This document shows, in pieces, positions 1 to 64,000 of a DNA stretch of 64,000 bases (positions are counted from its first letter, which is position 1; the number at the start of each line of letters is the position of its first letter). The DNA is taken from positions 39,324 to 103,323 of the forward strand of contig CAJXFH010000002.1 in assembly GCA_913052565.1 (NCBI GenBank). The letters run 5' to 3'. Source of the stretch: an uncultured Gammaproteobacteria bacterium. GTDB lineage: Bacteria > Pseudomonadota > Gammaproteobacteria > Magnimaribacterales > TMED112. The notes beneath the pieces are model-generated. The model saw only the letters and a program-made list of their open reading frames with translations, ran no database searches and was not told where the DNA came from. The translations under genes and the position numbers were made by a program.

Positions 1-706
1 CAGATCATCTGTCTCTACATATGGAGCAATAAGCCTTGCTAAAGAAGCATGCGCAGGCCTCCTTTTTTCAAAAGAAGTCAAAAATCTTCGCGCAGCACTT
101 AATGAGGATAATCAGATTATAAGCATCATCGGTGGATCAAAGATTTCGACAAAGCTATCTGTTATTGAGAATCTCATTGAAAAATCTCAAAGTGTTTTAG
201 TGGGAGGGGGCATTGCAAACACATTCATAAAGGCCAGTGGTTTTGAGGTGGGTGCTTCATTGGTAGAGGACGAAATGCTAGATATTTCGAAAAGACTTCT
301 TCAAACAAACAAAATAATACTTCCTAAAAAAGTTTACACTGCTGAATCTCCTCAATCGACAATTGTTAGTTCGGTGAACATTGATCAGGTTAAGAAAAAT
401 GAAATGATTTTAGATATAGAATTTAATGAATCTGAAGTTTCTAAAAAAAATTCTCCTTTTATTCTGTGGAATGGTCCTTTGGGAATATTTGAGATTGAAC
501 AATTTTCAACTGGTACTCGACAACTCATAAATTTTTTAGGAGAGACAGACTCAAAAGTCATTGCAGGAGGAGGTGAAACGATTTATGCGATCAACAAATT
601 CTCTGAACTCAGCAAATTTCATTATGTTTCCACTGCTGGTGGTGCATTTTTGAAATATTTGTCAGGAGCACAACTACCATCTATAGAAGCATTAGAGTTA
701 AAATAA
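1..706 (+). CDS. pgk: phosphoglycerate kinase, C-terminal part (5' end outside window)
   Basis: Frame 2 is open from nt 2. The translation ..STYGAISLAKEA..IIGGSKISTKLSVIENLIEKSQSVLVGGGIANTF..STAGGAFLKYL carries conserved PGK motifs. Track ORF 200..706 is only the part after an internal GTG. pgk-fba adjacency supports the call. Confidence 0.9.
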   Translation, partial: RSSVSTYGAISLAKEACAGLLFSKEVKNLRAALNEDNQIISIIGGSKISTKLSVIENLIEKSQSVLVGGGIANTFIKASGFEVGASLVEDEMLDISKRLLQTNKIILPKKVYTAESPQSTIVSSVNIDQVKKNEMILDIEFNESEVSKKNSPFILWNGPLGIFEIEQFSTGTRQLINFLGETDSKVIAGGGETIYAINKFSELSKFHYVSTAGGAFLKYLSGAQLPSIEALELK

Positions 707-710
707 TCTA

Positions 711-1724
711 ATGGACTTAAATTCACTTTCTGACATAGCAAACTATATTGTTAGCAATGGCAAAGGTATCTTAGCCGCAGATGAGAGCAACCCAACTTGT
801 AAAAAAAGGTTCGATACTATTCAGGTTGATTGCACAGAAGAGAGCAGAAGGAATTACAGGAATATGCTTTTTTCGGCAGATGGTATGAAAGACAATATTG
901 GTGGGGTGATTCTTTTTGATGAAACCATTAGACAAGAATCGATTGATGGAAAGCCACTTACAGAAATAATCTTAATGAATGGTGCGCTCCCAGGCATAAA
1001 AGTAGACAAAGGATTACTTCCTTTTAATAACTCAGAAGTAGAAACAATAACTCAAGGATTAGATGGTTTGCATGAGAGATGCCATGAGTATGAAAGGATG
1101 GGAGCTAAATTCACTAAATGGCGCGCTGTAATTAATATTGGTAAAGATATGCCTACACAAGAGTGCATAGATGCCAACATGGAAGCGTTGGCTAAGTACG
1201 CAAAGATAGCTCAAGAAAATAAAATGGTTCCTATAGTTGAACCTGAAATTCTAATCAATGGCAATCATTCCATAGATGATTGTTTTAATGCTACCTCAAG
1301 GTCAATCAAAGCTTTATTTGATTACCTTGATAGCTATGATGTAGATGTAAAAGGAACTCTTCTTAAGCCGAATATGATTACTGCAGGCGCTGATCATAGC
1401 AACAAGTCATCTGTGGAGGAGGTTGCTGAATATACTCTTAAATGCTTAAAAGAAAATGTCCCATCTGATCTTCCCGGTATTACATTTCTTTCTGGTGGCC
1501 AAACAGAAATTGAATCTACCGAGCATCTTGATGCCATGAATAAACTCGAAGAGTTGCCGTGGAAACTTAGTTTCTCTTATGGCAGAGCGCTTCAACAGTC
1601 TGCATTAAATGCATGGCTTGGAAAAGATGAAAATATGGCCGCAGCACAAAACGCTTTTTCTCACAGAGCACACATGAATAAGTTAGCAGCTTTGGGTGAA
1701 TGGTCAAAATCATTAGAGGGTTAA
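711..1724 (+). CDS. fba: fructose-bisphosphate aldolase, class I
   Basis: 337 aa. It has the GKGILAADES N-terminal motif and class I aldolase length and profile, and it lies directly after pgk. Confidence 0.85.
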   Translation: MDLNSLSDIANYIVSNGKGILAADESNPTCKKRFDTIQVDCTEESRRNYRNMLFSADGMKDNIGGVILFDETIRQESIDGKPLTEIILMNGALPGIKVDKGLLPFNNSEVETITQGLDGLHERCHEYERMGAKFTKWRAVINIGKDMPTQECIDANMEALAKYAKIAQENKMVPIVEPEILINGNHSIDDCFNATSRSIKALFDYLDSYDVDVKGTLLKPNMITAGADHSNKSSVEEVAEYTLKCLKENVPSDLPGITFLSGGQTEIESTEHLDAMNKLEELPWKLSFSYGRALQQSALNAWLGKDENMAAAQNAFSHRAHMNKLAALGEWSKSLEG

Positions 1725-2264
1725 GTGAAAACAGCCTGTGTGTTTTTATCTTCGCGTGAACCAAAAATTGAATTAGATGAAGATATAAAAAATTTTGCAT
1801 CTTTTATTTCAAAAAATAACTTAAAACTTATGTATGGTGGAGGAAAGTGTGGTTTGATGGGAAAACTATCAAAATCTGTGTTCGACAATGGAGGGAAAAC
1901 AATTGGAATAACTTTGCCTATGTTCGACGATATGGGAGTTACACCCGATTATTTAGACCAACTAACCACCGAAGAAAATTTCTACTTAAGAAAAAAAAGC
2001 ATGATTGATAAGTCTGATTTTTTTGTAATCTTCCCTGGAGGAGTTGGCACTGCTGATGAGTTTTTTGATATTTTTAATCATCTTTGCCTTGGTTTAGAAA
2101 ATAAGAATATATATGTGTTTAACAAAGATGATTGCTGGACTGATTTGCTTAAATGGATAGATAAAAATGTTGAACTAAACATGTTAAAAAATAAGCCAGA
2201 TGGTTTATTTGTATCTGAGACAATAAACGATCTACAAAATAGGATAGAGAAAAATGAATTTTGA
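1725..2264 (+). CDS. LOG / TIGR00730 family Rossmann-fold protein (nucleotide 5'-monophosphate nucleosidase-like)
   Basis: 179 aa. The signatures YGGGKCGLMG and FPGGVGTADE match the GGGxxGLMG and PGGxGTxxE motifs. The GTG start abuts the fba stop. Confidence 0.75.
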   Translation: MKTACVFLSSREPKIELDEDIKNFASFISKNNLKLMYGGGKCGLMGKLSKSVFDNGGKTIGITLPMFDDMGVTPDYLDQLTTEENFYLRKKSMIDKSDFFVIFPGGVGTADEFFDIFNHLCLGLENKNIYVFNKDDCWTDLLKWIDKNVELNMLKNKPDGLFVSETINDLQNRIEKNEF

Positions 2265-4164
2265 CATTAAAGATTTCCAGAATCCAAGCATTAAGGATTT
2301 TGCAGAGTATAAAGAAATGTATGAACGCTCAATAAATGAGCCTGATAAATTTTTCCTAGAGCAGGCAAATAAGCATATTTCTTGGTTTCAAAGACCAACA
2401 AAAGGCTCATCTGGCTCATTTGAAAAACCAGCCTGGTTTGAAGACGGAAAGTTAAATATTTCTTATAACTGTATTGATAGACATTGTGAAAGTAGGCCTA
2501 ATGATACAGCTATTATTTGGCAGGGCGACGATAAGGATAGTTCAAACAAAATATCTTTTTCTGAGTTATTGGCAGAAGTATCTAGGCTCGCTAATGCTTT
2601 GAAAAAAATTGGTGTAAAAAAAGGCGATCGTATTTGCATTTATATGCCAATGATTCCTCAAGCAGCTTATGCAATGTTTGCATGTATGCGGCTTGGCGCA
2701 GTTCATTCAGTTGTATTTGGTGGTTTTTCTCCAGAGGCAATTAGTTCAAGGATATTAGATTCAGATTGTAGATATGTTATTACAGCTGATGAAGGCATAA
2801 GGGGAGGAAAAAAAATACCCCTAAAAAACAGCGTAGACCAAGCTTTAGAGAAATGTCCTGATGTCAAACACTGCATTGTTTATCGCTACACAAATACAGA
2901 TATTTTTTGGGACGAGGAAAGAGATCTTGACTATAAGACAATTACAGAGGGTGAAGAGGACTTTTGTGAATGTGAATCTTTAGGCTCTGAGGATCCATCT
3001 TTTATACTTTATACATCTGGCTCCACAGGAAAACCAAAAGGTGTTATGCATACTACAGGCGGTTATTTATTAGGAGCCTGTTTATCTTTTAAGTATATTT
3101 TTGGTTACTCCGAAAAAGACATTTACTGGTGTACTGCAGATGTCGGCTGGATTACAGGACATACCTATATACTTTATGGTCCCCTTTGTAATGGTGCTAC
3201 GACTTTGATGTTTGAGGGCATTCCAACTTATCCAGATCCCTCACGATTTTGGGAGGTTTGTGATCAACATAATGTAAATATTTTTTATACAGCTCCAACT
3301 GCCATTAGAGCATTAATAGCAAAAGGGGAAAAATTTTTGTCTTCATCAACTAGATCAAGCCTTAAAGTATTGGGCACTGTAGGTGAACCAATAAATCCCG
3401 AGGTTTGGGAGTGGTATTTTTCAAAAGTTGGAAATTCACGTTGTGAGGTGGTTGATACATGGTGGCAAACTGAAACAGGTTCAGTTCTCATTTCACCTAT
3501 TGCTGGCATTACGCCAAAAAAACCAGGATCAGCTACACTACCATTTTTTGGGGTTCTTCCATCGCTTGTGAATACAGATGGTGTTGAACAGAAAGGGGAT
3601 GTAAAAGGCAATCTATGTATCAATCAAAGCTGGCCAAGTCAGATAAGAACGGTATATGGAGATCATCAAAGAATGGTAGATACATATTTTTCTCAATATC
3701 ACGGCAAATATTTTACTGGTGATGGAGCTAGACGAGATGCAGATGGATATTATTGGGTGACTGGCAGGGTTGATGATGTGTTAAATGTATCAGGACACAG
3801 AATTGGAACAGCAGAGGTAGAAAGCGCTATTGTCACACATAAAGATGTAGCTGAATCAGCAGTTGTTGGGATAGAACACCCAATTAAAGGTCAAGCTATT
3901 TATGCATACGTAATCTTAAAGGATACTGAAAAAAAATTAGATGACCTTGAAGTTGAAATTGTCGAAATCGTATCAAAAGTTATTGGAAAAATAGCTAAGC
4001 CAGAAAAAATACATTTTACAAAGGATCTTCCGAAAACAAGATCGGGAAAAATCATGCGTAGAATTCTTAGAAAAATTGCTAATGATGATACTGATAACCT
4101 AGGTGATGTGACTACATTAGCAGATCCAAATATTGTTCAGCAGCTGATAGATTCAAAAAAATAG
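2254..4164 (+). CDS. acs: acetyl-CoA synthetase (AMP-forming)
   Basis: 636 aa. It carries YTSGSTGKPKG, the DGYYWVTGRVDDV hinge and PKTRSGKIMRR, typical of Acs. It overlaps the upstream gene by 11 nt. Confidence 0.92.
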   Translation: MNFDIKDFQNPSIKDFAEYKEMYERSINEPDKFFLEQANKHISWFQRPTKGSSGSFEKPAWFEDGKLNISYNCIDRHCESRPNDTAIIWQGDDKDSSNKISFSELLAEVSRLANALKKIGVKKGDRICIYMPMIPQAAYAMFACMRLGAVHSVVFGGFSPEAISSRILDSDCRYVITADEGIRGGKKIPLKNSVDQALEKCPDVKHCIVYRYTNTDIFWDEERDLDYKTITEGEEDFCECESLGSEDPSFILYTSGSTGKPKGVMHTTGGYLLGACLSFKYIFGYSEKDIYWCTADVGWITGHTYILYGPLCNGATTLMFEGIPTYPDPSRFWEVCDQHNVNIFYTAPTAIRALIAKGEKFLSSSTRSSLKVLGTVGEPINPEVWEWYFSKVGNSRCEVVDTWWQTETGSVLISPIAGITPKKPGSATLPFFGVLPSLVNTDGVEQKGDVKGNLCINQSWPSQIRTVYGDHQRMVDTYFSQYHGKYFTGDGARRDADGYYWVTGRVDDVLNVSGHRIGTAEVESAIVTHKDVAESAVVGIEHPIKGQAIYAYVILKDTEKKLDDLEVEIVEIVSKVIGKIAKPEKIHFTKDLPKTRSGKIMRRILRKIANDDTDNLGDVTTLADPNIVQQLIDSKK

Positions 4165-4207
4165 CGAGATCAACTGACACGGCAAAAGCCGCATCAATTG
4201 AGAGGTA

Positions 4208-4504
4208 TTAAATTTGTTTTAGCCCGTCCCATTTGCAAGTTTTAATGCCGCTTGCACTTTCTACTTTAAAGGAGTTTGCAATTTTCTCATTTTCAAAATA
4301 GATCTTATGGAATAATCGGTTTGTAGGGCAGCTATTTTTCGTTAAAACATTGCCAACAAGTGTTTTACCGCTGGATAACTGAAAAATTATCTGATTATTA
4401 TTAGTGAAACTTATGTCTGTAATGTCAGCGCTTTTGAAATCAGCATTAGAGTGAGCAATACAGGACAACAAAGTGAACCCAATGACCAATAAAAATTTTT
4501 TCAT
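4208..4504 (-). CDS. small secreted or lipoprotein-like hypothetical protein
   Basis: 98 aa. The N-terminal signal peptide MKKFLLVIGFTLLSC has a possible lipobox, and there are further Cys residues in the mature part. I recognise no family. Confidence 0.5.
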   Translation of the reverse strand: MKKFLLVIGFTLLSCIAHSNADFKSADITDISFTNNNQIIFQLSSGKTLVGNVLTKNSCPTNRLFHKIYFENEKIANSFKVESASGIKTCKWDGLKQI

Positions 4505-4522
4505 AGCTTTATATTAACAGAT

Positions 4523-4542
4523 TGTCACATTTCTGTCACATT
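4523..4542 (-). repeat. tandem direct repeat TGTCACATT x2 with 11-bp period, 19-38 bp upstream of the 98-aa ORF start
   Basis: The plus strand reads atTGTCACATTtcTGTCACATTattg. On the coding (minus) strand this is AATGTGACAgaAATGTGACAat. One helical turn of spacing suggests a protein-binding site. Confidence 0.5.
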
Positions 4543-4570
4543 ATTGTAATTTAAATGTTGAATAAGAAAA

Positions 4571-4711
4571 TTAGTTGTTTTCTTTTGCTTCAGAGATATT
4601 GGCGTTGTGCTTTTTCTTTCTTGAATACTTCTTTTTATCAGGTTCAATTTTATGTTTATATTTTGGTGTCCTTAAGTCTTTAACTAATGGATTACGCTTC
4701 TTTTTTTTCAT
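4571..4711 (-). CDS. 46-aa highly basic protein, ArfA-like (alternative ribosome-rescue factor candidate)
   Basis: Not in the track (under 60 aa). Manual translation gives MKKKKRNPLVKDLRTPKYKHKIEPDKKKYSRKKKHNANISEAKENN. The ATG lies 20 nt inside the tatC 3' end. The pattern P-x-[FY]-[KR]-x-[KR]-[VI]-E-x-x-KK...Y-x-RK-x-KH aligns with E. coli ArfA [23 protein letters not shown]. It fills an otherwise unexplained 187-nt gap. Confidence 0.5.
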   Translation of the reverse strand: MKKKKRNPLVKDLRTPKYKHKIEPDKKKYSRKKKHNANISEAKENN

Positions 4712-5405
4712 TACTGAAAATGATTCCTATTTCAAAAAGCAAATACATTGGAACTGCCATCAAGAATTGTGATATCACATCAGGTGGTGTAAAAAGCATT
4801 CCAAAAACAAAGCAAATTACAAGAACTACCCCTCTGTAATCTTTAAGCTTCTTTTTTCCAATAATATTTAGCAATATAAGCGCATTTACAAACACAGGAA
4901 CCTGAAACGCAATTCCGAACCCAATTAAAATTGTTAAAACAAAACTAAGAAAATTTGAAATATCTGTACTTACAGTAATTGATTCAGGACCTACCGATTG
5001 AAAAAAATTTAAAACATTAGGCAAAACAACTAAAAAACAGAATGTAATCCCTAAAAAAAATAGTATTGCACCAAAAATTGCACGAGTAAAAATGATTGAT
5101 TTTTCATTTGGATATAAGCCAGGCGACATGTACTTAAGTACTTGATATAGCCAAAAAGGCATACTCGCCATAGCAGCTAGATAGGCTGAAAGTTTAAGAG
5201 GTACTATGAATGGAGAAGCAACCTCAACTGCAATCAACTGAATGCTTGTAAAGTTATTTAAATATCCAGTAATTGTCTCAAAGAAAAAATTATTAAAAGG
5301 ATAAATGCACAAGAAACTTAGAATAAAAAAAATTAACATGTAAAGTAGTCTTCTTCTAAGCTCAACAAAATGATCTCCAATATTACTCATTTTTTTCTTT
5401 TTCAA
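4692..5405 (-). CDS. tatC: twin-arginine translocase subunit TatC
   Basis: 237 aa, polytopic. It has the HFVELRRRLL N-terminal motif and follows tatA-tatB. Confidence 0.9.
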   Translation of the reverse strand: MKKKKMSNIGDHFVELRRRLLYMLIFFILSFLCIYPFNNFFFETITGYLNNFTSIQLIAVEVASPFIVPLKLSAYLAAMASMPFWLYQVLKYMSPGLYPNEKSIIFTRAIFGAILFFLGITFCFLVVLPNVLNFFQSVGPESITVSTDISNFLSFVLTILIGFGIAFQVPVFVNALILLNIIGKKKLKDYRGVVLVICFVFGMLFTPPDVISQFLMAVPMYLLFEIGIIFSNEKKEA

Positions 5406-5619
5406 ATTCCCTCATTTTGGTTTCATTAAAAATATCTTGTTTTAACTCTTGCACATTAAGCTCTTTCTCTAAGTCTTCTTTTGTTGAAGTAGCAAAATTT
5501 TGGAGTTGAATGAAAAACTTATAGATCGTTTTAATATATCCCTGAATTTTTTCTGGCTTCACAGAAAAAAAAGCTACAAGAAGTATTATTAAAAGTTCAG
5601 GAATCCCTATTTGGATCAT
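5383..5619 (-). CDS. tatB: twin-arginine translocase subunit TatB (short form)
   Basis: 78 aa. IQIGIPELLIILLVAFF..KPEKI resembles E. coli TatB FDIGFSELLLV..GPQRL. It overlaps tatC by 23 nt. Confidence 0.75.
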   Translation of the reverse strand: MIQIGIPELLIILLVAFFSVKPEKIQGYIKTIYKFFIQLQNFATSTKEDLEKELNVQELKQDIFNETKMREFEKEKNE

Positions 5620-5755
5620 CTTCTTCTTTTATTTCTTTTTTAAAGCCTTTAAGCGCTTTGCCCAGGTCAGAGCCCATTGATTTCATGCGTGAGGTTCCAA
5701 AGATGAGCACAATAATTAATAAAACAACTAAAATTTGCCAAAAACCTATACTCAT
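5597..5755 (-). CDS. tatA: twin-arginine translocase subunit TatA
   Basis: Not in the track. Manual translation gives MSIGFWQILVVLLIIVLIFGTSRMKSMGSDLGKALKGFKKEIKEEDDPNRDS (52 aa), matching the TatA/E consensus FG..K....G.DLG.A.KGFK. The ATGA overlap with the ubiB stop is 4 nt, and it overlaps tatB by 23 nt. Confidence 0.85.
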   Translation of the reverse strand: MSIGFWQILVVLLIIVLIFGTSRMKSMGSDLGKALKGFKKEIKEEDDPNRDS

Positions 5756-7143
5756 ATCTCTTCTCCTGTTTCCTCTGAAAACTTATATTTTGATTCTTCA
5801 ATTTTTTTCAGAATCATATATGTAAGTATATGTTTTTTTGAGACAAGATACTTAATTAAACCTTTGACACTATACTTGTCTTTGAGCCATTTTTTTATGA
5901 AAGGATCTGCAACTGACCAAAAGTCTAGATCAGGGTAGATTTGCCTACCCATACCTTCAATATGAATTAAAGTTTTCACTAGCAGAATAAGGTCATTATC
6001 CAGAAATAAATCAAACTGTTTCATTCCGTCAAATAAGTTTAAGAGTAATTCACCGAATAAAATTTCATTAAGTGGTTTATCAAGTAAGCTTTCGCAATTT
6101 GCACGGAGTACAGCCTCAAGGTCCTCTGTTTTTGTTTTTTCGTCTACCCACTCAGCAAAAATAAATAATTGAGCAAGTGAAAAGAAATCTCTATCAAGCA
6201 AACATGAAATCATTTGTGCTAAAAGGATCTGGTTTGATTCTGTGAGTGATCCACATATTGCATAATCAACAGCATAATAATAAGGATCATTTGGTTTATC
6301 TTTGGCTGCAAAGATATTTCCTGGATGCATGTCTGCATGGAAAAAATTATCCTCAAAAACTTGCTTTAAGAAAATCTGAACACCATTTTCCGATAGTTTT
6401 TTTAAATCAAGCCCATAAGCTCGGAGATTTGAAACATTTGTAATTGGTTCTCCGTCTATGTATTCCATTACTAAAGTTTTTTTAGTGGTAAATTCATCAT
6501 GAATTCTTGGTACATATAGAAATGAACTGTGAGCAAAATTACTAAAAGTCTTTTTTGCATTTGCAGCTTCAAGCCTGAAATCAAGCTCATTTGTTATTAC
6601 TTTTTCATAGTCATTTACAACAAGATTTAGATCTACACGTGGATATCCCTTATAAAAGAATCTCAATGCTTTCACAGCAAATCGCAAAGCATCAATATCT
6701 CTTTGAATCTGTTTTTCAAGACCAGGCCTTTGAACTTTTACAACTAATTCTTCATTGTTCAGTGTTACTCTATGAACTTGAGCTAGCGAAGCAGATGCTA
6801 AGGGCACCGCATCAATATTCTTTAGTAAGGTATCTGCTCGTTGACCAAGATTTCTTTTCAATTCCTCCTTGATGTACGAAAAATCTATAGGCTCGCAGCT
6901 ATCAGTGAGCTCTTTAAGATTGCTAGCTAGTTCTTGACTAATAAGGTCAGTCCTGGTTGAAAGCAGTTGCCCAAGTTTTATAAATACGGGCCCAAGATTC
7001 TCAAGCGATTTCTTAAATTTATTTTCAATATCTTTAGGTCTTGCAAACTGTTTTAAAAAGGGATTGAATCCATCAACAAAAAGATGAAATATTCCACTTG
7101 ATCTTAGTGTAAAGAAGATTTCAAGAAGCCTTAATATTTTCAT
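5752..7143 (-). CDS. ubiB: ubiquinone biosynthesis regulatory kinase-like protein UbiB (ABC1/AarF family)
   Basis: 463 aa. It has the motifs GPVFIKLGQLLSTRTDL and ASLAQVH, and it sits in ubiE-ubiB-tat synteny. It is shorter than the ~546-aa E. coli protein, and no C-terminal TM pair is seen. Confidence 0.85.
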   Translation of the reverse strand: MKILRLLEIFFTLRSSGIFHLFVDGFNPFLKQFARPKDIENKFKKSLENLGPVFIKLGQLLSTRTDLISQELASNLKELTDSCEPIDFSYIKEELKRNLGQRADTLLKNIDAVPLASASLAQVHRVTLNNEELVVKVQRPGLEKQIQRDIDALRFAVKALRFFYKGYPRVDLNLVVNDYEKVITNELDFRLEAANAKKTFSNFAHSSFLYVPRIHDEFTTKKTLVMEYIDGEPITNVSNLRAYGLDLKKLSENGVQIFLKQVFEDNFFHADMHPGNIFAAKDKPNDPYYYAVDYAICGSLTESNQILLAQMISCLLDRDFFSLAQLFIFAEWVDEKTKTEDLEAVLRANCESLLDKPLNEILFGELLLNLFDGMKQFDLFLDNDLILLVKTLIHIEGMGRQIYPDLDFWSVADPFIKKWLKDKYSVKGLIKYLVSKKHILTYMILKKIEESKYKFSEETGEEI

Positions 7144-7889
7144 TTTATTCCTTTATGAATTGACACTATTCCTTTAAAAATATTTTCATAACTGACTGAA
7201 CTGAATCCTGCTTCATTGAAAAGTTTCACGAGCTCTTCTTGATTCTCATGAGTTCTTATAGACTTTACCAGATATTCATAACTGGCTTTATCACCGGAAA
7301 CTAGCTCTCCTAAAGTTGGAATTACATTAAAGCTATAAAAGTCATAAAGCTTATTGAATGATTCTCCCTCAGGCTTTGAAAATTCAAGAATTTGCAATTG
7401 ACCGCCTTCTTTAAGAACTCTCATTATTTCTTTCAATGCCTTTGGTTTGTCTGAAAAGTTTCTGAAACCAAAAGATATGAATACATGATCAAAGAAACTA
7501 TCTGAATATGGTAGCTTTTCAGCACTTGACACAGCAAAATGACATTTATTAATAAACCCTTCATTTACTGATCTTTCTTTAGCTTGATCAATCATATCTG
7601 AATTTTGATCACACAAATACACAGTTTTACCTTTAACTTTTTTTGACAAAATTTTTGAAATATCTCCTGTTCCTGCAGCCAAATCCAAACATTTATGATT
7701 TCTTTCAACCGCTGCAGAATTAACATAAGAGGATTTCCATAATCTATGCATGCCCACTGACATCAAATCATTCATAAGATCATAATTATCTGAAACTCTG
7801 GAAAATATATCCTCTACTCCAGTCTTCTTTTGCCCCTTGGAAACTTTCTTGTCTCCAAAGAATACTTTTTGATTATCTTTATCGCTCAT
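7140..7889 (-). CDS. ubiE: demethylmenaquinone / ubiquinone C-methyltransferase UbiE
   Basis: 249 aa. It has YDLMNDLMSVGMHRLWK and the SAM-binding DLAAGTGD motif. It overlaps ubiB by 4 nt. Confidence 0.9.
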   Translation of the reverse strand: MSDKDNQKVFFGDKKVSKGQKKTGVEDIFSRVSDNYDLMNDLMSVGMHRLWKSSYVNSAAVERNHKCLDLAAGTGDISKILSKKVKGKTVYLCDQNSDMIDQAKERSVNEGFINKCHFAVSSAEKLPYSDSFFDHVFISFGFRNFSDKPKALKEIMRVLKEGGQLQILEFSKPEGESFNKLYDFYSFNVIPTLGELVSGDKASYEYLVKSIRTHENQEELVKLFNEAGFSSVSYENIFKGIVSIHKGIK

Positions 7890-7921
7890 ATAGTATTATT
7901 GTGTTGAGAGAAAAAGTATAA

Positions 7922-8458
7922 ATGACAAATACAAATTTACTAGCTTGGATAGATCTTGAAATGACAGGCTTAGACCCTGAGAAGCACCATATAATTGAAA
8001 TAGCAAGCCTTGTTACCGATTCAGATCTCAACATAGTTGAAGAGGGGCCAGAAATTGCAGTTTCTCAGACTGATAGTGTCCTTTCGTTAATGAATGACTG
8101 GAATGTAAATCAACATACGTCATCAGGATTGGTAAAAAAAATTAAAGATAGCTCTATTGTTTTGTCTGAAGCAGAAAAAATGACATTAGATTTTTTTAAA
8201 AAACATATAAAACAGCATAAATCTCCACTTTGTGGTAGCAGCGTGTCACATGATAGAAGATTTCTAATAAAACATATGCCTAGATTAGCTAACCATTTCC
8301 ATTATCGGCACATTGATGTGAGTTCATTCAAAGAAGTAATAAAAAGATGGAGCCCTGGTGCAGAAGAATTCCAAAAAAAATCATCTCACAGGGCAATGGA
8401 TGATATTAAAGAATCTGTAAATGAGTTAAAGTTTTATAGAGAAAAATTTTTCAAATAA
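7922..8458 (+). CDS. orn: oligoribonuclease
   Basis: 178 aa DEDDh exonuclease with LAWIDLEMTGLDP and H..D near the C-terminus. Confidence 0.9.
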   Translation: MTNTNLLAWIDLEMTGLDPEKHHIIEIASLVTDSDLNIVEEGPEIAVSQTDSVLSLMNDWNVNQHTSSGLVKKIKDSSIVLSEAEKMTLDFFKKHIKQHKSPLCGSSVSHDRRFLIKHMPRLANHFHYRHIDVSSFKEVIKRWSPGAEEFQKKSSHRAMDDIKESVNELKFYREKFFK

Positions 8459-8470
8459 CACCAAACTAAA

Positions 8471-9796
8471 ATGCCAAAAAAACTTTTTGTAAAAACCCAT
8501 GGTTGCCAGATGAATGAATATGATTCTGCGAAAATGATTGATTTGTTAAAGGCAGAGGAAGATTTCGAAATGGCAGAATCTGAAGACCAAGCCGACCTAC
8601 TTATTTTAAATACTTGCTCTATAAGAGAAAAAGCACAGGAAAGAGTTTTTCATCAAATTGGTAGATGGAGAAAAATAAAAGATAAAAACCCCAACTTAAA
8701 GATAGCTATAGGTGGTTGTGTTGCTTCACAAGAAGGTGAAAAAATCGTAAAGAGAGCACCAGCTGTTGATATTGTTTTTGGTCCTCAATCGCTCCATAAA
8801 CTACCTAGCCTTTACAACGAAAAAGAAAAAACAAAAAAATCACAAGTTGATATATCTTTTCCTAAGCTTGAAAAATTCGATCATATACCAGATCCAGAAA
8901 AAGGGCAGCCGTCCTCATTTGTTTCAATTGTTGAGGGCTGCAATAAGTATTGTTCGTTTTGTGTGGTTCCTAAAACACGGGGCCATGAAGTATCGAGAAC
9001 TGTAGAGGATATCTTGCATGAAGTCACTATTCTTGCAGAGAAAGGAACAAAGGAAATACATTTCTTGGGTCAGAATGTAAATAATTTTAAGGGATTGTAC
9101 AAAGGAGAGAAATCTTCACTCGCTAAATTAATAGAATTAACAGCAAAAATAGAAAACATCGAACGTATACGGTTTACAACTAGCCATCCACATGAATTCA
9201 AAGATGATCTTGTCGAAGCATATGCAAAAGTACCTCAGCTTGTAAGTCATGTTCATTTACCTGTCCAGAGCGGTTCAGACAGAATACTCAAGTTAATGAG
9301 AAGAAGATACACTGCAGAAAAATATTTAATGCTCATTGATAAGCTAAAAAAGGTAAGGCCTGATATGAGATTCTCATCAGATTTTATAATTGGTTTTCCA
9401 GGCGAAACAAGACAAGACTTCAAAGATACAATGAACATAATTAATGCGGTCAAGTTTGATGAGTCATATAGTTTTATATACAGCGCGAGGCCTGATACTC
9501 CTGCTGCAAACATGCAAGACGATGTCTCGCAAGAAGAAAAAAAGGAAAGGCTTGAAATACTTCAAAACAGACTGAATCAATTAGCATATGGGTATAGCAG
9601 AAAAATGGTAGGAACAAATCAAAAATGTCTTGTAATGGGTGTCTCAAAGAGAGATCCTGGACAACTACAAGCTCGAACTATATGTGACAGAGTTGTAAAT
9701 TTTAGGTCAGATAGTATTGATTTAGTTGGACAATTGATTAATATTCGAATTAATGATGCACTGCCAAATTCACTCAGAGGAACGCTTCAAAATTAA
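8471..9796 (+). CDS. miaB: tRNA-2-methylthio-N6-dimethylallyladenosine synthase
   Basis: 441 aa. The radical-SAM motif is CNKYCSFC, the N-terminal Cys triad domain is present, and there is a TRAM-like C-terminus. It sits in miaB-ybeZ-ybeY-corC-lnt synteny. Confidence 0.92.
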   Translation: MPKKLFVKTHGCQMNEYDSAKMIDLLKAEEDFEMAESEDQADLLILNTCSIREKAQERVFHQIGRWRKIKDKNPNLKIAIGGCVASQEGEKIVKRAPAVDIVFGPQSLHKLPSLYNEKEKTKKSQVDISFPKLEKFDHIPDPEKGQPSSFVSIVEGCNKYCSFCVVPKTRGHEVSRTVEDILHEVTILAEKGTKEIHFLGQNVNNFKGLYKGEKSSLAKLIELTAKIENIERIRFTTSHPHEFKDDLVEAYAKVPQLVSHVHLPVQSGSDRILKLMRRRYTAEKYLMLIDKLKKVRPDMRFSSDFIIGFPGETRQDFKDTMNIINAVKFDESYSFIYSARPDTPAANMQDDVSQEEKKERLEILQNRLNQLAYGYSRKMVGTNQKCLVMGVSKRDPGQLQARTICDRVVNFRSDSIDLVGQLINIRINDALPNSLRGTLQN

Positions 9797-9801
9797 TAAT
9801 C

Positions 9802-10746
9802 TTGTATAACCATCAGCTAAATTTTTCAAACTTACCGCCTGAGCAATTAATGTTGTTGTGTGGTGAGCTCAATAAAAATTTGAAACAGATTGAGAAAGCC
9901 CTAAAAATAAAAGTTAAGCAAAATGGTACAGAATTTAATATTACCGGGACACAGTCAGATGTTGAATTAGGTGTTACAGCTCTGTGCGATTTAAAGCAAA
10001 AATTAGAAACAAATTCTGTAATAACACCAGATATAGTTCACTTGAGTTTACATACAGCTAAATTTGCTGATGGAGATAAAAATGAAAACAATAAAGTGCA
10101 CATCAAGACACCCAGGGTGTCTGTAACAGCGCGAGGGAAAAATCAGAATGAATATTTATCACATATCAGAAATTCAGATTTAACCTTTGGAGTTGGGCCA
10201 TCTGGTACTGGTAAAACATTTCTAGCAGTTGCATGTGCAGTAGATGATTTAATTAAAGAAAAGATTAGAAAAATTGTCCTTGTTAGACCAGCTGTAGAAG
10301 CAGGTGAAAAATTGGGCTTTTTACCCGGAGACTTGAGTTCCAAAATAGATCCTTACCTGAGACCTTTATATGATGCTCTGCATGACATGCTAGGAGCGGA
10401 ACGAGTAAACCGTTTAGTAGAGAGGGATATTATTGAAATTGCACCTCTTGCTTACATGAGAGGAAGAACCCTGAGAGAGGCATTCATAATAATGGATGAA
10501 GGACAGAATACCACCATTGAACAAATGAAGATGTTCCTTACACGATTAGGTTTTGGATCTAAAGCAGTTGTAAATGGAGATTTAAGTCAAATAGACCTGC
10601 CTAAAAGCACTACATCTGGGTTAAAACATGCAATAGAAGTTTTGAAAAACGTTGAATCAATAAAATTTACTAAATTTACTGCAAGAGACGTAGTAAGACA
10701 CTCATTAGTGCAAGATATTGTAGAAGCATATGATAATTACGAATGA
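9802..10746 (+). CDS. ybeZ: PhoH-like ATPase YbeZ
   Basis: 314 aa. It has a Walker A motif (GPSGTGKT) and DEGQN. A TTG start is predicted; an alternative downstream ATG is possible. Confidence 0.88.
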   Translation: MYNHQLNFSNLPPEQLMLLCGELNKNLKQIEKALKIKVKQNGTEFNITGTQSDVELGVTALCDLKQKLETNSVITPDIVHLSLHTAKFADGDKNENNKVHIKTPRVSVTARGKNQNEYLSHIRNSDLTFGVGPSGTGKTFLAVACAVDDLIKEKIRKIVLVRPAVEAGEKLGFLPGDLSSKIDPYLRPLYDALHDMLGAERVNRLVERDIIEIAPLAYMRGRTLREAFIIMDEGQNTTIEQMKMFLTRLGFGSKAVVNGDLSQIDLPKSTTSGLKHAIEVLKNVESIKFTKFTARDVVRHSLVQDIVEAYDNYE

Positions 10747-11194
10747 GAAGCTAAATATAAAAATTTATAACCCACCAGATTTCGTTAAGACCTTTGAAAA
10801 AAATTTAGAAAAAATTATTCATCAATTCCAAATAGAGTTTGATGTTAAAAAGATTGATGTAGAAATAAGTTTTATAGATGAAAAAGATATTGAAAAAATT
10901 AACAAAAAATTTAGAGGAAAAGAATCAGCAACTAATGTTTTGTCTTTTCCAGACGAAGAGAATAATGAAATAAGCAATATCTGTGTTGGCGAAATGCTTA
11001 TCTGTGAAAAAGTTTTACTTCAAGAAGCGCAAGAGAGCGGGAAAAAACCTATCAATCACTTTTTGCATCTGCTAATACATTCGTTTTTGCATATTATGGG
11101 TTTTGGGCATGAGATTGAAAATGATGCTATATTAATGGAAAGAAAAGAAATTGAATTTTTATCTAAAATTGGAATATCTGACCCGTATAAATAA
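10730..11194 (+). CDS. ybeY: rRNA maturation endoribonuclease YbeY
   Basis: 154 aa with the zinc motif HLLIHSFLHIMGFGH. Confidence 0.9.
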   Translation: MIITNEKLNIKIYNPPDFVKTFEKNLEKIIHQFQIEFDVKKIDVEISFIDEKDIEKINKKFRGKESATNVLSFPDEENNEISNICVGEMLICEKVLLQEAQESGKKPINHFLHLLIHSFLHIMGFGHEIENDAILMERKEIEFLSKIGISDPYK

Positions 11195-11988
11195 TGACTG
11201 AAGAGCCCTCGTTATCTATTTTTTCAAAATTAAAAAACTTATTTTTTGGTTCAAAGAATTTAACTAATTCAGTTAAAAATATTCAACCAGACGATGAGAG
11301 AATTGAAGAACTAATCGAGAACGTCTTAAACATACAAGACTCAATTGTTAAAGAAATAATGATCCCAAAAGTTAATATTTCATCAATAAATGAAAATAAT
11401 TCTTTGTCAGAAATATATGAGATAGTAAATAATACCAAGCACTCAAGATATCCAGTATTTGCTCAAGACGCAGAAAAAGTTGTTGGGATACTGCATGTAA
11501 AAGATCTTCTTGGAGTTGAGAATAACGGAGAGTTCTCAATTCAGGATATTTTAAGAGAAGTAAAGCATATCCCAGAGTCACAATCTGTCACTTCATTACT
11601 TGAAGATTTTAAAAAGGATCGTGTTCATTTAGCAATAGTGCTTGATGAGTACAGTACTATTGCTGGCTTAATAACAATTGAAGACATACTGGAAGAGATA
11701 GTTGGTGAAATAGAAGATGAATTCTATGAAGAAAAGAATAATGAGATCATAAAAATTAATGAAGAGGAATTTATTGTCTCTTCAACCATCGAAAAAGAAA
11801 AATTTGAAGAATTTTTTGATCATCAACTGAATTGCCCTGAAGTTGAAAGCTTGGGGGGCTTTGTATTAAAAGAAGTTGGACACTTGCCTAAAGTTGGAGA
11901 AAAAGTTTCAACAGGAAAGCTTGAACTTACAGTAACATCTGCAGACCAACGAAAAATAAAAAAAATTACCGTAAGAAAAATTGACTAA
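11194..11988 (+). CDS. corC: CBS-pair / CorC_HlyC domain magnesium-cobalt efflux-associated protein
   Basis: 264 aa. It has a CBS pair followed by the transporter-associated C-terminal domain, in the conserved position before lnt. Confidence 0.85.
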   Translation: MTEEPSLSIFSKLKNLFFGSKNLTNSVKNIQPDDERIEELIENVLNIQDSIVKEIMIPKVNISSINENNSLSEIYEIVNNTKHSRYPVFAQDAEKVVGILHVKDLLGVENNGEFSIQDILREVKHIPESQSVTSLLEDFKKDRVHLAIVLDEYSTIAGLITIEDILEEIVGEIEDEFYEEKNNEIIKINEEEFIVSSTIEKEKFEEFFDHQLNCPEVESLGGFVLKEVGHLPKVGEKVSTGKLELTVTSADQRKIKKITVRKID

Positions 11989-13198
11989 AGTATTTATTTT
12001 AGGATGGGCTTTAGCTGCAATTTTTTGGGCCTACTCAATATCTTGGATTTTTGACGCCGTAAACTACTATGGTGCAGGTACAGCTTTAAGCTTAACTATT
12101 AGTTTTTTGCTTGTTGGTTACGTTTCTATTTATTTTGGACTATTTTTGGTGGCGTTGAAATTTTTTAGAAACTCAAATTATAGGCCCTTTATATTTGCAA
12201 GCACATTTTTCATTTTAGAGTGGTTCAGATCATGGGTAATCACTGGCTTCCCTTGGCTAAATCTTGGTATGTTAAGTGAATATCTATGGGGTGCACTTCC
12301 AATGATAGGTGTTTCAGGAACATCATTTCTTATAGTATTAATTATTTCATTATTATTTGAGAACAAACACACACTTCTAAATAGAGGCGCAGCAGGATTA
12401 ATTTTAGTATTTTTATTGTTTGGCCCAGGCCACTACCAAAAAAGCGGTCAAGACACTTTAGATTTAACAATTATTCAGCCTTTAGACACTAATTTAAGTC
12501 AGATTATAAAAATGACAAATGACGCAGAATCTAACTTGGTAATTTGGCCTGAAGCTGTTGCTTCCTATGATCAAAATTTATTAGCAAAAATTAATAATAA
12601 GAATGTAATAGGCGGTTTTTTTCGTAAACAAGGAAAAGATTTCTATACCTCTGCCATCAACCTAGAAACAGGACACTATTTTGATAAAGAAAATTTAGTT
12701 CCCTTTGGAGAATTTCAGCCACTTGGTAATATGCTTAGTTCTTTTAATAAATTCTTCAATATTCCAAATTCAAATTTAAAAGTAGGAAATTCAATTCAAG
12801 ATAAAGCAGATTGGTCTGCTTTGATTTGTTGGGAGCTTGTATTCAACGACACCTTTACAAAAAGAGTTAAAGGGTCTGGTTATATTATTCACATGAGCAA
12901 TGATAAGTGGTATGGCGAAAGTATGCCAAGACAACACTTAAAACATGCAAAAGCCAGAGCAGTCGAATCCAATAAGTGGGTTGTAAGGTCTACATTAGAT
13001 GGTATTTCACAATTTATTAGCCCAAGAAGTGAAGAATCATCCGCTAAGCTTGAAAGAGGAGTTCAGGGCTCAATAACAAAAACAATTTATCTGAATTATA
13101 TAGATACTGCTTACGTCAAATATGGTGACTTGCCCTTATTAATAATATCATTCGTTTTCTTACTGATTGGATTAAAAAATAGAAGAAATGAAAAATAA
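11981..13198 (+). CDS. lnt: apolipoprotein N-acyltransferase (short form)
   Basis: 405 aa. It has N-terminal TM helices, a CN-hydrolase domain (WPE.., catalytic Cys context LICWELVF) and a terminal TM. The start is TTG. Confidence 0.8.
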   Translation: MTKVFILGWALAAIFWAYSISWIFDAVNYYGAGTALSLTISFLLVGYVSIYFGLFLVALKFFRNSNYRPFIFASTFFILEWFRSWVITGFPWLNLGMLSEYLWGALPMIGVSGTSFLIVLIISLLFENKHTLLNRGAAGLILVFLLFGPGHYQKSGQDTLDLTIIQPLDTNLSQIIKMTNDAESNLVIWPEAVASYDQNLLAKINNKNVIGGFFRKQGKDFYTSAINLETGHYFDKENLVPFGEFQPLGNMLSSFNKFFNIPNSNLKVGNSIQDKADWSALICWELVFNDTFTKRVKGSGYIIHMSNDKWYGESMPRQHLKHAKARAVESNKWVVRSTLDGISQFISPRSEESSAKLERGVQGSITKTIYLNYIDTAYVKYGDLPLLIISFVFLLIGLKNRRNEK

Positions 13199-13715
13199 GC
13201 TTTTAATTTTAATTCTTTTAACGCAATCTTTAATGGGTATGGAAATAAGTATCTCAATTGAAAATCAAACACTATCTTTAATTGAAAATTCAAAAACTAT
13301 TAAAATCTATAAAATTTCTTCATCGAAATATGGAGAAGGGTCGGAAGCAAACTCTTTTAAAACTCCTCTTGGTTTACATGAAATAAAGGAACTAATAGGT
13401 GCTGATGAAGCACTAGGTACAAGATTCATAGGAAGAGTGCCATCAGAAATTTACCCAATATATTCATCTGAGAAAATCAAAGTGGATGATGACGTAGTTC
13501 AGTCGAGAATTATGTGGCTTGATGGTCTTGAACAAGGAATCAATAAAGGCGAAGGAATAGACTCTTATAGCCGGTATATTTACATACATGGAACCCCTGA
13601 GGAGTGGTTATTAGGCAAAAAGGGCTCGAAAGGCTGTATTAGAATGGCCAATAAGGATGTTATAGAACTCTTTGATTATGTGCAAAAAGGCACTTTAGTT
13701 AGAATTAATAAATAG
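13188..13715 (+). CDS. L,D-transpeptidase (YkuD domain) with signal peptide
   Basis: 175 aa with the catalytic motif IHGTPEEWLLGKKGSKGCIRM (H..G.S.GC.R). Confidence 0.8.
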   Translation: MKNKLLILILLTQSLMGMEISISIENQTLSLIENSKTIKIYKISSSKYGEGSEANSFKTPLGLHEIKELIGADEALGTRFIGRVPSEIYPIYSSEKIKVDDDVVQSRIMWLDGLEQGINKGEGIDSYSRYIYIHGTPEEWLLGKKGSKGCIRMANKDVIELFDYVQKGTLVRINK

Positions 13716-13757
13716 CAATTATCTTTTAAAATAACCATTATTTATTCATAAAAAGTA

Positions 13758-13785
13758 TTGATATTATAAAATAAATATTTATTAT
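13758..13785 (+). promoter_or_regulatory. candidate sigma70 promoter (TTGATA - 16 bp - TATTAT)
   Basis: Each hexamer matches consensus at 5 of 6 positions. The predicted start is ~13792, immediately before the first hairpin. Such hexamers are common in AT-rich DNA, so support is weak. Confidence 0.3.
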
Positions 13786-13795
13786 ATATCTTTTA

Positions 13796-13848
13796 GTCAG
13801 TCTCTCCTCTCCCCCACGACTGACAAGCTAGGGGCTTCGGCCCCAAGC
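13796..13848 (+). ncRNA. unclassified GC-rich two-hairpin RNA element (leader or small RNA candidate)
   Basis: Hairpin 1 pairs GTCAGTC (13796-13802) with GACTGAC (13818-13824) around a 15-nt C/U-rich loop, TCTCCTCTCCCCCAC. Hairpin 2 is GCTAGGGGC-TTCG-GCCCCAAGC (13827-13848), closed by a UUCG tetraloop. It lies in an otherwise ~80% AT gap. Confidence 0.45.
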
Positions 13849-13862
13849 ATTTAAGAGAAATT

Positions 13863-13946
13863 ATGGATAAATTTGCAGACAACATAGAACTAGTAATACT
13901 TTTCACAATATTTGCAGTATTGTTGTTAGGAATTTCCAGTGTCTAG
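13863..13946 (+). CDS. 27-aa hydrophobic micro-protein candidate (single TM)
   Basis: Manual translation gives MDKFADNIELVILFTIFAVLLLGISSV. It starts 15 nt after hairpin 2 and ends 18 nt before the gpx start. No family is recognised. The evidence is coding potential only. Confidence 0.3.
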   Translation: MDKFADNIELVILFTIFAVLLLGISSV

Positions 13947-13964
13947 CTGTTAAAATCACACCCT

Positions 13965-14498
13965 ATGTTTAAAAAAGCCCTTATCACATTAGTTGCTTTC
14001 ATTAGTTTTGAGGCATTAAGTTGTAGCGATCTATTAAATACAGACGTCAAGGTACTTAATGAGAAAGAGTATAGAAACTTATGCGAATATAAGGACAAAA
14101 CAATACTTGTCGTAAATACAGCAAGTAAATGTGGCTTCACATATCAATATGAGCAATTAGAATCACTCCAAAGAAGATTTAAGGATCAAGGCTTTGTTGT
14201 GCTTGGATTCCCATCTAGAAATTTTATGGGTCAAGAATACAGTGATGAGGCTAAAGTAAGCGAGTTTTGTAAAGCAAAATTTGATGTAACTTTTCCATTG
14301 TTTTCAATAGCAAATGTTAGTGCTACAACAAAACACCCATTTTTTAAAAAACTATTCAAGAAGACATATGCCAGACCAGCATGGAACTTTCATAAATATT
14401 TAATTACACCGAATGGAGAAATAAAAAGCTTTTCTCATAGAATGGATCCAGAAGATCCAGAAATCCTTGCTGCAATTCAAGATTCAATTAATCTATAA
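13965..14498 (+). CDS. glutathione peroxidase family protein (Cys-type, signal peptide)
   Basis: 177 aa with the active-site context VNTASKCGFT and a WNF motif. Confidence 0.88.
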   Translation: MFKKALITLVAFISFEALSCSDLLNTDVKVLNEKEYRNLCEYKDKTILVVNTASKCGFTYQYEQLESLQRRFKDQGFVVLGFPSRNFMGQEYSDEAKVSEFCKAKFDVTFPLFSIANVSATTKHPFFKKLFKKTYARPAWNFHKYLITPNGEIKSFSHRMDPEDPEILAAIQDSINL

Positions 14499-15136
14499 CC
14501 ACTATCTTGCCCAACAATTACTATGTTTGGCCTGTCAACGGCAAATATACCCACGTCAATAACACCTTTAATGCTTAGTATATCGGCTTCTAGCGCATCA
14601 GGATTATTAATAACTAAGTGATGTAAGTCGATAATAGTATTATTAAGATCGCTTTTATATTCTCTAACTGTGATTTTATTTGTTAGGTTTTTAAGACTTT
14701 CTATAATTTGTGTTTTGTGGCTATCTTGTATTTCAATAGGCAAAGGAAATTCTCCTAGATCAGAAACGATTTTTGTTTCGTCAACAATGCAAATAAATTT
14801 CTTAGCCTTTTTAGCTATTCTTTTTTCACTAGTGTGTGCTCCACCCCCACCCTTAATAAGTGCTAGTGTTTTATCTACTTCATCTGCGCCATCAATATAG
14901 AAATCTACAATAGAATCTTCACCTAGCTCTTTAACCACAAAACCCAATTCATTCAAAAGATTGGTCGTTCTAATTGAGCTTGAATAAATATCTGATAATG
15001 AATTTTTTATATTTGGTAAGAACTCTTTAGTAAAAAAGTCTGTTGTGCTTCCTGTTCCAATGCCAATATTAAAGGGGCCAGGAACATTTGATAATATTTC
15101 AAAAGCTCCCAAAGCAGAATTATATTTCTGATTCAT
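14477..15136 (-). CDS. rpiA: ribose-5-phosphate isomerase A
   Basis: 219 aa with GIGTGST, DGADEVD and KGGGGA motifs, the same length as E. coli RpiA. It converges on gpx with a 22-nt overlap. Confidence 0.92.
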   Translation of the reverse strand: MNQKYNSALGAFEILSNVPGPFNIGIGTGSTTDFFTKEFLPNIKNSLSDIYSSSIRTTNLLNELGFVVKELGEDSIVDFYIDGADEVDKTLALIKGGGGAHTSEKRIAKKAKKFICIVDETKIVSDLGEFPLPIEIQDSHKTQIIESLKNLTNKITVREYKSDLNNTIIDLHHLVINNPDALEADILSIKGVIDVGIFAVDRPNIVIVGQDSGYRLIES

Positions 15137-15674
15137 AAATTTGGCTGTCTGTTACAATCTTATCTAATCTTACATCAAAGTCTTCTTGAAAATTATCTTC
15201 TATTAGCTGAAATTCATATCCTATTCCAATTAGGCTTGGTCGATTCTGTTTTTTTGTAAGTTTAAAGAAAGTTTTATCATAAAACCCCTTTCCAAAACCA
15301 ATTCGAAAAAGCGCTACATTAAAAGCTAGCAGGGGAATAAGAATAATATCAAGATTTCCAGTATTTATTTTTTTTGAGTCTCTTGGCTCATTAATGCCAA
15401 ATCTATTTTTTATATAAACACCATTATCTTCGTAAAAATTAAGATGATCATTTGTAATTTTTGGTAAGAAATATTTTTTATTTATATCTATATGAATATG
15501 AGGTTCGTTTTTAAAAGACTGATAGCATCCAATAGTTTTAGCTTCGTGGTATTCACTAACTAATCGAAGGTTATGATTTATTTTTTTTGATAGCTCTAAT
15601 ACCTGACCAATATCTAAGCTTTCACGTTTTTTAAGTAGATCTGATCTATAAAATAATTTAGACATCTGAATCAT
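15120..15674 (-). CDS. ygfA: 5-formyltetrahydrofolate cyclo-ligase
   Basis: 184 aa. It lies downstream of 6S RNA as in E. coli ssrS-ygfA, and it has a family-like GFGKGFYD motif. Confidence 0.8.
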   Translation of the reverse strand: MIQMSKLFYRSDLLKKRESLDIGQVLELSKKINHNLRLVSEYHEAKTIGCYQSFKNEPHIHIDINKKYFLPKITNDHLNFYEDNGVYIKNRFGINEPRDSKKINTGNLDIILIPLLAFNVALFRIGFGKGFYDKTFFKLTKKQNRPSLIGIGYEFQLIEDNFQEDFDVRLDKIVTDSQIYESEI

Positions 15675-15830
15675 TGTTTCCAGTCACCCTGAACCCAAAG
15701 GTCAGGTGGGCAACTCTTTTACCTAGTAAGGCCTCCTTGTTTAAGTAACGCACAGCTAAATAAAATCTGTTTCCCTTAATTTACATTATCGGTTCTAGAG
15801 TAAATTCCGAAAACCGATGATTCAGACAAT
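15662..15830 (-). ncRNA. ssrS: 6S RNA
   Basis: It lies between zapA and ygfA, exactly as in E. coli. The minus-strand 5' AUUGUCUGAAUCAUCGGUUUUC pairs with the 3' GGAAACAAUGAUUCAGAU to form the closing stem. The internal CACCUGACCUUUGGGUUCAGGGUGACUGG matches E. coli CACCUUGAACCAAGGGUUCAAGGGUUACAGCC. The 3' end overlaps the ygfA start codon. The ends are approximate. Confidence 0.8.
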
Positions 15831-15863
15831 TTAAATATATAACTATTTTCGATATTTTTGGAG

Positions 15864-16148
15864 TTATTGGTTAAGAAATATTTCTATTTTATTTATTAGA
15901 TCAGCAATATCCTGTGAAGATTCATTACTATCCTCTTCTGTCTTAGTTTTCAGTTTCTCATTCTCTATTGCTAATTGAAGAGCAGAATAAACGATAGCAT
16001 CATCAAGTTGTTCATTTGTGTGATCAATTTGTTCGATCAGGCCCAGTATTTTTTTCTCTGCTTTTTTAAAAGGCACATAATCACTGTAAGGAATCATAAA
16101 AGAAAATTTCCTGTCATTTAAGAACAGCTCAACTCTTTGTTCATTCAT
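15864..16148 (-). CDS. zapA: cell division protein ZapA
   Basis: 94 aa with a coiled-coil C-terminus. It resembles E. coli ZapA in its central region and lies in synteny with ssrS. Confidence 0.75.
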   Translation of the reverse strand: MNEQRVELFLNDRKFSFMIPYSDYVPFKKAEKKILGLIEQIDHTNEQLDDAIVYSALQLAIENEKLKTKTEEDSNESSQDIADLINKIEIFLNQ

Positions 16149-16882
16149 CCCAGTGATTTCCCTCCATCCACATTAATATTTCTACCAGTCATATAAGTGT
16201 TCTTATTAATAAGATAATCAATTATTGAGACTATATCTTTTTCACATCCAATCCGTTTCATAGGTATGCTTTCAATTATTTTATTTTTTTTCTCATCCGA
16301 TGGTTCATTTACATCCCATAAAATAGCTCCCGGACCAACTGAATTTACTAAAACATTTGGAGCTAACTCTTTCGCTAATGATTTTGTAAAGTTAAGTAGG
16401 CCAGCTTTTGCAGCAGTATAAATTGAATACTCTTTAAGCCCTTGTTCTGCATGTATATCAGTTAAGTTAACTATATGGCCATTATTTTTTACAAGTTCTT
16501 CTGAACATATTTTGGAAATAAATATCGGCTGATATAAATTAGAAGATGTGAGTTTAGTCCAATCTTCGTCAGTGCTTTCTGACAATTTTTTTGGATAAAA
16601 AGTAGATGCATTATTGATAAGGGCCTTCAGTCCATTAATCTTCTCTTCAAGTTTTTTATAGAACTCTGCTGAAGAATTTTTATCATCAAAGTCAGCTTGC
16701 AAGGTTTCACATGAATTTGCTCTGATGGAATTGAGATGCTTGCTTATTTCGTCAGCCGAAGCCTTAGATGATCTGTATTGAAAAATTATGTCCCAACCCT
16801 GTTCATGAAAGTGATTAACTAAAGCCTTACCAATTCTTTGAGCACCGCCTGTAATGAGTATTTTTCTATTCATGGTTTTCAA
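16145..16882 (-). CDS. SDR oxidoreductase, pteridine reductase / FolM-like
   Basis: 245 aa with [14 protein letters not shown] and Y..AK (YTAAKAG). It aligns along its length with E. coli FolM by eye. Confidence 0.6.
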
Positions 16883-17867
16883 TAATAGTTTTTAGTTTAT
16901 TTATTTTAACAGTTTCAATATTTTCAGAAATTTGTTCTGCAAGTGCTCCAAAATTTAATTGTGTATATTCATTTATTATAGATGAACAATAATTTTTGAT
17001 TTCCGGGAAAAAAACCAATATCTCAGAAACAAATTTATTGTTATTTTGAGAAAAATTTTTAAAAAATTTAAGCTTATAATTAATATCCTCATTTATATCA
17101 AATTCTGAAAATTGCTTCCAAAAAACAAGTCTTTTTGCAATTGACTCTGAGCTATTAAGTTTTTCTCCAAATTTAAAATTATTTAATTCTGATATTTGAC
17201 ACCATGCAATTTCTAGATTTTGGTCGAGCTCCTCTGGTAGAGCTTTTAAAGTATCAAACCATGGGCTACTTAAACCATGCTCGATAATAACTGTTAGATA
17301 TCGAATTAGATTGTATTTGCTAGCTTTTATTGTTTCTTCCCAAACTCTTTCACGCGACAAATCTTTTAATTCATCTCCATCAGATATTTTTTTCAATGCC
17401 TTTTTAGTATCATCATGAATTTTAAAGTCATCGAGTTGTGCAGAGAATCTTGCTATTCTTAATGCTCTTAAAGGATCTTCATAGAAAGCATCTGAAACGT
17501 GTTTCAAAGTTTTATTTTTTAGATCAGCTTGACCGTTAAATGGATCTATTATTTTCCCATCTTCGTCTTCAGCTATTGCATTAATTGTTAAATCTCTTCG
17601 CATTAGGTCTTCTTCAAGCGTTATATCCGGTGTAAATAAAAAATCAAAGCCTTTGTACCCTTTTCCAGATTTCCTTTCAGTTCTAGCAAGTGCGTATTCT
17701 TCGTTTGTGATTGGGTGCAAAAAAACAGGAAAATTCTTTCCAACTTTCTTAAAACCTTTAGACAACATTTCTTCGACTGTTGAACCAATTACAACCCAGT
17801 CCTTATCCTTGCTATCAATCCCTAGCAATGAGTCTCTAACAGCACCACCAACTTTATAAATTTTCAT
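16866..17867 (-). CDS. cca: tRNA nucleotidyltransferase (CCA-adding), short form without recognisable HD domain
   Basis: 333 aa. [28 protein letters not shown] closely matches the E. coli Cca N-terminus. The C-terminal third shows no H..HD.GK motif. Confidence 0.85.
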
Positions 17868-18679
17868 TTAACCGAGTCTACAGTAATTATTGACTTATCA
17901 TCTATATTAATTGCAGCCAATGACCCTCCCCAAACACATCCAAGATCAATTCCTTTAATTCTATTATGATTAGTTACTCCATTGAGTGCTGCCCAATGGC
18001 CAAAAATTATATTTTCTATGTCTTTTAAGCATCTATGCTCAAATGCAAACCATGGCTTAAATTTTTTTGAACCAGATTTTTTTAATTTTGTTTGAAGATC
18101 AAGTTTGTTTTTATCAGATATAAATCTCATGCGAGTGAATACATTTACAAGGTATCTTCTTCTATTTTTTTTGTTTGTTGATTTCGATATAGCCTTACTT
18201 CTGTCACTATACATGGTTGAAAAAAATTCTTCTGGGTCTTTCCTGAGATCATGCATGAGTTCATCATTTGATGCTTGAATGTCTATATCACTCCATGAAG
18301 GAAGAACACCAGCATGTACTACTAAGGTTTTTTTATTTTTGTATGACATAAGCTTTGCAAAAGAAAAGCCGAGGAAATGTTCTATGATCTCAATTTGTTT
18401 ATTTTTACTTATTACTTTTTTTAGGGTGTCCTTTTTTCCATGCTTTCTCTGTCCAAGTAATATCGCCATAAGATGTAAGTCATGATTGCCATAAACACTC
18501 TGTATATTATTTTCTAAGACATAGTCGATCATTTTCTCTGACTCAGGCCCTCTATTTACTAGGTCTCCAACACAAAAGATTTTATTTTCTTTATTTGGAT
18601 CAATAAGTTTTATAAGATTTCTAAATTCTTTATAGCAGCCCTGAATATCGCCAATTACGAATTTAGATTTCGTTTTCAT
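17864..18679 (-). CDS. apaH: bis(5'-nucleosyl)-tetraphosphatase, symmetrical
   Basis: Metallophosphatase motifs [19 protein letters not shown] and GH are present. I prefer the second Met ([11 protein letters not shown]). The track start at 18697 is also possible. Confidence 0.88.
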
Positions 18680-19427
18680 AATATTTAAGTATTTCAAAAT
18701 AATGATTTATCTCAAGATCTTCAGCTCTTGAGGTTTCATCAAACGAATAAACTTTCTCATCCAAGTTCATTTGCTTAAGAGCGTGTTTAATCTGCTTTCT
18801 TGGATTTTGAAAACATCTAGATAATATTTTTTTAAAGCTAGGATAAGAGTTATAAAATTCTTCATACTTTTTGTTTGGAGTTATCTTTATAAGTGTTGAA
18901 AAAACTTTCGGTTCTGGATCAAATGCTCCAGGAGGAATATCAAACAACTTTTCAATTTCTGTGAAAATTTTGCTCTGTATTGATATTTTTGTAGATTTAT
19001 TTTCAGGCACAAATCTATTAGCCAGCTCTTTTTGAATTAAGAAAATACAACTTTCAAAATTAATATTAGATTCGATTATTTTTAGAATAATTTGTGAGGA
19101 AACATTGTAAGGAAGGTTTCCTACTATTATTGGGTTTAAAAATTTTAGTTCTTTCAAGTTGACACTAAGAAAGTCAGCGCATTTAACTTGGAAAGCTTTT
19201 TTTTCAAAATCTTTTGTGAGTTTTGTAGCAAATCTTTCATCTATTTCAAAAGCCAAAGTATCTTTTGCTTGTTCAACGATTAATTTTGTTAAAGCACCAT
19301 CACCAGGGCCAATTTCTATGACTTCAGACTTACTGTTGATACCAGAACTTTTATATATTTTTTCTAAAAAAACAGCATCTTGTAAAAAATTTTGTCCTAA
19401 AGATTTTTTAAGTTTCATTTGATGCAA
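18663..19427 (-). CDS. rsmA: 16S rRNA (adenine1518/1519-N6)-dimethyltransferase
   Basis: 254 aa with LGQNFL, EIGPGDGALT and NLPYN motifs. Confidence 0.92.
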   Translation of the reverse strand: MHQMKLKKSLGQNFLQDAVFLEKIYKSSGINSKSEVIEIGPGDGALTKLIVEQAKDTLAFEIDERFATKLTKDFEKKAFQVKCADFLSVNLKELKFLNPIIVGNLPYNVSSQIILKIIESNINFESCIFLIQKELANRFVPENKSTKISIQSKIFTEIEKLFDIPPGAFDPEPKVFSTLIKITPNKKYEEFYNSYPSFKKILSRCFQNPRKQIKHALKQMNLDEKVYSFDETSRAEDLEINHYFEILKYYENEI

Positions 19428-20379
19428 TTGAAATTTTAAGTGCTTTAGCCATACTTTTGTAATTGGCGATTAACTTATCAGCAATTCCTTCTGCAGTTCC
19501 ATGATCAACAGAAACTCTCATAAATGGTAATCCAAGAGTAATATTTACAGTATTTTCAAAATCAAGTGTTTTAAGAACTGGTAAAGCTTGATCGTGATAC
19601 ATTGAGAGAATGCCGTCATACTTTTCATGTGAAAATGCTGTATCAGCAGGGATTGGACCTATTGCATCATAACCATCACTTTTTAGTTCATTGATTGCAG
19701 GAATGATTTCATTCTGTTCTTCATTTCCAAAAGAACCAGACTCACCAGCATGTGGATTTAATCCTAAAACACCAATTTTTGGATTTTGTTTGCCATATAT
19801 ATTTTCTATTCCATGACACAGAAGTTTAAATTTTGTTTTAACTAATTCTTTTTTAATTAAATTAGGCACTTCTCTCAAAGCAACATGAGTAGTAGCAACA
19901 CCTATGTTTAACTTGCCATTAGTTAACAGCATTAATACTTCACTAGATGAAAACCTCTCTTTCAAGAACTCAGTGTGACCCATAAAATTTTTAATATGGT
20001 CCTGAATAACACTTTTTTTGATTGGTCCAGTTACTAGATAGCCAGATTGTTCGTTCGCGGCATCACTTGCAATTTTTAAACAATCAATTACATACTTTGC
20101 ATTATCTTTATTTGGTGAGCCTAAAACATAATCAGCACACCCATCAACATCTATCAAATTGATGTGATATTTAAGAGCTTCATTACCCTCGCTAATTATA
20201 TTTATTGGAATCTCATTATTCATACGCGAAAGCATATTAGCTATTACTTTTCGAGAACAGACAACGATTATTGAATCTAATTTTGAATGTATGACATTAT
20301 CTTTTAGTGACTTTATAAATACTTCTGGACCTATTCCGGCAGGGTCGCCTAGAGATACAAAAACTGGCACGCTTATCAA
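19408..20379 (-). CDS. pdxA: 4-hydroxythreonine-4-phosphate dehydrogenase
   Basis: 323 aa with GDPAGIGPE, GLNPHAGE and HDQ motifs, in surA-pdxA-rsmA synteny. Confidence 0.92.
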   Translation of the reverse strand: MISVPVFVSLGDPAGIGPEVFIKSLKDNVIHSKLDSIIVVCSRKVIANMLSRMNNEIPINIISEGNEALKYHINLIDVDGCADYVLGSPNKDNAKYVIDCLKIASDAANEQSGYLVTGPIKKSVIQDHIKNFMGHTEFLKERFSSSEVLMLLTNGKLNIGVATTHVALREVPNLIKKELVKTKFKLLCHGIENIYGKQNPKIGVLGLNPHAGESGSFGNEEQNEIIPAINELKSDGYDAIGPIPADTAFSHEKYDGILSMYHDQALPVLKTLDFENTVNITLGLPFMRVSVDHGTAEGIADKLIANYKSMAKALKISIASNET

Positions 20380-20380
20380 A

Positions 20381-21613
20381 TTATTTAATTTCTATAAAAG
20401 CTTCTGCTTTTAACTCTTGAAGGTCAGATTCTAGCTCTTCATCAAATTTTCTATTAAAAAGATATGAAAAAGCCCTGTCTTCAACTCTTTCATTTGTTTT
20501 GTCTTCAACTCTTGTTCCCAATACCTCAAGTATGTGCCACCCAAATTGACTTAAAAAAGGCTCGGTTATTACATTTAAATCAGATTTCATCATTTGTCTT
20601 TCAAATTCTGGATCATATACACCTTCACCAGCCCAACCAAGATTACCGCCTTCTTGCTTAGACCCCGGATCATCAGAATATATAGATGCGAGTTCATCAA
20701 AACTTTCACCGTCTAGTATTCTTTTTCTCAATTCTGTAATGAGTTCTTCACTGGCTTCGTCAGGCCTAATTCGATTAGGAATCAGTAATATATGTCTTAC
20801 ATCCCATTGTTTTTCAAAAGTTACAGTATTTCCTCTTTTGTCTTCAAGATAAAGTATATGATCACCAGCACCACTTCTAATTGGCATAGCTAGCTCCCCA
20901 ATCTTCATTTCTTTCAAAGTATCTGTGAAAAGATCTGGGAATCCAGGAAGCTTTCTCCATCCAAGATCACCAGCACCTTCTGAGAACTCTGTTATGTAGT
21001 TGTCTATATTTTTCCCTTCTGCTAAACCATTTAAAACTTCTTCATAAACATCATCTGAATTTTTTTCTGAGCTAGTTCTTATTAAGATTTGTCTTACTTT
21101 TAGTTCAGGACCCAATTGGTTCTGAGCTTCTTCAGTATTTAGAAAATTATCTAATTCTTCTCTGCTTATAGAGATTTTGTTTTGTATTCTTCCCTGTTGA
21201 ACCCGATTGATTTTAAGATTTTTTCTGATTTCTTCTCTGAGATCTGAATATGAATCACCTCTATCTTCAACAACTTTGATAAATTCTTCGATGTCGAGAT
21301 TATTTTGTTGAGCAAGTCTTTTAACTGTTACATTGAGCTCTTCATCACTTATCTTTATACCGACTTTATCTGCAATTTGTAGTTGGATCTCAGCGATGAT
21401 TAGATCGTCAACGATGGTTTCTCGCAGTTCTTCATCTGAAGGGATTCTATCTCCATTAAGTGTCGCGTTTTTTTTGAATTCAGACATTCTTTGTAAAATA
21501 TCTGATTCCAAAACTACACCGTCATTTACAATTACCGCAACCCTGTCCAATTCTTGCGACATTATGCTCAAAGGCAAAAGAAAAAGTACCAAGTATCTAA
21601 TTAAATAAACCAT
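20381..21613 (-). CDS. surA: periplasmic chaperone / PPIase SurA
   Basis: 410 aa with a signal peptide, a SurA N-domain and two parvulin-like segments (GGDLGW, GGNLGW). Confidence 0.88.
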   Translation of the reverse strand: MVYLIRYLVLFLLPLSIMSQELDRVAVIVNDGVVLESDILQRMSEFKKNATLNGDRIPSDEELRETIVDDLIIAEIQLQIADKVGIKISDEELNVTVKRLAQQNNLDIEEFIKVVEDRGDSYSDLREEIRKNLKINRVQQGRIQNKISISREELDNFLNTEEAQNQLGPELKVRQILIRTSSEKNSDDVYEEVLNGLAEGKNIDNYITEFSEGAGDLGWRKLPGFPDLFTDTLKEMKIGELAMPIRSGAGDHILYLEDKRGNTVTFEKQWDVRHILLIPNRIRPDEASEELITELRKRILDGESFDELASIYSDDPGSKQEGGNLGWAGEGVYDPEFERQMMKSDLNVITEPFLSQFGWHILEVLGTRVEDKTNERVEDRAFSYLFNRKFDEELESDLQELKAEAFIEIK

Positions 21614-23489
21614 TATTAATAATATTATCTATTGGAGTGAGTATATTTGTAAGTCCTACTAACTCAAATTCAAAGCTAAGGTTATTTTTTACTTTAGGAT
21701 TAGTCAAATTTACAAGATCAAAATAAGTTGTTTCAGCATAATTTGGGTCAATAAAAGGAAAAAATCGTGCTCTTTCAGCACTCAATCTCAGTCTTAGACA
21801 ATCATATTCCCATTCAATACCAAGAATATTTTCATTAACAGTATCTTTATCTCTTGAATATTGGGCTCTTGAAAATACTTTAAATTTTTGAAAATCCTTT
21901 TTAAATTTAAGCATGTAATTATCAATTGGTTTCAATGGATAGCTTGAAGGTATTAGGTTATTTTTTTGAAAAGAAAAAAATGTAGAATCATTTTTGAAAC
22001 TTACACCAGCCATAAGAGCTAGAAAATCGCTCTTTTCATAACTATAGTTACCTTTCGCAAAAAAATTAAAATTTGAATTTTTAGTTGTCAAAGAAAAGAA
22101 AATTGGATCTTTGTCATAAAATTTCTTAAAGATCATACTCTCATTGGCAAAGTTATACTTTTCATAAAGATTTGTAGATATCGAAAAATTCATTCCATCA
22201 GTCATCCAATTTTTTGAAATGAAAAGCTTTCTGGAATTTGCTGTTCTATCTTTTCCTACCCATGGCATAAGAGACATATTAGATTCAGGAGAGGGGTTTA
22301 AGGGGTATGAATCTAGTATTGGTAGATCTTTTTCATCTTCAAATGTTGACCAAATAACACCAATTTTTAAGCTGTTGTCCTGTAATAGGGAAAACATTTG
22401 TCTCGTTGAAAAATTTGTAGATGTTCTTTCACGATTTTGATCCAAGACAATGTCTTCTTTTTTTATGAATTCATATTCTCTGTGACTAATCAAATATTGG
22501 CTTGAATAAGTTGCTGAATTAAATTTTATATTCCTATTTACATAAATATCCCTGGATACTCTTTCTGCCTCTTGTACCACTTCATAGGGCATCATTAGTT
22601 CAAAAGGCGAGTTATTCTCAAATTTTGCAAACTCAGTATTAACATCAATGCCCCAATTGCCAAATACAAAGTATCTTTCGTAAAGAATATAATCTTTTGA
22701 GTGAGAAACAGGCCGCAATGCACCAATATTTACAAAGTTATCTGCAAAAATAGATAAATTTCTATTGTCTTTCAAAACTGAAATACCTATTGATTGTTTT
22801 AAATCCAGGCTTCTTCTATTTATATCTAGATATTTGTAACCATAATTTTGTATAAGTGAATTACCACTAAGGTCTGAATAATCGAGGGTTAAAGATACTG
22901 ATTCATTTAGATTTATTATGGAATCAATGTCATACACCCATGAACTATTTTCGTCATCCAGAGCAAGGCTTTTAAAGTTGAAATTATTCAGACCATCATC
23001 AAATCCAAAATCCATAGAAAGGCCAAAAGATGAATTTGTGTAAATAGGCTCTATAGTGAAGACCGAATTTTCAGTTTTTGTTTTAAATTTATAACTTATA
23101 TCTAAATTTGAATCAGTAACTCCAAGATTTGGAATATTAAAATTATCTTCTTCATTAATGCTTACTTCGCCTAACCAGAATATTGGTAGGCCAAAAATAC
23201 GAAGTTTTGTATTTTTAATTGTAAGACTTTCACCATTCAGCTCAGCTTGTTCAGCAGTTAAATCCCAAACAGAACTATTTTTACATGAGGTAACCTTAAC
23301 TTTTTCAAGCTCGAGCAAATCATCTGTGCTTACTGCTCTCTCAAAACTTAGATCAATTGAATCTGTAACTGATAATTCTCCCTGATTTATTTCAAAATTT
23401 GCTTTACTGTCGCCTTCATGACACTCAGGCTTTGCGAAAAATGAACAAAGAAAGAGAAATAACAAAAACAGATTATTAACTTTTGGCAT
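21597..23489 (-). CDS. lptD: LPS-assembly outer-membrane protein LptD (short form)
   Basis: 630 aa with a signal peptide and a beta-rich, aromatic-rich sequence. It lies upstream of surA as in Proteobacteria. Confidence 0.8.
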   Translation of the reverse strand: MPKVNNLFLLFLFLCSFFAKPECHEGDSKANFEINQGELSVTDSIDLSFERAVSTDDLLELEKVKVTSCKNSSVWDLTAEQAELNGESLTIKNTKLRIFGLPIFWLGEVSINEEDNFNIPNLGVTDSNLDISYKFKTKTENSVFTIEPIYTNSSFGLSMDFGFDDGLNNFNFKSLALDDENSSWVYDIDSIINLNESVSLTLDYSDLSGNSLIQNYGYKYLDINRRSLDLKQSIGISVLKDNRNLSIFADNFVNIGALRPVSHSKDYILYERYFVFGNWGIDVNTEFAKFENNSPFELMMPYEVVQEAERVSRDIYVNRNIKFNSATYSSQYLISHREYEFIKKEDIVLDQNRERTSTNFSTRQMFSLLQDNSLKIGVIWSTFEDEKDLPILDSYPLNPSPESNMSLMPWVGKDRTANSRKLFISKNWMTDGMNFSISTNLYEKYNFANESMIFKKFYDKDPIFFSLTTKNSNFNFFAKGNYSYEKSDFLALMAGVSFKNDSTFFSFQKNNLIPSSYPLKPIDNYMLKFKKDFQKFKVFSRAQYSRDKDTVNENILGIEWEYDCLRLRLSAERARFFPFIDPNYAETTYFDLVNLTNPKVKNNLSFEFELVGLTNILTPIDNIINNGLFN

Positions 23490-23529
23490 ATCCTTGTATT
23501 ATAGGACTTATACAAATAAAAAAAGTTTT

Positions 23530-24387
23530 ATGAGCCTTAAAGATAAAGTAATTTTCATGACAGGGGGCAGCAGAGGCATTGGCTTGGCTATTGCCTTAAA
23601 AGCCGCAAAAGATGGTGCAAATGTTGCAATTGCTGCTAAAACAGTTGAGCCACACCCAAAGCTTGAAGGAACAATTTTTACAGCTGCAGAAGAAATAGAA
23701 AAAGCTGGAGGCAGAGCATTGCCAGTTCAATGTGACATTCGGTTTGAAGAGAGTGTAAATGAAGCAGTTAAAAAGACAGTTGAAGCATTTGGTGGAATAG
23801 ATATATGTATTAACAATGCATCAGCAATAAGCCTAACACCAACTCTTCAAACAGATATGAAAAGATATGATCTAATGCATAGCATTAATGGAAGAGGTAC
23901 ATTTCTTACAAGCAAGATATGTATTCCTCATCTGCTTAATTCTTCTAATCCACACATTATAAATCTAGCTCCACCACTTGATATGAATCCAGTTTGGTTT
24001 CAAGGCTCATTAGCATACACCATGGCTAAATATAATATGAGCATGTGTGTCTTAGGTATGGCCGCAGAATATCAAGGTCAAATAGGGGTAAACGCACTTT
24101 GGCCAAGAACAGCAATTAAAACAGCAGCAGTAGCAAATGTTCTAGGTGGCACGGAAATGTATGAAAAGTCGAGGAATCCAGAAATTATGGCAGATGCAGC
24201 TTACATAATAATGAATAAAGACCATAAAAGTTTTACTGGAAACTTTTTAATTGATGATAGCCTTTTGGCTGAAAATGGTGAAACTGACTTTAAACAATAT
24301 GCAGATTTTCCTTTTGATGAATTAATGCCAGATTTCTTTGTGCCTGCAGAAGGCTATCCTGTTCCAAAAATAGTCAAAGAGAGTTGA
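23530..24387 (+). CDS. SDR family oxidoreductase, HSDL2-like
   Basis: FMTGGSRGIGLAIALKAAKDGANVAIAAKT..PHPKL.GTI.TAAEEIE closely parallels the human HSDL2 SDR domain from memory. I prefer the ATG at 23530 over the track TTG at 23494. Confidence 0.75.
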   Translation: MSLKDKVIFMTGGSRGIGLAIALKAAKDGANVAIAAKTVEPHPKLEGTIFTAAEEIEKAGGRALPVQCDIRFEESVNEAVKKTVEAFGGIDICINNASAISLTPTLQTDMKRYDLMHSINGRGTFLTSKICIPHLLNSSNPHIINLAPPLDMNPVWFQGSLAYTMAKYNMSMCVLGMAAEYQGQIGVNALWPRTAIKTAAVANVLGGTEMYEKSRNPEIMADAAYIIMNKDHKSFTGNFLIDDSLLAENGETDFKQYADFPFDELMPDFFVPAEGYPVPKIVKES

Positions 24388-25310
24388 AGAACATAGCTGA
24401 AGCATCTGAGTGGCTAAGCAGCATAATAGGCACAAAAAATTTCAATATCGAACCATTAAGAAAAGAAGCAAGTCAAAGAGCATATTTTAGAGTCAGATCA
24501 GAGAAAAATTCATTTGTATTGTGTGATAATTTCGATGAAAAAGAAGTGCCGGCAAAATATTTATATGCCACAAAAATCCTTCAAAAAAACTCAGTAAATG
24601 TACCAGAAATACTAGGTTTTTCAGAATCTTTGCGTTTTATTTTATTAGAGGACCTTGGTGACCAAACGTTAGATATAAATAAATCACAATCACATGAGAA
24701 GGTCCTAAATGAAGCCTTGATACAATTAAGCCTAATTAAATTTTCAGAACAAGATGTTCTTAAATCATTCTCAGAAAATGATCTTTTAGCACAAACAAAA
24801 AAATTCATTACTTTTTGCAATGAACAAAATTTAGACGAAGAAGATATAAATTTAATTAACAACCTAAGAGAAGATTTAGTGCAAAACCTCATGGGTCAAC
24901 AATTTGTTCCTACTCACAATGATTTTGAAAGAAGAAACTTAATTTATCACAACGAGGAGATATATGTTATTGATTTTCAGGATCTAAATATAGCTCCCAT
25001 AGGTATAGATTTGGCTTCAATACTATTCGAACATAATTTCAATTACGAAGATGAAACTATTTCAAAATTATTAAGTAAACATATAAATTCAAACGGCTTT
25101 CAAATAAGTATTGATGAATTAAAGCGCCATATTATGCAAGCTCTTGCTCATCGTTCGATGAGAATCGTCGGAACTTTTAATGAATATTTTAAAAAAGGTA
25201 TTGCTTTAAATAGACAGAAGGATATAAAAAATTTTTTACAAAGAATTATCTTGAGTCTGGAGTACCTTGATAAGAATAATTCAGCAATAATAATAAAAAA
25301 GATTTTATGA
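24384..25310 (+). CDS. amgK: anomeric MurNAc/GlcNAc kinase AmgK-like (aminoglycoside phosphotransferase fold)
   Basis: 308 aa with ASQRAYFRV, HNDFERRNL (HxDxxxxN) and IDFQD motifs. It pairs with murU next to lptD/surA, as in Pseudomonas. Confidence 0.7.
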   Translation: MKNIAEASEWLSSIIGTKNFNIEPLRKEASQRAYFRVRSEKNSFVLCDNFDEKEVPAKYLYATKILQKNSVNVPEILGFSESLRFILLEDLGDQTLDINKSQSHEKVLNEALIQLSLIKFSEQDVLKSFSENDLLAQTKKFITFCNEQNLDEEDINLINNLREDLVQNLMGQQFVPTHNDFERRNLIYHNEEIYVIDFQDLNIAPIGIDLASILFEHNFNYEDETISKLLSKHINSNGFQISIDELKRHIMQALAHRSMRIVGTFNEYFKKGIALNRQKDIKNFLQRIILSLEYLDKNNSAIIIKKIL

Positions 25311-25951
25311 AAGCCATGATTCTAGCTGCAGGTTTTGGGAAAAGGCTTGGAGATATTACAGAGAATAAACCAAAACCGCTTGTACAAGTACAGGGCAAGT
25401 GTCTGATTGATCACCACATAGAGAAACTCCTTTTTGCAAAGATCAAACAAATCACAATTAATACTCATTATCTAGCTGAGCAAATAGCAAACCATGTCAC
25501 AAGCAAATATTCTGATTCAGCAGACATTTCAATTGTTTATGAGAAAGAAATTCTTGGCACAGGAGGAGGGATCTTAAATGCAACAAAAAATTTTGGTTCA
25601 GAAGATTTTGTTGTTATTAATTCAGATATTTACTCAGATTATGACTATTCAAAATTTAAAAATAAATCTTCAACGAAAGTATTTGTTGTTCCAAATGACA
25701 ATAACTCAGGTGATTTCACCGTTAAGGATGGAACAGTAATGCTTGGTGAGAAAAAAGATTTTACTTGGACAGGATTCAGCGTAATTAATAGAGATATTAT
25801 TATGAGCTGCCAAAAAGAAAAATTTCATTACTGGGAAGATTGTTTAAAAATTCATGCAGCCAGTAATATGCTTGAAGCAGAAATACTTAATATAAATTGG
25901 TATGATGTTGGAAGCATTGATGTCCTGAATTATTTAAATAAAGAATCGTGA
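25307..25951 (+). CDS. murU: N-acetylmuramate alpha-1-phosphate uridylyltransferase MurU-like
   Basis: 214 aa. MKAMILAAGFGKRL...KPKPLV is a nucleotidyltransferase N-terminus nearly identical in pattern to P. putida MurU. It overlaps amgK by 4 nt. Confidence 0.72.
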   Translation: MKAMILAAGFGKRLGDITENKPKPLVQVQGKCLIDHHIEKLLFAKIKQITINTHYLAEQIANHVTSKYSDSADISIVYEKEILGTGGGILNATKNFGSEDFVVINSDIYSDYDYSKFKNKSSTKVFVVPNDNNSGDFTVKDGTVMLGEKKDFTWTGFSVINRDIIMSCQKEKFHYWEDCLKIHAASNMLEAEILNINWYDVGSIDVLNYLNKES

Positions 25952-26607
25952 GTAAAATTATTGCCCCTTCCATTTTATCAGCAGATTTTTCTAGGTTGGG
26001 TGAAGAGGTCAGAGCAGTATTGGATGCTGGTGCTGATTGGGTTCATTTTGATGTCATGGACAATCATTATGTTCCAAACCTCACAATAGGACCTATGGTA
26101 TGCAAGTCCCTTAGAAACTATGGAATTGATGAATTTATTGATGTCCATTTAATGGTTAAACCTGTTGATCCTTTGATAAAAATGTTCATTGATTCAGGAG
26201 CTGACCTAATTTCATTCCATCCTGAAGCAACGGATGATTTGGATGCAACATTAAAACTGATTAAAGATTCAGGCTGTAAGGCTGGCATAGCAGTTAATCC
26301 AGAAGAAGACATTTCAATTGCAAAAAAGTATATAGAAGATATTGATCTTGTTTTACTTATGTCTGTAAATCCAGGATTTGGTGGTCAAAAATTTATTGAA
26401 CCAGTCTTGGAGAAAATAAAAATGATGAGAAGCTTCATTGATCAGTCAAAAAATAATGTCCATCTAGAAGTAGATGGTGGCATAAATGTTGATAATATTA
26501 ATGAGGTTTGCGTAGCTGGAGCTGATACGTTTGTCTTGGGCTCAGCAATTTTTAATACAGATGATTACTCGGATACTATTTCTGCTCTTCGCAACAATAT
26601 CGCTTGA
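25948..26607 (+). CDS. rpe: ribulose-phosphate 3-epimerase
   Basis: 219 aa with PSILSADF, HFDVMDNHYVPN and VNPGFGGQKFI motifs. The start is GTG. Confidence 0.93.
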   Translation: MSKIIAPSILSADFSRLGEEVRAVLDAGADWVHFDVMDNHYVPNLTIGPMVCKSLRNYGIDEFIDVHLMVKPVDPLIKMFIDSGADLISFHPEATDDLDATLKLIKDSGCKAGIAVNPEEDISIAKKYIEDIDLVLLMSVNPGFGGQKFIEPVLEKIKMMRSFIDQSKNNVHLEVDGGINVDNINEVCVAGADTFVLGSAIFNTDDYSDTISALRNNIA

Positions 26608-26971
26608 AGCAGACGTTAAAAAAATTGAAGCAATTATTGCTAATCAAAAGGTTTATCTTTCAGTAGCAGATACACAATCACTGAGAAAAAAAGGCTTAAT
26701 GGGTATAAAAGAACTTGAGGCTGATAGCGGTATGATCTTTCTCTGGCCAAATGCCTCAAAGAAATGCATGTGGATGAAAGATACTTTAATTGATTTATCA
26801 GTAGCCTTTATTACAAATGATAAAAAAATTACTGAAATTAAAAATCTTCAAGCTGGGAATCTAGAATCTGTGTGTTCTAGCGACAGGAATGTAATAGCTG
26901 CTATTGAAATGAATAAAGATTGGTTCAAGGAAAATAAAGTTTTTCGAGGATCAGCTGTAAGGTTTCTTTAG
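26561..26971 (+). CDS. DUF192 family periplasmic protein
   Basis: It has the KKGLMG....DSGMIFLWP motif. The start at 26561 gives the signal peptide MITRILFLLFATISLEA. The track start 26531 is less likely. Confidence 0.65.
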   Translation: MITRILFLLFATISLEADVKKIEAIIANQKVYLSVADTQSLRKKGLMGIKELEADSGMIFLWPNASKKCMWMKDTLIDLSVAFITNDKKITEIKNLQAGNLESVCSSDRNVIAAIEMNKDWFKENKVFRGSAVRFL

Positions 26972-27570
26972 AAATACCTGCTTAGCGTAGTCATTATCTT
27001 TGACGTAGCTGTCATCATGCCCTTGACTGGAGGAGGCAGCTCTTGGCTTCCGTGATCTTTAGCTTCTTGACCATGGATTTCTTCCTCTTCAAGCATCTTT
27101 TGTAGAATTTCTCTACTTTTTGTATCTTTAGGCGACATTTCTTTCAAATGTCTTTTGAGATGTTCAACAACTTGTTTTTCAGTTTCCTCAACAAACCCAA
27201 GACTTGTAGCATCACCAATTAAAGCAGCTACTGAACCTAACGTAAAAGAGCCAGCATAATATAAAGGATCCATAAGAGATTTTTTTCCGCCCAGCTCGTC
27301 TAATCTTTTGCTACACCACTCAAGGTGAGCAAACTCTTCATCACCTGCTTTTATTAAATGTTTTTTTACTTCAGGAGTATTTGAAAAAAAAGCCTGGCCC
27401 CTATACAGCGCCTGAGCAGACACCTCACCAGAAGCATTTACTCGCATTAAAGATATAGATTTTTGTCTTTCTTCATCTGTAAGTGTTTCGTCCAATTTAC
27501 CTTTGTTGGAGTATGTGATTGTTTTTAAAAAATGATTTAATTCAGTTGCAATTTTATCTCTAAGATTCAT
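26968..27570 (-). CDS. coq7: demethoxyubiquinone hydroxylase Coq7 (di-iron)
   Basis: 200 aa with two E..H di-iron motifs (EEFAHLEW, EEEIHGQEA) and GEVSAQALYRGQ. Confidence 0.85.
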   Translation of the reverse strand: MNLRDKIATELNHFLKTITYSNKGKLDETLTDEERQKSISLMRVNASGEVSAQALYRGQAFFSNTPEVKKHLIKAGDEEFAHLEWCSKRLDELGGKKSLMDPLYYAGSFTLGSVAALIGDATSLGFVEETEKQVVEHLKRHLKEMSPKDTKSREILQKMLEEEEIHGQEAKDHGSQELPPPVKGMMTATSKIMTTLSRYF

Positions 27571-28816
27571 AAATTTTTCCTATATCACTTCTATATATAG
27601 TGCCATCAAAATTGATTTCATCAATGATTTTATAAATGTAGTTTGAGCATTTTTCTAGGCTTTCAGCTTGATAATTAACTGAAAATACTCGCCCTCCCGA
27701 AGTTTGTAATTTGCCATCGACTAATTTTGTTCCAGCATGAAAAACTTTGAGGCTCTCAAAACTAGGCAGTCTGATTGGTTTATCAATTTCGTACTTTCCT
27801 GGATAACCATTTGAAGCAATAACAACACCCATTGCAGCTCCTTTTTTCCATTCGAGTTCTACTGGGTCATTGTTTAAAGCTTGTAGAATATTCTTCAATA
27901 AATCTGATTCCATCTGCATCATTAAGCACTGAGTTTCTGGATCACCTAGACGACAATTAAATTCTAAAACTTTTGGTTCATTATTTTTTACCATCAAGCC
28001 AAAATACATAAAGCCATAATAATTTATACCCATTTTTCTTAACCCATCAATTGTGGGCTGCACAACTTTTTCTGAGATTTTATTTTTTAAAGCATTATTC
28101 ATGAAAGGCGAGGGTGATATACAACCCATACCACCTGTATTTGGTCCTTTGTTTCCTAACTTTAGTGGCTTGTAATCAACACTTGTCTCAAATGGATAAA
28201 AATTATCTGGAGTAAGAATTCCCATAAAACTAAGCTCAGTTCCAAATAAGCATTCCTCAATTAAAATATTATTTCCAGCATCACCAAAGATTGAATTATT
28301 CATAACTTCATCAACCCACTCCACAGCTTCTTTTTGATTTGTCGCAACTAAAACACCTTTTCCTGCTGCTAGTCCATCAGCTTTAAGAACGATAGGAAAA
28401 CTTGCACTCTGTAGATATTCTTTTGCTATGCTGCTGGAGGAAAAAAATTCTGCCTCCCCAGTAGGTATGGAATTTTCGAAAAGAAATTTTTTTGAGAAAA
28501 TCTTTGAGCCCTCTAACATTGCTCCTTCAGAAGTTGGACCAAACACTTTTACATTCTCTTTGTTTAGATAATTAGTAAGGCCGCCAACGAGAGGATCTTC
28601 GGGACCAATTACAACGAGATCAATATTTTTTTCAGTAATAACTTTTTTGATATTTTCAAAATCATTCGATCCTATATTCAGATTTTCACATTTGTATTCA
28701 GTTTCAGTGCCGCCATTGCCAGGTGCAATAAAAACTTTCTTGGTTAATTCAGATTGACTTAATTTCCATGCAATTGCATGCTCTCTGCCTCCTTGACCAA
28801 CTACTAAAATATTCAT
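27560..28816 (-). CDS. purD: phosphoribosylamine-glycine ligase
   Basis: 418 aa. MNILVVGQGGREHAIAWKL is followed by an ATP-grasp core. Confidence 0.93.
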   Translation of the reverse strand: MNILVVGQGGREHAIAWKLSQSELTKKVFIAPGNGGTETEYKCENLNIGSNDFENIKKVITEKNIDLVVIGPEDPLVGGLTNYLNKENVKVFGPTSEGAMLEGSKIFSKKFLFENSIPTGEAEFFSSSSIAKEYLQSASFPIVLKADGLAAGKGVLVATNQKEAVEWVDEVMNNSIFGDAGNNILIEECLFGTELSFMGILTPDNFYPFETSVDYKPLKLGNKGPNTGGMGCISPSPFMNNALKNKISEKVVQPTIDGLRKMGINYYGFMYFGLMVKNNEPKVLEFNCRLGDPETQCLMMQMESDLLKNILQALNNDPVELEWKKGAAMGVVIASNGYPGKYEIDKPIRLPSFESLKVFHAGTKLVDGKLQTSGGRVFSVNYQAESLEKCSNYIYKIIDEINFDGTIYRSDIGKIYES

Positions 28817-30300
28817 CAGTGTTTAAAATGCCTTACGCCCGTTAATGCCATTGTTAATTTATGTTCGTTTGCAGCACTTATAACCTCATTATCTTTAACA
28901 GAACCGCCTGGCTGAATGATATGTTTTGCTCCCTTCTCAGCAGCTAGATCAATATTGTCTCTGAAAGGGAAAAATGCATCAGAAGCTAATACGCAATCTT
29001 CTACATTGAGACCTTCTTCTTCTGCTTTCATAAAAGCAATCTTTGTGCTTACTACTCTGCTCATTTGGCCTGCTCCTATTCCTAGTGTCATTTTATTTTT
29101 AGCCAACACAATGGCGTTTGACTTCACATGTTTTGCAACTTTCATAGCAAAGATCAAATCTTCTTTTTCACTATCTTTAGGCATATTATTTGTAACTACA
29201 TCTAACTTTATTTCGTTTAAATCATAAATATCTGTAGATTGCATAAGACCAACCCCATACAGATGCTTGCTCTCATGAACATCAATTGGAACATTTCTTG
29301 AACGCAAGACTCTTATGTTGGGTTTGCTTTTTAGCATTTCCAAAGCTTTGGTCGAATAGTTGGGAGCTATTAATACCTCAATAAATTGGTTGTTAAGCAT
29401 TTCTTCAACAGTGCTTTCATCTAGTTCTATATTTGAAGCAATTACCCCCCCAAAAGCAGAAGTAGGATCAGTTTTAAATGCTTTCCTATAGGCTTCGAGT
29501 ATTTTTTCGTCAGAGGCTACACCACATGGATTTGTATGTTTAACTATACAAATTGAAGGCTCTTCAAACTCAGAAACACACGCCCAAGATGCAATTGAAT
29601 CAGCAACATTGTTATAAGATATTTCCTTGCCTTGTAATGGGTTTAGAAAATCAATTGGCGCTTCATCATCAGTTAAAAGTTTTGCTTCTTGATGTGGGTT
29701 TTCACCATATCTGAGTTCTTTGGTTATTAATTGTTTATTATGGGCAGAGAGCCATTCTGCAATTGTTAAATCGTACTCATGTGTTTGACTAAACACATAA
29801 CCTGCATATTCTTTTGATTGCTCTAAGCTAACAGAATCAACTTTTAAACCGTCATATTGTTCAGGGCTACATAAAACAACCGTATGTTGAAAATTTTTTG
29901 CTGCTGCTCTTAACATCGCAGGACCTCCAATATCGATTTTTTCAATTATTTCTTGATCGCTACTATTTTTCGCAACTTCTTCAGAGAATGGATAAAGATT
30001 CACAACAACTAAATCAATTTTTTTTGCCCCTAGCATTTTGAGTTCAACACTATCCTTCTGGCCCCTAGCCAAAATTCCTGCATGTATCTTTGGGTGAAGA
30101 GTCTTTACTCTTCCATCAAAGACTTCTGGGGAAGCTGTATAATCTGATACTTCTGTGACATCAAATCCGTTTTCTTTAAGATATTTTGCTGTGCCACCTG
30201 AGGAGATTATTTCTACATTGTTAGAGGCTAGTTTTTCTGCGAGGTCAAGGATGCCAGTTTTATCAAAAACACTTATCAGGGCAGTTTTTATCTTAATCAT
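28816..30300 (-). CDS. purH: bifunctional AICAR transformylase / IMP cyclohydrolase
   Basis: 494 aa with ALISVFDKTG, SGGTAK, VKTLHPKIH and a C-terminal ...RHFKH. Confidence 0.93.
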   Translation of the reverse strand: MIKIKTALISVFDKTGILDLAEKLASNNVEIISSGGTAKYLKENGFDVTEVSDYTASPEVFDGRVKTLHPKIHAGILARGQKDSVELKMLGAKKIDLVVVNLYPFSEEVAKNSSDQEIIEKIDIGGPAMLRAAAKNFQHTVVLCSPEQYDGLKVDSVSLEQSKEYAGYVFSQTHEYDLTIAEWLSAHNKQLITKELRYGENPHQEAKLLTDDEAPIDFLNPLQGKEISYNNVADSIASWACVSEFEEPSICIVKHTNPCGVASDEKILEAYRKAFKTDPTSAFGGVIASNIELDESTVEEMLNNQFIEVLIAPNYSTKALEMLKSKPNIRVLRSRNVPIDVHESKHLYGVGLMQSTDIYDLNEIKLDVVTNNMPKDSEKEDLIFAMKVAKHVKSNAIVLAKNKMTLGIGAGQMSRVVSTKIAFMKAEEEGLNVEDCVLASDAFFPFRDNIDLAAEKGAKHIIQPGGSVKDNEVISAANEHKLTMALTGVRHFKH

Positions 30301-30551
30301 TAAAGCAGCCCATATTTAGCCATTTTTTTCCTAAGTGTGCCTCTATTTAGGCCTAAGATCTTGCTTGCTTCAGATTGATTACCTTTGCATTTCTTTAACA
30401 CTACTTCTAAAAGTGGTGGTTCGATTTGGCTAATGGTTAAATTATAAAGCTCAATTGGATTCTCCCCATCAAGGTTTCGATAATACCTTTTAATTGCTCT
30501 TTTTACTTCGCCCCTTAGGCTGCGTTTGTTGGTATTAAACTTGGTAGACAT
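30300..30551 (-). CDS. fis: DNA-binding protein Fis
   Basis: 83 aa. The C-terminal HTH GNQSEASKILGLNRGTLRKKMAKYGL matches Fis. It sits in fis-purH-purD order as in Pseudomonas. Confidence 0.88.
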   Translation of the reverse strand: MSTKFNTNKRSLRGEVKRAIKRYYRNLDGENPIELYNLTISQIEPPLLEVVLKKCKGNQSEASKILGLNRGTLRKKMAKYGLL

Positions 30552-30576
30552 CTAAATGATATAATTGCTTTTCAAA

Positions 30577-31260
30577 ATGAAAATAGCTTCAATTTTTCTC
30601 AAAAAAAAACTAGATAAAAATATTGATCATTTTTTAGACAATAGTCAATTACATTACTTGAAAAACGTATTGAAAGTTAGGGAGGATGAACAAGTAAATA
30701 TTTTCAATGGTGAAGGTTCAAAATATCTTGCAAAGTTTGATGGAATTAAATCTCTAAAAGTTTTTGATATTGAAAAAAGGAATAAAGTCTTTGTAAGTTC
30801 AATTCTTGTTCCAGTACTGAAGAAAAATCCATTCGAATATTTGCTACAGAAATCAGTTGAAATAGGGGTAAATAAAATTTTTTGTTACATATCAGAGAAA
30901 AACAAAGAAAAATATTCATTTGGTTCGGAGCTAAAAAAAATCGAAAGGTATAGAGAAATTATTAAATCTGCCTTTTTGCAGTCAGAGAATTTTCATTTAC
31001 CACAGATTGACATTTATGAGTCTATTTTTCATTTTGATTTTTCAAAATTTCAAAAAATTGTAGTGTTGGATCAAGAAGCTCATGAATCTCTGCAGCCAGG
31101 TTTGGATGCTGAATTAATAATTTCTGGTGGAGAATTTGGTTTTGATCAAAATGAGAGAGATATTATTGGGAAAAATAAGGTAAATTATCTTAACTTAGGT
31201 GAAAATATATTAAGAGCTGAAACTGCACCAGTTGCCGCCCTCTCAAGGATAAACATTTAA
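30577..31260 (+). CDS. rsmE: 16S rRNA (uracil1498-N3)-methyltransferase
   Basis: It has a SPOUT C-terminal motif (LGENILRAETA) and lies upstream of gshB as in E. coli. I prefer the ATG at 30577 over the TTG at 30565. Confidence 0.8.
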   Translation: MKIASIFLKKKLDKNIDHFLDNSQLHYLKNVLKVREDEQVNIFNGEGSKYLAKFDGIKSLKVFDIEKRNKVFVSSILVPVLKKNPFEYLLQKSVEIGVNKIFCYISEKNKEKYSFGSELKKIERYREIIKSAFLQSENFHLPQIDIYESIFHFDFSKFQKIVVLDQEAHESLQPGLDAELIISGGEFGFDQNERDIIGKNKVNYLNLGENILRAETAPVAALSRINI

Positions 31261-31262
31261 AT

Positions 31263-32195
31263 ATGAAAATTGGTTTTATTATTAATGATTTACATTCGAT
31301 GAATCTTGAAAAAGATACATCTGTTTACCTTATGAGAGAAGCACAAAATCGGGGAAATGAGATTTATGCTTTTGATGCACTTGATGTAACGCATAAAAAT
31401 AATTCTCTATATGCTAACTGTAAAAAAATTCTGTTTAACAATGCAAATGACCTCACTTTCACAGTAAGTGCAAAAATATCTTTAGAAGTAAAAGATTTTT
31501 CATTCGTAATAAATAGATTAAACCCACCTTTTAACAAAGAATATTTATATTTAACACAGTTGCTTGAAATATCTGGTGTTGACTGTATCAATCCGGCTAA
31601 AGCATTAAGAGAGAATAACGAAAAACTTATAATACTTAATTTCCCAGAACTTATTCCCTATACAAAGGTTACCAACTCACTAGAAGAAATTGAGGACGTT
31701 CTTAACCAAGAAAAGATTGAAAAAATTGTAATAAAGCCTCTTGATGGTATGGGGGGGAAATCAATATTTTTTATTTCTAAGGGCGATAAAAATTTAAATG
31801 TCATTTGGGAAACAATAAGCCAGAGAGGGAAAAAGCATTTTGTTGTACAAGAGTATATAGAAGAAGCAAAGCTCGGTGATAATAGGCTTTCATTTATAAA
31901 CTATGAGCTTCTTCCAAAAAAAGTAGTGAGAATGCCGTCAGATAAAGATTTCAGAGGGAATCTTGCGGCCGGAGCTAAGTCTAAGATTGAATCTGTGACT
32001 GAAGATGACATTAAGTTAGGTGAAGCAATAATTCCTTATCTCAAGGAAAATAATATTTATTTTGCTGGTGCAGATCTTTTGGGTGGAAAGCTTTCAGAAA
32101 TTAACCTCACTTCACCAACATGTCTTCAAGAAATCCATAAAAATTCGGATCTAGATCCCGCAAAAATATTTTGGGACAATTTAAGAAAGAGTTGA
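31263..32195 (+). CDS. gshB: glutathione synthetase
   Basis: 310 aa, ATP-grasp fold, with KPLDGMGG and EINLTSPT motifs. Confidence 0.9.
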   Translation: MKIGFIINDLHSMNLEKDTSVYLMREAQNRGNEIYAFDALDVTHKNNSLYANCKKILFNNANDLTFTVSAKISLEVKDFSFVINRLNPPFNKEYLYLTQLLEISGVDCINPAKALRENNEKLIILNFPELIPYTKVTNSLEEIEDVLNQEKIEKIVIKPLDGMGGKSIFFISKGDKNLNVIWETISQRGKKHFVVQEYIEEAKLGDNRLSFINYELLPKKVVRMPSDKDFRGNLAAGAKSKIESVTEDDIKLGEAIIPYLKENNIYFAGADLLGGKLSEINLTSPTCLQEIHKNSDLDPAKIFWDNLRKS

Positions 32196-32205
32196 GTTAT
32201 AACTA

Positions 32206-32592
32206 TTGAAGAAAGAAGCAAAAGTAGTTTTAAGCATAGATTTTGGAACACAAAAAATTGGCTTATGTATTGCTGAAACTTTTACTGGCCAAACAAAACC
32301 TTTAAAGATTATAAAAAACGATGAGAAACTTTTGGATAATATCAAAAAAATCATTGGTGAATGGCAACCAGACCTCTACTTAATTGGGAGCCCGCCAAAC
32401 CCTAGTGCTAGTTTTTCAAAAAACTTATCACAATTTAAAATAGATTTTGAGGAGATATTCCAAGAAAAATTATTAGTTGTAGATGAAGACTATACATCAC
32501 AAGCAGTTGATCATAAGAAACCTTCTGAAATGAAAGATTCTTTATCTGCTGAAATAATTTTTCAAGATTGGTTTAATAAAAATTATGGCTGA
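32206..32592 (+). CDS. ruvX: putative pre-16S rRNA nuclease / Holliday junction resolvase-like YqgF
   Basis: 128 aa. It has the LSIDFGTQKIGLCIA N-terminal RNase H-like motif and DE..TS. The start is TTG. Confidence 0.8.
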   Translation: MKKEAKVVLSIDFGTQKIGLCIAETFTGQTKPLKIIKNDEKLLDNIKKIIGEWQPDLYLIGSPPNPSASFSKNLSQFKIDFEEIFQEKLLVVDEDYTSQAVDHKKPSEMKDSLSAEIIFQDWFNKNYG

Positions 32593-34324
32593 ATCAATAC
32601 CAAGGGATTTTATCGATAGACTTGTCGAAGACTCTGACGTAGTTGCTGTCTTGAGCCACTATCTAAATCTAACAAAAAAGGGGAATAATTTTACATGTTG
32701 TTGTCCCTTCCACGATGAGAAAACACCTTCGTTTGTTGTTAGTCCTCAAAAATCAATTTATCACTGCTTTGGTTGCGGTAAAGGCGGCAATGTAATCACA
32801 TTCATTAAAGATTACGAGGGGTTAAATTTTGTCGAAGCAGTAGAGAAGTTAGCAGAACTAAATAATGTTACTGTGCCTAAAACATCTTCAGGTTTCCGAA
32901 ATGATCATAGCAAGTCAATTGAAATTAATCAGATTGTTTCTGAACATTATTATGAAGAACTTTCAAATAAATCATCAGAACACATTGTTTCTTACTTAAA
33001 AGGAAGAGGCATAAGCGGTAAGACAGCTAAACATTTCAAACTTGGTTTTGCTGATTTCAATCAAAATGATCTTCTTGCCAAATTGCAAAAAAGATTTGAT
33101 GAAAAAGACATTTTAGATAGCGGTTGTTTTCTTAAAAATGAAAAAGGAATATATCCTTTTTTCAGGAAACGCTTAATATTCCCAATACTTAATTCTGCAG
33201 GCAAAAATATAGGTTTTGGTGGAAGAGTCATTGATGATGCTATGCCAAAGTACCTCAATTCAAAAGACAGCAAATTTTTTAATAAAGCTAGAGAGCTATA
33301 TGGGTATAGTGAAGCAAAAAAGGATCATAAAAATGATTATTTTGTTGTAACTGAAGGTTACATGGATGTAGTTATGTTGCATGAATATGGAATAACTAAT
33401 GCGGTGGCATCCTTAGGCACAGCATTTTCTCAAAATCATTTAAATTTATTATTCAAAACAAAAAGAAAAGTTATATTTTGTTTTGACTCAGATGAAGCGG
33501 GATTAGCTGCGGCATGGAGAGCACTGCAAATATCTTTAAAAAATGTTTTTGATGACAAGACTGTAAGATTTCTTTTCCTTCCTGAAGGCTATGATCCAGA
33601 TTCTTTTGTGAAAGAAAAGGGTGCAAACGAATTTTTAAAGAAAATTGATAGAGCAATGGTGATCGAAACATTTGTTTTTCAATTTCTTAAAAGAGGGAGA
33701 AATTTGGATTCACCTGAAGATATAAGACAAATTATTTTTGAGCTTAAAAAGCTTCTACCCACAGTAAAATCTGAAACTCTGAGGGAGACACTTCTCCTCA
33801 AGTTTTCAAAGGAACTTGAAATTAGCAAAGACCTACTCATCAAAGCTGATGACTCACAAAAAAAACCTATCAAAAAGCCTGTAATTGAGAAAACAAATAA
33901 TACTTTTGAAAAAGAGTCATTATTGATTGTCTATCTCATGGAAACATTTATGACTTCCGTAATCGAATCTGCAAAAGAATTTAATTCTTTCCTTCAAAGA
34001 TCTTCAGTTGAAGAGTTAAAAGAACTCAGAGAAGTAATTGATAGCATGTTAAATAATCAAAAAAATCATAAAGAAATGCCATTCTATGCAAAAGCAATGA
34101 TGATAAATTTTGAATTAACAGCTGAAGAGGCGATAAATGAATTCAATAGAGCTTCAGATGCTATTCGCCTCCAAAATGATGAGACATTTATAGAATTTCT
34201 CAAAAATCTTGTAAAAACTGACGAATTAACAGCTGAAAGAAAAGAAAATCTGCAAAAATTGCTTAATTTAAGAGATAATATCTCAACTCAGGAAGAGGAA
34301 CTAATCCGAAATCTCAACAAATAG
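32585..34324 (+). CDS. dnaG: DNA primase
   Basis: 579 aa with a zinc ribbon (CCCPFHDEKTPSF..CFGCG) and a TOPRIM region (VTEGYMDV, FDSDEAG). Confidence 0.93.
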   Translation: MAESIPRDFIDRLVEDSDVVAVLSHYLNLTKKGNNFTCCCPFHDEKTPSFVVSPQKSIYHCFGCGKGGNVITFIKDYEGLNFVEAVEKLAELNNVTVPKTSSGFRNDHSKSIEINQIVSEHYYEELSNKSSEHIVSYLKGRGISGKTAKHFKLGFADFNQNDLLAKLQKRFDEKDILDSGCFLKNEKGIYPFFRKRLIFPILNSAGKNIGFGGRVIDDAMPKYLNSKDSKFFNKARELYGYSEAKKDHKNDYFVVTEGYMDVVMLHEYGITNAVASLGTAFSQNHLNLLFKTKRKVIFCFDSDEAGLAAAWRALQISLKNVFDDKTVRFLFLPEGYDPDSFVKEKGANEFLKKIDRAMVIETFVFQFLKRGRNLDSPEDIRQIIFELKKLLPTVKSETLRETLLLKFSKELEISKDLLIKADDSQKKPIKKPVIEKTNNTFEKESLLIVYLMETFMTSVIESAKEFNSFLQRSSVEELKELREVIDSMLNNQKNHKEMPFYAKAMMINFELTAEEAINEFNRASDAIRLQNDETFIEFLKNLVKTDELTAERKENLQKLLNLRDNISTQEEELIRNLNK

Positions 34325-34358
34325 TTGAATTTTGGATTTTCACAAACATATAGAAATC

Positions 34359-36182
34359 ATGTCAGATAAACCTAGCTCAACACCCCAAGTCAGCCCTGCT
34401 AATGATATTGCCCAACTAATTCAGCTAGGTAGAGATCAGGGCTATCTTACACATGCAGATATTACTGACACTTTACCTGATGGATCAACTGATGCTGATA
34501 ACTTTGAGGAAATTACTCAAGTTCTCAGGGATATGGGTATAAAAGTCTTTGAGGACACACCTGACGAAGATGAATTAATGTTGGGCGAAGATGAAGATAC
34601 CGATGAATTAGCCGCAGAAGATGCTGTAGCAGCTCTATCTCAAACAGAAATTGAATCAGGCAGAACAACTGATCCTGTTCGTATGTATATGAGGGAAATG
34701 GGAAGTGTTGATCTGTTGACCAAAACAGGTGAAATTGGCATTGCAAAGAGAATTGAAGCAGCAATGAAAGAAGTTTTGTCTTTATGTGCTGAGTACCCCC
34801 TCTGCATTGAATATGTTCTTGATTTCTTTAACAGAATTAAAATTGGCGAGAAAAAAACACAAGATTTAATATCTGGCTTTATGCTTGATGAACCAGAAGA
34901 AGAAATTGTAGAGCAAGAGTTCGAAAATACAGAAGATAAACAAGTTGAAGAAAGCGAAGAAGAAGAAGCTAATGTTATTTCTTTTGAAGAGTGCGAAGCA
35001 AAAATTAAAATTATAAAAAGAGAATATAACAAATATCTCAAATCATTAAGTAATGACAAGCTAGATGAAAAAGGTCAGAAAGCGCTAGATAAGTTAAAAG
35101 CAGAATTTCAAAATATTAAGTTTAATTCCAAAGTTTTTGATACATTGGTTCAAATACCAGCAGAGAAAAAATCCTTAGTTGGCGGTTTCGAGAGAGAGCT
35201 AAAAAAACTTCTTGTTAAGTCAATTGGAGTACCAAATAAAGAAGCTAGAGTATTGATCGATGAAAACCTTATAAATATTCGACTACTGACAAAATTATCA
35301 AAAGACAAAAGGTTCAAGAAAAAAGCAATTGATGAGGTCAAACCAACATTCATTAGAATTCAAAAAGACCTAATAAAAATAGATGAAAACAATTTGATGC
35401 CAGTAACACAGATTATTTCTTTAAATAAAAGAATTAATAAAGCTTATAGAGGCCTTTTAAGAGCTAAAAAAGAAATGATTGAGGCAAACTTAAGATTGGT
35501 AATTTCTATCGCTAAAAAATATACGAATAGAGGTTTACAATTTTTAGATTTGATTCAAGAGGGAAATATTGGACTTATGAAAGCAGTTGATAAGTTTGAA
35601 TATAGGAGAGGCTATAAATTCTCAACTTATGCTACGTGGTGGATAAGACAAGCTATTACCAGATCTATTGCTGATCAAGCTAGAACAATCAGGATCCCAG
35701 TCCATATGATTGAAACAATAAATAAATTGAATCGCCTATCACGTCAAATGATGCAAGAAATAGGAAGAGAACCAACTCCAGAAGAAATGTCAAAAAGGCT
35801 TGATATTCCAGAAGATAAAATGCGCAAGGTTATGAAAATTGCGAAAGAGCCTATCTCAATGGAGACTCCAATTGGTGACGATGAGGATTCTAACTTGGGT
35901 GATTTCCTCGAAGACTCTTCAATCAATTCGCCTATTGATGATGCATCAATTCGAGGTCTTAAAGATGCGACAGATGAAATACTTGCTTCATTAACTGCTA
36001 GAGAAGCAAAAGTTTTACGAATGAGATTTGGTATTGGTATGAATAATGACCATACACTTGAAGAAGTAGGCAAACAGTTTGATGTAACAAGAGAGAGAAT
36101 CAGACAGATCGAAGCTAAGGCACTCAGAAAGCTAAGACATCCAACTAGATCTGATGTCTTGAAGAGTTTCTTGCACGAATAA
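34359..36182 (+). CDS. rpoD: RNA polymerase sigma factor RpoD (sigma70)
   Basis: It has an acidic region 1, region 2.4 ([12 protein letters not shown]) and region 4.2 ([20 protein letters not shown]). I prefer the ATG at 34359 over the track TTG at 34332. Confidence 0.95.
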
Positions 36183-36227
36183 ATCCTTTTTAAAAATTCA
36201 AAAAAGTTATAGACTACATTTTCTGGC

Positions 36228-36304
36228 GGGCCTGTAGCTCAGTTGGTTAGAGCAGTGGACTCATAATCCATTGGTCGGAGGTTCGAGTCCTCCCGGGCCC
36301 ACCA
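36228..36304 (+). tRNA. ileX: tRNA with CAU anticodon, probably tRNA-Ile2 (lysidine-modified); elongator tRNA-Met not excluded
   Basis: It is 77 nt and folds as a cloverleaf by hand. The acceptor stem pairs GGGCCUG with CGGGCCC, and CCA is encoded. The anticodon loop is CUCAUAA. C4-G69 and C5-G68 plus the G27.U43 / A31-U39 anticodon stem resemble E. coli tRNA-Ile2. ileX also lies near rpoD in E. coli. Confidence 0.9.
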
Positions 36305-36318
36305 CTTTTTAATTTATC

Positions 36319-38388
36319 TCACTTCGTTTTATATTTTTCGAACCAAGCAAGTATATGATCAACTTTTGTGATTAAGTTTGATGGCCTGCTTGCAATTCCA
36401 TGAGAAGTATTAGGAATTCGTATCATTGCACTATCAATTTCTCTAAGCCTTAATGCCTGATAAAATTGTTCTGTTTCAGATATTGGGGTTCTTCTATCTT
36501 GTTCACCAGTTATAAGCATAGTTGGAGTAGTTACGTTACCAACTAATGATAATGGAGATCGTTCCCAATAATGCTCAAGGTGTTCCCATGGAGGTCCTGG
36601 AAACTGATGATAAATTTGTCCCACCATCGAATCAGCAGTCAATGGTTTACTTAACCAGTTAATTACTGGCTTTGAAGACACAGCAGCATTAAATCTATCA
36701 GTAAGACCTACTGCATATGCTGTTGCTATTCCCCCAGCACTTCCTCCAGCAATAAATAGATTTCTTTCATCAACCATGCCTTTATTAATAAGTGCATCAA
36801 TGCCTGACATATGGTCAGCAAAATCCTCCGGGCTTGAGTACTTATATTGAAGTAAAAGAGCAAAGTCTTCTCCGTAAGAAGAGCTGCCTCTATAGTTATC
36901 GTAAAAAACAATGTATCCAGCAGAAGCCATTATCTGCAGTTCAGCTGAGAAGTGAGGACCATAAGCAAGATGAGGTCCTCCATGAATTTCTAAGATTAAA
37001 GGGTATTTCTTACTTGGATCAAAATCAGGGGGCGTAATATACCAGCCCTGGATTTCTTGATTGTCAAAAGAAGATTTATAAGTGATTTCATTAACTTTGC
37101 CTAAGTTACGATGGCCAAGAATATCTTCATTCAACTGTGTTAGAACTCTAGTTTTTCTATTCTCAACAATAGCTATGTCAGCAGGTCTGTCAGTCTTTCC
37201 ATATGTGAATGCAATAGTCCCATTACTTGTATGAAAGTCTCCTGATATGTAGGGCCTTCCAATTGTGGTGCCTCCAACATTGCCTGCAATATCAGTTAAA
37301 TTTCCAATTAAATCGATTTGTCTAAGTTTTCTTTCACCTCTTTGATCAAAAGCAAAATAGATCGATGCATTATCTTCGGACCAATAAAGACTATCAGCAT
37401 CATCATCTAAGTCATTAGATATAATCTGAATTTTTTTAGTATCCAGATTCATCACAGCAATCCTGCTTGGGGTATAGGCAAGTGGACGTCTTTCTTTTAC
37501 ATAAAAGGCCATCATTTGCCCATTAGGAGATATAGCTGGTGATCTTTCTTCACCCACTTGGTCTGTAATTTGGGTTAGCTTTTTATCTGATACATCAATT
37601 TTGTAAATATCAGCTTCACCACTAATTAGTTCCCAGTTTGGTGATCTATGGGCAGAAAAGTAGATGCTATTACTATCTCCTGACCATGAAATAGCACCAT
37701 AGTGATTGAAATTACCGCTTGTTAATTGTCGAGCAGAACCCCCATCAGCAGGTACGACAAATATATGTCGATAAGATGGCTCAACAATACCTCGACCGTC
37801 GTATTGGTATCTGGTAGTTGTCACTACAATCGGCTCCTTTGCCCATGAAGCCCCTTTTGGTTTATCTCTTTGTTCTACAAATGAAACATTTTCTCCTTTT
37901 ACATTCATTGTGAATGCCAACCATTTTCCATCAGGTGACCATGAAAGACTTGAAGGTGATTCTTGTAGTTGTGTTATGACCGTTGTTTCACCTGTGTCCA
38001 CCCAATGCATATGAATTTGTGTAGAACCAGAACCATTAGAGACAAAAGCAATTTTTTTATTATCTGGTGACCAGCGTGGAGAAGATGAATTACTTAAACC
38101 TGAATGCAAAGGTCTATGCCCATCTCCGTCTTTTTGAATACGCCAAAGATTTGATTTAACACGATCTTTCATCACATCATTCGAACGTCGCACATACACT
38201 ATTGTTTGGCCATCTGGAGATACTTGCGGATCAGAAGCCCATTCAAGCTCGAAGACATCCATTGGATCAAATAAATTTATATTCTCTTCTGCAATGATCT
38301 GAGATGATTGAAAAGAAAAGAATGAAAAGATAAAAAAAGCCACTTTTAGGATTGCTGGCTTAATAAAAAAAGTAAAATTATTTTTCAT
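36319..38388 (-). CDS. S9 family serine peptidase (beta-propeller + prolyl oligopeptidase/acylaminoacyl-peptidase domain), secreted
   Basis: It has repeated SPDG/WSPD propeller motifs, the nucleophile elbow GGSAGG and a C-terminal D and H. The start at 38388 gives the signal peptide MKNNFTFFIKPAILKVAFFIFSFFSF. The track extension to 38475 would read through the pyrD terminator hairpin. Confidence 0.85.
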   Translation of the reverse strand: MKNNFTFFIKPAILKVAFFIFSFFSFQSSQIIAEENINLFDPMDVFELEWASDPQVSPDGQTIVYVRRSNDVMKDRVKSNLWRIQKDGDGHRPLHSGLSNSSSPRWSPDNKKIAFVSNGSGSTQIHMHWVDTGETTVITQLQESPSSLSWSPDGKWLAFTMNVKGENVSFVEQRDKPKGASWAKEPIVVTTTRYQYDGRGIVEPSYRHIFVVPADGGSARQLTSGNFNHYGAISWSGDSNSIYFSAHRSPNWELISGEADIYKIDVSDKKLTQITDQVGEERSPAISPNGQMMAFYVKERRPLAYTPSRIAVMNLDTKKIQIISNDLDDDADSLYWSEDNASIYFAFDQRGERKLRQIDLIGNLTDIAGNVGGTTIGRPYISGDFHTSNGTIAFTYGKTDRPADIAIVENRKTRVLTQLNEDILGHRNLGKVNEITYKSSFDNQEIQGWYITPPDFDPSKKYPLILEIHGGPHLAYGPHFSAELQIMASAGYIVFYDNYRGSSSYGEDFALLLQYKYSSPEDFADHMSGIDALINKGMVDERNLFIAGGSAGGIATAYAVGLTDRFNAAVSSKPVINWLSKPLTADSMVGQIYHQFPGPPWEHLEHYWERSPLSLVGNVTTPTMLITGEQDRRTPISETEQFYQALRLREIDSAMIRIPNTSHGIASRPSNLITKVDHILAWFEKYKTK

Positions 38389-38445
38389 ATAAACAGCATA
38401 TTTGAAAAGACAAAAACATGCTAACGGAATATTGTTCATTCTAGT

Positions 38446-38472
38446 AAAAAAAAGGCCCCATAAAGGGGCCTT
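38446..38472 (-). terminator. rho-independent terminator of pyrD
   Basis: The minus strand reads AGGCCCC-UUUAU-GGGGCCU followed by U8, 19 nt after the pyrD stop. Confidence 0.7.
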
Positions 38473-38490
38473 CAATCAAGAATCTAAATA

Positions 38491-39684
38491 TTAAGCCACT
38501 GATTTTATTTCATCAGTCACCTTTTCAACTGGTAAAGGATTTCGAGACCCAACAGCCTCAGAAATTGAATTGAATCCATCAGCTTTCAGGAGCTTTACTA
38601 AACCTCTGTTGATTTCATTAATATTTTGAGGGCCATCAAAAATCATAGTTGTAATCATGTGGCACAAGCTCGCACCTGAAGTTATTTTTTCATATGCATC
38701 CTTTGCACTAAAGATTCCACCAACACCAATGATTGTTAATTTTCCTCTGGTTCTTCTATATACATGCCTTACTACATTAGTGGCAATTCTTTGTAATGGA
38801 AGTCCACTCATTGCACCTTTTCCTTTTGGCAGCAATCCCTTTGCAGTAGGGTATTCTTCTGGTCGATGTTCAGTATTGAATTCTGGTTTAGCAAGGTTTG
38901 TGCAAACCACACCATCTATTCCAAATTCGACGCAGGCATCAACAATTGTATTTATCTCTTCAATCGTCATGTCAGCAGCAAGCTTCACATATATTGGTTT
39001 ATCTGTAATAGGACGAATCCTTTTATTAATTGCTGTAAGCAAGGCATCAAGATTGCCTTTATCAACAAAAGGCTCACCATCTTGTGTATTTGGACAGCTT
39101 ATATTTACAGTGAAGTAGTCACCTATATCTTTAAATAGAGTCATAGTCTTGAGATAGTCCTCAATTGAGGTTTCTAATTGAAACTCAGGTGTTAGATTTG
39201 AGTTCGCTGCATTAATGCCGACACGTAACTCTCCAAAGTCTTCATTTTCCAATCTCTTAGAAATTTTCTCAGCACCTTCATTATTGAGGCCATACCAAAC
39301 AACTATTGCTTTTGATTTAACCATTCGAAATAGTCTTTTTCCTGGGTTACCAGGGCAAACTTCTCCAGTGAACGATCCTAGTTCTGCAAGACCAAATCCA
39401 AGAGAAGGATAAATCTTCGTTAATTCACCGTCTTTATCAAAACCAGCTGATAATCCAATTGGGTTTTTATATTCAACTCCATCGACTTCAGTGTTGAGGC
39501 TCTTATTCTCGTATTTAAAAAATAAGCTTGTAAGTGCTCTTGTAAAAAAATTACTTCCTAAAAAAACACCAACTCTTTTGAGTGAATAATGGGCTTCCTC
39601 TGGATCCATTAAAAAAATAACTGGGCGTAAAATTTGATACCCAATTCTCATAAAGAAATTTCTAATTCCTATAATGCTGTTCAT
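38491..39684 (-). CDS. pyrD: dihydroorotate dehydrogenase, class-2-like architecture
   Basis: 397 aa. It aligns by eye with E. coli PyrD (LDPE.AH, NP.GL.AGFDKDG, GFNN-like GLNNEG, IGVGGI). The catalytic-base motif reads NISCPNT rather than NISSPNT. The true start may be Met12 (39651). Confidence 0.85.
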   Translation of the reverse strand: MNSIIGIRNFFMRIGYQILRPVIFLMDPEEAHYSLKRVGVFLGSNFFTRALTSLFFKYENKSLNTEVDGVEYKNPIGLSAGFDKDGELTKIYPSLGFGLAELGSFTGEVCPGNPGKRLFRMVKSKAIVVWYGLNNEGAEKISKRLENEDFGELRVGINAANSNLTPEFQLETSIEDYLKTMTLFKDIGDYFTVNISCPNTQDGEPFVDKGNLDALLTAINKRIRPITDKPIYVKLAADMTIEEINTIVDACVEFGIDGVVCTNLAKPEFNTEHRPEEYPTAKGLLPKGKGAMSGLPLQRIATNVVRHVYRRTRGKLTIIGVGGIFSAKDAYEKITSGASLCHMITTMIFDGPQNINEINRGLVKLLKADGFNSISEAVGSRNPLPVEKVTDEIKSVA

Positions 39685-39935
39685 TTTTGCTCCTCTGTTA
39701 ACTTAAAATTAACAATTATTAAAAATGATACTATATCACAATATAATTGGAAGTTATAATAACTATAATTGATATTTATAGTACGACAATATAAATGGTA
39801 TTTATGGCTGTTTACTAAAAAAAAATCTTCATTCTCTATGCCTTTGAATCTGAGCCCCTAAAATTCAAACTTTTAACAATTCTTTTTTGTTGCATGAACG
39901 ATGCATTCATATAGTATTAAGTTATCTAAATATTT

Positions 39936-41216
39936 ATGGAATTCATAATAGAAAATTTTTATTTAATTTTAGCCTCAAGTATTATTTTTGGCTTTTTTAT
40001 GGCATATGGAATAGGCGCAAATGATGTTGCTAATGCCATGGGAACCTCTGTTGGTAGCAAAGCTTTAACACTTACCCAGGCTTTAGTGATTGCTGCAATA
40101 TTTGAATTCTTAGGAGCATATTTTGCAGGAGCATCTGTAACCGCAACAATTAGAGAGAACATTGTTGATCCAAGCCTTTATGATGATTCACCAGATGTCT
40201 TTGTTCTTGGCATGATGGCAAGTTTGCTTGCAGCAGGTGCTTGGCTATTAATTTCAACGACTTTTGGCCTTCCTGTATCTACAACACATGCAATTATTGG
40301 AGCCATTGCTGGATTTTCAATCTACTACATTGGTTGGGCATCAGTCAGCTGGACTTATATTTTAGGCGTTACATTTTCATGGCTCATAACACCATTTCTT
40401 GCAGCTGTACTTTCAGGTTTGCTTTATTACAGTGCGAAAAAACTTGTGCTTACTGCTGAAAAGCCAATTGAAGCAGCACGACAATTCATACCAATGTATG
40501 CCGGTTTGGTGGGTTTTAGTATAGCGGCTATAACTCTCAACAAAGGACTAACTAATACACAAGTACCAATTTTAATTTCTGAGTATTTCGCGGGTTATGA
40601 TTTGATAGCAACAATATTTGGTATTGCATTATTTGTTGCGCTTCTTTGTTATGCCATTTCAAGATTTCTTTTATCACATTATGTAAGCAAATCTGATAAT
40701 CCAAATGTTGAAGGTAAGTTTGCAATATTGATGATATTCACTGCATCCTCAATTGCTTTTGCTCATGGTTCTAATGATGTCGCAAATGCTGTAGGACCAA
40801 TGGCAGCAGTAGTTGCCACTATTGAGAACCTTGGTCAGATAAATACTGTTGCAGTGATACCTGAATGGATCTTACTCACGGGAGCAATAGGAATAGTAAT
40901 TGGTATGCTTACGCTTGGTTATAAGGTTATAAGAACTGTTGGAGAAAAAATTACTAAGCTCAAACCAAGTAAAGGTTTTGCTGCCGAAATGGCAACTGCT
41001 ATTGTTGTTGTAGTGGGAAGTGTGGCTGGAATTCCTCTTTCAACAACACACACATTAGTTGGAGCAGTAATTGGAATAGGTGTTTTTAGTAGCAATAAGG
41101 TCAATTATAATTCCGTGATTCAAATCGGAGCATCTTGGCTCATAACAATTCCTGGTGGTGCAATTCTTTCAATAATCTTTTTTGTACTGTTAAAATCTAT
41201 TTTCGGAGTAGCTTGA
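39936..41216 (+). CDS. pit: inorganic phosphate transporter, PiT family
   Basis: 426 aa, polytopic, with the duplicated PiT signatures GANDVANAMGTSVGS and GSNDVANAVGP. Confidence 0.9.
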   Translation: MEFIIENFYLILASSIIFGFFMAYGIGANDVANAMGTSVGSKALTLTQALVIAAIFEFLGAYFAGASVTATIRENIVDPSLYDDSPDVFVLGMMASLLAAGAWLLISTTFGLPVSTTHAIIGAIAGFSIYYIGWASVSWTYILGVTFSWLITPFLAAVLSGLLYYSAKKLVLTAEKPIEAARQFIPMYAGLVGFSIAAITLNKGLTNTQVPILISEYFAGYDLIATIFGIALFVALLCYAISRFLLSHYVSKSDNPNVEGKFAILMIFTASSIAFAHGSNDVANAVGPMAAVVATIENLGQINTVAVIPEWILLTGAIGIVIGMLTLGYKVIRTVGEKITKLKPSKGFAAEMATAIVVVVGSVAGIPLSTTHTLVGAVIGIGVFSSNKVNYNSVIQIGASWLITIPGGAILSIIFFVLLKSIFGVA

Positions 41217-41704
41217 TGGAGTTTGAATATTGGATTGAATTGGTAAACAAAATAGTGAATATAATCACAGGGCCAGCGGTGATCTTTAGTGTCTGGTTTC
41301 TTGTTGCGCAAATACAAACTCAAATTAAAGTCGGTAAGGCAGCATCTCGTCAATCAATTGCAGAAGCACATCAGGAAGTTACTCTTGCAGGCCTTGACCC
41401 ACTTTTAATGAGAGCCAAATTGAAACTTATAAAAAAAGAAGAGTTATCTATTGATGAAGAAGTTGGTTTAAGAATACATATGACAGCAATTTTAAGAGCA
41501 AGAGAAAATCACTTTTATCAACATAAGATGGGCATGTTAGATGACGAAGAATGGAAAACCATGAGAAAAGCACTAGGAACGTTATTTATCGATAACACAC
41601 TAAATCTGGATATTTGGAGTAAAAGTAAATCAACTTTTAATCCTGAGTTTGTCCGTATAGTTGACGAAGAAATAGAAATGAGAAAGGATACCTTTAAAAA
41701 ATGA
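41216..41704 (+). CDS. hypothetical single-TM helical protein
   Basis: 162 aa counting from the ATG that overlaps the pit stop (TGATG). It has an N-terminal TM (IITGPAVIFSVWFLVAQI) followed by a charged helical region. No family is recognised. The track start 41135 lies inside pit. Confidence 0.5.
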   Translation: MEFEYWIELVNKIVNIITGPAVIFSVWFLVAQIQTQIKVGKAASRQSIAEAHQEVTLAGLDPLLMRAKLKLIKKEELSIDEEVGLRIHMTAILRARENHFYQHKMGMLDDEEWKTMRKALGTLFIDNTLNLDIWSKSKSTFNPEFVRIVDEEIEMRKDTFKK

Positions 41705-42789
41705 GCGACAAAACCCAACTAAAATTCATCTCAAAAGCTTTGCTTATGCATCAAAGACCATTTCTTATTACAAAGACAGATGGAGATGTTCTTTGGATTA
41801 ATAACGCTGGAAAATACATCTTTTCAATGGAAGATAATGACAAGCTTGATCTTATCTTTGTTGATAAAAAAGACTTAGATAAAGCTAAGTTTGATTCAGA
41901 TATAGCAGACTCATTCGATGTATTTTTAAAAATAAATTTAAGGGCACAAAGTCTCTATATGCGTGTGCTTTTACATGTAATACCTGTAGAAGATGAAAAT
42001 TATTATTTGGTTGAATTTGTTTCAAACTCAAAAGAAAATCTCTTCGCCTTAAAAACTGTTATATCTTGTTTAGAAAATGATCGAATAGGTATGTATTATC
42101 AAAAGCAGTACAGGCTTACTGGTAAAAAAGAAGTCACAGGTGTTGAAGCGCTGATTAGGTTTTTCAATGAGGATGGCTCAATTATTCCTAATGACAAGAT
42201 TATTCCTTATATCGAAGGGGAAAGTATTTTTTCTCTTGTGGTTACTTCTTCCATGAATCTAGTAAAAGAGTTTTTTGATGCGAGAAAGGAAAAGGGTCTT
42301 GACGGAACAACTTTATATTTTAATGTTTCTGCACACACAGTTCTGCATAAAGACTTTTTATCAATATTTAAAGAATTCATAAATAGCTCTGGAATAAAGA
42401 AAGGTGATTTTGGTATTGAAGTTACTGAAACAGCAGAACTGAATAATTTATCTTTAGCATCTTTGAGATTATCAAGTATTAAGAATCTTGGTGTTTCAAT
42501 AGCATTAGATGATTTTGGGGCTGGCTACTCAGCTCTAAGATATTTAAAGGACTTACCTATAGACCTTCTCAAGCTTGACAAAAGTTTTACCAATGAAATG
42601 GCTGAGGCACACAATCAAAGCTTAATTCAGATTGCAAAGCTCATGGCTGATTCATTATCTATGGAATTTATTTGTGAAGGGTTGGAAGAAGAATGGCAGA
42701 TTGAGAAAGCCATTTCTTTAGGCTGTGAGCGCGGGCAGGGGTATTTCCTTCATAAGCCATGTAGCCTTGATGACCTAAATAATGAATAA
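41701..42789 (+). CDS. PAS-like sensor + EAL domain c-di-GMP phosphodiesterase
   Basis: 362 aa. The N-terminal ~110 aa are PAS-like (PFLITKTDGDVLWINNAGKYIF). The EAL signature set is intact: EALIRF, FNVS, EVTE, DDFGAGYS, KLDKSF, EGLEEE, GQGY. Confidence 0.85.
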   Translation: MSDKTQLKFISKALLMHQRPFLITKTDGDVLWINNAGKYIFSMEDNDKLDLIFVDKKDLDKAKFDSDIADSFDVFLKINLRAQSLYMRVLLHVIPVEDENYYLVEFVSNSKENLFALKTVISCLENDRIGMYYQKQYRLTGKKEVTGVEALIRFFNEDGSIIPNDKIIPYIEGESIFSLVVTSSMNLVKEFFDARKEKGLDGTTLYFNVSAHTVLHKDFLSIFKEFINSSGIKKGDFGIEVTETAELNNLSLASLRLSSIKNLGVSIALDDFGAGYSALRYLKDLPIDLLKLDKSFTNEMAEAHNQSLIQIAKLMADSLSMEFICEGLEEEWQIEKAISLGCERGQGYFLHKPCSLDDLNNE

Positions 42790-44221
42790 GAAAGAAAAGA
42801 TAATTCTTACACAAATTAAACAAGATTTTACTACCCCTGTTGATGCAATTTCTGATTATATAAACCTCATAATAGATAGCTCAGATATTTATGAAGATGA
42901 AATATCAGATGAATTTGAAAATATAAGAAAATCTTCTAGGACTTTAAGAGTTAATTTTAATGAGGCATTTTCTGAGTATGCTGAGCTTAAAAAGAAAACA
43001 ATCGCAAATGACGAGGAAGCATCTATCCTTAGGCATGATCTCCGTACACCTCTTAATGGAATAATAGGATACAGTGAAATTCTGATAGAAGATTATGAAG
43101 ACGACATAGACGAAAAACATAATCAAGATTTAAACCACATAATTGATTTAGCAAAAGAAGTTGAGGGAGCAATTTCAAGATTTGTCGATTTTCTTAAAGG
43201 TGGAGCTGAAAAAGATGCTGAAGAACAATCAGATGATGATAGTGCCGAAAACTTATTTAGTTCACTTGGGAAAATTGAGTACAAGCTTGAAATTATTGAT
43301 GAAATTAAGGAAGCAAAAATACTTGTTGTCGATGATATAAAAACAAATTGTGATGTTCTAAAAAGAAGACTTGAAAGTTTTGAATTTAAAGTTGATGTTA
43401 GCATGTCAGGCAAAGACGCTTTGGAGCAAATTTCAAATAATAAATATGATCTTGTCCTTCTGGATGTACTTATGCCTGAGGTTAATGGTTTAGAGGTGTT
43501 AATAAAGATTCGAGAACAATATTCAGCAGATAAATTACCCGTAATAATGGTTTCTTCATTTGATGATGTTGAAAGCATCTCGAAATGCATTCAGCTTGGG
43601 GCGTCAGATTACTTGTCAAAACCTGTAAATTCGACAATTCTCACACAAAAGGTGGCTTCGACACTTGAAAGAAAATCATTAAGAGAAAGAGAAGAACAGC
43701 TTCTATCAGAGCTGCATAGGCAAGCCATTACTGACGAAATGACGGGTATTCCGAATAGAAGATATGTTTTTGATCATTTAGAGAAAAGTTTTGATGACAT
43801 AGAAAAAAATTCAAAGGAACATTTTGCAGCAGCAATATTCGATATTGATCATTTCAAGCATGTGAATGATACTTACGGTCATGCCGCTGGAGATGAAATA
43901 ATCAAGAAGGTCAGTAATATTGCTACTTCAGTTGTAACAGCTCCTGATATATTTGGAAGAATAGGCGGCGAAGAATTTTTAGCTGTGGTTTATAACAATT
44001 CTAAGAATCATCTAGAACAAATTTGTGAAAAAATAAGAACAAGTATTGAGAATGAAGAAACTTTATTTGATAATCAAAAAATAAGAGTAACAATAAGCGG
44101 CGGTGTTTGCTTTAGTGATGAAAGCACCAGTGTTTCTGATTTGGTAAACAAAGCTGATGAAAGACTCTACCTTGCCAAGAAAAATGGCAGAAATAGATTC
44201 TATTTAAGTGAGGAAACGTAA
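42782..44221 (+). CDS. tandem DHp(HisKA-like) - REC - GGDEF protein (diguanylate cyclase response regulator with kinase-less His module)
   Basis: 479 aa. Residues ~11-65 form a degenerate H-box helix hairpin (QDFTTPVDAISDY). Residues ~80-139 form a canonical H-box (RHDLRTPLNGIIGYSE, His85). There are no N/G1/F/G2 ATPase boxes. The REC domain is complete (DD184-185, D228, S, K). The GGDEF domain has GGEEF, and the RxxD I-site position reads TAPD. Confidence 0.85.
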   Translation: MNKKEKIILTQIKQDFTTPVDAISDYINLIIDSSDIYEDEISDEFENIRKSSRTLRVNFNEAFSEYAELKKKTIANDEEASILRHDLRTPLNGIIGYSEILIEDYEDDIDEKHNQDLNHIIDLAKEVEGAISRFVDFLKGGAEKDAEEQSDDDSAENLFSSLGKIEYKLEIIDEIKEAKILVVDDIKTNCDVLKRRLESFEFKVDVSMSGKDALEQISNNKYDLVLLDVLMPEVNGLEVLIKIREQYSADKLPVIMVSSFDDVESISKCIQLGASDYLSKPVNSTILTQKVASTLERKSLREREEQLLSELHRQAITDEMTGIPNRRYVFDHLEKSFDDIEKNSKEHFAAAIFDIDHFKHVNDTYGHAAGDEIIKKVSNIATSVVTAPDIFGRIGGEEFLAVVYNNSKNHLEQICEKIRTSIENEETLFDNQKIRVTISGGVCFSDESTSVSDLVNKADERLYLAKKNGRNRFYLSEET

Positions 44222-44580
44222 TGGCTTACATTTTAATTGTTGAAGATAATGAGATGAACAGAGATATGCTCGGTAGAAGGCTTGAGAGAAGAGGGTTTGA
44301 AATTCAATTTGCTCTCGATGGCCAAGAAGGTCTGGATAGTATGAGAGCAAGAAAACCTGATTTGGTTTTAATGGATATGGGCTTACCTGTATTAGATGGT
44401 TGGCAAGCTACGTCCCAAGCTAAAGAGGATCCTGAACTCAAAGATATACCTATTATTGCTCTAACAGCTCATGCTTTAGAAACAGATAGACAAAAAGCTC
44501 TAGCAGCAGGTGCAGATGATTTTGATACCAAGCCAGTCGATATAAAGAGATTGCTAGAAAAAATAGGTAAATTTATTTAG
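44221..44580 (+). CDS. stand-alone receiver (CheY-like) response regulator
   Basis: 119 aa with ILIVEDNE, LVLMDMGLP, ALTAH and DTKP. Its start overlaps the upstream stop (TAATG). Confidence 0.9.
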   Translation: MAYILIVEDNEMNRDMLGRRLERRGFEIQFALDGQEGLDSMRARKPDLVLMDMGLPVLDGWQATSQAKEDPELKDIPIIALTAHALETDRQKALAAGADDFDTKPVDIKRLLEKIGKFI

Positions 44581-47500
44581 AGTCTTCGCCCTTTAAAATC
44601 TGATTCACTTCATTAACCAACGTTTGAACTTTTGACTCTTTCTTAACAATGCCCTCAGTGAATTTGCTTAACATTTTTTCTTCAACTGCTGTAATATCCT
44701 TTCCTGAAAAAACAACAATAGGAATTTTAATTCCATCCTCTTGAGTTCGCTCAATAAATTCGAAGCCATCCATTTTTGGCATATCTAGGTCTAAAACAAT
44801 GAGGTCTGGTTTCTCCTTAACTCTTTCTAATGCATCTTCACCATTTTTGGCATCAATTGAAAGATAACCCTCATTATTTAGAATTTTGTTTAAAAGGTCT
44901 CTTGTATTTTCATCATCATCAACAATTAATACTTTCTGATTTTTTTCTGTTATATATCTTTTAACGATATTGAGGAAAAAAGTTCTATCAATTGGCTTCT
45001 TCATATAATCATCAGCACCAAGTGAAGTCGCAAGACTCTCTTCATTTAAAACTGATGTAATTACTACAGGGATATCTTTTAGTTTTTTGTCTTTTTTTAA
45101 CTCTTTTAAGACAGACCAACCATCTCTTCCAGGCATTAAAACGTCAAGCAATATGAGCTTAGGAGTATTTTTCCTTGCTTGTTCTATCCCTTCATCTCCA
45201 TCAAAACAACTAAAGACTGTATGACCCTCTTTTTTGATTGCCCTTTTTACAACATCGTGAGTAGCTTTATCATCATCTACCAAAAGAATATATTCATCAC
45301 CGTCTTTAATATCTGGATTTTCAAAATCCTCATCTTCAACTGTTTCCTCATCTATTGAAACGCGGGGTACATATATGCTGAATGTACTTCCTTCTCCAAC
45401 TTTGCTTGATACTTCTACACCCCCGCCCATCATTTCAGCAAAATGCTTTGATATCGATAATCCGAGACCGGTACCACCATACTTTGCGCTTGTAGACCTT
45501 TCAGCCTGAGTATATGTGTCAAATAATTTACCTAATTGTTCTTCTGACATTCCAATACCTGTATCTTTAATATCAAAGTTAACAAATTCTTTACCATCAA
45601 CATCTTTAGAGGTAATGACTAATGCAACTTGTCCATTCTCTGTAAATTTAAAAGCGTTACTCAAGAAATTTACGATACATTGTCGAAGCTTTGTCTCATC
45701 ACTTGTCATTTCACCACCAATATTATTTTTGATAATAAATTCATTATTATTCTTAGCAGCTAAAGGATTCGACACATCTTTAATTGTTTCAATCATCACA
45801 TCTATATTGAATGGAGTGAAATACATATCCATTTTTCCTGCTTCTATCTTCGATAAATCAAGAACATTATTAATAAGAGATAGAAGGTGTTTGCTTGAAT
45901 TAGTAATTCTTTTAAGATCCGGTACCATGTCATCATTGCCTAAATCCTCGCAATCCTCTAAAAGCATTTCACTATATCCAATAATAGCGTTTAGCGGTGT
46001 TCTAAGCTCATGCGACATATTTGCGAAGAATCTAGATTTTGCCGAACTCGCTTCACGGGCTTCGTCTCGTGCAGTTGCCATTTCTTTTGTTTTGAGATCA
46101 ATCAAAGCATTAACTTCATCTGACATTCTTGAAAACGCAAGCTCCATCATTTCAACTGATGCTTCCTCAGCTTTTTCATCAGAAGCTTCATTTACAAGAT
46201 TCTTCATATTCTGAACATCTTTTTGAATAAGAGTTTTGGCTTCGCCTTCTAATTTTTCAGATAATATGCTCATCTTTTTAATGATCACTTCATCTCTTTG
46301 TTTTCTACGCTCAGCTCTATCTTGTCTAACTGAATCCATTTCAAGTAAGTGATTTCTGTATCTCGCTAGTGCGTTAGATAATTGCCCAACTTCATTAGTT
46401 TCTGAGGACAGAAAACCTTTATTAGACGGGATGGTTTTTTTGGTATCTCCTTTTGTAAGTGCCTCGAGGACTTCAATAGCTTGCGCAATTCTACTAAAAG
46501 CACCATCTTGCACCCACCAAATTGCTAAAACTATAAGAATGATCACGCCAAATGTGAAAATAATAGAATTTAATGTTGAGTCTCTTAGTTCTTTAAGATC
46601 GTTGGCAACATTCTTGATTACAAAAAATAAAGCAAAGTCAGGGTTAACAGTTGATGCAACAGGTACTGAAGTTAATGAAAGTCCAAGTGCCTCAAAATTT
46701 TTGGAATTCATGTTTTCGAGACCATTTTTTAGAATATCGTTTTTAATATAATTAAAACTAACTTGATTAATGCCAAGTGAGTCGTCTTGAGATAGGCCAT
46801 CAGTAAAAACTGCATCAATAATTTTGTTTTGACTTACAATTCCAGTACGAACACCAAGATCACTTTCAAATACTGTCATTGACTGCCTAAGATCTCGACC
46901 GAGTATCACTGATCCTAAAAGTTTATTGGTATTGAATCCAAACTCATTTTTTAAGTAGATTGGAAAAGCTACGATTTGATGCAAATTTATATTTCCATTT
47001 GGAGCTTGAGCATAAATTACCTCGTTTGTAACGCTCATCCTGCTTCTGATTTTTTCTAGGAATGCTCCTGTTGAATCGTCTCTAAGAAAATTAAGATCAT
47101 TTGAATCGCCACAAACATCTATTGAATTACCTACATCTGCCCAGTCAAAGGCATAAAGACAAGTAAGCTCTTCATTATTCTCATTGAAAAGTTTTATAAA
47201 GCTTATGTTCCCTTCATCAATTTCGTCTAAGAACATTTCATCCACTAAAATAAAAAGATCGCCTCGAAGCTCTTGATCGAAAGATTCAATTAATGCATTC
47301 GCGTAGTCAAAACCTTCTATACCAATTTCTGTGAATAGACCAATTTCAACGTAAGGATTCCAGTATTGCTCACCTTTCTCTCCATTTGGCCCCCAAGAGT
47401 TCATATTTGAAAAACTGTTATCTATGGACTGAACCCATGCTGATTCTACAATGCTTGTATATTGACTGTTAGATGATTTTTCTTGAATGCTCTGATTCTG

Positions 47501-47581
47501 AACATTCATATATAGCAATGTGCCAGCAATAATAATATTGCCTATTAGACCAAATATAAGGATTTGGGTTCTTACAAGCAT
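44573..47581 (-). CDS. hybrid sensor histidine kinase (TM - periplasmic domain - TM - HAMP - HisKA - HATPase_c - REC - REC)
   Basis: 1002 aa with the H-box MSHELRTPLNAIIGYSE, N-box NFLSNAFKFT, G1 DTGIGM and G2 GGTGLGLSI. Both receivers are complete (LLDVLMPGRDG and VLDLDMPKMDG). The ~310-aa periplasmic region is unclassified. Confidence 0.9.
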   Translation of the reverse strand: MLVRTQILIFGLIGNIIIAGTLLYMNVQNQSIQEKSSNSQYTSIVESAWVQSIDNSFSNMNSWGPNGEKGEQYWNPYVEIGLFTEIGIEGFDYANALIESFDQELRGDLFILVDEMFLDEIDEGNISFIKLFNENNEELTCLYAFDWADVGNSIDVCGDSNDLNFLRDDSTGAFLEKIRSRMSVTNEVIYAQAPNGNINLHQIVAFPIYLKNEFGFNTNKLLGSVILGRDLRQSMTVFESDLGVRTGIVSQNKIIDAVFTDGLSQDDSLGINQVSFNYIKNDILKNGLENMNSKNFEALGLSLTSVPVASTVNPDFALFFVIKNVANDLKELRDSTLNSIIFTFGVIILIVLAIWWVQDGAFSRIAQAIEVLEALTKGDTKKTIPSNKGFLSSETNEVGQLSNALARYRNHLLEMDSVRQDRAERRKQRDEVIIKKMSILSEKLEGEAKTLIQKDVQNMKNLVNEASDEKAEEASVEMMELAFSRMSDEVNALIDLKTKEMATARDEAREASSAKSRFFANMSHELRTPLNAIIGYSEMLLEDCEDLGNDDMVPDLKRITNSSKHLLSLINNVLDLSKIEAGKMDMYFTPFNIDVMIETIKDVSNPLAAKNNNEFIIKNNIGGEMTSDETKLRQCIVNFLSNAFKFTENGQVALVITSKDVDGKEFVNFDIKDTGIGMSEEQLGKLFDTYTQAERSTSAKYGGTGLGLSISKHFAEMMGGGVEVSSKVGEGSTFSIYVPRVSIDEETVEDEDFENPDIKDGDEYILLVDDDKATHDVVKRAIKKEGHTVFSCFDGDEGIEQARKNTPKLILLDVLMPGRDGWSVLKELKKDKKLKDIPVVITSVLNEESLATSLGADDYMKKPIDRTFFLNIVKRYITEKNQKVLIVDDDENTRDLLNKILNNEGYLSIDAKNGEDALERVKEKPDLIVLDLDMPKMDGFEFIERTQEDGIKIPIVVFSGKDITAVEEKMLSKFTEGIVKKESKVQTLVNEVNQILKGEDSK

Positions 47582-47590
47582 TTTGAAAAA

Positions 47591-47962
47591 TTATTCGTCT
47601 GCTAACTTGAATGTGAAACGAGCCGTTACATCATTAACAGTTACAGGAACTCCATTATAGACGTAAGGTTCATAAGCCCACCTTCTAATCGTTCTCATTA
47701 CACTTCTTTCAAAATAACCTGGTTGGTCAGTATCTGTGACATAAGGATCAACAACTTCACCTTCAGGTGAAACATCAAACTCAACTACAACAAATCCCTC
47801 AGTACCACGTCTAAGTGCTGATCTTGGGTAATCTGCAGATGGTGAATATATCCTTTCAACTGAAACTTCTATTACTTCACCGTTAACAGTAATACTACCT
47901 TCATCACTTGCTGGGAAAAGCGCTAGAGAGAATAATAAAAATAAACTTGATAGGTATCTCAT
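47591..47962 (-). CDS. periplasmic TonB C-terminal-domain protein (no TM anchor or Pro-rich linker)
   Basis: It has the signal peptide MRYLSSLFLLFSLALFPA. ADYPRSALRRGTEGFVVVEFDVSPEGEVV matches the TonB_C pattern YP..A...G.EG.V.V.F.V...G.V. The track TTG start at 47980 is an alternative. Confidence 0.75.
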   Translation of the reverse strand: MRYLSSLFLLFSLALFPASDEGSITVNGEVIEVSVERIYSPSADYPRSALRRGTEGFVVVEFDVSPEGEVVDPYVTDTDQPGYFERSVMRTIRRWAYEPYVYNGVPVTVNDVTARFTFKLADE

Positions 47963-48020
47963 GTTTTGAATTATATACAAAAAAGCTTTTATTTAATACA
48001 TGATTTAATATTTCTTAAAA

Positions 48021-50174
<2,154 letters not shown>

Positions 50175-50292
50175 TTAAAACCTACTTAAAGTTTAGATAC
50201 GACTAAAAATTTTTCAATAATTTTCCTTTAAATTCATTAAATATTTAATTGTGAAAATTTGCTTATAATTTTAAATTTTGTAAGTTATCACT

Positions 50293-50778
50293 ATGAAGAT
50301 TGCGATTTATCCTGGATCTTTTGATCCTTTCACAAATGGTCACAAAGACATATTAAATAGAGCTTTAAAAATATTCGATAAAGTATATATTGCGGTTGTA
50401 AAAAACTCCTCAAAAAAATATCTTTTTTCGTTAGATGAAAGAGTCGCAATGATTGATCAATTATTTCATAAGAATGATGCTATCGAATGCATTGGTCTTG
50501 AATCAAAACTTACTGTTGATCTTGCTGATGAGCTGGGCGCAAAGGGAATTATAAGAGGTTTGAGAGCTGTATCTGATTTCGAGTATGAATTTCAGATAGC
50601 AAGTATTAATAGATCACAAAACTCTGAAGTTGAAAGCGTTTTTTTTACTCCTGATGAGAGTCTTACATTTATATCTTCAAGCATGGTTAAAGAATTGGCT
50701 TCATACAATGGAGATATAAGTGCATTTGTAGATGAGAGTGTGGCCGTCGCTTTAATGAAGAAAATATCTAATTCTTAA
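50293..50778 (+). CDS. coaD: phosphopantetheine adenylyltransferase
   Basis: 161 aa with YPGSFDPFTNGH and the ISSSMVKE motif. Confidence 0.93.
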   Translation: MKIAIYPGSFDPFTNGHKDILNRALKIFDKVYIAVVKNSSKKYLFSLDERVAMIDQLFHKNDAIECIGLESKLTVDLADELGAKGIIRGLRAVSDFEYEFQIASINRSQNSEVESVFFTPDESLTFISSSMVKELASYNGDISAFVDESVAVALMKKISNS

Positions 50779-51590
50779 ATCTTTTGACATTTCGGACAGA
50801 AATAAGTACTTCTATTGCTCTGAACAATCCGTTTAATTTTTGTTTTACATTTCTTGCAATTTTGTCCCTCGCAGTCATAAACATTCAATTTTATTTTGAA
50901 ATATCCTGGCTTTGAATCAGCATTATAATAATCATTTAATGTTGTTCCACCAGCCTTAATAGCTCTTTTAAGAATCTTTCTACTATTGGTAAGAATTTTG
51001 CTACATTCAGGTTTTGATATCTTTTTGCCTGTTCTTAAAGGGGAGATACATGAACTAAAAAGTATTTCTGACGCATATATATTCCCAATTCCCGAAATAA
51101 TTTTATGATTAAGTAGAATAGATTTGATGTTAGCTGACGATGTTCTCACCTTATTATAAAAGTACTGGTTAGTAGCTGCATTTTCAAAAGGATCAGGACC
51201 ATTATTATCTAAAAGATAGAAACCATCCCTTTTCTTAAAAATTTGAGCTAAACCAAATCTTCTTACGTCATTGAACACTAAGGAATTACCAGAGCTCAAT
51301 TTAAATATTAAATGATCATGTTTTTGAAAATTCTTTGATTTAGTCACTCTCAAATTGCCAGTCATGCCTAGGTGTATGAGAAGAGAATACCCATTTGAAA
51401 ATTCGATAGTTATGTACTTAGCACGTCTTTGAATCTCTATAATTTTCTTTTTCGTAATGAAGTCTAAAAGGTCAACATTAAAAGGTATTCTAAGTTTATT
51501 ATTTCTGATCTCTATCGATTTAAAATTCTTATCAGTGAGATATGGTTCTATCCCTCTCTTAGTGGTTTCAACTTCAGGTAATTCTGGCAC
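50775..51590 (-). CDS. mutM: formamidopyrimidine-DNA glycosylase
   Basis: 271 aa with the N-terminal MPELPEVET and a C-terminal zinc finger (C..C...C..C). Confidence 0.93.
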   Translation of the reverse strand: MPELPEVETTKRGIEPYLTDKNFKSIEIRNNKLRIPFNVDLLDFITKKKIIEIQRRAKYITIEFSNGYSLLIHLGMTGNLRVTKSKNFQKHDHLIFKLSSGNSLVFNDVRRFGLAQIFKKRDGFYLLDNNGPDPFENAATNQYFYNKVRTSSANIKSILLNHKIISGIGNIYASEILFSSCISPLRTGKKISKPECSKILTNSRKILKRAIKAGGTTLNDYYNADSKPGYFKIKLNVYDCEGQNCKKCKTKIKRIVQSNRSTYFCPKCQKI

Positions 51591-52916
51591 TTATTTAAAT
51601 TGTTTATTAAGCTCAACAACGTCACCGGGCTTCAAATTACCAATGGCTTGCTTATATTGCAGTGAAGTAATTATGAACCCATAAGTTGCTTGTGAAAGTG
51701 CGTTTTTTGATTCTGAGTAATTTTTTTCAGCTTGCAGAAGGTCGATAAGATTTCGGGAACTTAACTCATAGCCTAGTTTAGTTGCCTCTAGTGCATCCTT
51801 CGAACTGTCTACTGCTGCTCGAAGTGAAGATATATTCAACTCAGCTGTTCTGAGAGCTGTATGCAGACTTCGGATTTGTTGAACAATACCTCTTTCGACT
51901 AGGACTAGCTGTTCTTCGGTTTTTACTTCCTGAAGCAAAGCTTGCCTTCGTTGTGAATTATTTAGCCCAGAAGTAAAGAGAGGAACCGAAAATTGAATTG
52001 AAAAAATTCTATTTTCAGTTTCTTCTGGAATTGAAAATGGTAAATCTATGTTTGAATCTACACCATCGAATGTGTATTGTTTGGAAGTCCTTCTATTTGC
52101 ATTTGCATTAAGATCAATCTTGGGTAAAAAGTTGGAAGATTTAGATTTTGTATTTGCATCAGCAGCTTCTAATCTATTTTTAGCTTCTATGATCAAATAA
52201 TTTGTTATTAAACCTTTATTGACTTCGTCTTGCACATTTGTTCTTGGAGCTTTGAAATCTAATTCAGAATTTAAAGGTGTTATTAGTTTAACTTGTCTTC
52301 CAACAATTGAATTTAATTCCTCGAAACTTATATCAACATTTCCTTCAGCTTGAACACGATCAGATTCAGCTCTATTAAGCGCAGCCTTCGCCTCAGCTAA
52401 ATCAATTCTTGATACTGATCCAGACTCAAATCTTTGCTGGACTGAATCGTATTGATTACGAAGAGCCTTTTCTGTAGCTACTTTTGCTTCAAGGGTTGCT
52501 TTCGCAGAGAGGACATTGAAATATGCACCAGTTACCTTAATTATTAAATCTTGTTGTTGGTAAGCAAATCTTGCCTCAGCGGCTTGAAGATTCTCTTTCG
52601 CTTGTTTGTTAGCAAACCATTTGTCTAGCCTAAAGAGAGGTTGACTAAAATTCAGACCATAGGAAAAAGTATTATAGTCATTTTGTAATGACCTATCTTG
52701 ATAGTACTCATTCCAGTTTGTGCCTGCACTTGCCCTTAACTGTGGAAGTAGGTTTGATCTTGATTGTTTTAAAAATTCCTTAGAAATTTCTAGATCAGCT
52801 TTTTTAGAATTAAAATCAGGATCTTTCTCTAGTGCTTCTTTATATATAGATAAAAGATCATTTGAAAAAACTTCAAATGATAATGAAATTAATAATATTT
52901 TGATATAATTTTTCAT
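51591..52916 (-). CDS. tolC: outer membrane efflux channel, TolC family
   Basis: 441 aa with a signal peptide and a duplicated OEP repeat structure, including the typical DLL..Y..A......F motif. Confidence 0.85.
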   Translation of the reverse strand: MKNYIKILLISLSFEVFSNDLLSIYKEALEKDPDFNSKKADLEISKEFLKQSRSNLLPQLRASAGTNWNEYYQDRSLQNDYNTFSYGLNFSQPLFRLDKWFANKQAKENLQAAEARFAYQQQDLIIKVTGAYFNVLSAKATLEAKVATEKALRNQYDSVQQRFESGSVSRIDLAEAKAALNRAESDRVQAEGNVDISFEELNSIVGRQVKLITPLNSELDFKAPRTNVQDEVNKGLITNYLIIEAKNRLEAADANTKSKSSNFLPKIDLNANANRRTSKQYTFDGVDSNIDLPFSIPEETENRIFSIQFSVPLFTSGLNNSQRRQALLQEVKTEEQLVLVERGIVQQIRSLHTALRTAELNISSLRAAVDSSKDALEATKLGYELSSRNLIDLLQAEKNYSESKNALSQATYGFIITSLQYKQAIGNLKPGDVVELNKQFK

Positions 52917-53007
52917 TCTTCTAGTAAGACAGTATTCTGCAATATTAGTGCAATTTAAACAACGATAAATTTTGAGACATAAAAGAATCTAATTCAAAAA
53001 TAAATTT

Positions 53008-53469
53008 ATGATTACGAAAAAAGACAAGAATGACGAACTTGCATTAACCTTGATTCCTAACAAATCATCATCGATAAATGAGAATTTCATTTTTTTTGGA
53101 TTTCTTTCAATTCTCTGTTTGACATTTGGCGTTGGTTTTTTTGTTTTAGGAGCAACAATGATTCTTCCTTTTGCAGGACTAGAAATAATTATATTAATCT
53201 TAGTTTTGAGAGCTAATAGAGTTTGGCTAAATCAAAGCGAAGAAATTCTCTTGAGCAAGCTATATGTAAAGCTAAAAAAAGGAAATAAGCACATGGTTTT
53301 CGACCGTTTTTTAGCAAAATTTTCAATCATTGAAGCAAATAATGTGAAGAAAGTATTCATAAGCACTAATAAAGATAAGGTAGAAATTGGATCTTTTTTG
53401 AATGAAGAAGATAAAGATATGCTTATAGATGAGCTTAAAAAGAAAGTATTAGAGCTAAATGTTTCTTAG
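53008..53469 (+). CDS. DUF2244-like integral membrane protein
   Basis: 153 aa with a two-TM hairpin followed by a soluble domain ending ..KVEIGSFLNEEDKDMLIDELKK. This matches my memory of the DUF2244 pattern (veiG.fL...er..la..L). Confidence 0.55.
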   Translation: MITKKDKNDELALTLIPNKSSSINENFIFFGFLSILCLTFGVGFFVLGATMILPFAGLEIIILILVLRANRVWLNQSEEILLSKLYVKLKKGNKHMVFDRFLAKFSIIEANNVKKVFISTNKDKVEIGSFLNEEDKDMLIDELKKKVLELNVS

Positions 53470-54678
53470 GTGCAAATCCAGCGATTCATACTTAGGTATA
53501 CCATTAATAAATGTAGGATAATTTTCGCCTTCAACTAAAGGAGCCAGGTAGTCTACTCCTTCTTTAGTTATCCTGAAACCGTCTTTGGATATGTAATCAT
53601 CAGGTAGGGTTTTTTCCTTGTTTGCTATCTCTTTTAAATCCCCTATCGATACCTTCCATTCATATGGGTTCTGATTGGTTCTTTCAATTATAGGCATGAT
53701 TCCCGATTTTCCTTCAGCAGCATAATTTACTGCAGCTTTTCCCAGAGCAATTGCCTGATTAATATCAATTTGTGATGCCAAGTGACGAGCACTTCTTTGC
53801 AAGTAGTCAGATACTGCCCAGTGGTGTTTATAACCGAGATTATCAGTTATTAAATTCGCAATTTTAGGTGCTAACCCACCTAACTGACTGTGTCCAAATG
53901 AATCTTTATTTGAAGAAGTTGTATAGAGCTCACCATCAGATGATTTTAAGCCTTCTGATGCAACTATTACTGCATAACCATAATTTTTGACATCTGAATC
54001 AACACCTTTCAAGAAACTTTTTTCATCAAATTTAACTTCTGGTAATAAGATTTTGTGTACATAGGTATTATTTTCGTCATTGGCTAATTCTGCAGATGCT
54101 GCTATCCAGCCAGCATGTCTTCCCATTACCTCTAAAACAAAAACTTTAGTTGACGTTTTGCACATCGATTTTATATCTAGAGATGCTTCTTTCGCCGATG
54201 TTGCAATATACTTTGCAACAGAGCCAAAACCTGGACAGTTATCTGTTTTAACAAGGTCATTATCTATAGTTTTAGGAATAGCAATTGCCTTCAGATCGTA
54301 ACCATATTTTTTAGCTGCTTCAGAAACTTTAAGACAAGTATCAGCAGAATCATTGCCGCCATTATAGAAGAAGTAACCAATGAATAATTTTTCCAATTGT
54401 TGAAATAAACTAGAGTAGAATTTCTCGTCGTCAATTTCAGGAAGTTTATATCTGCAAGAACCAAAAACTCCGCCAGGCGACTCAAGAAGTAACTCAAAAG
54501 GTTTTTGAGTCTTACTTAAATCGTAAACCTCACCTTCAAGCAAGCCAACTATACCGTTCTTACCAGCATATAAGTTTGCTCCAGAAAAACTTTTATTAAA
54601 TTTAGTAATCAATCCATATGCCGAGGAATTAATTACAGAAGTCACACCTCCAGATTGCGCATAGAATGCATTTTTCAT
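53455..54678 (-). CDS. pfp: phosphofructokinase, predicted pyrophosphate-dependent
   Basis: PfkA family. GGNDS replaces GGDGS and PKTIDND replaces GLPGTIDND, which correspond to Asp and Lys at the E. coli 104/124 equivalents used to discriminate PPi from ATP enzymes. I prefer the start at Met8; the track start is 54699. Confidence 0.8.
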   Translation of the reverse strand: MKNAFYAQSGGVTSVINSSAYGLITKFNKSFSGANLYAGKNGIVGLLEGEVYDLSKTQKPFELLLESPGGVFGSCRYKLPEIDDEKFYSSLFQQLEKLFIGYFFYNGGNDSADTCLKVSEAAKKYGYDLKAIAIPKTIDNDLVKTDNCPGFGSVAKYIATSAKEASLDIKSMCKTSTKVFVLEVMGRHAGWIAASAELANDENNTYVHKILLPEVKFDEKSFLKGVDSDVKNYGYAVIVASEGLKSSDGELYTTSSNKDSFGHSQLGGLAPKIANLITDNLGYKHHWAVSDYLQRSARHLASQIDINQAIALGKAAVNYAAEGKSGIMPIIERTNQNPYEWKVSIGDLKEIANKEKTLPDDYISKDGFRITKEGVDYLAPLVEGENYPTFINGIPKYESLDLHLRNI

Positions 54679-54716
54679 CACACTTATCTTATACTCCATT
54701 TAATATAACTAAAAGT

Positions 54717-55955
54717 ATGAAAATATTTTTCTTAGGCATCTCAGGAACATTTATGGGTAATCTTGCCCAAATGGCTTGCCATCTAGGACACGAAGTTTCA
54801 GGCTGTGATGAAAAAGTTTACCCACCGATGTCGCATGCGCTATTAGAAGCAGGTATAGTTTTTTCGGAGGGTTATGTTGAGGAAAATTATCAACCCGCAG
54901 ATTTATACATAATTGGCAATACAATCTCTAAAAATAACCACTTATTACAAAAAATTTTGACTGAAAATAATGAGATTATCTCAGGACCTGACTGGCTTTA
55001 TCATAATGTTCTTAAAGAAAAAGAAGTCATTGCCGTATCGGGCACACATGGCAAAACTACAGTAACTTCCATGATTTCTCATATTTTGGATAAGGCTGGT
55101 TATGCTCCAGGTTATTTAATTGCAGGAGTGCCATTAAATAGTCAAAAATCCTGGTCAATTAGCAAAAGCAACTATTTTGTGATTGAAGCAGATGAATATG
55201 ACACAGCATATTTTGATAAAGGACCTAAATTTTTTCATTACAGACCGAACATTCTTTTAATTAATAATATTGAATTTGATCATGCTGATATTTATGAAAA
55301 TCTTGAGATGATCGAGGATAATTTCATTTCTCTTTTGGAAAAAATGAGTAATAAAGATGTAGCACACATAAATGAATATAAAGTTTCTGCAAGATTTAAG
55401 GATCTGATATTAAAAAGTCAAAAAATTAAGGCAAATATTAAATTTTTTAAAAGCGAAGCGCAGAATATAAATGCTGAGAATTTATGCGCTACAGTTAGCG
55501 TATTAAAACAAATAATTCCAGATGATGATGTTAATAAATTCCTTGGAAGCTATAAGGGCGTCAAAAGAAGATATCAAACCTTGTATGAAGATGATAATTT
55601 CAAATTAATTGATGATTTTGCCCATCATCCAACAGCAATAGCAGAAACACAAAAGATTGCTAAAAATGAGTCATCAAATATAGTTCAGATAATTGAACTT
55701 GGATCAAATTCAATGAGAAGCGGAATACATGATCAAAAACTTAAATCAATTTTTGCGAGCTGTGAGACATACACTATTAATGCCAGTAATGAGCAGAAAG
55801 AAAAATTCAAAGACGTAGCAAAAGAATTGCAACAGGAAGATATCTCTAAGATTTTATCTATTCATGCTGAACGTAAGCTGATACTTATGTGTGGAAACAA
55901 AAATTTTCAAGGTTTTCAAAAACTTATACTTGATATGCTCACTAAAAGTTTATAA
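54717..55955 (+). CDS. mpl: UDP-N-acetylmuramate:L-Ala-gamma-D-Glu-meso-DAP ligase
   Basis: MKIFFLGISGTFMGNLA..GHEVSGCD..VYPPMS parallels the E. coli Mpl N-terminus. GTHGKTT, EADEYD and DDFAHHPTAI are also present. The ATG at 54717 is preferred over the track start. Confidence 0.85.
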   Translation: MKIFFLGISGTFMGNLAQMACHLGHEVSGCDEKVYPPMSHALLEAGIVFSEGYVEENYQPADLYIIGNTISKNNHLLQKILTENNEIISGPDWLYHNVLKEKEVIAVSGTHGKTTVTSMISHILDKAGYAPGYLIAGVPLNSQKSWSISKSNYFVIEADEYDTAYFDKGPKFFHYRPNILLINNIEFDHADIYENLEMIEDNFISLLEKMSNKDVAHINEYKVSARFKDLILKSQKIKANIKFFKSEAQNINAENLCATVSVLKQIIPDDDVNKFLGSYKGVKRRYQTLYEDDNFKLIDDFAHHPTAIAETQKIAKNESSNIVQIIELGSNSMRSGIHDQKLKSIFASCETYTINASNEQKEKFKDVAKELQQEDISKILSIHAERKLILMCGNKNFQGFQKLILDMLTKSL

Positions 55956-55964
55956 TTTCCGTAG

Positions 55965-56309
55965 ATGCCATCTAAAATCAAAACACCTAAAAGCATTGTC
56001 AAAAACTGCAAGAAATCACTAGAAGAGTTAAAGGCACTTGACATATGTTCTTTTGAAGTTGAAAAAATATCTTCTTTCACTTCATTTATTCTTATTGCCT
56101 CAGGAACTTCTAGTCGTCATATTCAGTCTATAGCAGATAAGGTTACAGAAAATCTTAAAGAAGAGAGTATTCAAATATTGGGTACAGAAGGAAAGGATTC
56201 TAAAGATTGGATTCTTATTGATGCTGGCGATGTTTTAGTAAATATTATGTCAGAAGAATCCAGAGAGCATTTTGATTTAGAATCATTATGGAATAGGGAT
56301 AACAAGTGA
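55965..56309 (+). CDS. rsfS: ribosome silencing factor RsfS
   Basis: 114 aa. The key stretch is DWILIDAGDVLVNIM..E.REHFDLESLW, and it lies in rsfS-rlmH-mrdA synteny. Confidence 0.88.
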   Translation: MPSKIKTPKSIVKNCKKSLEELKALDICSFEVEKISSFTSFILIASGTSSRHIQSIADKVTENLKEESIQILGTEGKDSKDWILIDAGDVLVNIMSEESREHFDLESLWNRDNK

Positions 56310-56761
56310 ATATTTCAGTTATCTATATCAAACAAAATAAGTCAAATAATGCGGAAACTTTTGAACAACACTTTCTGAATAAGCTCGAAAAAAATAATTC
56401 AATCAAAATGATACCTATAAGCATTAAAAAAAAATTTAATTCCAGAGCACTGCAAATAGAAGAAGAGGGCAAGGCAATCGAGAAAAAACTTAAGCATAAA
56501 GAAGAACTAATCTGTTTTGACAAATCAGGCGAAACTATGAGTTCAGAAAAATTTTCTAAAATAATTTATCAGGAAGGTAGAAAAATTAATTTGATTATTG
56601 GCGGTGCGTTTGGTCTTTCAGAAGACTTAAAAAAAATGGCTAATAAGGTAATTTCGTTCTCTGATATGGAGTTTTCACATGAAGTTTTTCGTGTAATGTT
56701 GCTTGAACAAATATATAGAGCTAATTGTATCTTCTATAACCACCCATATCATCAAAATTGA
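56306..56761 (+). CDS. rlmH: 23S rRNA (pseudouridine1915-N3)-methyltransferase
   Basis: 151 aa, SPOUT family, with IGGAFGLS and E.YRA..I..NHPYH. The start is GTG. Confidence 0.9.
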   Translation: MNISVIYIKQNKSNNAETFEQHFLNKLEKNNSIKMIPISIKKKFNSRALQIEEEGKAIEKKLKHKEELICFDKSGETMSSEKFSKIIYQEGRKINLIIGGAFGLSEDLKKMANKVISFSDMEFSHEVFRVMLLEQIYRANCIFYNHPYHQN

Positions 56762-58545
56762 AAGACAATAAAATACAAATCTACAGAGACAGAACAAAAA
56801 TTCTTCTGGGCCTATTTATTTCTCTTTTATTTATAGCCCTAACTAGATTCTTTTATCTTCAAATTATTGAGGGGAATGATTTGAGGGAATTAAGAGAACA
56901 AAATATTAATACATTTGAATATATTTACCCCAAAAGAGGAAGAATTCTTTCTAGTGATAATGTTGTTCTAGCAGAAGATAGAAAAATTTTCTCACTTGCA
57001 GTTGATTTAGAGCAGAAACCAAGTGAAGAAGCATTAATCTTGCTGACAAAACTTTTTCCTAAAAGGCTTGATTTAGATGAGCTTAGAAATAAGGTCTCAG
57101 AATCCTTGAGATATAGAAAATCACAAATAATTCTAGAGAAAATTGAACAAGCAGATTTAGCAAAAATTCTTGTGAGAAGCAGGGAGATTCGAGGATTTTC
57201 AATTATAGAAGGGTATGAGAGAGAATATAATTCGCATCCATCTATTTTTCATGTACTCGGACATATGGGCTATATCAACGAACCAGATATAAGCTACTTT
57301 ACACCTAAAATTGAAAACTTTAATCCGAAACTATGGCAAAAGGTTGGTAAATCAGGAATTGAGAGAGTCTATGAGGAAAAACTGCAAGGGAATCATGGAA
57401 AAAGATTTTTTCAGAGAAACGCTCGAGGCGATAGAAGAGTCACTACCAACCTTGCGCCTTTTCAAGAAGGGGATGAGCTAGAAATCTCAATAAATTTTTC
57501 AGCGCAAAAATTAGCTTTTGAGTTAATGCAGGAAAGAAAGGGTTCTGTTGTAGTTATTGATTTAGAAGATTTCAGTATTCCTGTTGCTATAAGCACGCCA
57601 TCTATAAGTGCAAATGATTTGAAAGATATCTCTACTGCCCAATACCAAGATTTATTAAATGATCCTTCAAGACCATTATTTAATCGAGCATTTATGGGCT
57701 TGTACCCTCCAGCATCAACTATTAAACCTTTGTTGACGGTACTTGCACTGAGTAATAAATATACGGATTGGGATGAAACCATATTAGACGACGGATTCTT
57801 TACATTTGAAGAAGAACAAAGAGTTTTCAATGCATGGAGAGAAGGAGGACATGGCATAACTGATTTAAAAAAGGCGCTTGTTGAGAGCTCAAACCCATTC
57901 TTTATGAACCTCTCAATAAGATATGAAAAAGAAGAGTTTGTTAATTTTTTAAGGTCCTCAAGTTTTGGTTCTAAGCTCTGTGAAGATTGTTATCCTCATC
58001 AATTTAGCCCTCTTATAGATGACAGTTGGAAATTTAAAAACTTTGGTAAAGAGTTATTTAAAGGTGATTTTATAAATCTTGGAGTTGGCCAGGGTTATAT
58101 GCTTACTACTCCCTTGCACCTATCTTTAATAGCTGGCATTCTTGCTAAAAAAGGTACTTATCAACTTCCACATATAGTCAAAAAAAATGAGACTATTCTG
58201 AAATTAAATAAAGATTTAAGTGAAGAGGATTGGAGCAAAGTTCATAATGCTTTAGTCGACGTAATCTATTCACCTAACGGAACCGGATATCGTATAAATG
58301 CTGGAGAATTAAATTTAGCCGGAAAAAGTGGTACAGCACAAGTTGTAGATATATCTTCAAGAGAAGAATATGACGAAGTTCGAAAGAATCCATTATTAAG
58401 AGATCATGCAGTTTTCATAGGCTTTGCACCTTATGACAACCCTCGTTATTCGATAGCAGTAATTGTTGAAAATGGTGAAAGTGGGGGTAGAACTGCTGGG
58501 CCAATTGCAAAGAAAGTAATTGAGGAACTTTTAGATGGTTTTTAA
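56758..58545 (+). CDS. mrdA: penicillin-binding protein 2 (elongasome transpeptidase)
   Basis: 595 aa with an N-terminal TM and the motifs SxxK (ASTIKP), SxN (SSN) and KSG (GKSGTAQ). The start is TTG. Confidence 0.92.
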   Translation: MKDNKIQIYRDRTKILLGLFISLLFIALTRFFYLQIIEGNDLRELREQNINTFEYIYPKRGRILSSDNVVLAEDRKIFSLAVDLEQKPSEEALILLTKLFPKRLDLDELRNKVSESLRYRKSQIILEKIEQADLAKILVRSREIRGFSIIEGYEREYNSHPSIFHVLGHMGYINEPDISYFTPKIENFNPKLWQKVGKSGIERVYEEKLQGNHGKRFFQRNARGDRRVTTNLAPFQEGDELEISINFSAQKLAFELMQERKGSVVVIDLEDFSIPVAISTPSISANDLKDISTAQYQDLLNDPSRPLFNRAFMGLYPPASTIKPLLTVLALSNKYTDWDETILDDGFFTFEEEQRVFNAWREGGHGITDLKKALVESSNPFFMNLSIRYEKEEFVNFLRSSSFGSKLCEDCYPHQFSPLIDDSWKFKNFGKELFKGDFINLGVGQGYMLTTPLHLSLIAGILAKKGTYQLPHIVKKNETILKLNKDLSEEDWSKVHNALVDVIYSPNGTGYRINAGELNLAGKSGTAQVVDISSREEYDEVRKNPLLRDHAVFIGFAPYDNPRYSIAVIVENGESGGRTAGPIAKKVIEELLDGF

Positions 58546-59611
58546 CTTAAGAAATTTCATAATCATATTCTCGCTAATAATTATCATATTAACTGGCGCT
58601 TTAACTATTTACTCAGTTACTTCTATCGATATTAACTATTTCATAAGGTTTCTGCTAATTAGTATTTTTGTAATCTTGTTAGTCGCAATTCTGTTTAATC
58701 AATTAAACCTAAATAGAATACTTTCATTTGGTTGGTTAGCATTTTTATTGAATATATTGCTTGTTTTAAGTGTAGAAATTTTTGGAGCTGAAATTAATGG
58801 GTCAAAAAGATGGCTGGATTTTGGTTTTTTGAGCCTTCAACCTTCAGAATTTATGAAAATCACATTTGCACTTTTTGCGATTCAGTATTTGCGATTTTAT
58901 AACTACAAATTTACACAGCTTAGGACACTTTTCTTAATTTTGGTCTTATTCATTTCAGCTATCCCAATAATAATTCAGCCTGATCTCGGTACTGGTTTGG
59001 TATATATAATGCTTGGACTTATGTTTTTATTCATTTGTGGAATGAATAAGAATTACTTCATAGCAATGGGAGTATTTGGGATATTGCTTTCTCCGATTAT
59101 TTATTCATTTGGATTAACAACTTATCAGAAGGGCAGAATTATTAGTTGGTTCTCGTCTGACCAAAATTTGTCTGAGAAGTGGAACATTTTACAGTCAGAA
59201 ATAAGTATTGGTTCAGGAGGTTTATTTGGTGAAGGTTTTTTGAATAGTAAGCAAAATGAGTTTAATTTCCTACCAGAAGCTGATACAGACTTTATTTTTT
59301 CAATATATGCCGAGCAATTCGGTTTTATAGGAGTATTTATAATTTTTTTAATGCTTGGTTGTTTTATATTTTTTACGACTCTCTTTACCATGACAGAAAA
59401 AAGACTTACAAGTGATTTGTCTCCGTACTATATTGGCACATATTGCACCTTAGTTATTGGTTTTAGTTTTTTGCTTAATATTCTTATGGTGAGTGGTTTA
59501 ATTCCAGTTGTTGGTCTCCCATTACCTTTTTTTACTAAGGGAGGCTCATCTTTGTTATGCTTTTCTATAATGATTGGTCTAATATTTTCTTCAAGAGGTT
59601 TCTTAAAATGA
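58535..59611 (+). CDS. rodA: SEDS peptidoglycan polymerase RodA
   Basis: 358 aa, polytopic, with QPSEFMK, E..TDFIF and LPFFTKGGSS. Confidence 0.92.
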   Translation: MVFNLRNFIIIFSLIIIILTGALTIYSVTSIDINYFIRFLLISIFVILLVAILFNQLNLNRILSFGWLAFLLNILLVLSVEIFGAEINGSKRWLDFGFLSLQPSEFMKITFALFAIQYLRFYNYKFTQLRTLFLILVLFISAIPIIIQPDLGTGLVYIMLGLMFLFICGMNKNYFIAMGVFGILLSPIIYSFGLTTYQKGRIISWFSSDQNLSEKWNILQSEISIGSGGLFGEGFLNSKQNEFNFLPEADTDFIFSIYAEQFGFIGVFIIFLMLGCFIFFTTLFTMTEKRLTSDLSPYYIGTYCTLVIGFSFLLNILMVSGLIPVVGLPLPFFTKGGSSLLCFSIMIGLIFSSRGFLK

Positions 59612-60591
59612 AAAAAATTCTTTTAACGTTATTCATTTCTCTAAACTTTTATCCTGCAGATCTAGATAGAGAAGATATTAAAGAATTTATTAAAATGGCT
59701 GAGGCTACTAGTGAGCTTACTGAACAGGAAATTATTACTTTTCTCCAAAATGCAGAGACCTCAGAGAGAGCTGTTACTGCAAGAAGTAATCAACCAGAAG
59801 TTAAAGCAACGTGGCAAAGATATAGAAATAGATACTTAACATCATCCAGAATAAATAATGGTGTTAAATTTTTGAAAGAACACGAAAAAATTTTTGATGA
59901 AGTAGAAAAAGATTTTGGTGTTTCAAGATTTTACATCGCTTCAATAATTGGGTGTGAGACAAATTACGGAAATTATTATGGTACCTATAATCCTTTAGAC
60001 ACAATTTTCACAAGAGCATTTGAGCCAAATAGTAAATTCTGGCAAAAAGAACTCATCCAGCTATTCTTATTATCTAAAAAATATAAATTAGACCCTAAAA
60101 AAATTAAAAGTTCTTGGTCAGGAGCTTTAGGTTTAGGCCAATTTATTCCATCTAGTTATAACTTTTATGGCGTGGATTATGATGGAGATGGTTTTATAGA
60201 TATGTATAACTCAAGGAAAGATGGAATTGCTAGCGTAGCAAACTATTTAAAAGAAAATGGTTGGCAGTCAGATGAAAAAGCCATAATCCAGAGAGCTGTT
60301 AACGAAAAATATCAAGGACTTGAAGATGAAGACATTATAGATTTGGATTTTTCTTTTGAGCTCAATAATTTTAGGACCATTATCAGTTCTAAGACAATGA
60401 AATCAGAAGGTTTTGATTTTATTGGTGATTATGATGATATTTCGCCCTTGTTAGTCTATGAGCAAGGCCAAACAAAATTATTTTTAGGATTTGACAATTT
60501 CAGGGTAATAACTAAATATAATCGAAGTAGCAAGTATGCTTTAGCAGTTCACCAGCTTGCAATGGAAATTTCGAAGAGATTTGATGAATAA
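59608..60591 (+). CDS. mltB: lytic murein transglycosylase B family
   Basis: It has IIGCETNYG (catalytic Glu context) and GALGLGQFIPSSY..YGVDYDGDG. The ATGA overlap with the rodA stop supports the start at 59608. Confidence 0.82.
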   Translation: MKKILLTLFISLNFYPADLDREDIKEFIKMAEATSELTEQEIITFLQNAETSERAVTARSNQPEVKATWQRYRNRYLTSSRINNGVKFLKEHEKIFDEVEKDFGVSRFYIASIIGCETNYGNYYGTYNPLDTIFTRAFEPNSKFWQKELIQLFLLSKKYKLDPKKIKSSWSGALGLGQFIPSSYNFYGVDYDGDGFIDMYNSRKDGIASVANYLKENGWQSDEKAIIQRAVNEKYQGLEDEDIIDLDFSFELNNFRTIISSKTMKSEGFDFIGDYDDISPLLVYEQGQTKLFLGFDNFRVITKYNRSSKYALAVHQLAMEISKRFDE

Positions 60592-61714
60592 AATTAAAAT
60601 TTACATATTATTATTTTTAGCTACTTCGTTATTGGCTATTCCAAATCCACCTGATCTTGGTGTCGGCAGCTATATTCTTTACGAACCAAATACAAAAAAA
60701 ATATTAGTGAGTTACAACTCTGATGAACCTGTAGAGCCGGCAAGCTTAACAAAGTTAATGACTAGTTACGTTGTTGCTGATTACTTAAAGGAAGATTTTA
60801 TTAATATAACTGACGAACCAAAAATCTCGGTTAAAGCTTGGAAAACTAAAGGTTCTAGAATGTTCATTAGAGAGGGTACAAATGTAAGAGTTTCAGACCT
60901 TATTAAAGGAATGATCATTCAATCTGGTAATGATGCAAGCGTAGCTTTAGCAGAACATGTAGCAGGTAGTGAGGATAATTTTGCTTATTTGATGAATGAG
61001 TATGCTTCTGAGTTGGGAATGGCAAATACATCTTTTAATAATGCGACTGGACTACCAGACCCATTAAATGTTACTTCTGCTTATGACTTAGCTTTATTAA
61101 CAAGCGCACTTATAAATGATTTTCCAGAGCACTATAAATATTATTCTCAAAAATCTTTTACTTACAATGGAATTAAACAGTCAAATAGAAACAGGCTTTT
61201 ATGGCGTGATGAAATTTTTGACGGTGTAAAAACAGGTTATACCCAGTCTGCTGGGTATTGTCTTGTCGGTTCGGCCATCAGAGGAGATATGCGTCTTGTT
61301 GCAGTAGTACTAGGGAGCGAAGATGATAAAAGATTTAATGATGTCTCTCTTTTGATGACTTATGGCTTCAGATATTTCACAACAGAGAAGTTATTTTCAA
61401 AAGAAGAACCAATTCAAGATGTGAAGGTTGTAGCTGGCAAGTCTGAAACTGTAAAAGTTGGAACAAAAGATGACATAATTTTAACCCTACAGAAAGATCT
61501 GAGAGACAATATAAGATATGAAGTTTCAGTAGGATCACAAACATTGGCACCAATAGAAGCAATGACAACTGCTGGAACATTAAAAGTTTTAGATAGTGAA
61601 AACAATGTTTTAGTTGAAACAGAAATAGTCTTTCTAGAGTCAGTAGAAGAATTAGGTTTCTTTCAAAGACTGCTGGCTATTATATGGAACTGGATTCAAT
61701 CTCTTTTTAATTAA
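60584..61714 (+). CDS. dacA: D-alanyl-D-alanine carboxypeptidase (PBP5/6 class)
   Basis: It has a signal peptide and the motifs SLTK, SGND and KTGYT, plus a C-terminal amphipathic anchor. The start at 60584 is preferred. Confidence 0.9.
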   Translation: MNKIKIYILLFLATSLLAIPNPPDLGVGSYILYEPNTKKILVSYNSDEPVEPASLTKLMTSYVVADYLKEDFINITDEPKISVKAWKTKGSRMFIREGTNVRVSDLIKGMIIQSGNDASVALAEHVAGSEDNFAYLMNEYASELGMANTSFNNATGLPDPLNVTSAYDLALLTSALINDFPEHYKYYSQKSFTYNGIKQSNRNRLLWRDEIFDGVKTGYTQSAGYCLVGSAIRGDMRLVAVVLGSEDDKRFNDVSLLMTYGFRYFTTEKLFSKEEPIQDVKVVAGKSETVKVGTKDDIILTLQKDLRDNIRYEVSVGSQTLAPIEAMTTAGTLKVLDSENNVLVETEIVFLESVEELGFFQRLLAIIWNWIQSLFN

Positions 61715-62667
61715 ACAGCAAGCTCCAACACAATATTTTTCGCATCAAGCCATGGGTCACCTTTTACGTAGCCCTTAAATTTTTTATCTGCTGAATCAAG
61801 CTGATTTGAAAGCTCTTCAAGTTTAAAGTTTGAAACTTTTTTTGATATTGCCATGTACCATTTTACTTGACTGTCCCAAATGCCCAGAGTTTTTAAATTT
61901 TTATTTTGTTTCAAATATTTAAGAGCACTTAAATCTCTAGCTAAGATCCAAATTAATAGAGCAATTGAGTTTCTATCATTGTTCTTCATTGAAATAACAA
62001 TCTCCAATGCAGAAGATGCATTGCCCTTACTCAAATACTCGATCAACTTATAATTATTTTTGGAACCACTGTTACTAAAGACATTGATTGCCTCTGACTC
62101 ATTTTGAATATTCAGAATTTCTAAGATCTCGAGATCATTTATTAGCGCACTAAAGTTATTCTCATACATTTCTAATAAATTCTGAATGTATTCCGAACCA
62201 GATAAGTTTTTAGGCAGATTATTTTTCAAATATGATGTGATTTCTGAATCATACGGAGCAAAACAATCTATGACACAAACATTTGAATCAATAAGAGGGA
62301 GCAGCTCTTTTTCAATTGTTTTTTTTGTAAGATTTTGTGTTTCTACAACTAATATATTTTCTGTTTCAAAACTGAATATTTTTGAGAATGATTCTTTTAA
62401 ATCTTTATTCAATCTGTTTTTTGATAAATTGATTGAAACAATTTTCTTTTCATTAAATAGGCTATTAGTAATTAGGCATTGTTCAAATTCATTTAAAAAA
62501 TTTTCATTTTCTAGATCAAGGGCAACTTTCTCGAGCATCTTTAAATCCATATCTTTTAAAAAATGGGACCTAGCCTTTTGATTCAATATATGTTCATCAC
62601 CAAAGATAAAAAATTTATTTAAGCTTGGTGGCTCATTGAGTAGGAAATTTATAGCTTTAGTGATCAC
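61711..62667 (-). CDS. holA: DNA polymerase III subunit delta
   Basis: 318 aa. Its position after lptE in the conserved leuS-lptE-holA block, and its length and helical C-terminal domain, are consistent with HolA. The sequence is divergent. Confidence 0.7.
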   Translation of the reverse strand: MITKAINFLLNEPPSLNKFFIFGDEHILNQKARSHFLKDMDLKMLEKVALDLENENFLNEFEQCLITNSLFNEKKIVSINLSKNRLNKDLKESFSKIFSFETENILVVETQNLTKKTIEKELLPLIDSNVCVIDCFAPYDSEITSYLKNNLPKNLSGSEYIQNLLEMYENNFSALINDLEILEILNIQNESEAINVFSNSGSKNNYKLIEYLSKGNASSALEIVISMKNNDRNSIALLIWILARDLSALKYLKQNKNLKTLGIWDSQVKWYMAISKKVSNFKLEELSNQLDSADKKFKGYVKGDPWLDAKNIVLELAV

Positions 62668-63050
62668 TATTCAAATAACTTGCAGACTTTTTCGATCAAA
62701 ATTGATTTTATTCTTTTTCTTTCTGAATCAGCCATGTTGCTTGAGATATAGTTGTTAGTATTCATTTGCATTGACATTAGCATCCTAGGCTTTGCATCAT
62801 CATTTTTTGCAGATACCTTTAGTATGTATTTAGTATTAAATTCCAAACCTCGATCATTAATATTTTCAGCGAAACCTTCGAAGGTTAAATTAGTGAGCTC
62901 GATTGTAGAATCCTTGTTCATAAGACATTTCTTAAATAAAAATTTCTCTTCACTGGAAAATGAATCATCAAAAGAAACATGATCAGATTTTATCGAAAGA
63001 TTAGTACAAGAACTTACAAGAAGAATTGCTAGAAAGCTACGAATGAACAA
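62667..63050 (-). CDS. lptE: LPS-assembly lipoprotein LptE (short form)
   Basis: 127 aa with the lipobox LLVSSC. It lies between leuS and holA. Confidence 0.65.
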   Translation of the reverse strand: MFIRSFLAILLVSSCTNLSIKSDHVSFDDSFSSEEKFLFKKCLMNKDSTIELTNLTFEGFAENINDRGLEFNTKYILKVSAKNDDAKPRMLMSMQMNTNNYISSNMADSERKRIKSILIEKVCKLFE

Positions 63051-64000
63051 AATTAATTAACTTATCCTTTATAAATATAACTTTGATTATATCCTTCTTT
63101 TCTAAATGTCTTGCTACATTTTCATTTTTCATCGCAATCTCTTTTATAGCAATTTCCTCTAATCCTGTTTTCACTACAATATTAGCTCTTACCTTTCCAT
63201 TAACTTGTACTAGGAAATTTGTATCTGATGATTTTTTGACGAAAAAACTATCTGCTGGCCATGATATGTCCTGTGGATTTTTCTTGAGTATATTTTGAAA
63301 TAGATTCTCTGTTATATGAGGAGCGATAGGATTAAGCGCAGTTAAAAGAAACTCATATGTTTCAAAAATGTCGCTTCTTGAAGCATTTACTTTTTCATCA
63401 TCAATTCTTTTATTGATGTTATTTAAAATTTCCATGCAAGAGGATACTACAGTATTGAGATTTAACCTTTTTTCATAATCATCATTAATCTTAATAAATA
63501 AATCTTTGCATTCTTCGCATAAGGAACTCTTGCTATCTATGAATTGTGATTCTTCAATTTGATTTAATTTAAATGAAAGAGCCCAAAGTCTTTTTAGAAA
63601 CTTGTAGCAACCCTCTAGACCATTATCTGACCATTCAAGTGATTGTTCAGGTGGGCTAGCAAAAATCATGAACGTTCTAATCGCGTCAGCGCCATAATTT
63701 TCTATATAACTTTGAGGGTCAACAGTATTGCCTTTTGATTTTGACATTTTTGCACCATCTTTTAACACCATGCCCTGCGTTAAAAGTTTTTTGAAAGGTT
63801 CATCACCTTTCACTAAGCCCATATCTCTTAAAGCTTTGTGAAAAAAACGTGAATATAGTAAGTGCAAAATTGCATGCTCAACCCCGCCAATATATAAGTC
63901 AACAGGAAGCCAATAATCTGTATTCTCATCAAAGGCTTTTTCATTATTCTGTGCAGACGTATATCTTGCAAAATACCAGGAAGATTCCATAAAAGTGTCA
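63037..64000 (-). CDS. leuS: leucyl-tRNA synthetase, C-terminal part (5' end outside window)
   Basis: The reading frame is open to the window edge. It has GGVEHAILHLLYSRFF, KMSKSKGN and the anticodon-binding/C-terminal domain. Confidence 0.95.
   Translation of the reverse strand, partial: DTFMESSWYFARYTSAQNNEKAFDENTDYWLPVDLYIGGVEHAILHLLYSRFFHKALRDMGLVKGDEPFKKLLTQGMVLKDGAKMSKSKGNTVDPQSYIENYGADAIRTFMIFASPPEQSLEWSDNGLEGCYKFLKRLWALSFKLNQIEESQFIDSKSSLCEECKDLFIKINDDYEKRLNLNTVVSSCMEILNNINKRIDDEKVNASRSDIFETYEFLLTALNPIAPHITENLFQNILKKNPQDISWPADSFFVKKSSDTNFLVQVNGKVRANIVVKTGLEEIAIKEIAMKNENVARHLEKKDIIKVIFIKDKLINFVHS

Follow-up and report, generated by a model that had tools for sequence, protein, structure and literature searches.

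The window, by which we mean the whole 64 kb stretch of DNA that was analysed, comes from SAR86, a gammaproteobacterium, and carries between its ldt and gpx genes a module consisting, in this order, of a predicted sigma-70 promoter, a hairpin of 7 bp whose loop is C/U-rich, a GGGGC-UUCG-GCCCC hairpin and a micro-ORF (Table 1). The interval had been singled out as one of only two gaps of about 250 bp, a description that does not hold, as gaps of 130–360 nt are found at several other places in the window. The features that the original prediction described, namely the promoter match, the hairpins and the micro-ORF, all lie at the positions given for them, hairpin 1 being, as claimed, a perfect 7-bp stem that closes a 15-nt C/U-rich loop, and the detail of hairpin 2 had to be corrected (see below).

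Table 1. Features of the ldt–gpx interval and of the gene that follows it (positions in the window)
Feature	Position	Strand	Remarks
A/T-rich block TTATTTATTCATAAAAAGTA	13738..13757	+	UP-element-like; upstream of the -35 hexamer
Sigma-70-type promoter TTGATA-16-TATTAT (predicted)	13758..13785	+	10/12 consensus positions; conserved in relatives
RNA element core, both hairpins	13794..13853	+	Covariance model R1 match
Hairpin 1	13796..13824	+	7-bp stem, GUCAGUC (13796-13802) with GACUGAC (13818-13824)
Loop of hairpin 1, UCUCCUCUCCCCCAC	13803..13817	+	15 nt, C/U-rich
Hairpin 2, GCUAGGGGC-UUCG-GCCCCAAGC	13827..13848	+	Terminator-type; weak U tract AUUUAAGAG
mpA (provisional name), MDKFADNIELVILFTIFAVLLLGISSV	13863..13946	+	27-aa single-helix membrane microprotein; unannotated, predicted
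gpx, glutathione peroxidase	13965..14498	+	Pfam GSHPx, 7e-29

Twenty SAR86 species genomes were collected by means of the gpx protein alone, that is, independently of the RNA, and 18 of them (L001–L018) carry the module between ldt and gpx, as do 64 of 72 marine metagenome matches; the gene order lnt-ldt-element-microORF-gpx-rpiA is shared by all these loci. In the outgroups (L019 and L020) ldt abuts gpx and neither the RNA nor mpA is present there; judged from these two genomes, the RNA and mpA would have been gained or lost as a unit, which we have counted in favour of the explanation preferred below. The pattern used for the metagenome search itself imposed invariance on the loop and on the core of hairpin 2, so that only the 19 genomes found independently of the RNA form an unbiased set. 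In these 19 genomes a run of 21 nt within the RNA element, AGUCAGUC followed by UCUCCUCUCCCCC, is invariant; in the best-conserved 390 nt of gpx, 38% of sites are invariant and the longest invariant run is 5 nt, and the proteins flanking the element show 44–79% identity across genomes. Conservation of the element, extreme in both sequence and structure, is thus far above that of the neighbouring genes, and the original observation is confirmed as real and far from chance. A covariance model (R1) matches the element core with 85.3 bits (E = 6e-20), the sole R1 match in the 64 kb. Each SAR86 locus has a single copy, and neither the window nor viral contigs nor about 680 kb of other loci yielded extra copies or paralogues.

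The hexamers of the predicted promoter recur with a 16–17-nt spacer in nearly all relatives, and the predicted −10 hexamer ends 5–12 nt upstream of hairpin 1 across lineages. In this AT-rich window 8 promoter-like matches were found with 7.9 expected, which is the level of chance. The promoter put forward in the original prediction is therefore present and conserved but does not stand out by its match alone; it is credible because it is conserved in relatives. The A/T-rich block in front of it, which may act as an UP element, has a nearly invariant counterpart, TTTATTTATAAAAACTA, at the same place in L001–L018. In hexamers, spacing, placement and conservation the sequence has what is expected of a sigma-70 promoter, and the predicted transcription start lies at about 13790–13796.

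With −24.8 kcal/mol (z = −5.1) the fold of the 60-nt core is not equalled by any of 200 shuffles; in six lineages the two-hairpin fold accounts for 65–96% of the ensemble, with z between −3.4 and −5.1, and the fold of the minus strand is weaker (z = −2.5). The consensus fold holds the two hairpins only, and several more elaborate structures were considered and rejected. A three-way junction in the MFE fold of the window, whose outer helix sequesters the ribosome-binding site of the micro-ORF, is absent from the consensus fold. An H-type pseudoknot or antiterminator formed by the C run of the loop with the GGGG of hairpin 2 would have to bridge a linker that is 1 nt long in L016, L017, L086, L101 and L106, and the alternative helix would be one of only 4 bp, far weaker than the two hairpins. 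The notion of a riboswitch or attenuator leader was likewise set aside, as the hairpins are separate and there is no conserved alternative pairing in the consensus.

Constraint on hairpin 1 is exerted at the level of the plus-strand RNA. Its 5' arm and the first 13 nt of its loop (UCUCCUCUCCCCC, all pyrimidine) are identical in 19 of 19 RNA-independent genomes, and the arm, which lay outside the search pattern, is also invariant in the 64 metagenome matches. All 69 distinct sequences keep every pair of the stem; its sole changes, found in 13 of them, convert U-A to U-G and therefore preserve pairing on the plus strand only. These two wobbles aside, the stem is invariant in sequence and without covariation, which would be unusual for a stem that does nothing but present a seed and hints that the stem itself is recognized, for example by a protein. 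The same half-sites, GTCAGTC-N15-GACTGAC, also make up a perfect invariant palindrome beside the promoter, as would befit a DNA operator, placed just past the start site, for a dimeric repressor of the gpx operon, with the RNA structure being incidental. We consider such an operator improbable. Operator spacers are normally not conserved, whereas 13 nt of this one are invariant, strongly strand-asymmetric and all pyrimidine; where the arms change at all, A has become G in the 3' arm, which keeps a U-G pair in plus-strand RNA and breaks the symmetry of the DNA; and the adjacent hairpin 2 has compensatory changes of the RNA type.

Hairpin 2 had been described as a GC-rich stem of 9 bp. The GC-rich stem, the UUCG loop and the weak U tract are all there, but the stem is not perfect: five G-C pairs are followed by an A.A mismatch and only then by three more pairs. 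This is the sole all-G-C 5-bp hairpin in 64 kb, and its core does not vary among the 19 unbiased genomes. In the lower stem four pairs are changed in both partners (39 cells, with 17.8 for shuffles), so that this stem, judged by its sequences, covaries with compensatory changes typical of RNA; hairpin 1 offers only the change from U-A to U-G. The linker between the two hairpins measures 1–7 nt across lineages. The tail varies as well, in that the 9 nt after the stem of hairpin 2 contain from 2 to 8 U among lineages: several lineages have U7–U9, and the window and the large L084-type sister clade have only 2–3 U, because of which release of an sRNA by simple termination is impossible in the latter two. 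A terminator scan flags hairpin 2 in L016 and L013 and does not flag it in the window (tail AUUUAAGAG); a terminator of similar style is found elsewhere in the window, at 38451–38473 on the minus strand.

The terminator-like character of hairpin 2 in several lineages, together with the direct abutment of ldt and gpx in the outgroups, would suit a reading in which the hairpins merely terminate the lnt-ldt operon, with read-through into gpx and with the micro-ORF a chance ORF. That reading, whose terminator part the original prediction had itself named as a possible refutation, is in our opinion very improbable, and the element is more than an ldt terminator. No U tract goes with hairpin 1, which has a conserved promoter upstream of it; termination would not call for 21 invariant nucleotides in a row; the micro-ORF is under strong in-frame purifying selection; and in most lineages an AT-rich palindrome of its own directly follows the ldt stop codon.

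The coding status of the micro-ORF is clear. mpA is present in 83 of 83 loci with nine of its residues invariant; of 23 codons, 15 vary at the first position, 9 at the second and all 23 at the third, and synonymous:nonsynonymous differences amount to 13602:11355 in the mpA frame and to 2641:23242 and 860:24332 out of frame, the pattern expected of a protein-coding gene under strong in-frame purifying selection. The 27-aa micro-ORF is accordingly upheld, both in its extent and by a coding signature in relatives. It was never called by any gene caller, it has no match at E ≤ 10 in a profile search of Pfam and NCBIfam (two longer variants gave chance-level matches only), and the exact microprotein sequences are absent from a collection of 15 billion proteins. 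A second micro-ORF, mpB, is found in some lineages. In most lineages the first start codon lies 10–21 nt after hairpin 2, and the micro-ORF can therefore be transcribed only through the hairpins; one clade has a spacer of 41–46 nt instead, with a strong Shine–Dalgarno (SD) sequence. An SD-like motif is present in only 14 of the 64 start regions of the window. Downstream, 18 nt separate the end of mpA from gpx, with no promoter-sized gap between the two genes. L014, L015 and L018 have mpA stop codons that overlap the ATG of gpx, which points to translational coupling of mpA to gpx in these lineages. The N-terminal signal peptide encoded by gpx ends in Cys, from which Gpx is predicted to be a lipoprotein.

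A hydrophobic single-helix peptide of 27 aa encoded behind a highly structured leader also calls to mind type I toxin–antitoxin systems, with mpA as a hydrophobic toxin silenced by an antisense RNA and by the structure of its 5' UTR. We give this very little credence. Such systems are usually multicopy or patchily distributed, and the module is single copy and strictly syntenic despite the 44–79% identity of the flanking proteins. The stop/start overlap points to translational coupling of mpA to gpx in some lineages, and relatives do not share the SD-sequestering outer helix of the window. On the antisense side neither a conserved promoter nor a conserved structure was seen, the fold of the minus strand being the weaker.

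Several searches were made for RNA that might pair with the invariant loop. Within the window its exact complement was found only at the element itself, and duplex energies with the 64 window start regions were no better than those of shuffled loops. The best site, which is also the only long match, falls within the coding part of pgk, in the GGGIANTF motif, and was rejected. No conserved partner was found within the operon mRNA across clades, and against rRNA, for which the E. coli rrnH operon served as proxy for SAR86, the loop did not rise above shuffled loops. The long-spacer clade carries GGAGAGG, the exact 7-nt complement of loop CCUCUCC (about −13 kcal/mol). Transcript-like contig ends were also sought via the gpx protein, which yielded only long metagenome contigs.

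These results bear on a further explanation, which we regard as tentative yet deserving of serious attention, namely that the element is purely a cis-acting 5' UTR whose 5'-terminal hairpin and GC clamp stabilize a highly expressed mpA-gpx mRNA in the manner of the ompA leader and may also serve as a structured platform for start codons that lack an SD sequence. The loop would then be bound by a protein, be it a conserved one such as ribosomal protein S1 or a dedicated regulator, perhaps of oxidative stress, and any free sRNA would be without function. The universal features, on which such an explanation can draw, are the promoter, both hairpins and the short distance to the start codon, and the U tract is not among them; hairpin 1 starts at about +1 to +5 of the predicted transcript, the invariance of its stem sequence fits recognition by a protein, and the RNA target searches found none. 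The scarcity of SD-like start regions in the window, and the acquisition of a strong SD by the sole clade with a long spacer, also agree with it. It leaves the loop unaccounted for, as a stabilizer needs no invariant stretch of 13 nt there, and canonical terminators (U7–U9) such as several lineages have 10–14 nt upstream of the first ORF would come at a cost to a leader that served no further purpose; nor is a candidate binding protein known.

Our preferred explanation, to which as a whole we assign a probability of roughly 40%, is that the element forms a transcription unit of its own that is specific to SAR86 as an order, with partial release of a short RNA and with pairing by its loop. Transcription would start from a strong sigma-70 promoter 0–5 nt before hairpin 1, so that the RNA would begin with a 5'-terminal hairpin displaying the invariant single-stranded UCUCCUCUCCCCC loop, followed directly by hairpin 2 of the intrinsic-terminator type. 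Some transcripts would end or be cut just after hairpin 2, giving a Yfr1-like RNA of ~55–60 nt; this fraction is probably large in U7–U9 lineages and small in the window. The remaining transcripts would read through to form an mRNA for mpA (with mpB in some lineages) and gpx, the translation of which would be coupled. We hypothesize that the invariant loop is the working part and that it most likely pairs with purine-rich, SD-like RNA, in cis on its own mRNA in the GGAGAGG clade and elsewhere in trans on one or more conserved targets. The original prediction had left a choice between a structured leader and a trans-acting sRNA. The promoter, the distance to the start codon and the coding mpA firmly support the RNA as the 5' leader of the microprotein-gpx operon; in many lineages it is probably also released as an sRNA of ~55–60 nt. 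A trans role would have the U7–U9 tracts in its favour; the weak U tract of the window and of the sister clade speaks against it as a universal role, and the searches described above found no target.

Few heterotrophic bacteria of the surface ocean are as abundant as SAR86, which have a streamlined genome with very few protein regulators; to our knowledge, almost nothing has been learned of their gene regulation. The RNA element is among the most constrained SAR86 sequences outside rRNA and tRNA, and it is linked to peroxide defence. Were a short RNA released and active in trans, SAR86 would have its first defined riboregulator, with a 13-nt seed ready for target prediction. In the most far-reaching version the ~55–60-nt RNA is a lineage-wide riboregulator, the functional counterpart of Yfr1, whose loop controls one or more conserved mRNAs in trans, and the same transcript also encodes new membrane microproteins that work with a secreted Gpx; a dual-function RNA would then be central to peroxide defence in an abundant ocean heterotroph. 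This version strikes us as rather doubtful. The analysis further brings to light two unannotated microprotein families, mpA and mpB, which standard gene callers missed entirely, and the element provides a simple DNA signature by which SAR86 contigs can be recognized.

As the original prediction had surmised, the element matches no riboswitch or sRNA family in Rfam. A scan of the window with Rfam 15 (4227 covariance models) at gathering score returned a single tRNA, and a permissive scan of 13600–14100 gave only unrelated families with a best E-value of 1.6. At E ≤ 0.05 the whole window gave nothing at the element. Besides the tRNA there were only 6S RNA, below threshold and located elsewhere, and Plastid-ycf2, which matched weakly on the strand opposite the tRNA (E 0.0093) and fell far short of its gathering score. 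We regard the RNA and its microprotein as a new family. An abundant SAR86 ncRNA near carbon-metabolism genes, which may or may not be the same RNA, has been reported from metatranscriptomes (Dupont et al. 2012, PMC3358033). In a literature search the sequence of our element was found in no paper. The sequence of the ncRNA is reportedly given in Supplementary Figure S5 of the same study and in Shi et al. 2009.

In its architecture the element most resembles, by analogy, cyanobacterial Yfr1, an RNA of 54–69 nt with a 5' stem-loop of 6–10 bp, a 3' GC-rich hairpin of 6–9 bp and a U tail, which carries an ultraconserved unpaired undecanucleotide, ACUCCUCACAC, between the two stem-loops (Voss et al. 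2007, PMC2190773). Both are tiny RNAs (~55–60 nt predicted here) with a 5' stem-loop and a 3' GC-rich hairpin of terminator type, both have an ultraconserved unpaired C/U-rich motif (ACUCCUCACAC there, UCUCCUCUCCCCC here), and both are kept across a whole lineage of streamlined marine hosts with few protein regulators. On its predicted ends our RNA fits Yfr1 in size and in both hairpins, and its U tail, which several lineages have, is weak in the window. The two differ in that the motif here lies inside the 5' hairpin loop and ACUCCUCACAC is absent, in that they have no sequence similarity and belong to hosts of different phyla, and in that our RNA is joined to the microprotein-gpx operon that follows it, with a terminator that is weak in several lineages. 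Cuckoo or CcsR RNAs (RSs0680, alpha-r14) of Alphaproteobacteria have 2–4 hairpins, each with CCUCCUCCC, on variable stems with compensatory changes (PMC4615179). Our element, in contrast, has one CU-loop hairpin with the motif UCUCCUCUCCCCC and a second hairpin with a UUCG tetraloop, its stem is invariant, it belongs to a gammaproteobacterium and the small ORF is found downstream of it and not upstream. What they share is a hairpin loop presenting a C/U-rich anti-SD-like motif, a linked small ORF that is co-transcribed (here by prediction) and a connection with stress, in Cuckoo or CcsR with oxidative stress. The ompA-type stabilizer is a 5' UTR with a hairpin at the 5' end and a second one before the ribosome-binding region, on the highly expressed mRNA of an envelope protein. 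The element similarly has a hairpin at its predicted extreme 5' end and another shortly before the ribosome-binding region; such stabilizers depend on structure and need no invariant 13-nt loop, and ompA lacks a terminator-like U tract. Finally, some leaders are released as sRNAs, the attenuator and riboswitch RNAs rnTrpL and SreA being examples, and some dual-function sRNAs, such as SgrS/SgrT and RNAIII/hld, also encode a small protein. Our proposal resembles these dual-output RNAs in that one promoter would give rise to a short terminated RNA and to a longer mRNA encoding a small protein. It differs in that no ligand- or ribosome-sensing switch is evident, the two hairpins neither overlapping nor having a conserved alternative pairing, and in that the putative base-pairing part lies upstream of the ORF.

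Twenty-one consecutive nucleotides of the element (AGUCAGUC+UCUCCUCUCCCCC) are identical across 18 unbiased genomes, namely the window and the loci recruited through the gpx protein independently of the RNA, with L017, which contains N, excluded. In the most conserved 390-nt stretch of gpx, which surrounds the catalytic NTASKCG motif, 38% of sites are invariant and no invariant run exceeds 5 nt; the flanking proteins are 44-79% identical. All the features in the original prediction lie at the predicted coordinates in the ldt-gpx gap (see table), in a window that is AT-rich (GC ~33%) and ~95% coding. Hairpin 2, predicted as a 9-bp stem, has the expected position and UUCG closure, but its stem is interrupted by an A.A mismatch; no other hairpin in the 64 kb has five base pairs that are all G-C. 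The 60-nt core adopts the two-hairpin fold at -24.8 kcal/mol (86% of the ensemble, z = -5.1), and the consensus structure comprises the two hairpins and nothing more, lacking the outer helix that folding of the window by itself had predicted. In 69 distinct sequences, 100% of hairpin 1 cells are paired, and variation is confined to A-to-G substitutions in the 3' arm (13 sequences, two positions), which give U-G pairs and preserve pairing solely in the plus-strand RNA. A DNA operator is unlikely. In hairpin 2, each of the four lower pairs varies on both sides (e.g. GCUA...AAGC, CUAG...CUAG, AAUG...CAUU), with 39 cells of two-sided change versus 17.8 in shuffles and none of 500 shuffles as high, so that of the covariation sought in both stems, that in hairpin 2 was found and hairpin 1 yielded U-A to U-G changes only.

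Features of the window, and of related loci where indicated
Feature	Position	Strand	Remarks
Window start	1-1724		Begins inside pgk; GGGIANTF motif at ~200-225
Class I fructose-bisphosphate aldolase gene	711-1724		Next after pgk
Gap	4505-4691		
ldt	13188-13715		YkuD-type L,D-transpeptidase gene
ldt-gpx gap	13716-13964		249 nt
Palindrome	13716-13757		Directly 3' of ldt stop codon
Promoter	13758-13785		TTGATA-16-TATTAT; 10/12 positions matched
Hairpin 1	13796-13802 with 13818-13824		Perfect 7 bp; loop UCUCCUCUCCCCCAC
Hairpin 2	13827-13848		UUCG-closed; 5 G-C pairs, A.A mismatch, then 3 pairs
mpA ORF	13863-13946		27 codons
gpx	13965-14498	plus	Glutathione peroxidase gene
gpx/rpiA overlap	14477-14498		22 nt; rpiA on minus strand
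5-formyltetrahydrofolate cyclo-ligase gene	15120-15674		Flanks 6S candidate
Likely 6S RNA (ssrS)	15659-15831	minus	Gap 15675-15863; RF00013, full model length
zapA	15864-16148		Flanks 6S candidate
Terminator	38451-38473	minus	GAAGGCCCC-UUUAU-GGGGCCUUU, then U run; after gene 38491-39684
Gap	39685-39935		
Gap	41217-41517		
mpB (related loci)	L013:2656-2764; L016:2809-2914		Equivalents in L017, L081, L086, L099, L101, L106 and L130 types; e.g. MSKHISDIAEFLKQYPLWGCAFFGCGYLIGLSIS

A gpx protein search of species-representative genomes assigned the window to the SAR86 cluster of the Gammaproteobacteria, and the module lies between ldt and gpx in 18/20 SAR86-type loci (L001-L018). L019 and L020 are the most distant of the set, their gpx being 46-51% identical; in both, ldt abuts gpx just upstream of position 3001, and promoter, RNA and micro-ORF are all absent between the two genes; these three components were therefore gained or lost as a single unit, and the module is either a lineage-specific insertion or was lost in L019 and L020. 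A metagenome scan with a pattern of the loop and hairpin 2 core only, which imposed invariance of those parts and not of the hairpin 1 5' arm, returned 72 stretches, of which 64 are AT-rich contigs of marine origin that carry the complete module and eight are GC-rich chance matches. In those 64 contigs the 5' arm, left free by the pattern, is invariant too. The gene order lnt-ldt-element-microORF(s)-gpx-rpiA is common to 83/83 loci, window included. A covariance model built on 49 distinct sequences gave a single match in the window (85.3 bits), one per SAR86 locus and none among 60 non-SAR86 gpx loci, and the element was not found in viral contigs. A type I toxin locus is unlikely. At the far end of the operon, gpx and rpiA are convergent and overlap; with no space left for an intervening terminator, the pair exemplifies the compactness of this genome.

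Promoter-like hexamers taken alone occur in the window at chance density (8 found, 7.9 expected). Those predicted here are present, and nearly all lineages have TTGATA, a 16-17-nt spacer and TATTAT, preceded by a near-invariant A/T block. The distance of 5-12 nt from the end of the -10 hexamer to hairpin 1 would place the start of hairpin 1 at about +1 to +5 of the transcript. Distant clades do not share a spacer sequence, an argument against an operator within the promoter. In the L016, L017, L081, L086, L099, L101, L106 and L130 types, hairpin 2 is minimal and is followed directly by U7-U9; the L013 and L010 types have U5-U7 after it, and just 2-3 U follow the hairpin in the window (AUUUAAGAG) and in the large L084-type clade (AAAUUUAAG). 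A terminator scan found it terminator-like in L016 and L013 and did not flag it in the window. The canonical intrinsic terminator at 38451-38473 shows that GC-hairpin terminators resembling hairpin 2 in style are in use elsewhere in this genome. That the hairpins are merely the terminator of ldt is unlikely. In most lineages the first start codon lies 10-21 nt past hairpin 2, so that the downstream genes must be transcribed through the hairpins. The palindrome at the ldt stop codon is AT-rich, has an equivalent in L003-L018 and varies in sequence by lineage; in L004, for example (GTTATTTATAAAAATAAC), it reaches -14.8 kcal/mol and z = -6.9, and in the window it is weak (z = -1.0). It may be an AT-rich ldt terminator overlapping the promoter's upstream A/T block.

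The micro-ORF, provisionally named mpA, is a real gene, judged by codon statistics that are decisive. It is present in all loci (27-33 aa), with E9, L10, L13, I16, F17, L20, G23, I24 and S25 invariant; 15, 9 and 23 of 23 sites vary at codon positions 1, 2 and 3, and pairwise synonymous to nonsynonymous changes number 13602:11355 in frame versus 2641:23242 and 860:24332 in the two alternative frames. The clade of L014, L015 and L018 has an mpA stop codon that overlaps the gpx start (AAUGGUUAA), indicating translational coupling. Some SAR86 lineages, not including the window, carry, between hairpin 2 and mpA, a further conserved micro-ORF of 34-35 aa (mpB), with a positive coding signature weaker than that of mpA and a start codon 10-14 nt past the hairpin 2 U tract that lacks a Shine-Dalgarno (SD) sequence. 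Neither protein has a match in Pfam or NCBIfam, none of their exact sequences occurs in a collection of 15 billion proteins, and the gene calls of ten long contigs leave the ldt-gpx gap empty; both are previously unannotated proteins.

Two readings had been offered for the element, a small RNA with an anti-SD-like loop or a structured leader of the micro-ORF and gpx, and the leader role is well supported. An outer helix sequestering the SD sequence was rejected as a general cis mechanism, not being conserved, and a linker of 1 nt, where it occurs, sterically rules out a loop/hairpin 2 pseudoknot or antiterminator. No loop partner conserved across clades was found inside the operon mRNA; the exception is one clade whose spacer measures 41-46 nt and whose strong SD sequence, GGAGAGG, is exactly complementary to CCUCUCC in the loop. 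Our current working hypothesis, to which we give a probability of roughly 0.4, is that of a dual-output locus, in which a fraction of transcripts would end or be processed after hairpin 2 and act by loop pairing with purine-rich RNA, the remainder serving as mpA(-mpB)-gpx mRNA. Trans-target searches were uninformative because they were limited to 64 kb of genome; the sole long complement to the loop in the window, GUGGGAGGGGGC in a glycine-codon run of pgk, is probably a coincidence, and E. coli rRNA contains no special complement. The main rival, a purely cis-acting leader that would confer stability, form a platform for translation or act as an operator for a protein, is a serious possibility that falls somewhat short of even odds; in its favour are the weak U tract of the window and the L084 clade, the invariant hairpin 1 stem and the low use of SD sequences (14/64 start regions).

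The gap is not one of only two of about 250 bp, since several others in the window are of similar size. Three further gaps (4505-4691, 39685-39935 and 41217-41517; 190-300 nt) gave no Rfam match at E <= 0.05. Another holds the likely 6S RNA, which at 38.4 bits (E = 1.3e-6 locally) falls below the gathering score of 46.4 and was therefore missed by a standard Rfam scan; its neighbourhood is the zapA-ssrS-ygfA arrangement that is classic in Gammaproteobacteria. A SAR86 non-coding RNA abundant in marine metatranscriptomes (Shi et al., 2009) is described as adjoining carbon-metabolism genes, its sequence being given in a supplementary figure (Dupont et al., 2012; PMC3358033). That RNA may correspond to the present element, to the 6S RNA or to another gap in the window.

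As originally predicted, no Rfam family matches the element, and our literature search found no paper containing its sequence. It resembles cyanobacterial Yfr1 in its predicted total length (~55-60 nt), 5' stem-loop, GC-rich terminator-type hairpin, ultraconserved unpaired C/U-rich motif and streamlined marine host genome, yet differs in the defining motif of Yfr1 and its position. With the cuckoo/CcsR small RNAs it shares a C/U-rich anti-SD-like loop, but it differs from them in hairpin number, motif, variable stems and taxon. The element is therefore a member of neither family, and the resemblance lies in a possible mode of action. The most fitting description is a new RNA family accompanied by new microprotein families, all of known kinds: the class of the element is familiar, its conservation striking and its host an important organism.

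Follow-up and report, generated by a model that had tools for sequence, protein, structure and literature searches.

How a phosphoryl group could be passed on from a hybrid histidine kinase with receivers, when no HPt is recognizable, is the question raised by a convergent SAR86 locus in the window analyzed here (the whole stretch of 64,000 nt). The genes considered are the following:

39936–41216, plus strand: Pit/PHO4 phosphate transporter gene (pit); Pfam PHO4, 2.8e-107
41216–41704, plus strand: 162-aa protein of no known family with one N-terminal TM segment; gene 1 of a SAR86-specific six-gene unit
41701–42789, plus strand: EAL c-di-GMP phosphodiesterase; EAL domain at 42070–42759, weak PAS-like N-terminal domain at 41758–42021
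42782–44221, plus strand: cyclase gene (DHp-DHp-REC-GGDEF); Pfam GGDEF, Response_reg and HisKA
44221–44580, plus strand: single receiver, 119 aa, DivK-like; Asp52 at 44374–44376; Pfam 3e-27
44573–47581, minus strand: hybrid histidine kinase, 1002 aa, a membrane protein with the Pfam domains listed below
47591–47962, minus strand: TonB_C protein, 123 aa, secreted; Pfam TonB_C, 7.3e-17

The gene coordinates agree with the chain of plus-strand genes given in the preliminary description, with overlaps of 1 nt between pit and the 162-aa gene (TGATG), 4 nt between the 162-aa and EAL genes (ATGA), 8 nt between the EAL and cyclase genes, and 1 nt between the cyclase and single receiver genes (TAATG), as well as with the 8 nt shared by the 3′ ends of the single receiver gene and the convergent kinase gene. 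The inclusion of pit in the locus was not upheld: it lies outside the conserved unit and is missing from SAR86 loci L007–L009, while in the near-identical contigs L001–L006 it is present, being translationally coupled to the unit in that lineage only. The TonB_C gene, located 10 nt upstream of the kinase gene on the same strand and annotated with a length of 123 aa in metagenome contigs, is a member of the SAR86 unit and takes the same position in L007, L008 and L009; its product may work with the kinase as a periplasmic partner. The 162-aa protein has a hydrophobic segment at residues 13–31 and no Pfam match at E ≤ 10; its homologues are found in SAR86-type marine contigs only, with the gene in the equivalent position in L007 and L008 (36–37% identity). 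In these two loci, the EAL gene also lies upstream of the cyclase gene. The EAL protein (Pfam EAL, 1.4e-44) has all of the motifs EAL, EVTE, DDFG, KLDK, EGLE and QGY, and the PAS domain previously assigned to it reaches only 14.7 bits in Pfam (PAS_9), below the 27-bit cut-off.

The kinase is composed of the following parts:

46571–47503, minus strand: periplasmic region, with TM segments at residues ~5–25 and ~334–362
46337–46513, minus strand: HAMP-like linker
45836–46042, minus strand: HisKA, with His524 at 46010–46012; Pfam 3.2e-21
45362–45700, minus strand: HATPase_c, with N, G1 and G2 boxes; Pfam 1.1e-25
44951–45292, minus strand: REC1, with phospho-Asp D813
44606–44932, minus strand: REC2, with phospho-Asp D931

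The two receivers are recognized as Response_reg stretches (Pfam, 7.4e-42), and the protein stops 10 residues past REC2, with no C-terminal HPt. The nearest NCBIfam models are BarA, TorS and LuxQ, all below their cut-offs. A HAMP domain, which had been claimed for the kinase, was not detected by Pfam even at E ≤ 10, and the L007 orthologue scored just 17.7 bits. The aromatic switch position of REC2 is occupied by an aliphatic residue, a change discussed as a mark of intermediary receivers (PMC9981736).

No match to Hpt (PF01627) was obtained at E ≤ 1 in the seven locus proteins or at E ≤ 10 in their unassigned parts, the HxxKG motif is not present in the locus proteins, and no HPt is recorded among the genes within 10 kb. 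The same picture was obtained for the gene cassette described below: Hpt was not found in ten cassette kinases with different sensors, and neither an HPt gene beside the cassette nor any extra conserved gene accompanying it was found in 38 loci from many phyla. The absence of a canonical HPt, which had been proposed for this locus, is borne out by the Pfam scan of the seven proteins and adjacent genes. The domain inventory likewise withstood Pfam and motif analysis, comprising two His boxes (kinase H524, cyclase H85), one ATPase domain, one intact EAL, one intact GGEEF, and four complete receivers, each with the acidic pair, phospho-Asp, T/S and Lys.

A candidate for the missing step is found at the N-terminus of the cyclase protein, which is organized as follows:

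42788–42985, plus strand: hairpin 1 (residues 3–68), a degenerate DHp copy with Gln14 (42821–42823) in place of His
43010–43201, plus strand: hairpin 2 (residues 77–140), a HisKA-type DHp with H-box RHDLRTPLN; His85 at 43034–43036
43202–43315, plus strand: linker (residues 141–178), aligning with the first strand and helix of a kinase ATPase domain
43316–43666, plus strand: receiver domain, with Asp228 at 43463–43465; Pfam Response_reg, 3.8e-28
43724–44197, plus strand: GGDEF diguanylate cyclase domain; Pfam GGDEF, 3.3e-40

When compared by hhalign, hairpins 1 and 2 match with 98.5% probability (E 1.5e-15), Q14 being aligned to H85, and by this sequence comparison the N-terminus is an internal DHp duplication. 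The earlier reading as DHp-DHp holds as regards the two copies, but copy 1 has Gln instead of His and Pfam detects copy 2 only. In alignments A1 and A2, Q14 does not vary. Hairpin 2 (Pfam HisKA, 1.5e-11, 44.6 bits) shares 44% identity with the DHp of the neighbouring kinase, its profile matches the DHp domains of HK853, GacS, RetS, DivL and EnvZ, and R84, H85, P90, N92, G96 and E99 are unchanged even in relatives at 21–29% identity. No ATPase domain (HATPase_c) was detected by Pfam after hairpin 2. Across the linker, the profile alignment to HK853 continues with high posterior probability beyond the DHp and covers the beginning of the CA domain; in the AF2 model this segment has a pLDDT below 50 and a short helix at 154–160. 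The linker probably represents what is left of a former CA domain.

In the AF2 model, residues 1–140 form four ~30-residue helices with loops of 6, 8 and 6 residues (pLDDT above 90; pTM 0.71), the helices of hairpin 1 spanning residues 3–32 and 39–68 (pLDDT above 90). The two hairpins are predicted to pack as one single-chain four-helix bundle, with a domain-swapped dimer as the alternative. A Foldseek search with the module model retrieved single-chain four-helix bundles only, over 120–135 columns, with no specific match to HPt, Spo0B or ChpT and every E-value above 0.08; the sequence match of the module to ChpT was not significant (E 0.66). Many family members have one hairpin without His (Gln, Tyr, Arg or others instead), and nearly every member keeps His in at least one hairpin. 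Modules with His in both hairpins are the commonest type (26 of 62 representatives at 50% identity), and the pattern of one His per module, observed in the genome loci, does not hold throughout the family. The preliminary description recognized that the module carries an H-box but counted it merely as such. If phosphotransfer needs a further step here, this tandem, ATPase-less, kinase-derived predicted four-helix bundle, with a His conserved across phyla, is the strongest candidate for it.

In the output part of the cyclase, GGEEF occupies residues 395–399 (43964–43978), and TAPD (residues 386–389, 43937–43948) stands in the position of the RxxD I-site; the motif positions confirm the suggested loss of this site. 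The protein matches the PleD family model (NCBIfam), and its full-length model matches DgcR (6zxb; E 3.6e-24), PleD and WspR in Foldseek. The best solved relatives of the single receiver are PleD REC1 and DivK (E about 6e-22), and it is the most conserved part of the cassette, with a mean pairwise identity of 67% across phyla. The key receiver residues are conserved in 39 of the 39 family members examined, and all four receiver classes retain the full phospho-acceptor set. The alpha1 signature N-R-x-[ML]-L-x-R-R-L is common to the single receiver and the module's own receiver, while the kinase DHp and the module DHp have in common the alpha1 segment after the His, with almost identical residues; these shared features fit receivers docking on both histidine domains. 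In a crude identity test, a module DHp did not pair preferentially with the kinase DHp of its own locus (own 0.38, others 0.375, p = 0.19).

Comparison of 38 module loci revealed a conserved three-gene cassette, a putative phosphorelay, consisting of a kinase-REC-REC without HPt, a DivK-like single receiver, and a DHp-DHp-REC-output protein. A kinase-REC-REC is present in 34 of the 38 loci, a ~120-aa receiver in 36, and both in 32, most of them directly adjacent; the remaining four, in which no kinase-REC-REC was called in full, have kinase-like ORFs or lie at a contig end. The cassette was found in SAR86, SAR116, rhizobia (including pSymB of S. meliloti), Gemmatimonadota, Verrucomicrobia, Planctomycetes, Acidobacteriota, cyanobacteria and Chloroflexi, and the genes occur together far more often than chance would allow. 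Within SAR86, the six-gene unit is found again in lineages with only 36–47% protein identity and different flanking genes. Co-location of the convergent unit in relatives had been set beforehand as a refutation test, and the kinase and cyclase/receiver genes were found together. The architecture, described earlier as lying outside known layouts, is instead one form of a widespread three-gene cassette. A literature search found no paper describing it.

Taking as observed the domain content, the tandem-DHp duplication, the lack of a CA domain, and the conservation of the His box and of the cassette, we infer the phosphotransfer steps, the donor receiver to His85, the activation of the cyclase and the signal as set out here. 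There is about an even chance that the cassette operates a His-Asp-His-Asp relay, with His85 serving as its second histidine and the module as a Spo0B/ChpT-like transferase fused to a response regulator. A periplasmic signal, possibly sensed together with the TonB_C protein, would start autophosphorylation of kinase His524, from which the phosphoryl group would pass to a receiver Asp, either D931 or D813 of the kinase and/or, in a Spo0F-like manner, D52 of the single receiver. The receiver Asp would then donate to His85 of the tandem-DHp bundle, and His85 to the tethered Asp228, whose phosphorylation would switch on the GGEEF domain, as in DgcR, PleD and WspR. The c-di-GMP formed would be removed by the EAL enzyme encoded immediately upstream, and with no RxxD I-site, product inhibition would be absent.

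Such a route from kinase to single receiver, DHp His and receiver-output protein would parallel KinA > Spo0F > Spo0B > Spo0A and Pak > SdrG > PhyT > PhyR. Among DHp-type proteins, Spo0B serves phosphate transfer alone. PhyT (PMC5898713) and RedE (PMC2755868) are likewise limited to this function. In common with Spo0B (Bacillus), ChpT (Caulobacter), PhyT (Sphingomonas, PMC5898713) and RedE (Myxococcus, PMC2755868), the module is predicted to be a four-helix DHp bundle of kinase origin that carries a phosphorylatable His but does not autophosphorylate; these four pass phosphate from one receiver to another, as proposed for the module. Their bundles, however, are homodimers in which a (pseudo-)CA domain is kept, whereas the module has two hairpins in one chain, Gln for the first His and a short CA remnant, and is fused to the terminal receiver and an enzyme. 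The RedCDEF "four-component" system of Myxococcus has an equal parts list (kinase, dual receiver, His-containing kinase-like protein, single receiver), and its kinase-like protein is phosphorylated from a receiver only (PMC2755868). RedCDEF consists of four separate proteins, with a CA domain in RedE and no fused enzyme output, while the cassette has its dual receiver as part of the kinase polypeptide and its kinase-like module joined to the receiver-enzyme.

The same His-Asp-His-Asp logic is found in ArcB, BarA/GacS and TorS and with the free HPts LuxU, ShpA and HptB, and the transmitter and receivers of the kinase score best against the BarA, TorS and LuxQ models. Unlike those canonical-HPt systems, the cassette has no PF01627 domain or HxxKG, and its second His would belong to the response regulator and lie within a HisKA-type fold. 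In cyanobacterial CyaC (REC-HisKA-HATPase-REC-cyclase) and Dictyostelium ACR, a class III cyclase is under the control of a DHp and a receiver within the same protein; both keep a working ATPase domain and autophosphorylate. In contrast, the cassette output proteins have lost the ATPase domain and need a separate kinase. As regards the output, residues 177–473 of the cyclase resemble DgcR of Leptospira (PMC8041772; NCBIfam, 2.5e-53; Foldseek 6zxb, E 3.6e-24, 32% identity). The cyclase has the receiver, helical linker and GGEEF domain in common with DgcR, WspR and PleD, and differs from them in the additional N-terminal tandem-DHp module and in TAPD for RxxD.

The Caulobacter DivJ/PleC-DivK-PleD system, with its divK-pleD operon, resembles the locus in having a DivK-like receiver gene and a receiver-GGDEF gene with one kinase for both, and a branched two-component system of this kind, without a relay, is the main alternative here, possible if rather unlikely. 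His524 would phosphorylate D228 and D52 directly, the kinase receivers would be sinks or autoregulators, and the bundle would be a docking, phosphatase or allosteric module, such as a DivL-like pseudo-kinase surface binding the DivK-like receiver or its own receiver. The relationship of the single receiver to DivK and PleD REC1, the match of the cyclase to the PleD family model, and the DivL DHp among the PDB matches of the module are in line with this reading, and the alpha1 residues shared by the module and kinase DHps make direct kinase-to-receiver transfer sterically plausible, so that the kinase could phosphorylate both aspartates without a relay. The module H-box keeps D-x-x-T (E/DxxT/N at this site is reportedly a phosphatase motif), conservation of the H-box could also be expected for a phosphatase or docking role, and His is lost from one hairpin in many members, as in His-less pseudo-kinases. 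However, docking or phosphatase activity alone needs no His, although nearly all members have retained it, within a complete H-box, in one hairpin or both across great evolutionary distances, and the kinases are BarA/TorS/LuxQ-like hybrids with terminal receivers, which normally feed a second histidine. PleD is REC-REC-GGDEF with an I-site, while the locus cyclase is DHp-DHp-REC-GGDEF without one, the locus kinase is a hybrid with two receivers, and most family outputs are class III cyclases rather than GGDEF.

It is improbable that a canonical HPt encoded elsewhere in the genome links the kinase to the receivers, leaving the DHp module as a dimerisation or structural element only. Many hybrid kinases do use unlinked HPt proteins, ShkA-ShpA-TacA reportedly being an example, and the genome was inspected over 64 kb only; but none of the 38 loci has an HPt gene beside the cassette, its three genes travel together while the flanks change, and a purely structural element would not require the His of the invariant module His box. 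Phosphorylation of His85 in trans by the ATPase domain of the neighbouring kinase, which would make the cyclase a second DHp-REC arm of a split kinase, is highly improbable: it would leave the two conserved, complete receivers of the kinase and the single receiver without a role, and an intramolecular bundle, if formed, could not heterodimerise with the kinase DHp, even though the 44% identity between hairpin 2 and the kinase DHp and the CA-like remnant in the linker would suit it. Finally, the two operons are convergent and have no single shared transcript, as would be the case if functionally unrelated operons were neighbours by chance; chance proximity is effectively refuted by the six-gene unit kept in SAR86 lineages (36–47% identity, different flanks) and by the adjacency of the three core genes in 32–36 of 38 loci across phyla.

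The SAR86 locus is the SAR86 version of the conserved three-gene cassette. The outputs fused to the module and receiver vary among GGDEF, class III cyclase, PP2C and GAF-kinase, with class III cyclase as the usual output and GGDEF in SAR86, and such interchangeable outputs are what one would expect if the module and receiver form a signal-receiving front end.

The locus lies in the low-GC (~33%) window, whose nearest protein relatives are labelled SAR86 cluster. All of the genes and overlapping junctions listed in the preliminary description are present in the window as described:

39936-41216 (+), pit; TGATG junction with the next gene, 1-nt overlap
41216-41704 (+), gene for an uncharacterised 162-aa protein; ATGA junction into the EAL gene
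41701-42789 (+), EAL gene; 8-nt overlap into the cyclase gene
42782-44221 (+), gene for the 479-aa cyclase protein; TAATG junction into the receiver gene
44221-44580 (+), gene for the 119-aa single receiver (Pfam REC)
44573-47581 (-), gene for the 1002-aa kinase; convergent, its 3' end overlapping that of the receiver gene by 8 nt
47591-47962 (-), gene for a 123-aa TonB_C protein, 10 nt upstream of the kinase gene

Pfam analysis agreed with that description on the main domain content (EAL; HisKA-REC-GGDEF; REC; HisKA-HATPase_c-REC-REC), and the four receivers are indeed complete, with an acidic pair, a phospho-Asp (D228 in the cyclase protein, D52 in the single receiver, D813 and D931 in the kinase), T/S and Lys in each. 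Two further assignments were not confirmed: a HAMP domain had no match in this kinase and just 17.7 bits in its orthologue at the divergent SAR86 locus L007, and the proposed PAS domain of the EAL protein reached 14.7 bits (PAS_9) against a 27-bit cut-off. The EAL domain appears intact, as had been stated, judging by a profile match (Pfam, 1.4e-44) and by the catalytic residues (EAL, N, ExxE, DD, K, E, Q) read from the sequence. The GGEEF motif is intact, and the RxxD position reads TAPD. A scan for promoters and terminators gave results close to those of shuffles (42 sites vs. 41 expected). The top promoter-like site of the region (10/12 matches) is found at 39719-39747, within a 250-bp AT-rich gap upstream of pit (39685-39935).

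The claim that the locus lacks a recognisable HPt module also held for the proteins scanned, their leftover segments and the genes within 10 kb. The Hpt profile (PF01627) had no match at E<=1 in seven proteins, and none at E<=10 in the first hairpin of the cyclase N-terminus (residues 3-68), in the N-terminus and linker of the kinase, or in the 162-aa protein; Hpt is absent from the precomputed Pfam matches of genes within 10 kb. There is no HxxKG motif around His85 of the cyclase protein, this residue lying within RHDLRTPLN, a HisKA H-box. The kinase carries no C-terminal HPt and stops 10 residues past REC2.

In Pfam, the N-terminus of the cyclase protein contains a single HisKA domain (residues 77-140, 44.6 bits vs. 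a 26.9-bit cut-off), which corresponds to hairpin 2, and no HATPase_c domain is found in the protein. BLASTP of hairpin 1 against hairpin 2 detected no internal repeat (E 9.3). The duplication was revealed only by profile-profile comparison, hairpin 1 being seen by hhalign alone (98.5% probability, E 1.5e-15, 60 columns, with Q14 opposite H85). Because this comparison of the two halves shows a tandem duplication, the label DHp-DHp proved to be right, with the first copy having lost its His. Relatives were gathered by an exhaustive HMMER search with residues 1-178, and the matches span the whole N-terminus. Their first segment follows the pattern [RK]-Q-[EQ]-x-x-x-P-x-x-A-I, an H-box with Gln replacing His, and Q14, L55, R84, H85, P90, N92, G96 and E99 are invariant in alignments down to 21-29% identity. 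AlphaFold2 predicted four helices (residues 3-32, 39-68, 77-104 and 111-148) for this tandem-DHp module, with pLDDT >90 to residue 140 and a pTM of 0.71. In Foldseek, the predicted module aligned only with single-chain up-down four-helix bundles, all with E >0.08 (for example, 1x90 over 135 columns, and 7m5t with a TM of 0.78 normalised to the target), and no HPt was found among these matches.

DHp domains matched by the family profile are those of HK853 (2.6e-12), GacS, RetS, DivL and EnvZ, and hairpin 2 shares 44% identity with the DHp domain of the neighbouring kinase. The profile alignment runs on for ~35 residues into the first strand and helix of the kinase ATPase (CA) domain, which suggests that the module derives from a hybrid kinase by loss of the ATPase domain. 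The part aligning with the CA start is a disordered linker that joins the DHp bundle to the receiver (43202-43315, +), and it looks like a remnant of the deleted domain. Members of the Spo0B/ChpT class have a DHp-like bundle with a His, do not autophosphorylate with ATP, and relay phosphate between receivers; the module, with His85 and no ATPase domain, resembles them in domain content only. No significant sequence relationship to Spo0B or ChpT was observed (the ChpT entries 4fmt and 4fpp score E 0.66-0.76).

The distribution of histidines was compared in the genome loci and in 50%-identity representatives, both of which are query-biased samples. Among the matches listed for the genome loci, most modules have one His: ~15 are Gln/His, ~15 are His/other (with Tyr, Arg, Phe, Val or Ala as the partner), and a few are His/His. 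A strict one-His rule fitted the genome loci and was rejected as a general one, since His/His is the commonest type among the representatives (26/62). At least one complete H-box is almost always kept in this domain without ATPase. In the Gln/His subfamily, which includes SAR86 and S. meliloti, Gln is invariant at the Q14 position. In some relatives, the tandem-hairpin unit occurs two or three times ahead of one receiver and cyclase; these are P0126 (906 aa), P0131 (833 aa), P0132 (733 aa; Gln24, His92, Gln216, His288) and P0225 (1355 aa; matched by the query in seven stretches). In two loci on long metagenome contigs (L087, 8001-9599; L088, 8001-9598), the module is called as a gene (213-243 aa) separate from the receiver-cyclase. 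These free-standing genes were not used as evidence of an HPt-like protein; they may be frameshift artefacts, because the neighbouring genes are broken, clearly so in L087.

The module gene belongs to a cassette that also includes a kinase-REC-REC gene and a ~120-aa single receiver gene. When one genome per species was scanned with the module alignment as the query, at least 80 loci were obtained, the ORFs of which were annotated by phmmer with the window's own domains as queries. Among 38 listed module-gene loci, kinase-REC-REC was found in 34, the receiver in 36 and both in 32, while the four loci without a complete kinase-REC-REC call have kinase-like ORFs or reach a contig end. All three genes are present and adjacent in the window. 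The usual order among the listed loci is kinase, receiver, module gene, spaced 0-500 bp apart. According to the record titles, the taxa include SAR86, SAR116, Rhizobium, Methylocystis, Arenicella, Gemmatimonadota, Opitutaceae and other Verrucomicrobia, Planctomycetales, Acidobacteriota, Myxococcota, cyanobacteria and Dehalococcoidia. Conservation of the convergent unit in relatives was thus borne out, the kinase and the cyclase/receiver genes being co-located in SAR86 loci and across phyla. The convergent kinase orientation is seen in the three SAR86 loci L007-L009, and most non-SAR86 cassettes lie on one strand. The sensors of the cassette kinases vary (dCache+HAMP, PAS_7, GAF, 4HB_MCP) around a constant transmitter-REC-REC core. 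No Hpt was detected in ten cassette kinases with differing sensors, and no extra conserved (small) gene was found near the cassettes among the matches listed.

The cassette is also present on pSymB of S. meliloti 1021 (NC_003078.1, 362000-372000), where the cyclase gene occupies 367,812-369,374 and the module has the Q18/H88 pattern. In S. meliloti Ak57, it is located on a ~1.66-Mb megaplasmid (CP090105.1; 2079-7548 of locus L089), the record of which is titled pSymA, the position being homologous to pSymB of 1021. The cassette occurs in 67 Sinorhizobium records. In an annotated S. meliloti strain, all three genes are named just "response regulator"; immediately 5' of the kinase gene is a DUF3365 gene. 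Databases give only general names ("adenylate cyclase", "signal transduction histidine kinase", "response regulator"). A literature search outside which most subscription journals fell turned up no account of the cassette, tandem DHp modules or these S. meliloti genes, so earlier work is possible.

In SAR86, the cassette is part of a six-gene unit (unknown TM protein, EAL, cyclase and receiver, convergent with kinase and TonB_C), the products of which share 36-47% identity, the receiver 77-78%. The genes flanking this unit differ between lineages, and pit lies outside it. The 1-nt overlap of the pit stop with the start of the unit occurs in this lineage only; a gene for a 771-aa secreted protein takes the place of pit in L007. 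The 162-aa protein has one N-terminal transmembrane segment and is otherwise helical. Its gene was found in SAR86-type contigs only, always overlapping and directly 5' of the EAL gene, and its product may be a phosphodiesterase anchor or regulator. As a hidden HPt it was rejected because of the TM anchor, the lack of HxxKG and of any profile match, and the restriction to SAR86. The small secreted protein consists of a TonB C-terminal domain alone, and its position upstream of the kinase is kept in all SAR86 loci (47591-47962 (-) in the window; L007, 14799-15197; L008, 14812-15231; L009, 4592-4981). TonB_C genes also adjoin the cassette in two Verrucomicrobia loci (L023, 8209-8868; L030, 7449-8114). 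A role as periplasmic co-sensor is possible, as is a coincidental association.

The window kinase is a hybrid histidine kinase with H, N, G1 and G2 boxes and two complete C-terminal receivers, and differs from the unorthodox kinases ArcB, BarA and TorS in lacking a C-terminal HPt after the receiver. Its NCBIfam scores are all below the cut-offs, and no sensor family was found for its ~310-aa periplasmic region in the Pfam/NCBIfam scans. All four receiver classes retain the phospho-acceptor residues across cassettes. Kinase REC2 has Ile/Val/Leu at the beta5 aromatic switch position, and loss of this aromatic has been discussed as an indication that a receiver is a non-allosteric intermediary (PMC9981736). 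The mean pairwise identity of the single receiver across phyla is 67%, compared with 41-51% in the other receiver classes, which suggests constraints from several partners. This value (44221-44580 (+) and genes in L007-L085) spans Proteobacteria to cyanobacteria and Chloroflexi; between SAR86 lineages the receiver is 78% identical, and the other proteins 36-47%. Its best solved relatives are PleD REC1 and DivK. Since the single receiver has an alpha1 helix (N-R-D-M-L-x-R-R-L) similar to the one in the module's own receiver, and the residues after the His are nearly the same in the kinase and module DHp domains, both receivers could dock on either histidine domain. The module DHp and the kinase DHp gave no signal of locus-specific co-evolution (p=0.19).

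The rest of the cyclase protein matches DgcR, PleD and WspR, with which it shares a receiver with phospho-Asp and a GGDEF domain with GG[DE]EF. In cyclases of this type an RxxD inhibitory site would stand 5 residues before GG[DE]EF; TAPD is found here at residues 386-389. RxxD is missing in all SAR86 orthologues examined (TAPD, STPD, KSPN, ESPS, TSPN, SKPN; window TAPD at 43937-43948, +), and is kept in two distant GGDEF-type relatives of the same architecture, P0137 and P0138 (RSND and RSTD, in this order). The PleD model scores 240 bits, below its 474-bit cut-off; PleD is REC-REC-GGDEF beside a single-domain DivK-type receiver, while the cyclase protein has one receiver and the DHp module beside a DivK-like receiver (7.8e-22). 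In relatives, Pfam shows the module-receiver front end fused to GGDEF, class III nucleotide cyclase (most often), PP2C/SpoIIE or GAF-kinase domains. In some of them (L038, 5089-6585; P0166, 1102 aa; P0134; P0148), a complete kinase (HisKA-HATPase, in some cases with GAF) comes after it, which suggests kinase-to-kinase cascades built on the same front end.

We see about an even chance that the locus encodes a His-Asp-His-Asp relay in which His85 serves as the second histidine. Kinase His524 would be phosphorylated first and would donate to a receiver Asp, which may be D931 or D813 in the kinase itself and/or D52 in the single receiver; the phosphoryl group would then reach His85 of the tandem-DHp bundle and the tethered D228, activating the GGEEF domain. 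As there is no I-site, it would be left to the co-transcribed EAL enzyme to remove c-di-GMP. In this scheme, the module would act as a transferase of the Spo0B/ChpT/PhyT type carried on a response regulator (for DHp-type transferases, see PMC5898713 and PMC2755868). The likeness among the receivers and among the DHp domains fits a Spo0F-like shuttle. We infer all of the phosphotransfer steps, the signal, and the roles of the TonB_C and 162-aa proteins.

The same likeness of the receivers' alpha1 helices and of the DHp residues also permits direct phosphorylation by the kinase, as in a branched DivK/PleD-like system where the bundle would be a DivL-like docking or phosphatase surface; this is the chief competing model, possible if rather doubtful. 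An unlinked HPt elsewhere in the genome is very improbable, and phosphorylation of His85 in trans by the kinase ATPase domain more improbable still. Chance juxtaposition of the genes is excluded by the conserved synteny. An unlikely further reading is that the bundle is two-faced: the His85 face would transfer phosphate, and the Gln14 face would be a His-less docking site, which either binds the phosphorylated single receiver, as DivL does DivK~P, or dephosphorylates it by its amide side chain, by analogy with the catalytic Gln/Asn of CheZ, CheX, Rap and NarX-type phosphatases. If so, one small domain would integrate transfer with reset or gating for the whole cassette, which would account for the single receiver being its most conserved component (67% across phyla).

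A phosphorelay with a DHp-type transferase is already a known kind of system. The new elements would be the predicted single-chain pseudo-dimeric DHp, its placement on a response regulator and the widely conserved three-gene cassette; to our knowledge, there is no earlier case of such a pseudo-dimer, or of a phosphotransfer domain on a response regulator rather than on a kinase. The downstream wiring of many hybrid kinases is obscure because no HPt partner is known for them. If the module is the second histidine of the relay, a pathway would be assigned to a whole class of HPt-less hybrid kinases with dCache, PAS, GAF or 4HB sensors in at least 10 phyla, ending in cAMP/cGMP or c-di-GMP enzymes or PP2C phosphatases. 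The copy on pSymB makes the relay directly testable by genetics in a tractable model organism, S. meliloti 1021. SAR86 is an abundant ocean bacterium, uncultured and with a small genome; in it the unit represents a rare sensory circuit and implies c-di-GMP signalling in a planktonic, streamlined cell.

What the first reader, a model, noticed from the sequence alone, without database searches (positions are those of the whole stretch)
42782..43231. Kinase-less tandem DHp module (one degenerate Gln box, one His box) fused to REC-GGDEF: possible pseudo-dimeric HPt surrogate
The first ~150 aa of the 479-aa protein contain two HisKA-type helix-hairpin units. Unit 1 reads QIKQDFTTPVDAISDYINLI, with Gln14 (codon 42821-42823) where the phospho-His should be. 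Unit 2 reads ILRHDLRTPLNGIIGYSEIL, with His85 (codon 43034-43036). No N/G1/F/G2 ATP-binding boxes follow; an acidic linker leads straight into REC. Two DHp hairpins in one chain could fold into an intramolecular four-helix bundle with a single phosphorylatable His. That would be functionally equivalent to an HPt, or to Spo0B/ChpT-type phosphotransferases, which are DHp-derived. It would supply the relay step missing between the neighbouring hybrid kinase and the REC-GGDEF or stand-alone REC. I do not recognise this as a described architecture.
Basis: inference. Interest (0 to 1): 0.7.

Follow-up and report, generated by a model that had tools for sequence, protein, structure and literature searches.

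The report
Kinase-less tandem DHp relay module
A SAR86 diguanylate cyclase carries two copies of the histidine-kinase phospho-acceptor hairpin (one with His, one with a conserved Gln) but no kinase domain; they are predicted to fold into one four-helix bundle that probably passes phosphate from a small partner receiver protein to the cyclase, and this undescribed module occurs in other bacterial groups too.

Summary
ORF 42782-44221 (479 aa) is [DHp unit 1, Gln14][DHp unit 2, His85]-linker-REC-GGDEF, with no room for an ATPase domain and none detected. Unit 1 is a true duplicated DHp: profile-profile matches are 99.1% to unit 2 and 98.7% to the DHp of real kinases, with Gln14 aligned on the phospho-His.

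The Gln is conserved, not decayed: at least 90% of 115 diverse family members have it, and His85 is invariant. AlphaFold2 predicts a compact single-chain four-helix bundle (pTM 0.85).

The two-unit module is widespread. It sits in front of REC-GGDEF, REC-adenylate/guanylate cyclase or REC-kinase outputs, and is sometimes repeated as whole Gln+His pairs.

In every context I could read, a 119-126 aa single-domain receiver lies directly beside it. These receivers are 57-89% identical to each other. The kinase next to the pair is hybrid or plain and never shows an HPt domain.

Best reading, inferred and not shown: a Spo0F/Spo0B/Spo0A-like relay, kinase to small receiver to His85 to Asp228, switching on c-di-GMP synthesis. 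The Gln face would be a second, non-phosphorylatable receiver-docking face. No paper in the searched library describes this. I rate it a new variant of DHp-derived phosphotransferases.

The parts
42782..44221 (+). Whole gene: tandem-DHp - REC - GGDEF protein, 479 aa
   Evidence: ORF list and sequence; Pfam HisKA, REC and GGDEF, no HATPase_c; full-length orthologues in 41 SAR86 species
42782..42997 (+). DHp unit 1 (residues 1-72): helices 3-32 and 39-68, carrying the Gln box QIKQDFTTPVDAISDYINLI
   Evidence: hhalign vs unit 2 99.1% and vs kinase DHp 98.7%; AF2 helices with pLDDT >90
42821..42823 (+). Gln14 codon (CAA), at the position of the phospho-acceptor His
   Evidence: Gln in 21/26 diverse modules and >=90% of 115 sequences
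42998..43216 (+). DHp unit 2 (residues 73-145): helices 77-104 and 111-140+, carrying the H box ILRHDLRTPLNGIIGYSEIL
   Evidence: Pfam HisKA 44.6 bits; hhalign vs kinase DHp 99.7%, E 1.2e-26; 44% identical to the DHp of the neighbouring hybrid kinase; most conserved segment of the protein in SAR86
43034..43036 (+). His85 codon (CAT), the predicted phosphotransfer histidine
   Evidence: His in 25/26 diverse modules, invariant in 115 sequences
43217..43318 (+). Acidic linker (residues 146-179) with the conserved short motif ENLFSSLGKIEY (43244-43279)
   Evidence: Low pLDDT apart from a short helix 156-160; motif conserved in SAR86 orthologues and recognisable in distant members
43319..43654 (+). 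Receiver domain (residues 180-291); Asp184/Asp185, phospho-acceptor Asp228 (43463-43465), Ser258, Lys280
   Evidence: Pfam Response_reg 3.8e-28; residues located
43724..44197 (+). GGDEF diguanylate cyclase domain (residues 315-472); GGEEF at 43964-43978; I-site RxxD replaced by TAPD
   Evidence: Pfam GGDEF 3.3e-40; NCBIfam PleD/DgcR-like; motifs
44221..44580 (+). Single-domain receiver (119 aa, Asp52 at 44374-44376); its start overlaps the stop of the cyclase gene; proposed Spo0F-like partner
   Evidence: Pfam REC; same family found directly beside the module gene in every readable context; 57-89% identical across contexts vs 24-37% to other receivers
44573..47581 (-). Convergent hybrid histidine kinase (1002 aa): HisKA (His524 at 46010-46012), HATPase_c, REC1 (Asp813), REC2 (Asp931); no HPt
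   Evidence: Pfam; NCBIfam BarA/TorS/LuxQ-like core; conserved next to the cluster in SAR86; residues. An N-terminal sensor region flanked by two hydrophobic stretches is my reading of the sequence only; no topology tool was run.
41701..42789 (+). Upstream EAL phosphodiesterase (362 aa, weak PAS-like N-terminus); its stop overlaps the start of the cyclase gene
   Evidence: Pfam EAL 1.4e-44; conserved in the SAR86 cluster; an EAL gene also lies beside the GGDEF-type relatives in L047 and L051

Best explanation
The first ~145 residues are an internal duplication of the histidine-kinase DHp hairpin. The two copies are predicted to pack against each other in one chain, giving the same four-helix bundle that two kinase subunits normally form together. 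The bundle is asymmetric: one face carries the phosphorylatable His85, and the other carries a conserved Gln14 that cannot be phosphorylated.

With no ATPase domain, the bundle cannot autophosphorylate. I propose that it acts as the second histidine station (H2) of a multistep relay:
1. The sensor kinase autophosphorylates at His524.
2. Phosphate moves to the conserved single-domain receiver (Asp52), or to the kinase's own receivers.
3. It moves on to His85.
4. It reaches Asp228 of the fused receiver. That receiver then activates the GGDEF domain to make c-di-GMP, and the co-transcribed EAL enzyme degrades it.

This works like Spo0F-Spo0B-Spo0A or CckA-ChpT-CtrA, but the DHp-type transferase is a single-chain pseudo-dimer fused to the terminal regulator.

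The Gln face keeps most of the receiver-contact motif (Q-[ED]-x-x-[TA]-P...A-I..Y). It is most likely a second docking face for a receiver, used for parking, as a decoy or for dephosphorylation.

What is shown: the architecture, the homology of both units, the conservation, the predicted fold and the conserved gene partnership. What is inferred: every phosphotransfer step, the monomeric state and the role of Gln14.
For: - Both units are DHp homologues, with Gln14 aligned on the phospho-His.
- No HATPase_c is detected.
- AF2 gives four ~30-residue helices with short loops: pLDDT 82 and pTM 0.74 with 9 sequences; pLDDT 89.9 and pTM 0.85 with 115 sequences, all five models at 88-90.
- Foldseek matches only single-chain up-down four-helix bundles.
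- The unit 1-unit 2 linker is short (residues 69-76). In relatives it contains Pro/Gly, which argues against a continuous helix.
- The Gln+His pair is the evolutionary unit. P0025 and P0030 have three complete pairs and P0031 has two. Nearly all modules have exactly one His per pair.
- The module always precedes REC plus an output: GGDEF, Guanylate_cyc or GAF-HisKA-HATPase.
- A single-domain receiver of one orthologous family lies directly beside the module gene in SAR86 and in about nine other contexts (L042, L043, L044-46, L048, L049, L050, L051, L052, L053). These receivers are 57-89% identical to each other, while the modules are only ~25-30% identical to the window's.
- Neighbouring kinases are hybrid without a listed HPt (window, L044, L051) or plain (L050).
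- The small receiver's NCBIfam hits include the receiver domains of hybrid kinases such as BarA, ArcB, TorS, LuxQ and RcsC (alongside PhoB and PleD); those receiver domains hand phosphate to HPt domains.
- Unit 2 is 44% identical to the neighbouring kinase's DHp, including the helix-1 stretch after the His.
- The 64-kb window holds no other DHp or REC ORF and no HxxKG-type HPt motif.
- Receiver and GGDEF catalytic residues are intact.
Against: - There are no experimental data, so phosphorylation of His85 is untested.
- Only monomer AF2 runs were possible. Two hairpins in one chain would tend to be packed together by AF2 whatever the truth, so a homodimeric arrangement is not excluded.
- No coordinates were available, so exposure of His85 and the geometry relative to Asp228 could not be checked.
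- Absence of HPt was tested only in this 64-kb window and in the Pfam lists of neighbouring genes, not genome-wide.
- A kinase could phosphorylate Asp228 directly, which would make a relay unnecessary.
- The SAR86 loci were retrieved with unit-1 peptide patterns, so Gln14 conservation within SAR86 is partly ascertainment. The wider sets were retrieved with whole-module profiles, which carry a mild bias of the same kind.
Confidence: 0.55

Rival explanations
1. Dimerisation scaffold. The two DHp units pair between two chains (unit 1 with unit 1', unit 2 with unit 2', or swapped). They mainly hold together outputs that only work as dimers (GGDEF, class III cyclase, kinase core). His85 would be vestigial or only a minor regulatory site.
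For: Every output fused to the module is an obligate homodimer enzyme (the dimer requirement is from established knowledge of GGDEF, class III cyclases and histidine kinases). Canonical DHp domains are homodimeric. AF2 was run only on a monomer.
Against: His85 and the whole H box are the most conserved part of the protein, which is not expected of a mere zipper. The Gln box keeps receiver-contact residues. Units occur and duplicate strictly as Gln+His pairs. The short Pro/Gly-containing inter-unit linker and pTM 0.85 favour an intramolecular bundle. A dedicated small receiver always accompanies the module, which a scaffold role does not explain.
Confidence: 0.17
2. Receiver phosphatase or phosphate-sink module. 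The kinase phosphorylates Asp228 directly. The tandem DHp, without a kinase domain, works only in the reverse direction: it dephosphorylates the fused receiver or the small receiver, or shuttles phosphate back from Asp228 through His85 to the small receiver acting as a sink. This would set the lifetime of the signal.
For: Unit 2 keeps the HisKA motif H-D-x-x-T (HDLRT) and, in SAR86, unit 1 keeps Q-D-x-x-T. From my knowledge of HisKA kinases, not checked in papers here, the T/N at His+4 is the phosphatase determinant. Also from my knowledge, amide side chains are the catalytic residues of other receiver phosphatases (CheZ, CheX, Rap, and the DxxxQ motif of HisKA_3). A conserved stand-alone receiver beside the gene fits a sink.
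Against: In the wider family the His+4-equivalent position in unit 1 is Ala as often as Thr (11 each of 26). A canonical HisKA phosphatase site on the Gln face is therefore not conserved. A pure phosphatase would not need an invariant His. This reading overlaps with the main one, because His85 is still a phosphotransfer site in the sink version.
Confidence: 0.15
3. DivL-like reversed sensor. The non-phosphorylatable Gln face binds the phosphorylated small receiver. This reports its phosphorylation state allosterically to the attached REC-output, without any phosphoryl transfer through the module.
For: In Caulobacter, DivL is a kinase-like protein whose DHp has Tyr instead of His and has been repurposed to sense phosphorylated DivK (PMC4211667, seen). 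DivK is among the closest solved relatives of the small receiver. DivL appears among the weak PDB sequence hits of the module. One relative (P0033) has a Tyr in place of the His in one unit.
Against: This does not explain the invariant His85 and its intact H box. It could coexist with phosphotransfer on the other face rather than replace it.
Confidence: 0.1

Closest known systems
Spo0B (Bacillus sporulation phosphotransferase) in the Spo0F-Spo0B-Spo0A relay
   Same: A DHp-type helical hairpin carries a His that shuttles phosphate between two receivers. It forms a four-helix bundle and has no autokinase activity. The upstream donor is a single-domain receiver (Spo0F), matching the conserved small receiver here.
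   Different: Spo0B is a symmetric homodimer with two His sites and an extra C-terminal alpha/beta domain, and it is a free-standing protein. Here the bundle is predicted to be a single chain with one His and one conserved Gln, it has no extra domain, and it is fused to the terminal regulator. Neither Pfam nor NCBIfam listed a Spo0B-type family among their matches.
ChpT (Caulobacter CckA-ChpT-CtrA/CpdR)
   Same: A kinase-derived DHp phosphotransferase placed between a hybrid kinase receiver and downstream receivers.
   Different: ChpT is a homodimer with a degenerate CA-like domain, symmetric His sites and no fusion to a receiver.
HPt domains (ArcB, BarA and TorS C-termini, LuxU, ShpA, Ypd1; Pfam PF01627)
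   Same: The proposed role is the same: a monomeric four-helix bundle with one solvent-exposed His that relays phosphate from a hybrid-kinase receiver to a terminal receiver.
   Different: There is no sequence relationship: no Pfam Hpt hit and no HxxKG motif. The module is clearly HisKA-derived. Foldseek did not return HPt structures among its top 50 hits.
HmrB of Caulobacter (putative atypical HPT, PMC11481889)
   Same: A kinase-less helical hairpin is proposed to build an HPt-like four-helix bundle and to act in a relay linked to c-di-GMP and adhesion.
   Different: HmrB is a single hairpin predicted to homodimerise. Here two hairpins are covalently linked and asymmetric (His/Gln).
DivL pseudo-kinase and RetS-GacS DHp heterodimers
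   Same: These are DHp bundles in which a phospho-acceptor site is missing or silent and the surface is used to bind a receiver or a partner. DivL has Tyr for His and senses DivK~P (PMC4211667).
   Different: Those proteins keep CA domains and are inter-chain dimers. Here the silent site (Gln) and the live site (His) would sit in the same chain.
REC-GGDEF response regulators (PleD, WspR, DgcR, Rrp1)
   Same: The C-terminal two thirds form a standard phosphorylation-activated diguanylate cyclase with intact Asp228 and GGEEF.
   Different: As far as I know (from memory, not checked here), none of these has an N-terminal kinase-less DHp module. The RxxD inhibitory site is absent here (TAPD).

Membership tests
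HisKA / DHp domain (Pfam PF00512) | Sequence match to the HisKA profile above the curated cut-off | tested here: met
   Unit 2 scores 44.6 bits vs the 26.9 cut-off. Unit 1 gets no Pfam hit but matches by profile-profile comparison: 99.1% to unit 2 and 98.7% to kinase DHp.
HisKA / DHp domain (Pfam PF00512) | Phospho-acceptor His in the H box (H-E/D-x-x-T/N-P) | tested here: met
   Unit 2 has H85-D-L-R-T-P. Unit 1 fails this feature: it reads Q14-D-F-T-T-P, with Gln in place of His.
HisKA / DHp domain (Pfam PF00512) | Antiparallel two-helix hairpin that builds a four-helix bundle | tested here: met
   AF2 predicts four ~30-residue helices with pTM 0.85. This is a prediction only.
Functional histidine kinase | HATPase_c catalytic domain with N, G1, F and G2 boxes following the DHp | tested here: not met
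   No HATPase_c family at E<=1. Residues 146-179 are a linker that runs directly into REC. The protein is not a kinase.
HPt domain (PF01627) | Match to the Hpt profile and the HxxKG signature around the His | tested here: not met
   No Hpt hit at E<=1 and no HxxKG...G motif in any window ORF. It may work like an HPt but is not a member.
HPt domain (PF01627) | Monomeric four-helix bundle with one exposed His | tested here: inconclusive
   A monomeric bundle is predicted. The oligomeric state and His exposure could not be tested because no coordinates or multimer runs were available.
Spo0B/ChpT-type phosphotransferases | Kinase-less DHp hairpin with a His that exchanges phosphate with receivers | not testable with these tools
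   The architecture fits. Phosphotransfer itself needs biochemistry.
Spo0B/ChpT-type phosphotransferases | Symmetric homodimer plus a C-terminal CA-like alpha/beta domain | tested here: not met
   No such domain is present; the chain goes from the bundle through a linker into REC. The two units are asymmetric (Gln/His).
REC-GGDEF response regulator (PleD/DgcR-like) | Receiver with the acidic pair, phospho-Asp, S/T and Lys; GGDEF with GG[DE]EF | tested here: met
   D184, D185, D228, S258 and K280 are present, and GGEEF lies at 395-399.
Proposed new family: tandem Gln/His DHp module with partner receiver | Two-unit module N-terminal to REC-output, with an orthologous single-domain receiver encoded directly beside it | tested here: met
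   Seen in the window, in the SAR86 loci wherever the contig extends far enough, and in about nine other contexts.

The most novel reading that the evidence does not exclude
This would be a previously unrecognised class of phosphotransfer protein found in several bacterial groups: a single-chain, intrinsically asymmetric DHp bundle with one live His face and one conserved Gln face. It would form an obligate pair with a dedicated, highly conserved single-domain receiver and gate second-messenger cyclases (c-di-GMP, cAMP/cGMP) or further kinases. The Gln face would be a built-in receiver phosphatase or decoy site, so that one small bundle both relays and resets the signal. In SAR86, one of the most abundant marine bacterial groups, it would be the missing H2 step of an HPt-less phosphorelay.
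Probability: 0.35. Interest if true: 0.8.

Novelty: new variant of a known kind. Interest (0 to 1): 0.68.

Why it matters
Multistep phosphorelays are thought to need either an HPt domain or a dimeric Spo0B/ChpT-type transferase. A covalently linked, asymmetric DHp pseudo-dimer would be a third solution. It would explain how hybrid kinases without any HPt partner signal, which is a common annotation puzzle.

The invariant pairing with one highly conserved small receiver gives a directly testable three-protein system. The conserved Gln at the phospho-His position offers a natural experiment on what a DHp face does when it cannot be phosphorylated.

The module controls c-di-GMP or cyclic-nucleotide synthesis. 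It is present in SAR86 and in marine alphaproteobacteria (Rhodobiaceae/Rhizobiales), and source names of related sequences suggest other groups too. It is currently annotated only as 'diguanylate cyclase', 'adenylate cyclase' or 'histidine kinase', so signalling censuses probably miscount it.

Tried and rejected
- BLASTP of unit 1 vs unit 2 found nothing significant. Pfam and NCBIfam do not see unit 1. Only profile-profile comparison resolved it.
- A cryptic ATPase domain is rejected: there is no hit and no room.
- Foldseek against the PDB with both models returned only generic four-helix bundles, none at E<=0.001 and no HPt, Spo0B or ChpT. This is uninformative for function.
- Apparent free-standing tandem-DHp proteins of 170-260 aa on long contigs looked like autonomous transferases. 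In L042, L043 and L048 they turned out to be frameshifted assemblies of module-REC-cyclase genes. I therefore dropped the claim that free-standing forms exist; L049 remains unresolved.
- Some 'two-unit' hits (P0089, P0130, P0150, P0062) do not show the unit-1 motif and were excluded. In P0130 the extra segment coincides with a HAMP domain.
- Literature searches for tandem or kinase-less DHp/HisKA, HisKA-REC-GGDEF and SAR86 two-component systems found no description. One search was wasted on 'pseudo-dimer' chemistry papers.
- The search with the small receiver returned only unnamed or 'CheY-like' SAR86 proteins.
Full report
**1. The observation**

The window encodes a 479-aa protein on the + strand at 42782-44221.

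Pfam assigns HisKA to residues 77-140 (44.6 bits, cut-off 26.9), a receiver to 180-291 and GGDEF to 315-472. No HATPase_c-type family appears even at E<=1, and NCBIfam sees only PleD/DgcR-like REC-GGDEF matches. The assigned domains plus a 34-residue acidic linker account for the whole chain. A hidden ATP-binding domain is therefore excluded.

Unit 1 (residues 1-72) is invisible to Pfam and to BLASTP against unit 2. Alignments of family members settle the matter:
- The unit 1 profile matches the unit 2 profile with 99.1% probability (E 9e-19, 60 columns), with Gln14 on His85.
- It matches the DHp of 41 genuine kinases that also carry a CA domain with 98.7% probability (E 1.6e-16), with Gln on the phospho-His.

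The protein therefore does carry two DHp hairpins and no kinase domain.

**2. Conservation, and the Gln is not decay**

The organism is a SAR86 gammaproteobacterium. Full-length orthologues were found in 41 SAR86 species at 45-86% identity. Those loci were retrieved with peptide patterns from unit 1, so Gln14 conservation within them is partly ascertainment.

A search with the whole module against 1.84 billion representative proteins gave 1770 hits at E<=0.001. About 25 diverse proteins among the listed hits matched both units. In 26 such modules the Gln position is Gln in 21 and the His position is His in 25. In a 115-sequence alignment, most rows only 22-30% identical to the window, Gln14 is at least 90% conserved and His85 is invariant.

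Unit 1 has its own consensus, R-Q-E-x-x-[TA]-P-x-x-A-I-x-x-Y-x-E-L. This retains the Pro kink and several positions that, in canonical kinases, contact the receiver. Rare variants have His/His (P0169, L049) or His/Tyr (P0033).

**3. Structure**

AlphaFold2 on residues 1-175 with nine close homologues gave helices 3-32, 39-68, 77-104 and 111-140, with pLDDT mostly above 90 and pTM 0.74. On residues 1-150 with the 115-sequence alignment, mean pLDDT was 89.9 and pTM 0.85, and all five models scored 88-90.

Foldseek against the PDB returns only single-chain up-down four-helix bundles: designed maquettes, pectin methylesterase inhibitor and ferritin-like proteins. None reaches E<=0.001, and no HPt, Spo0B or ChpT appears.

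Geometry fits a pseudo-dimer. In a DHp dimer, helix 2 of one subunit ends next to the start of helix 1 of the other, so an 8-residue linker (69-76) can join them. That step is my inference. In relatives this linker contains Pro or Gly, which argues against a continuous helix.

The caveat is real. Only monomers could be modelled, no coordinates were returned, and AlphaFold would tend to pack two hairpins of one chain together regardless.

**4. The pair is the evolutionary unit**

Three cyclase-linked relatives contain several modules. P0025 and P0030 each have three complete Gln/His-type pairs, and P0031 has two. The hairpins always come as first-type then second-type. This fits a two-hairpin structural unit better than independently dimerising hairpins.

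**5. A wider family with variable outputs**

The module precedes REC-GGDEF (SAR86; P0036; P0041 from marine Rhodobiaceae/Rhizobiales), REC-adenylate/guanylate cyclase (P0097, P0025, P0030, P0031) or REC-GAF3-HisKA-HATPase and REC-HisKA-HATPase-REC (P0065, P0033).

Sources annotate these proteins only as diguanylate cyclase, adenylate cyclase, histidine kinase or hypothetical. Short 'stand-alone' versions on long contigs proved, in the three cases resolved (L042, L043, L048), to be frameshifted long-read assemblies of fused genes.

**6. Gene context: the strongest functional clue**

In SAR86 the cluster is conserved in all 41 loci, as far as each contig extends. Its order is: orf189, EAL, tandem-DHp-REC-GGDEF, single-domain receiver, then a convergent hybrid kinase followed by a TonB_C protein.

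Outside SAR86, a 120-126 aa single-domain receiver lies directly beside the module gene in every context I could read:
- L042 and L048: giant hybrid kinase, receiver, module gene.
- L043: receiver, then module gene.
- L044-46: periplasmic binding protein, TorS-like hybrid kinase without a listed HPt, receiver, module-REC-cyclase.
- L049: receiver, then module gene.
- L050: a plain kinase, receiver, triple-module-REC-cyclase, then another plain kinase.
- L051: a weak PilZ hit, EAL, module-REC-GGDEF, receiver and a convergent hybrid kinase. This is the same layout as SAR86, in an alphaproteobacterium.
- L052 and L053: receiver, then module gene.

L047 ends 37 bases after the gene and is uninformative.

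These small receivers form one orthologous family. They are 57-89% identical to each other across contexts in which the modules share only about 25-30% identity with the window's, and only 24-37% identical to the other receivers of the locus. Their closest solved relatives are DivK and the first receiver of PleD. Their NCBIfam hits include the receiver domains of the hybrid kinases BarA, ArcB, TorS, LuxQ and RcsC, alongside PhoB and PleD.

The invariant partner of the module is thus the small receiver, while the kinase type varies.

**7. Mechanism proposed**

The kinase cannot hand phosphate from its own receiver, or from the small receiver, to another receiver without a histidine intermediate. 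No HPt is seen in the kinase, in the neighbours' Pfam lists or as a motif in the 64-kb window. The window contains no other DHp or receiver ORF.

I therefore propose this route: kinase His524, to the small receiver Asp52 (or the kinase receivers Asp813/Asp931), to His85, to Asp228, and then GGDEF activation. The overlapping upstream EAL gene would provide turnover. This is the logic of Spo0F-Spo0B-Spo0A and CckA-ChpT-CtrA, with the DHp-type transferase made single-chain and fused to the last regulator.

Unit 2 is 44% identical to the kinase's own DHp, including the helix-1 stretch after the His. This fits recognition of the same class of receivers. The receiver and GGDEF catalytic residues are intact, and the RxxD inhibitory site is absent.

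The Gln face is probably a second receiver-docking face that cannot accept phosphate. Whether it parks a receiver, acts as a phosphatase or senses the phosphorylated small receiver as DivL does (PMC4211667) is open. The Thr at His+4, which I recall as the phosphatase determinant of HisKA kinases, is kept in unit 1 in SAR86. It is Ala in about 40% of the wider family, so a canonical phosphatase site is not a family trait.

**8. Rivals**

- A dimerisation scaffold for obligately dimeric outputs.
- A phosphatase or sink module running in reverse.
- A DivL-like sensor.

Each explains part of the data. None explains as well the combination of an invariant His, a conserved Gln box, paired duplication and an ever-present dedicated small receiver. 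All await biochemistry.

**9. Comparison with known systems, and novelty**

The module is a member of the HisKA/DHp superfamily. It is not a kinase, not an HPt domain, and not a Spo0B/ChpT family member, because it lacks their extra domain and their symmetry.

The nearest recent precedent is HmrB, a hairpin predicted to dimerise into an HPt-like bundle (PMC11481889). A recent preprint acknowledges 'incomplete' kinases lacking the ATPase domain but does not analyse them (10.64898/2026.02.27.708494). Full-text searches for tandem or two DHp/HisKA domains, HisKA-REC-GGDEF and DHp-only proteins found no description of this architecture.

I rate it a new variant of a known kind (DHp-derived phosphotransferase). 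It is of real interest because it is widespread, comes with a defined partner, and is directly testable.

Noticed in passing
window 44221-44580 (+); L042-L053 neighbours: The single-domain receiver is the most conserved protein of the cluster: 70-94% identical within SAR86 where the other cluster proteins drop to 38-50%, and 57-65% identical to counterparts in unrelated bacteria. It carries an ALTAHA motif at beta-4 rather than the FATGUY motif described for some intermediary receivers (PMC9981736).
   Followed up: partly
window 43244-43279 (residues 155-166): A short conserved motif, ENLFSSLGKIEY, lies inside the otherwise variable acidic linker between the DHp bundle and the receiver. Similar hydrophobic patches (for example ERLFSTLN, DLLNKIG) are visible in distant family members. 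It could be a fifth helix or a docking element.
   Followed up: no
window 41135-41704 (+): An ORF of up to 189 aa has no Pfam family above cut-off and, by eye, one hydrophobic stretch. It overlaps the end of the upstream ORF 39936-41216 (a membrane protein I took to be a phosphate transporter from its sequence; not scanned) and abuts the EAL gene. It is conserved at this position in nearly all SAR86 loci. Function unknown; it may belong to the signalling operon.
   Followed up: partly
window 47591-47980 (-): A 129-aa protein with a TonB_C domain, whose N-terminus looks hydrophobic and signal-peptide-like by eye, is encoded immediately upstream of the hybrid kinase on the same strand. It is conserved there in nearly all SAR86 loci that extend that far. 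It may be a periplasmic partner of the kinase's N-terminal sensor region.
   Followed up: partly
window 44573-44580: The 3' ends of the small receiver gene (+) and the hybrid kinase gene (-) overlap convergently by 8 bases. The EAL and cyclase genes overlap by 8 bases (42782-42789), and the cyclase stop overlaps the receiver start (TAATG at 44219-44223). The packing is very tight.
   Followed up: no
L051:4833-5150 (-): In the marine Rhodobiaceae/Rhizobiales version of the cluster, a small protein with a weak PilZ hit (a c-di-GMP receptor domain) sits next to the EAL gene. This hints at the downstream effector. I did not look for an equivalent in the SAR86 window.
   Followed up: no
L053:1886-4321 (P0033); L049:6001-6522 (P0212): Variants of the pair exist. 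P0033 has His in the first unit and Tyr in the second (RYELGTP), followed by REC and a complete hybrid kinase. P0212 and P0169 have His in both units.
   Followed up: partly
L042, L043, L048 (module genes at about 6001-7600): Long-read metagenome assemblies split the module-REC-cyclase gene by frameshifts inside the receiver. This creates false 'stand-alone HisKA' proteins of 213-243 aa in protein databases.
   Followed up: yes
window 44576-44900 (HHK residues ~884-992): The second receiver of the hybrid kinase keeps Asp931 but lacks the usual Lys-Pro near beta-5 (it reads VKKE). It may be a degenerate or regulatory receiver.
   Followed up: no
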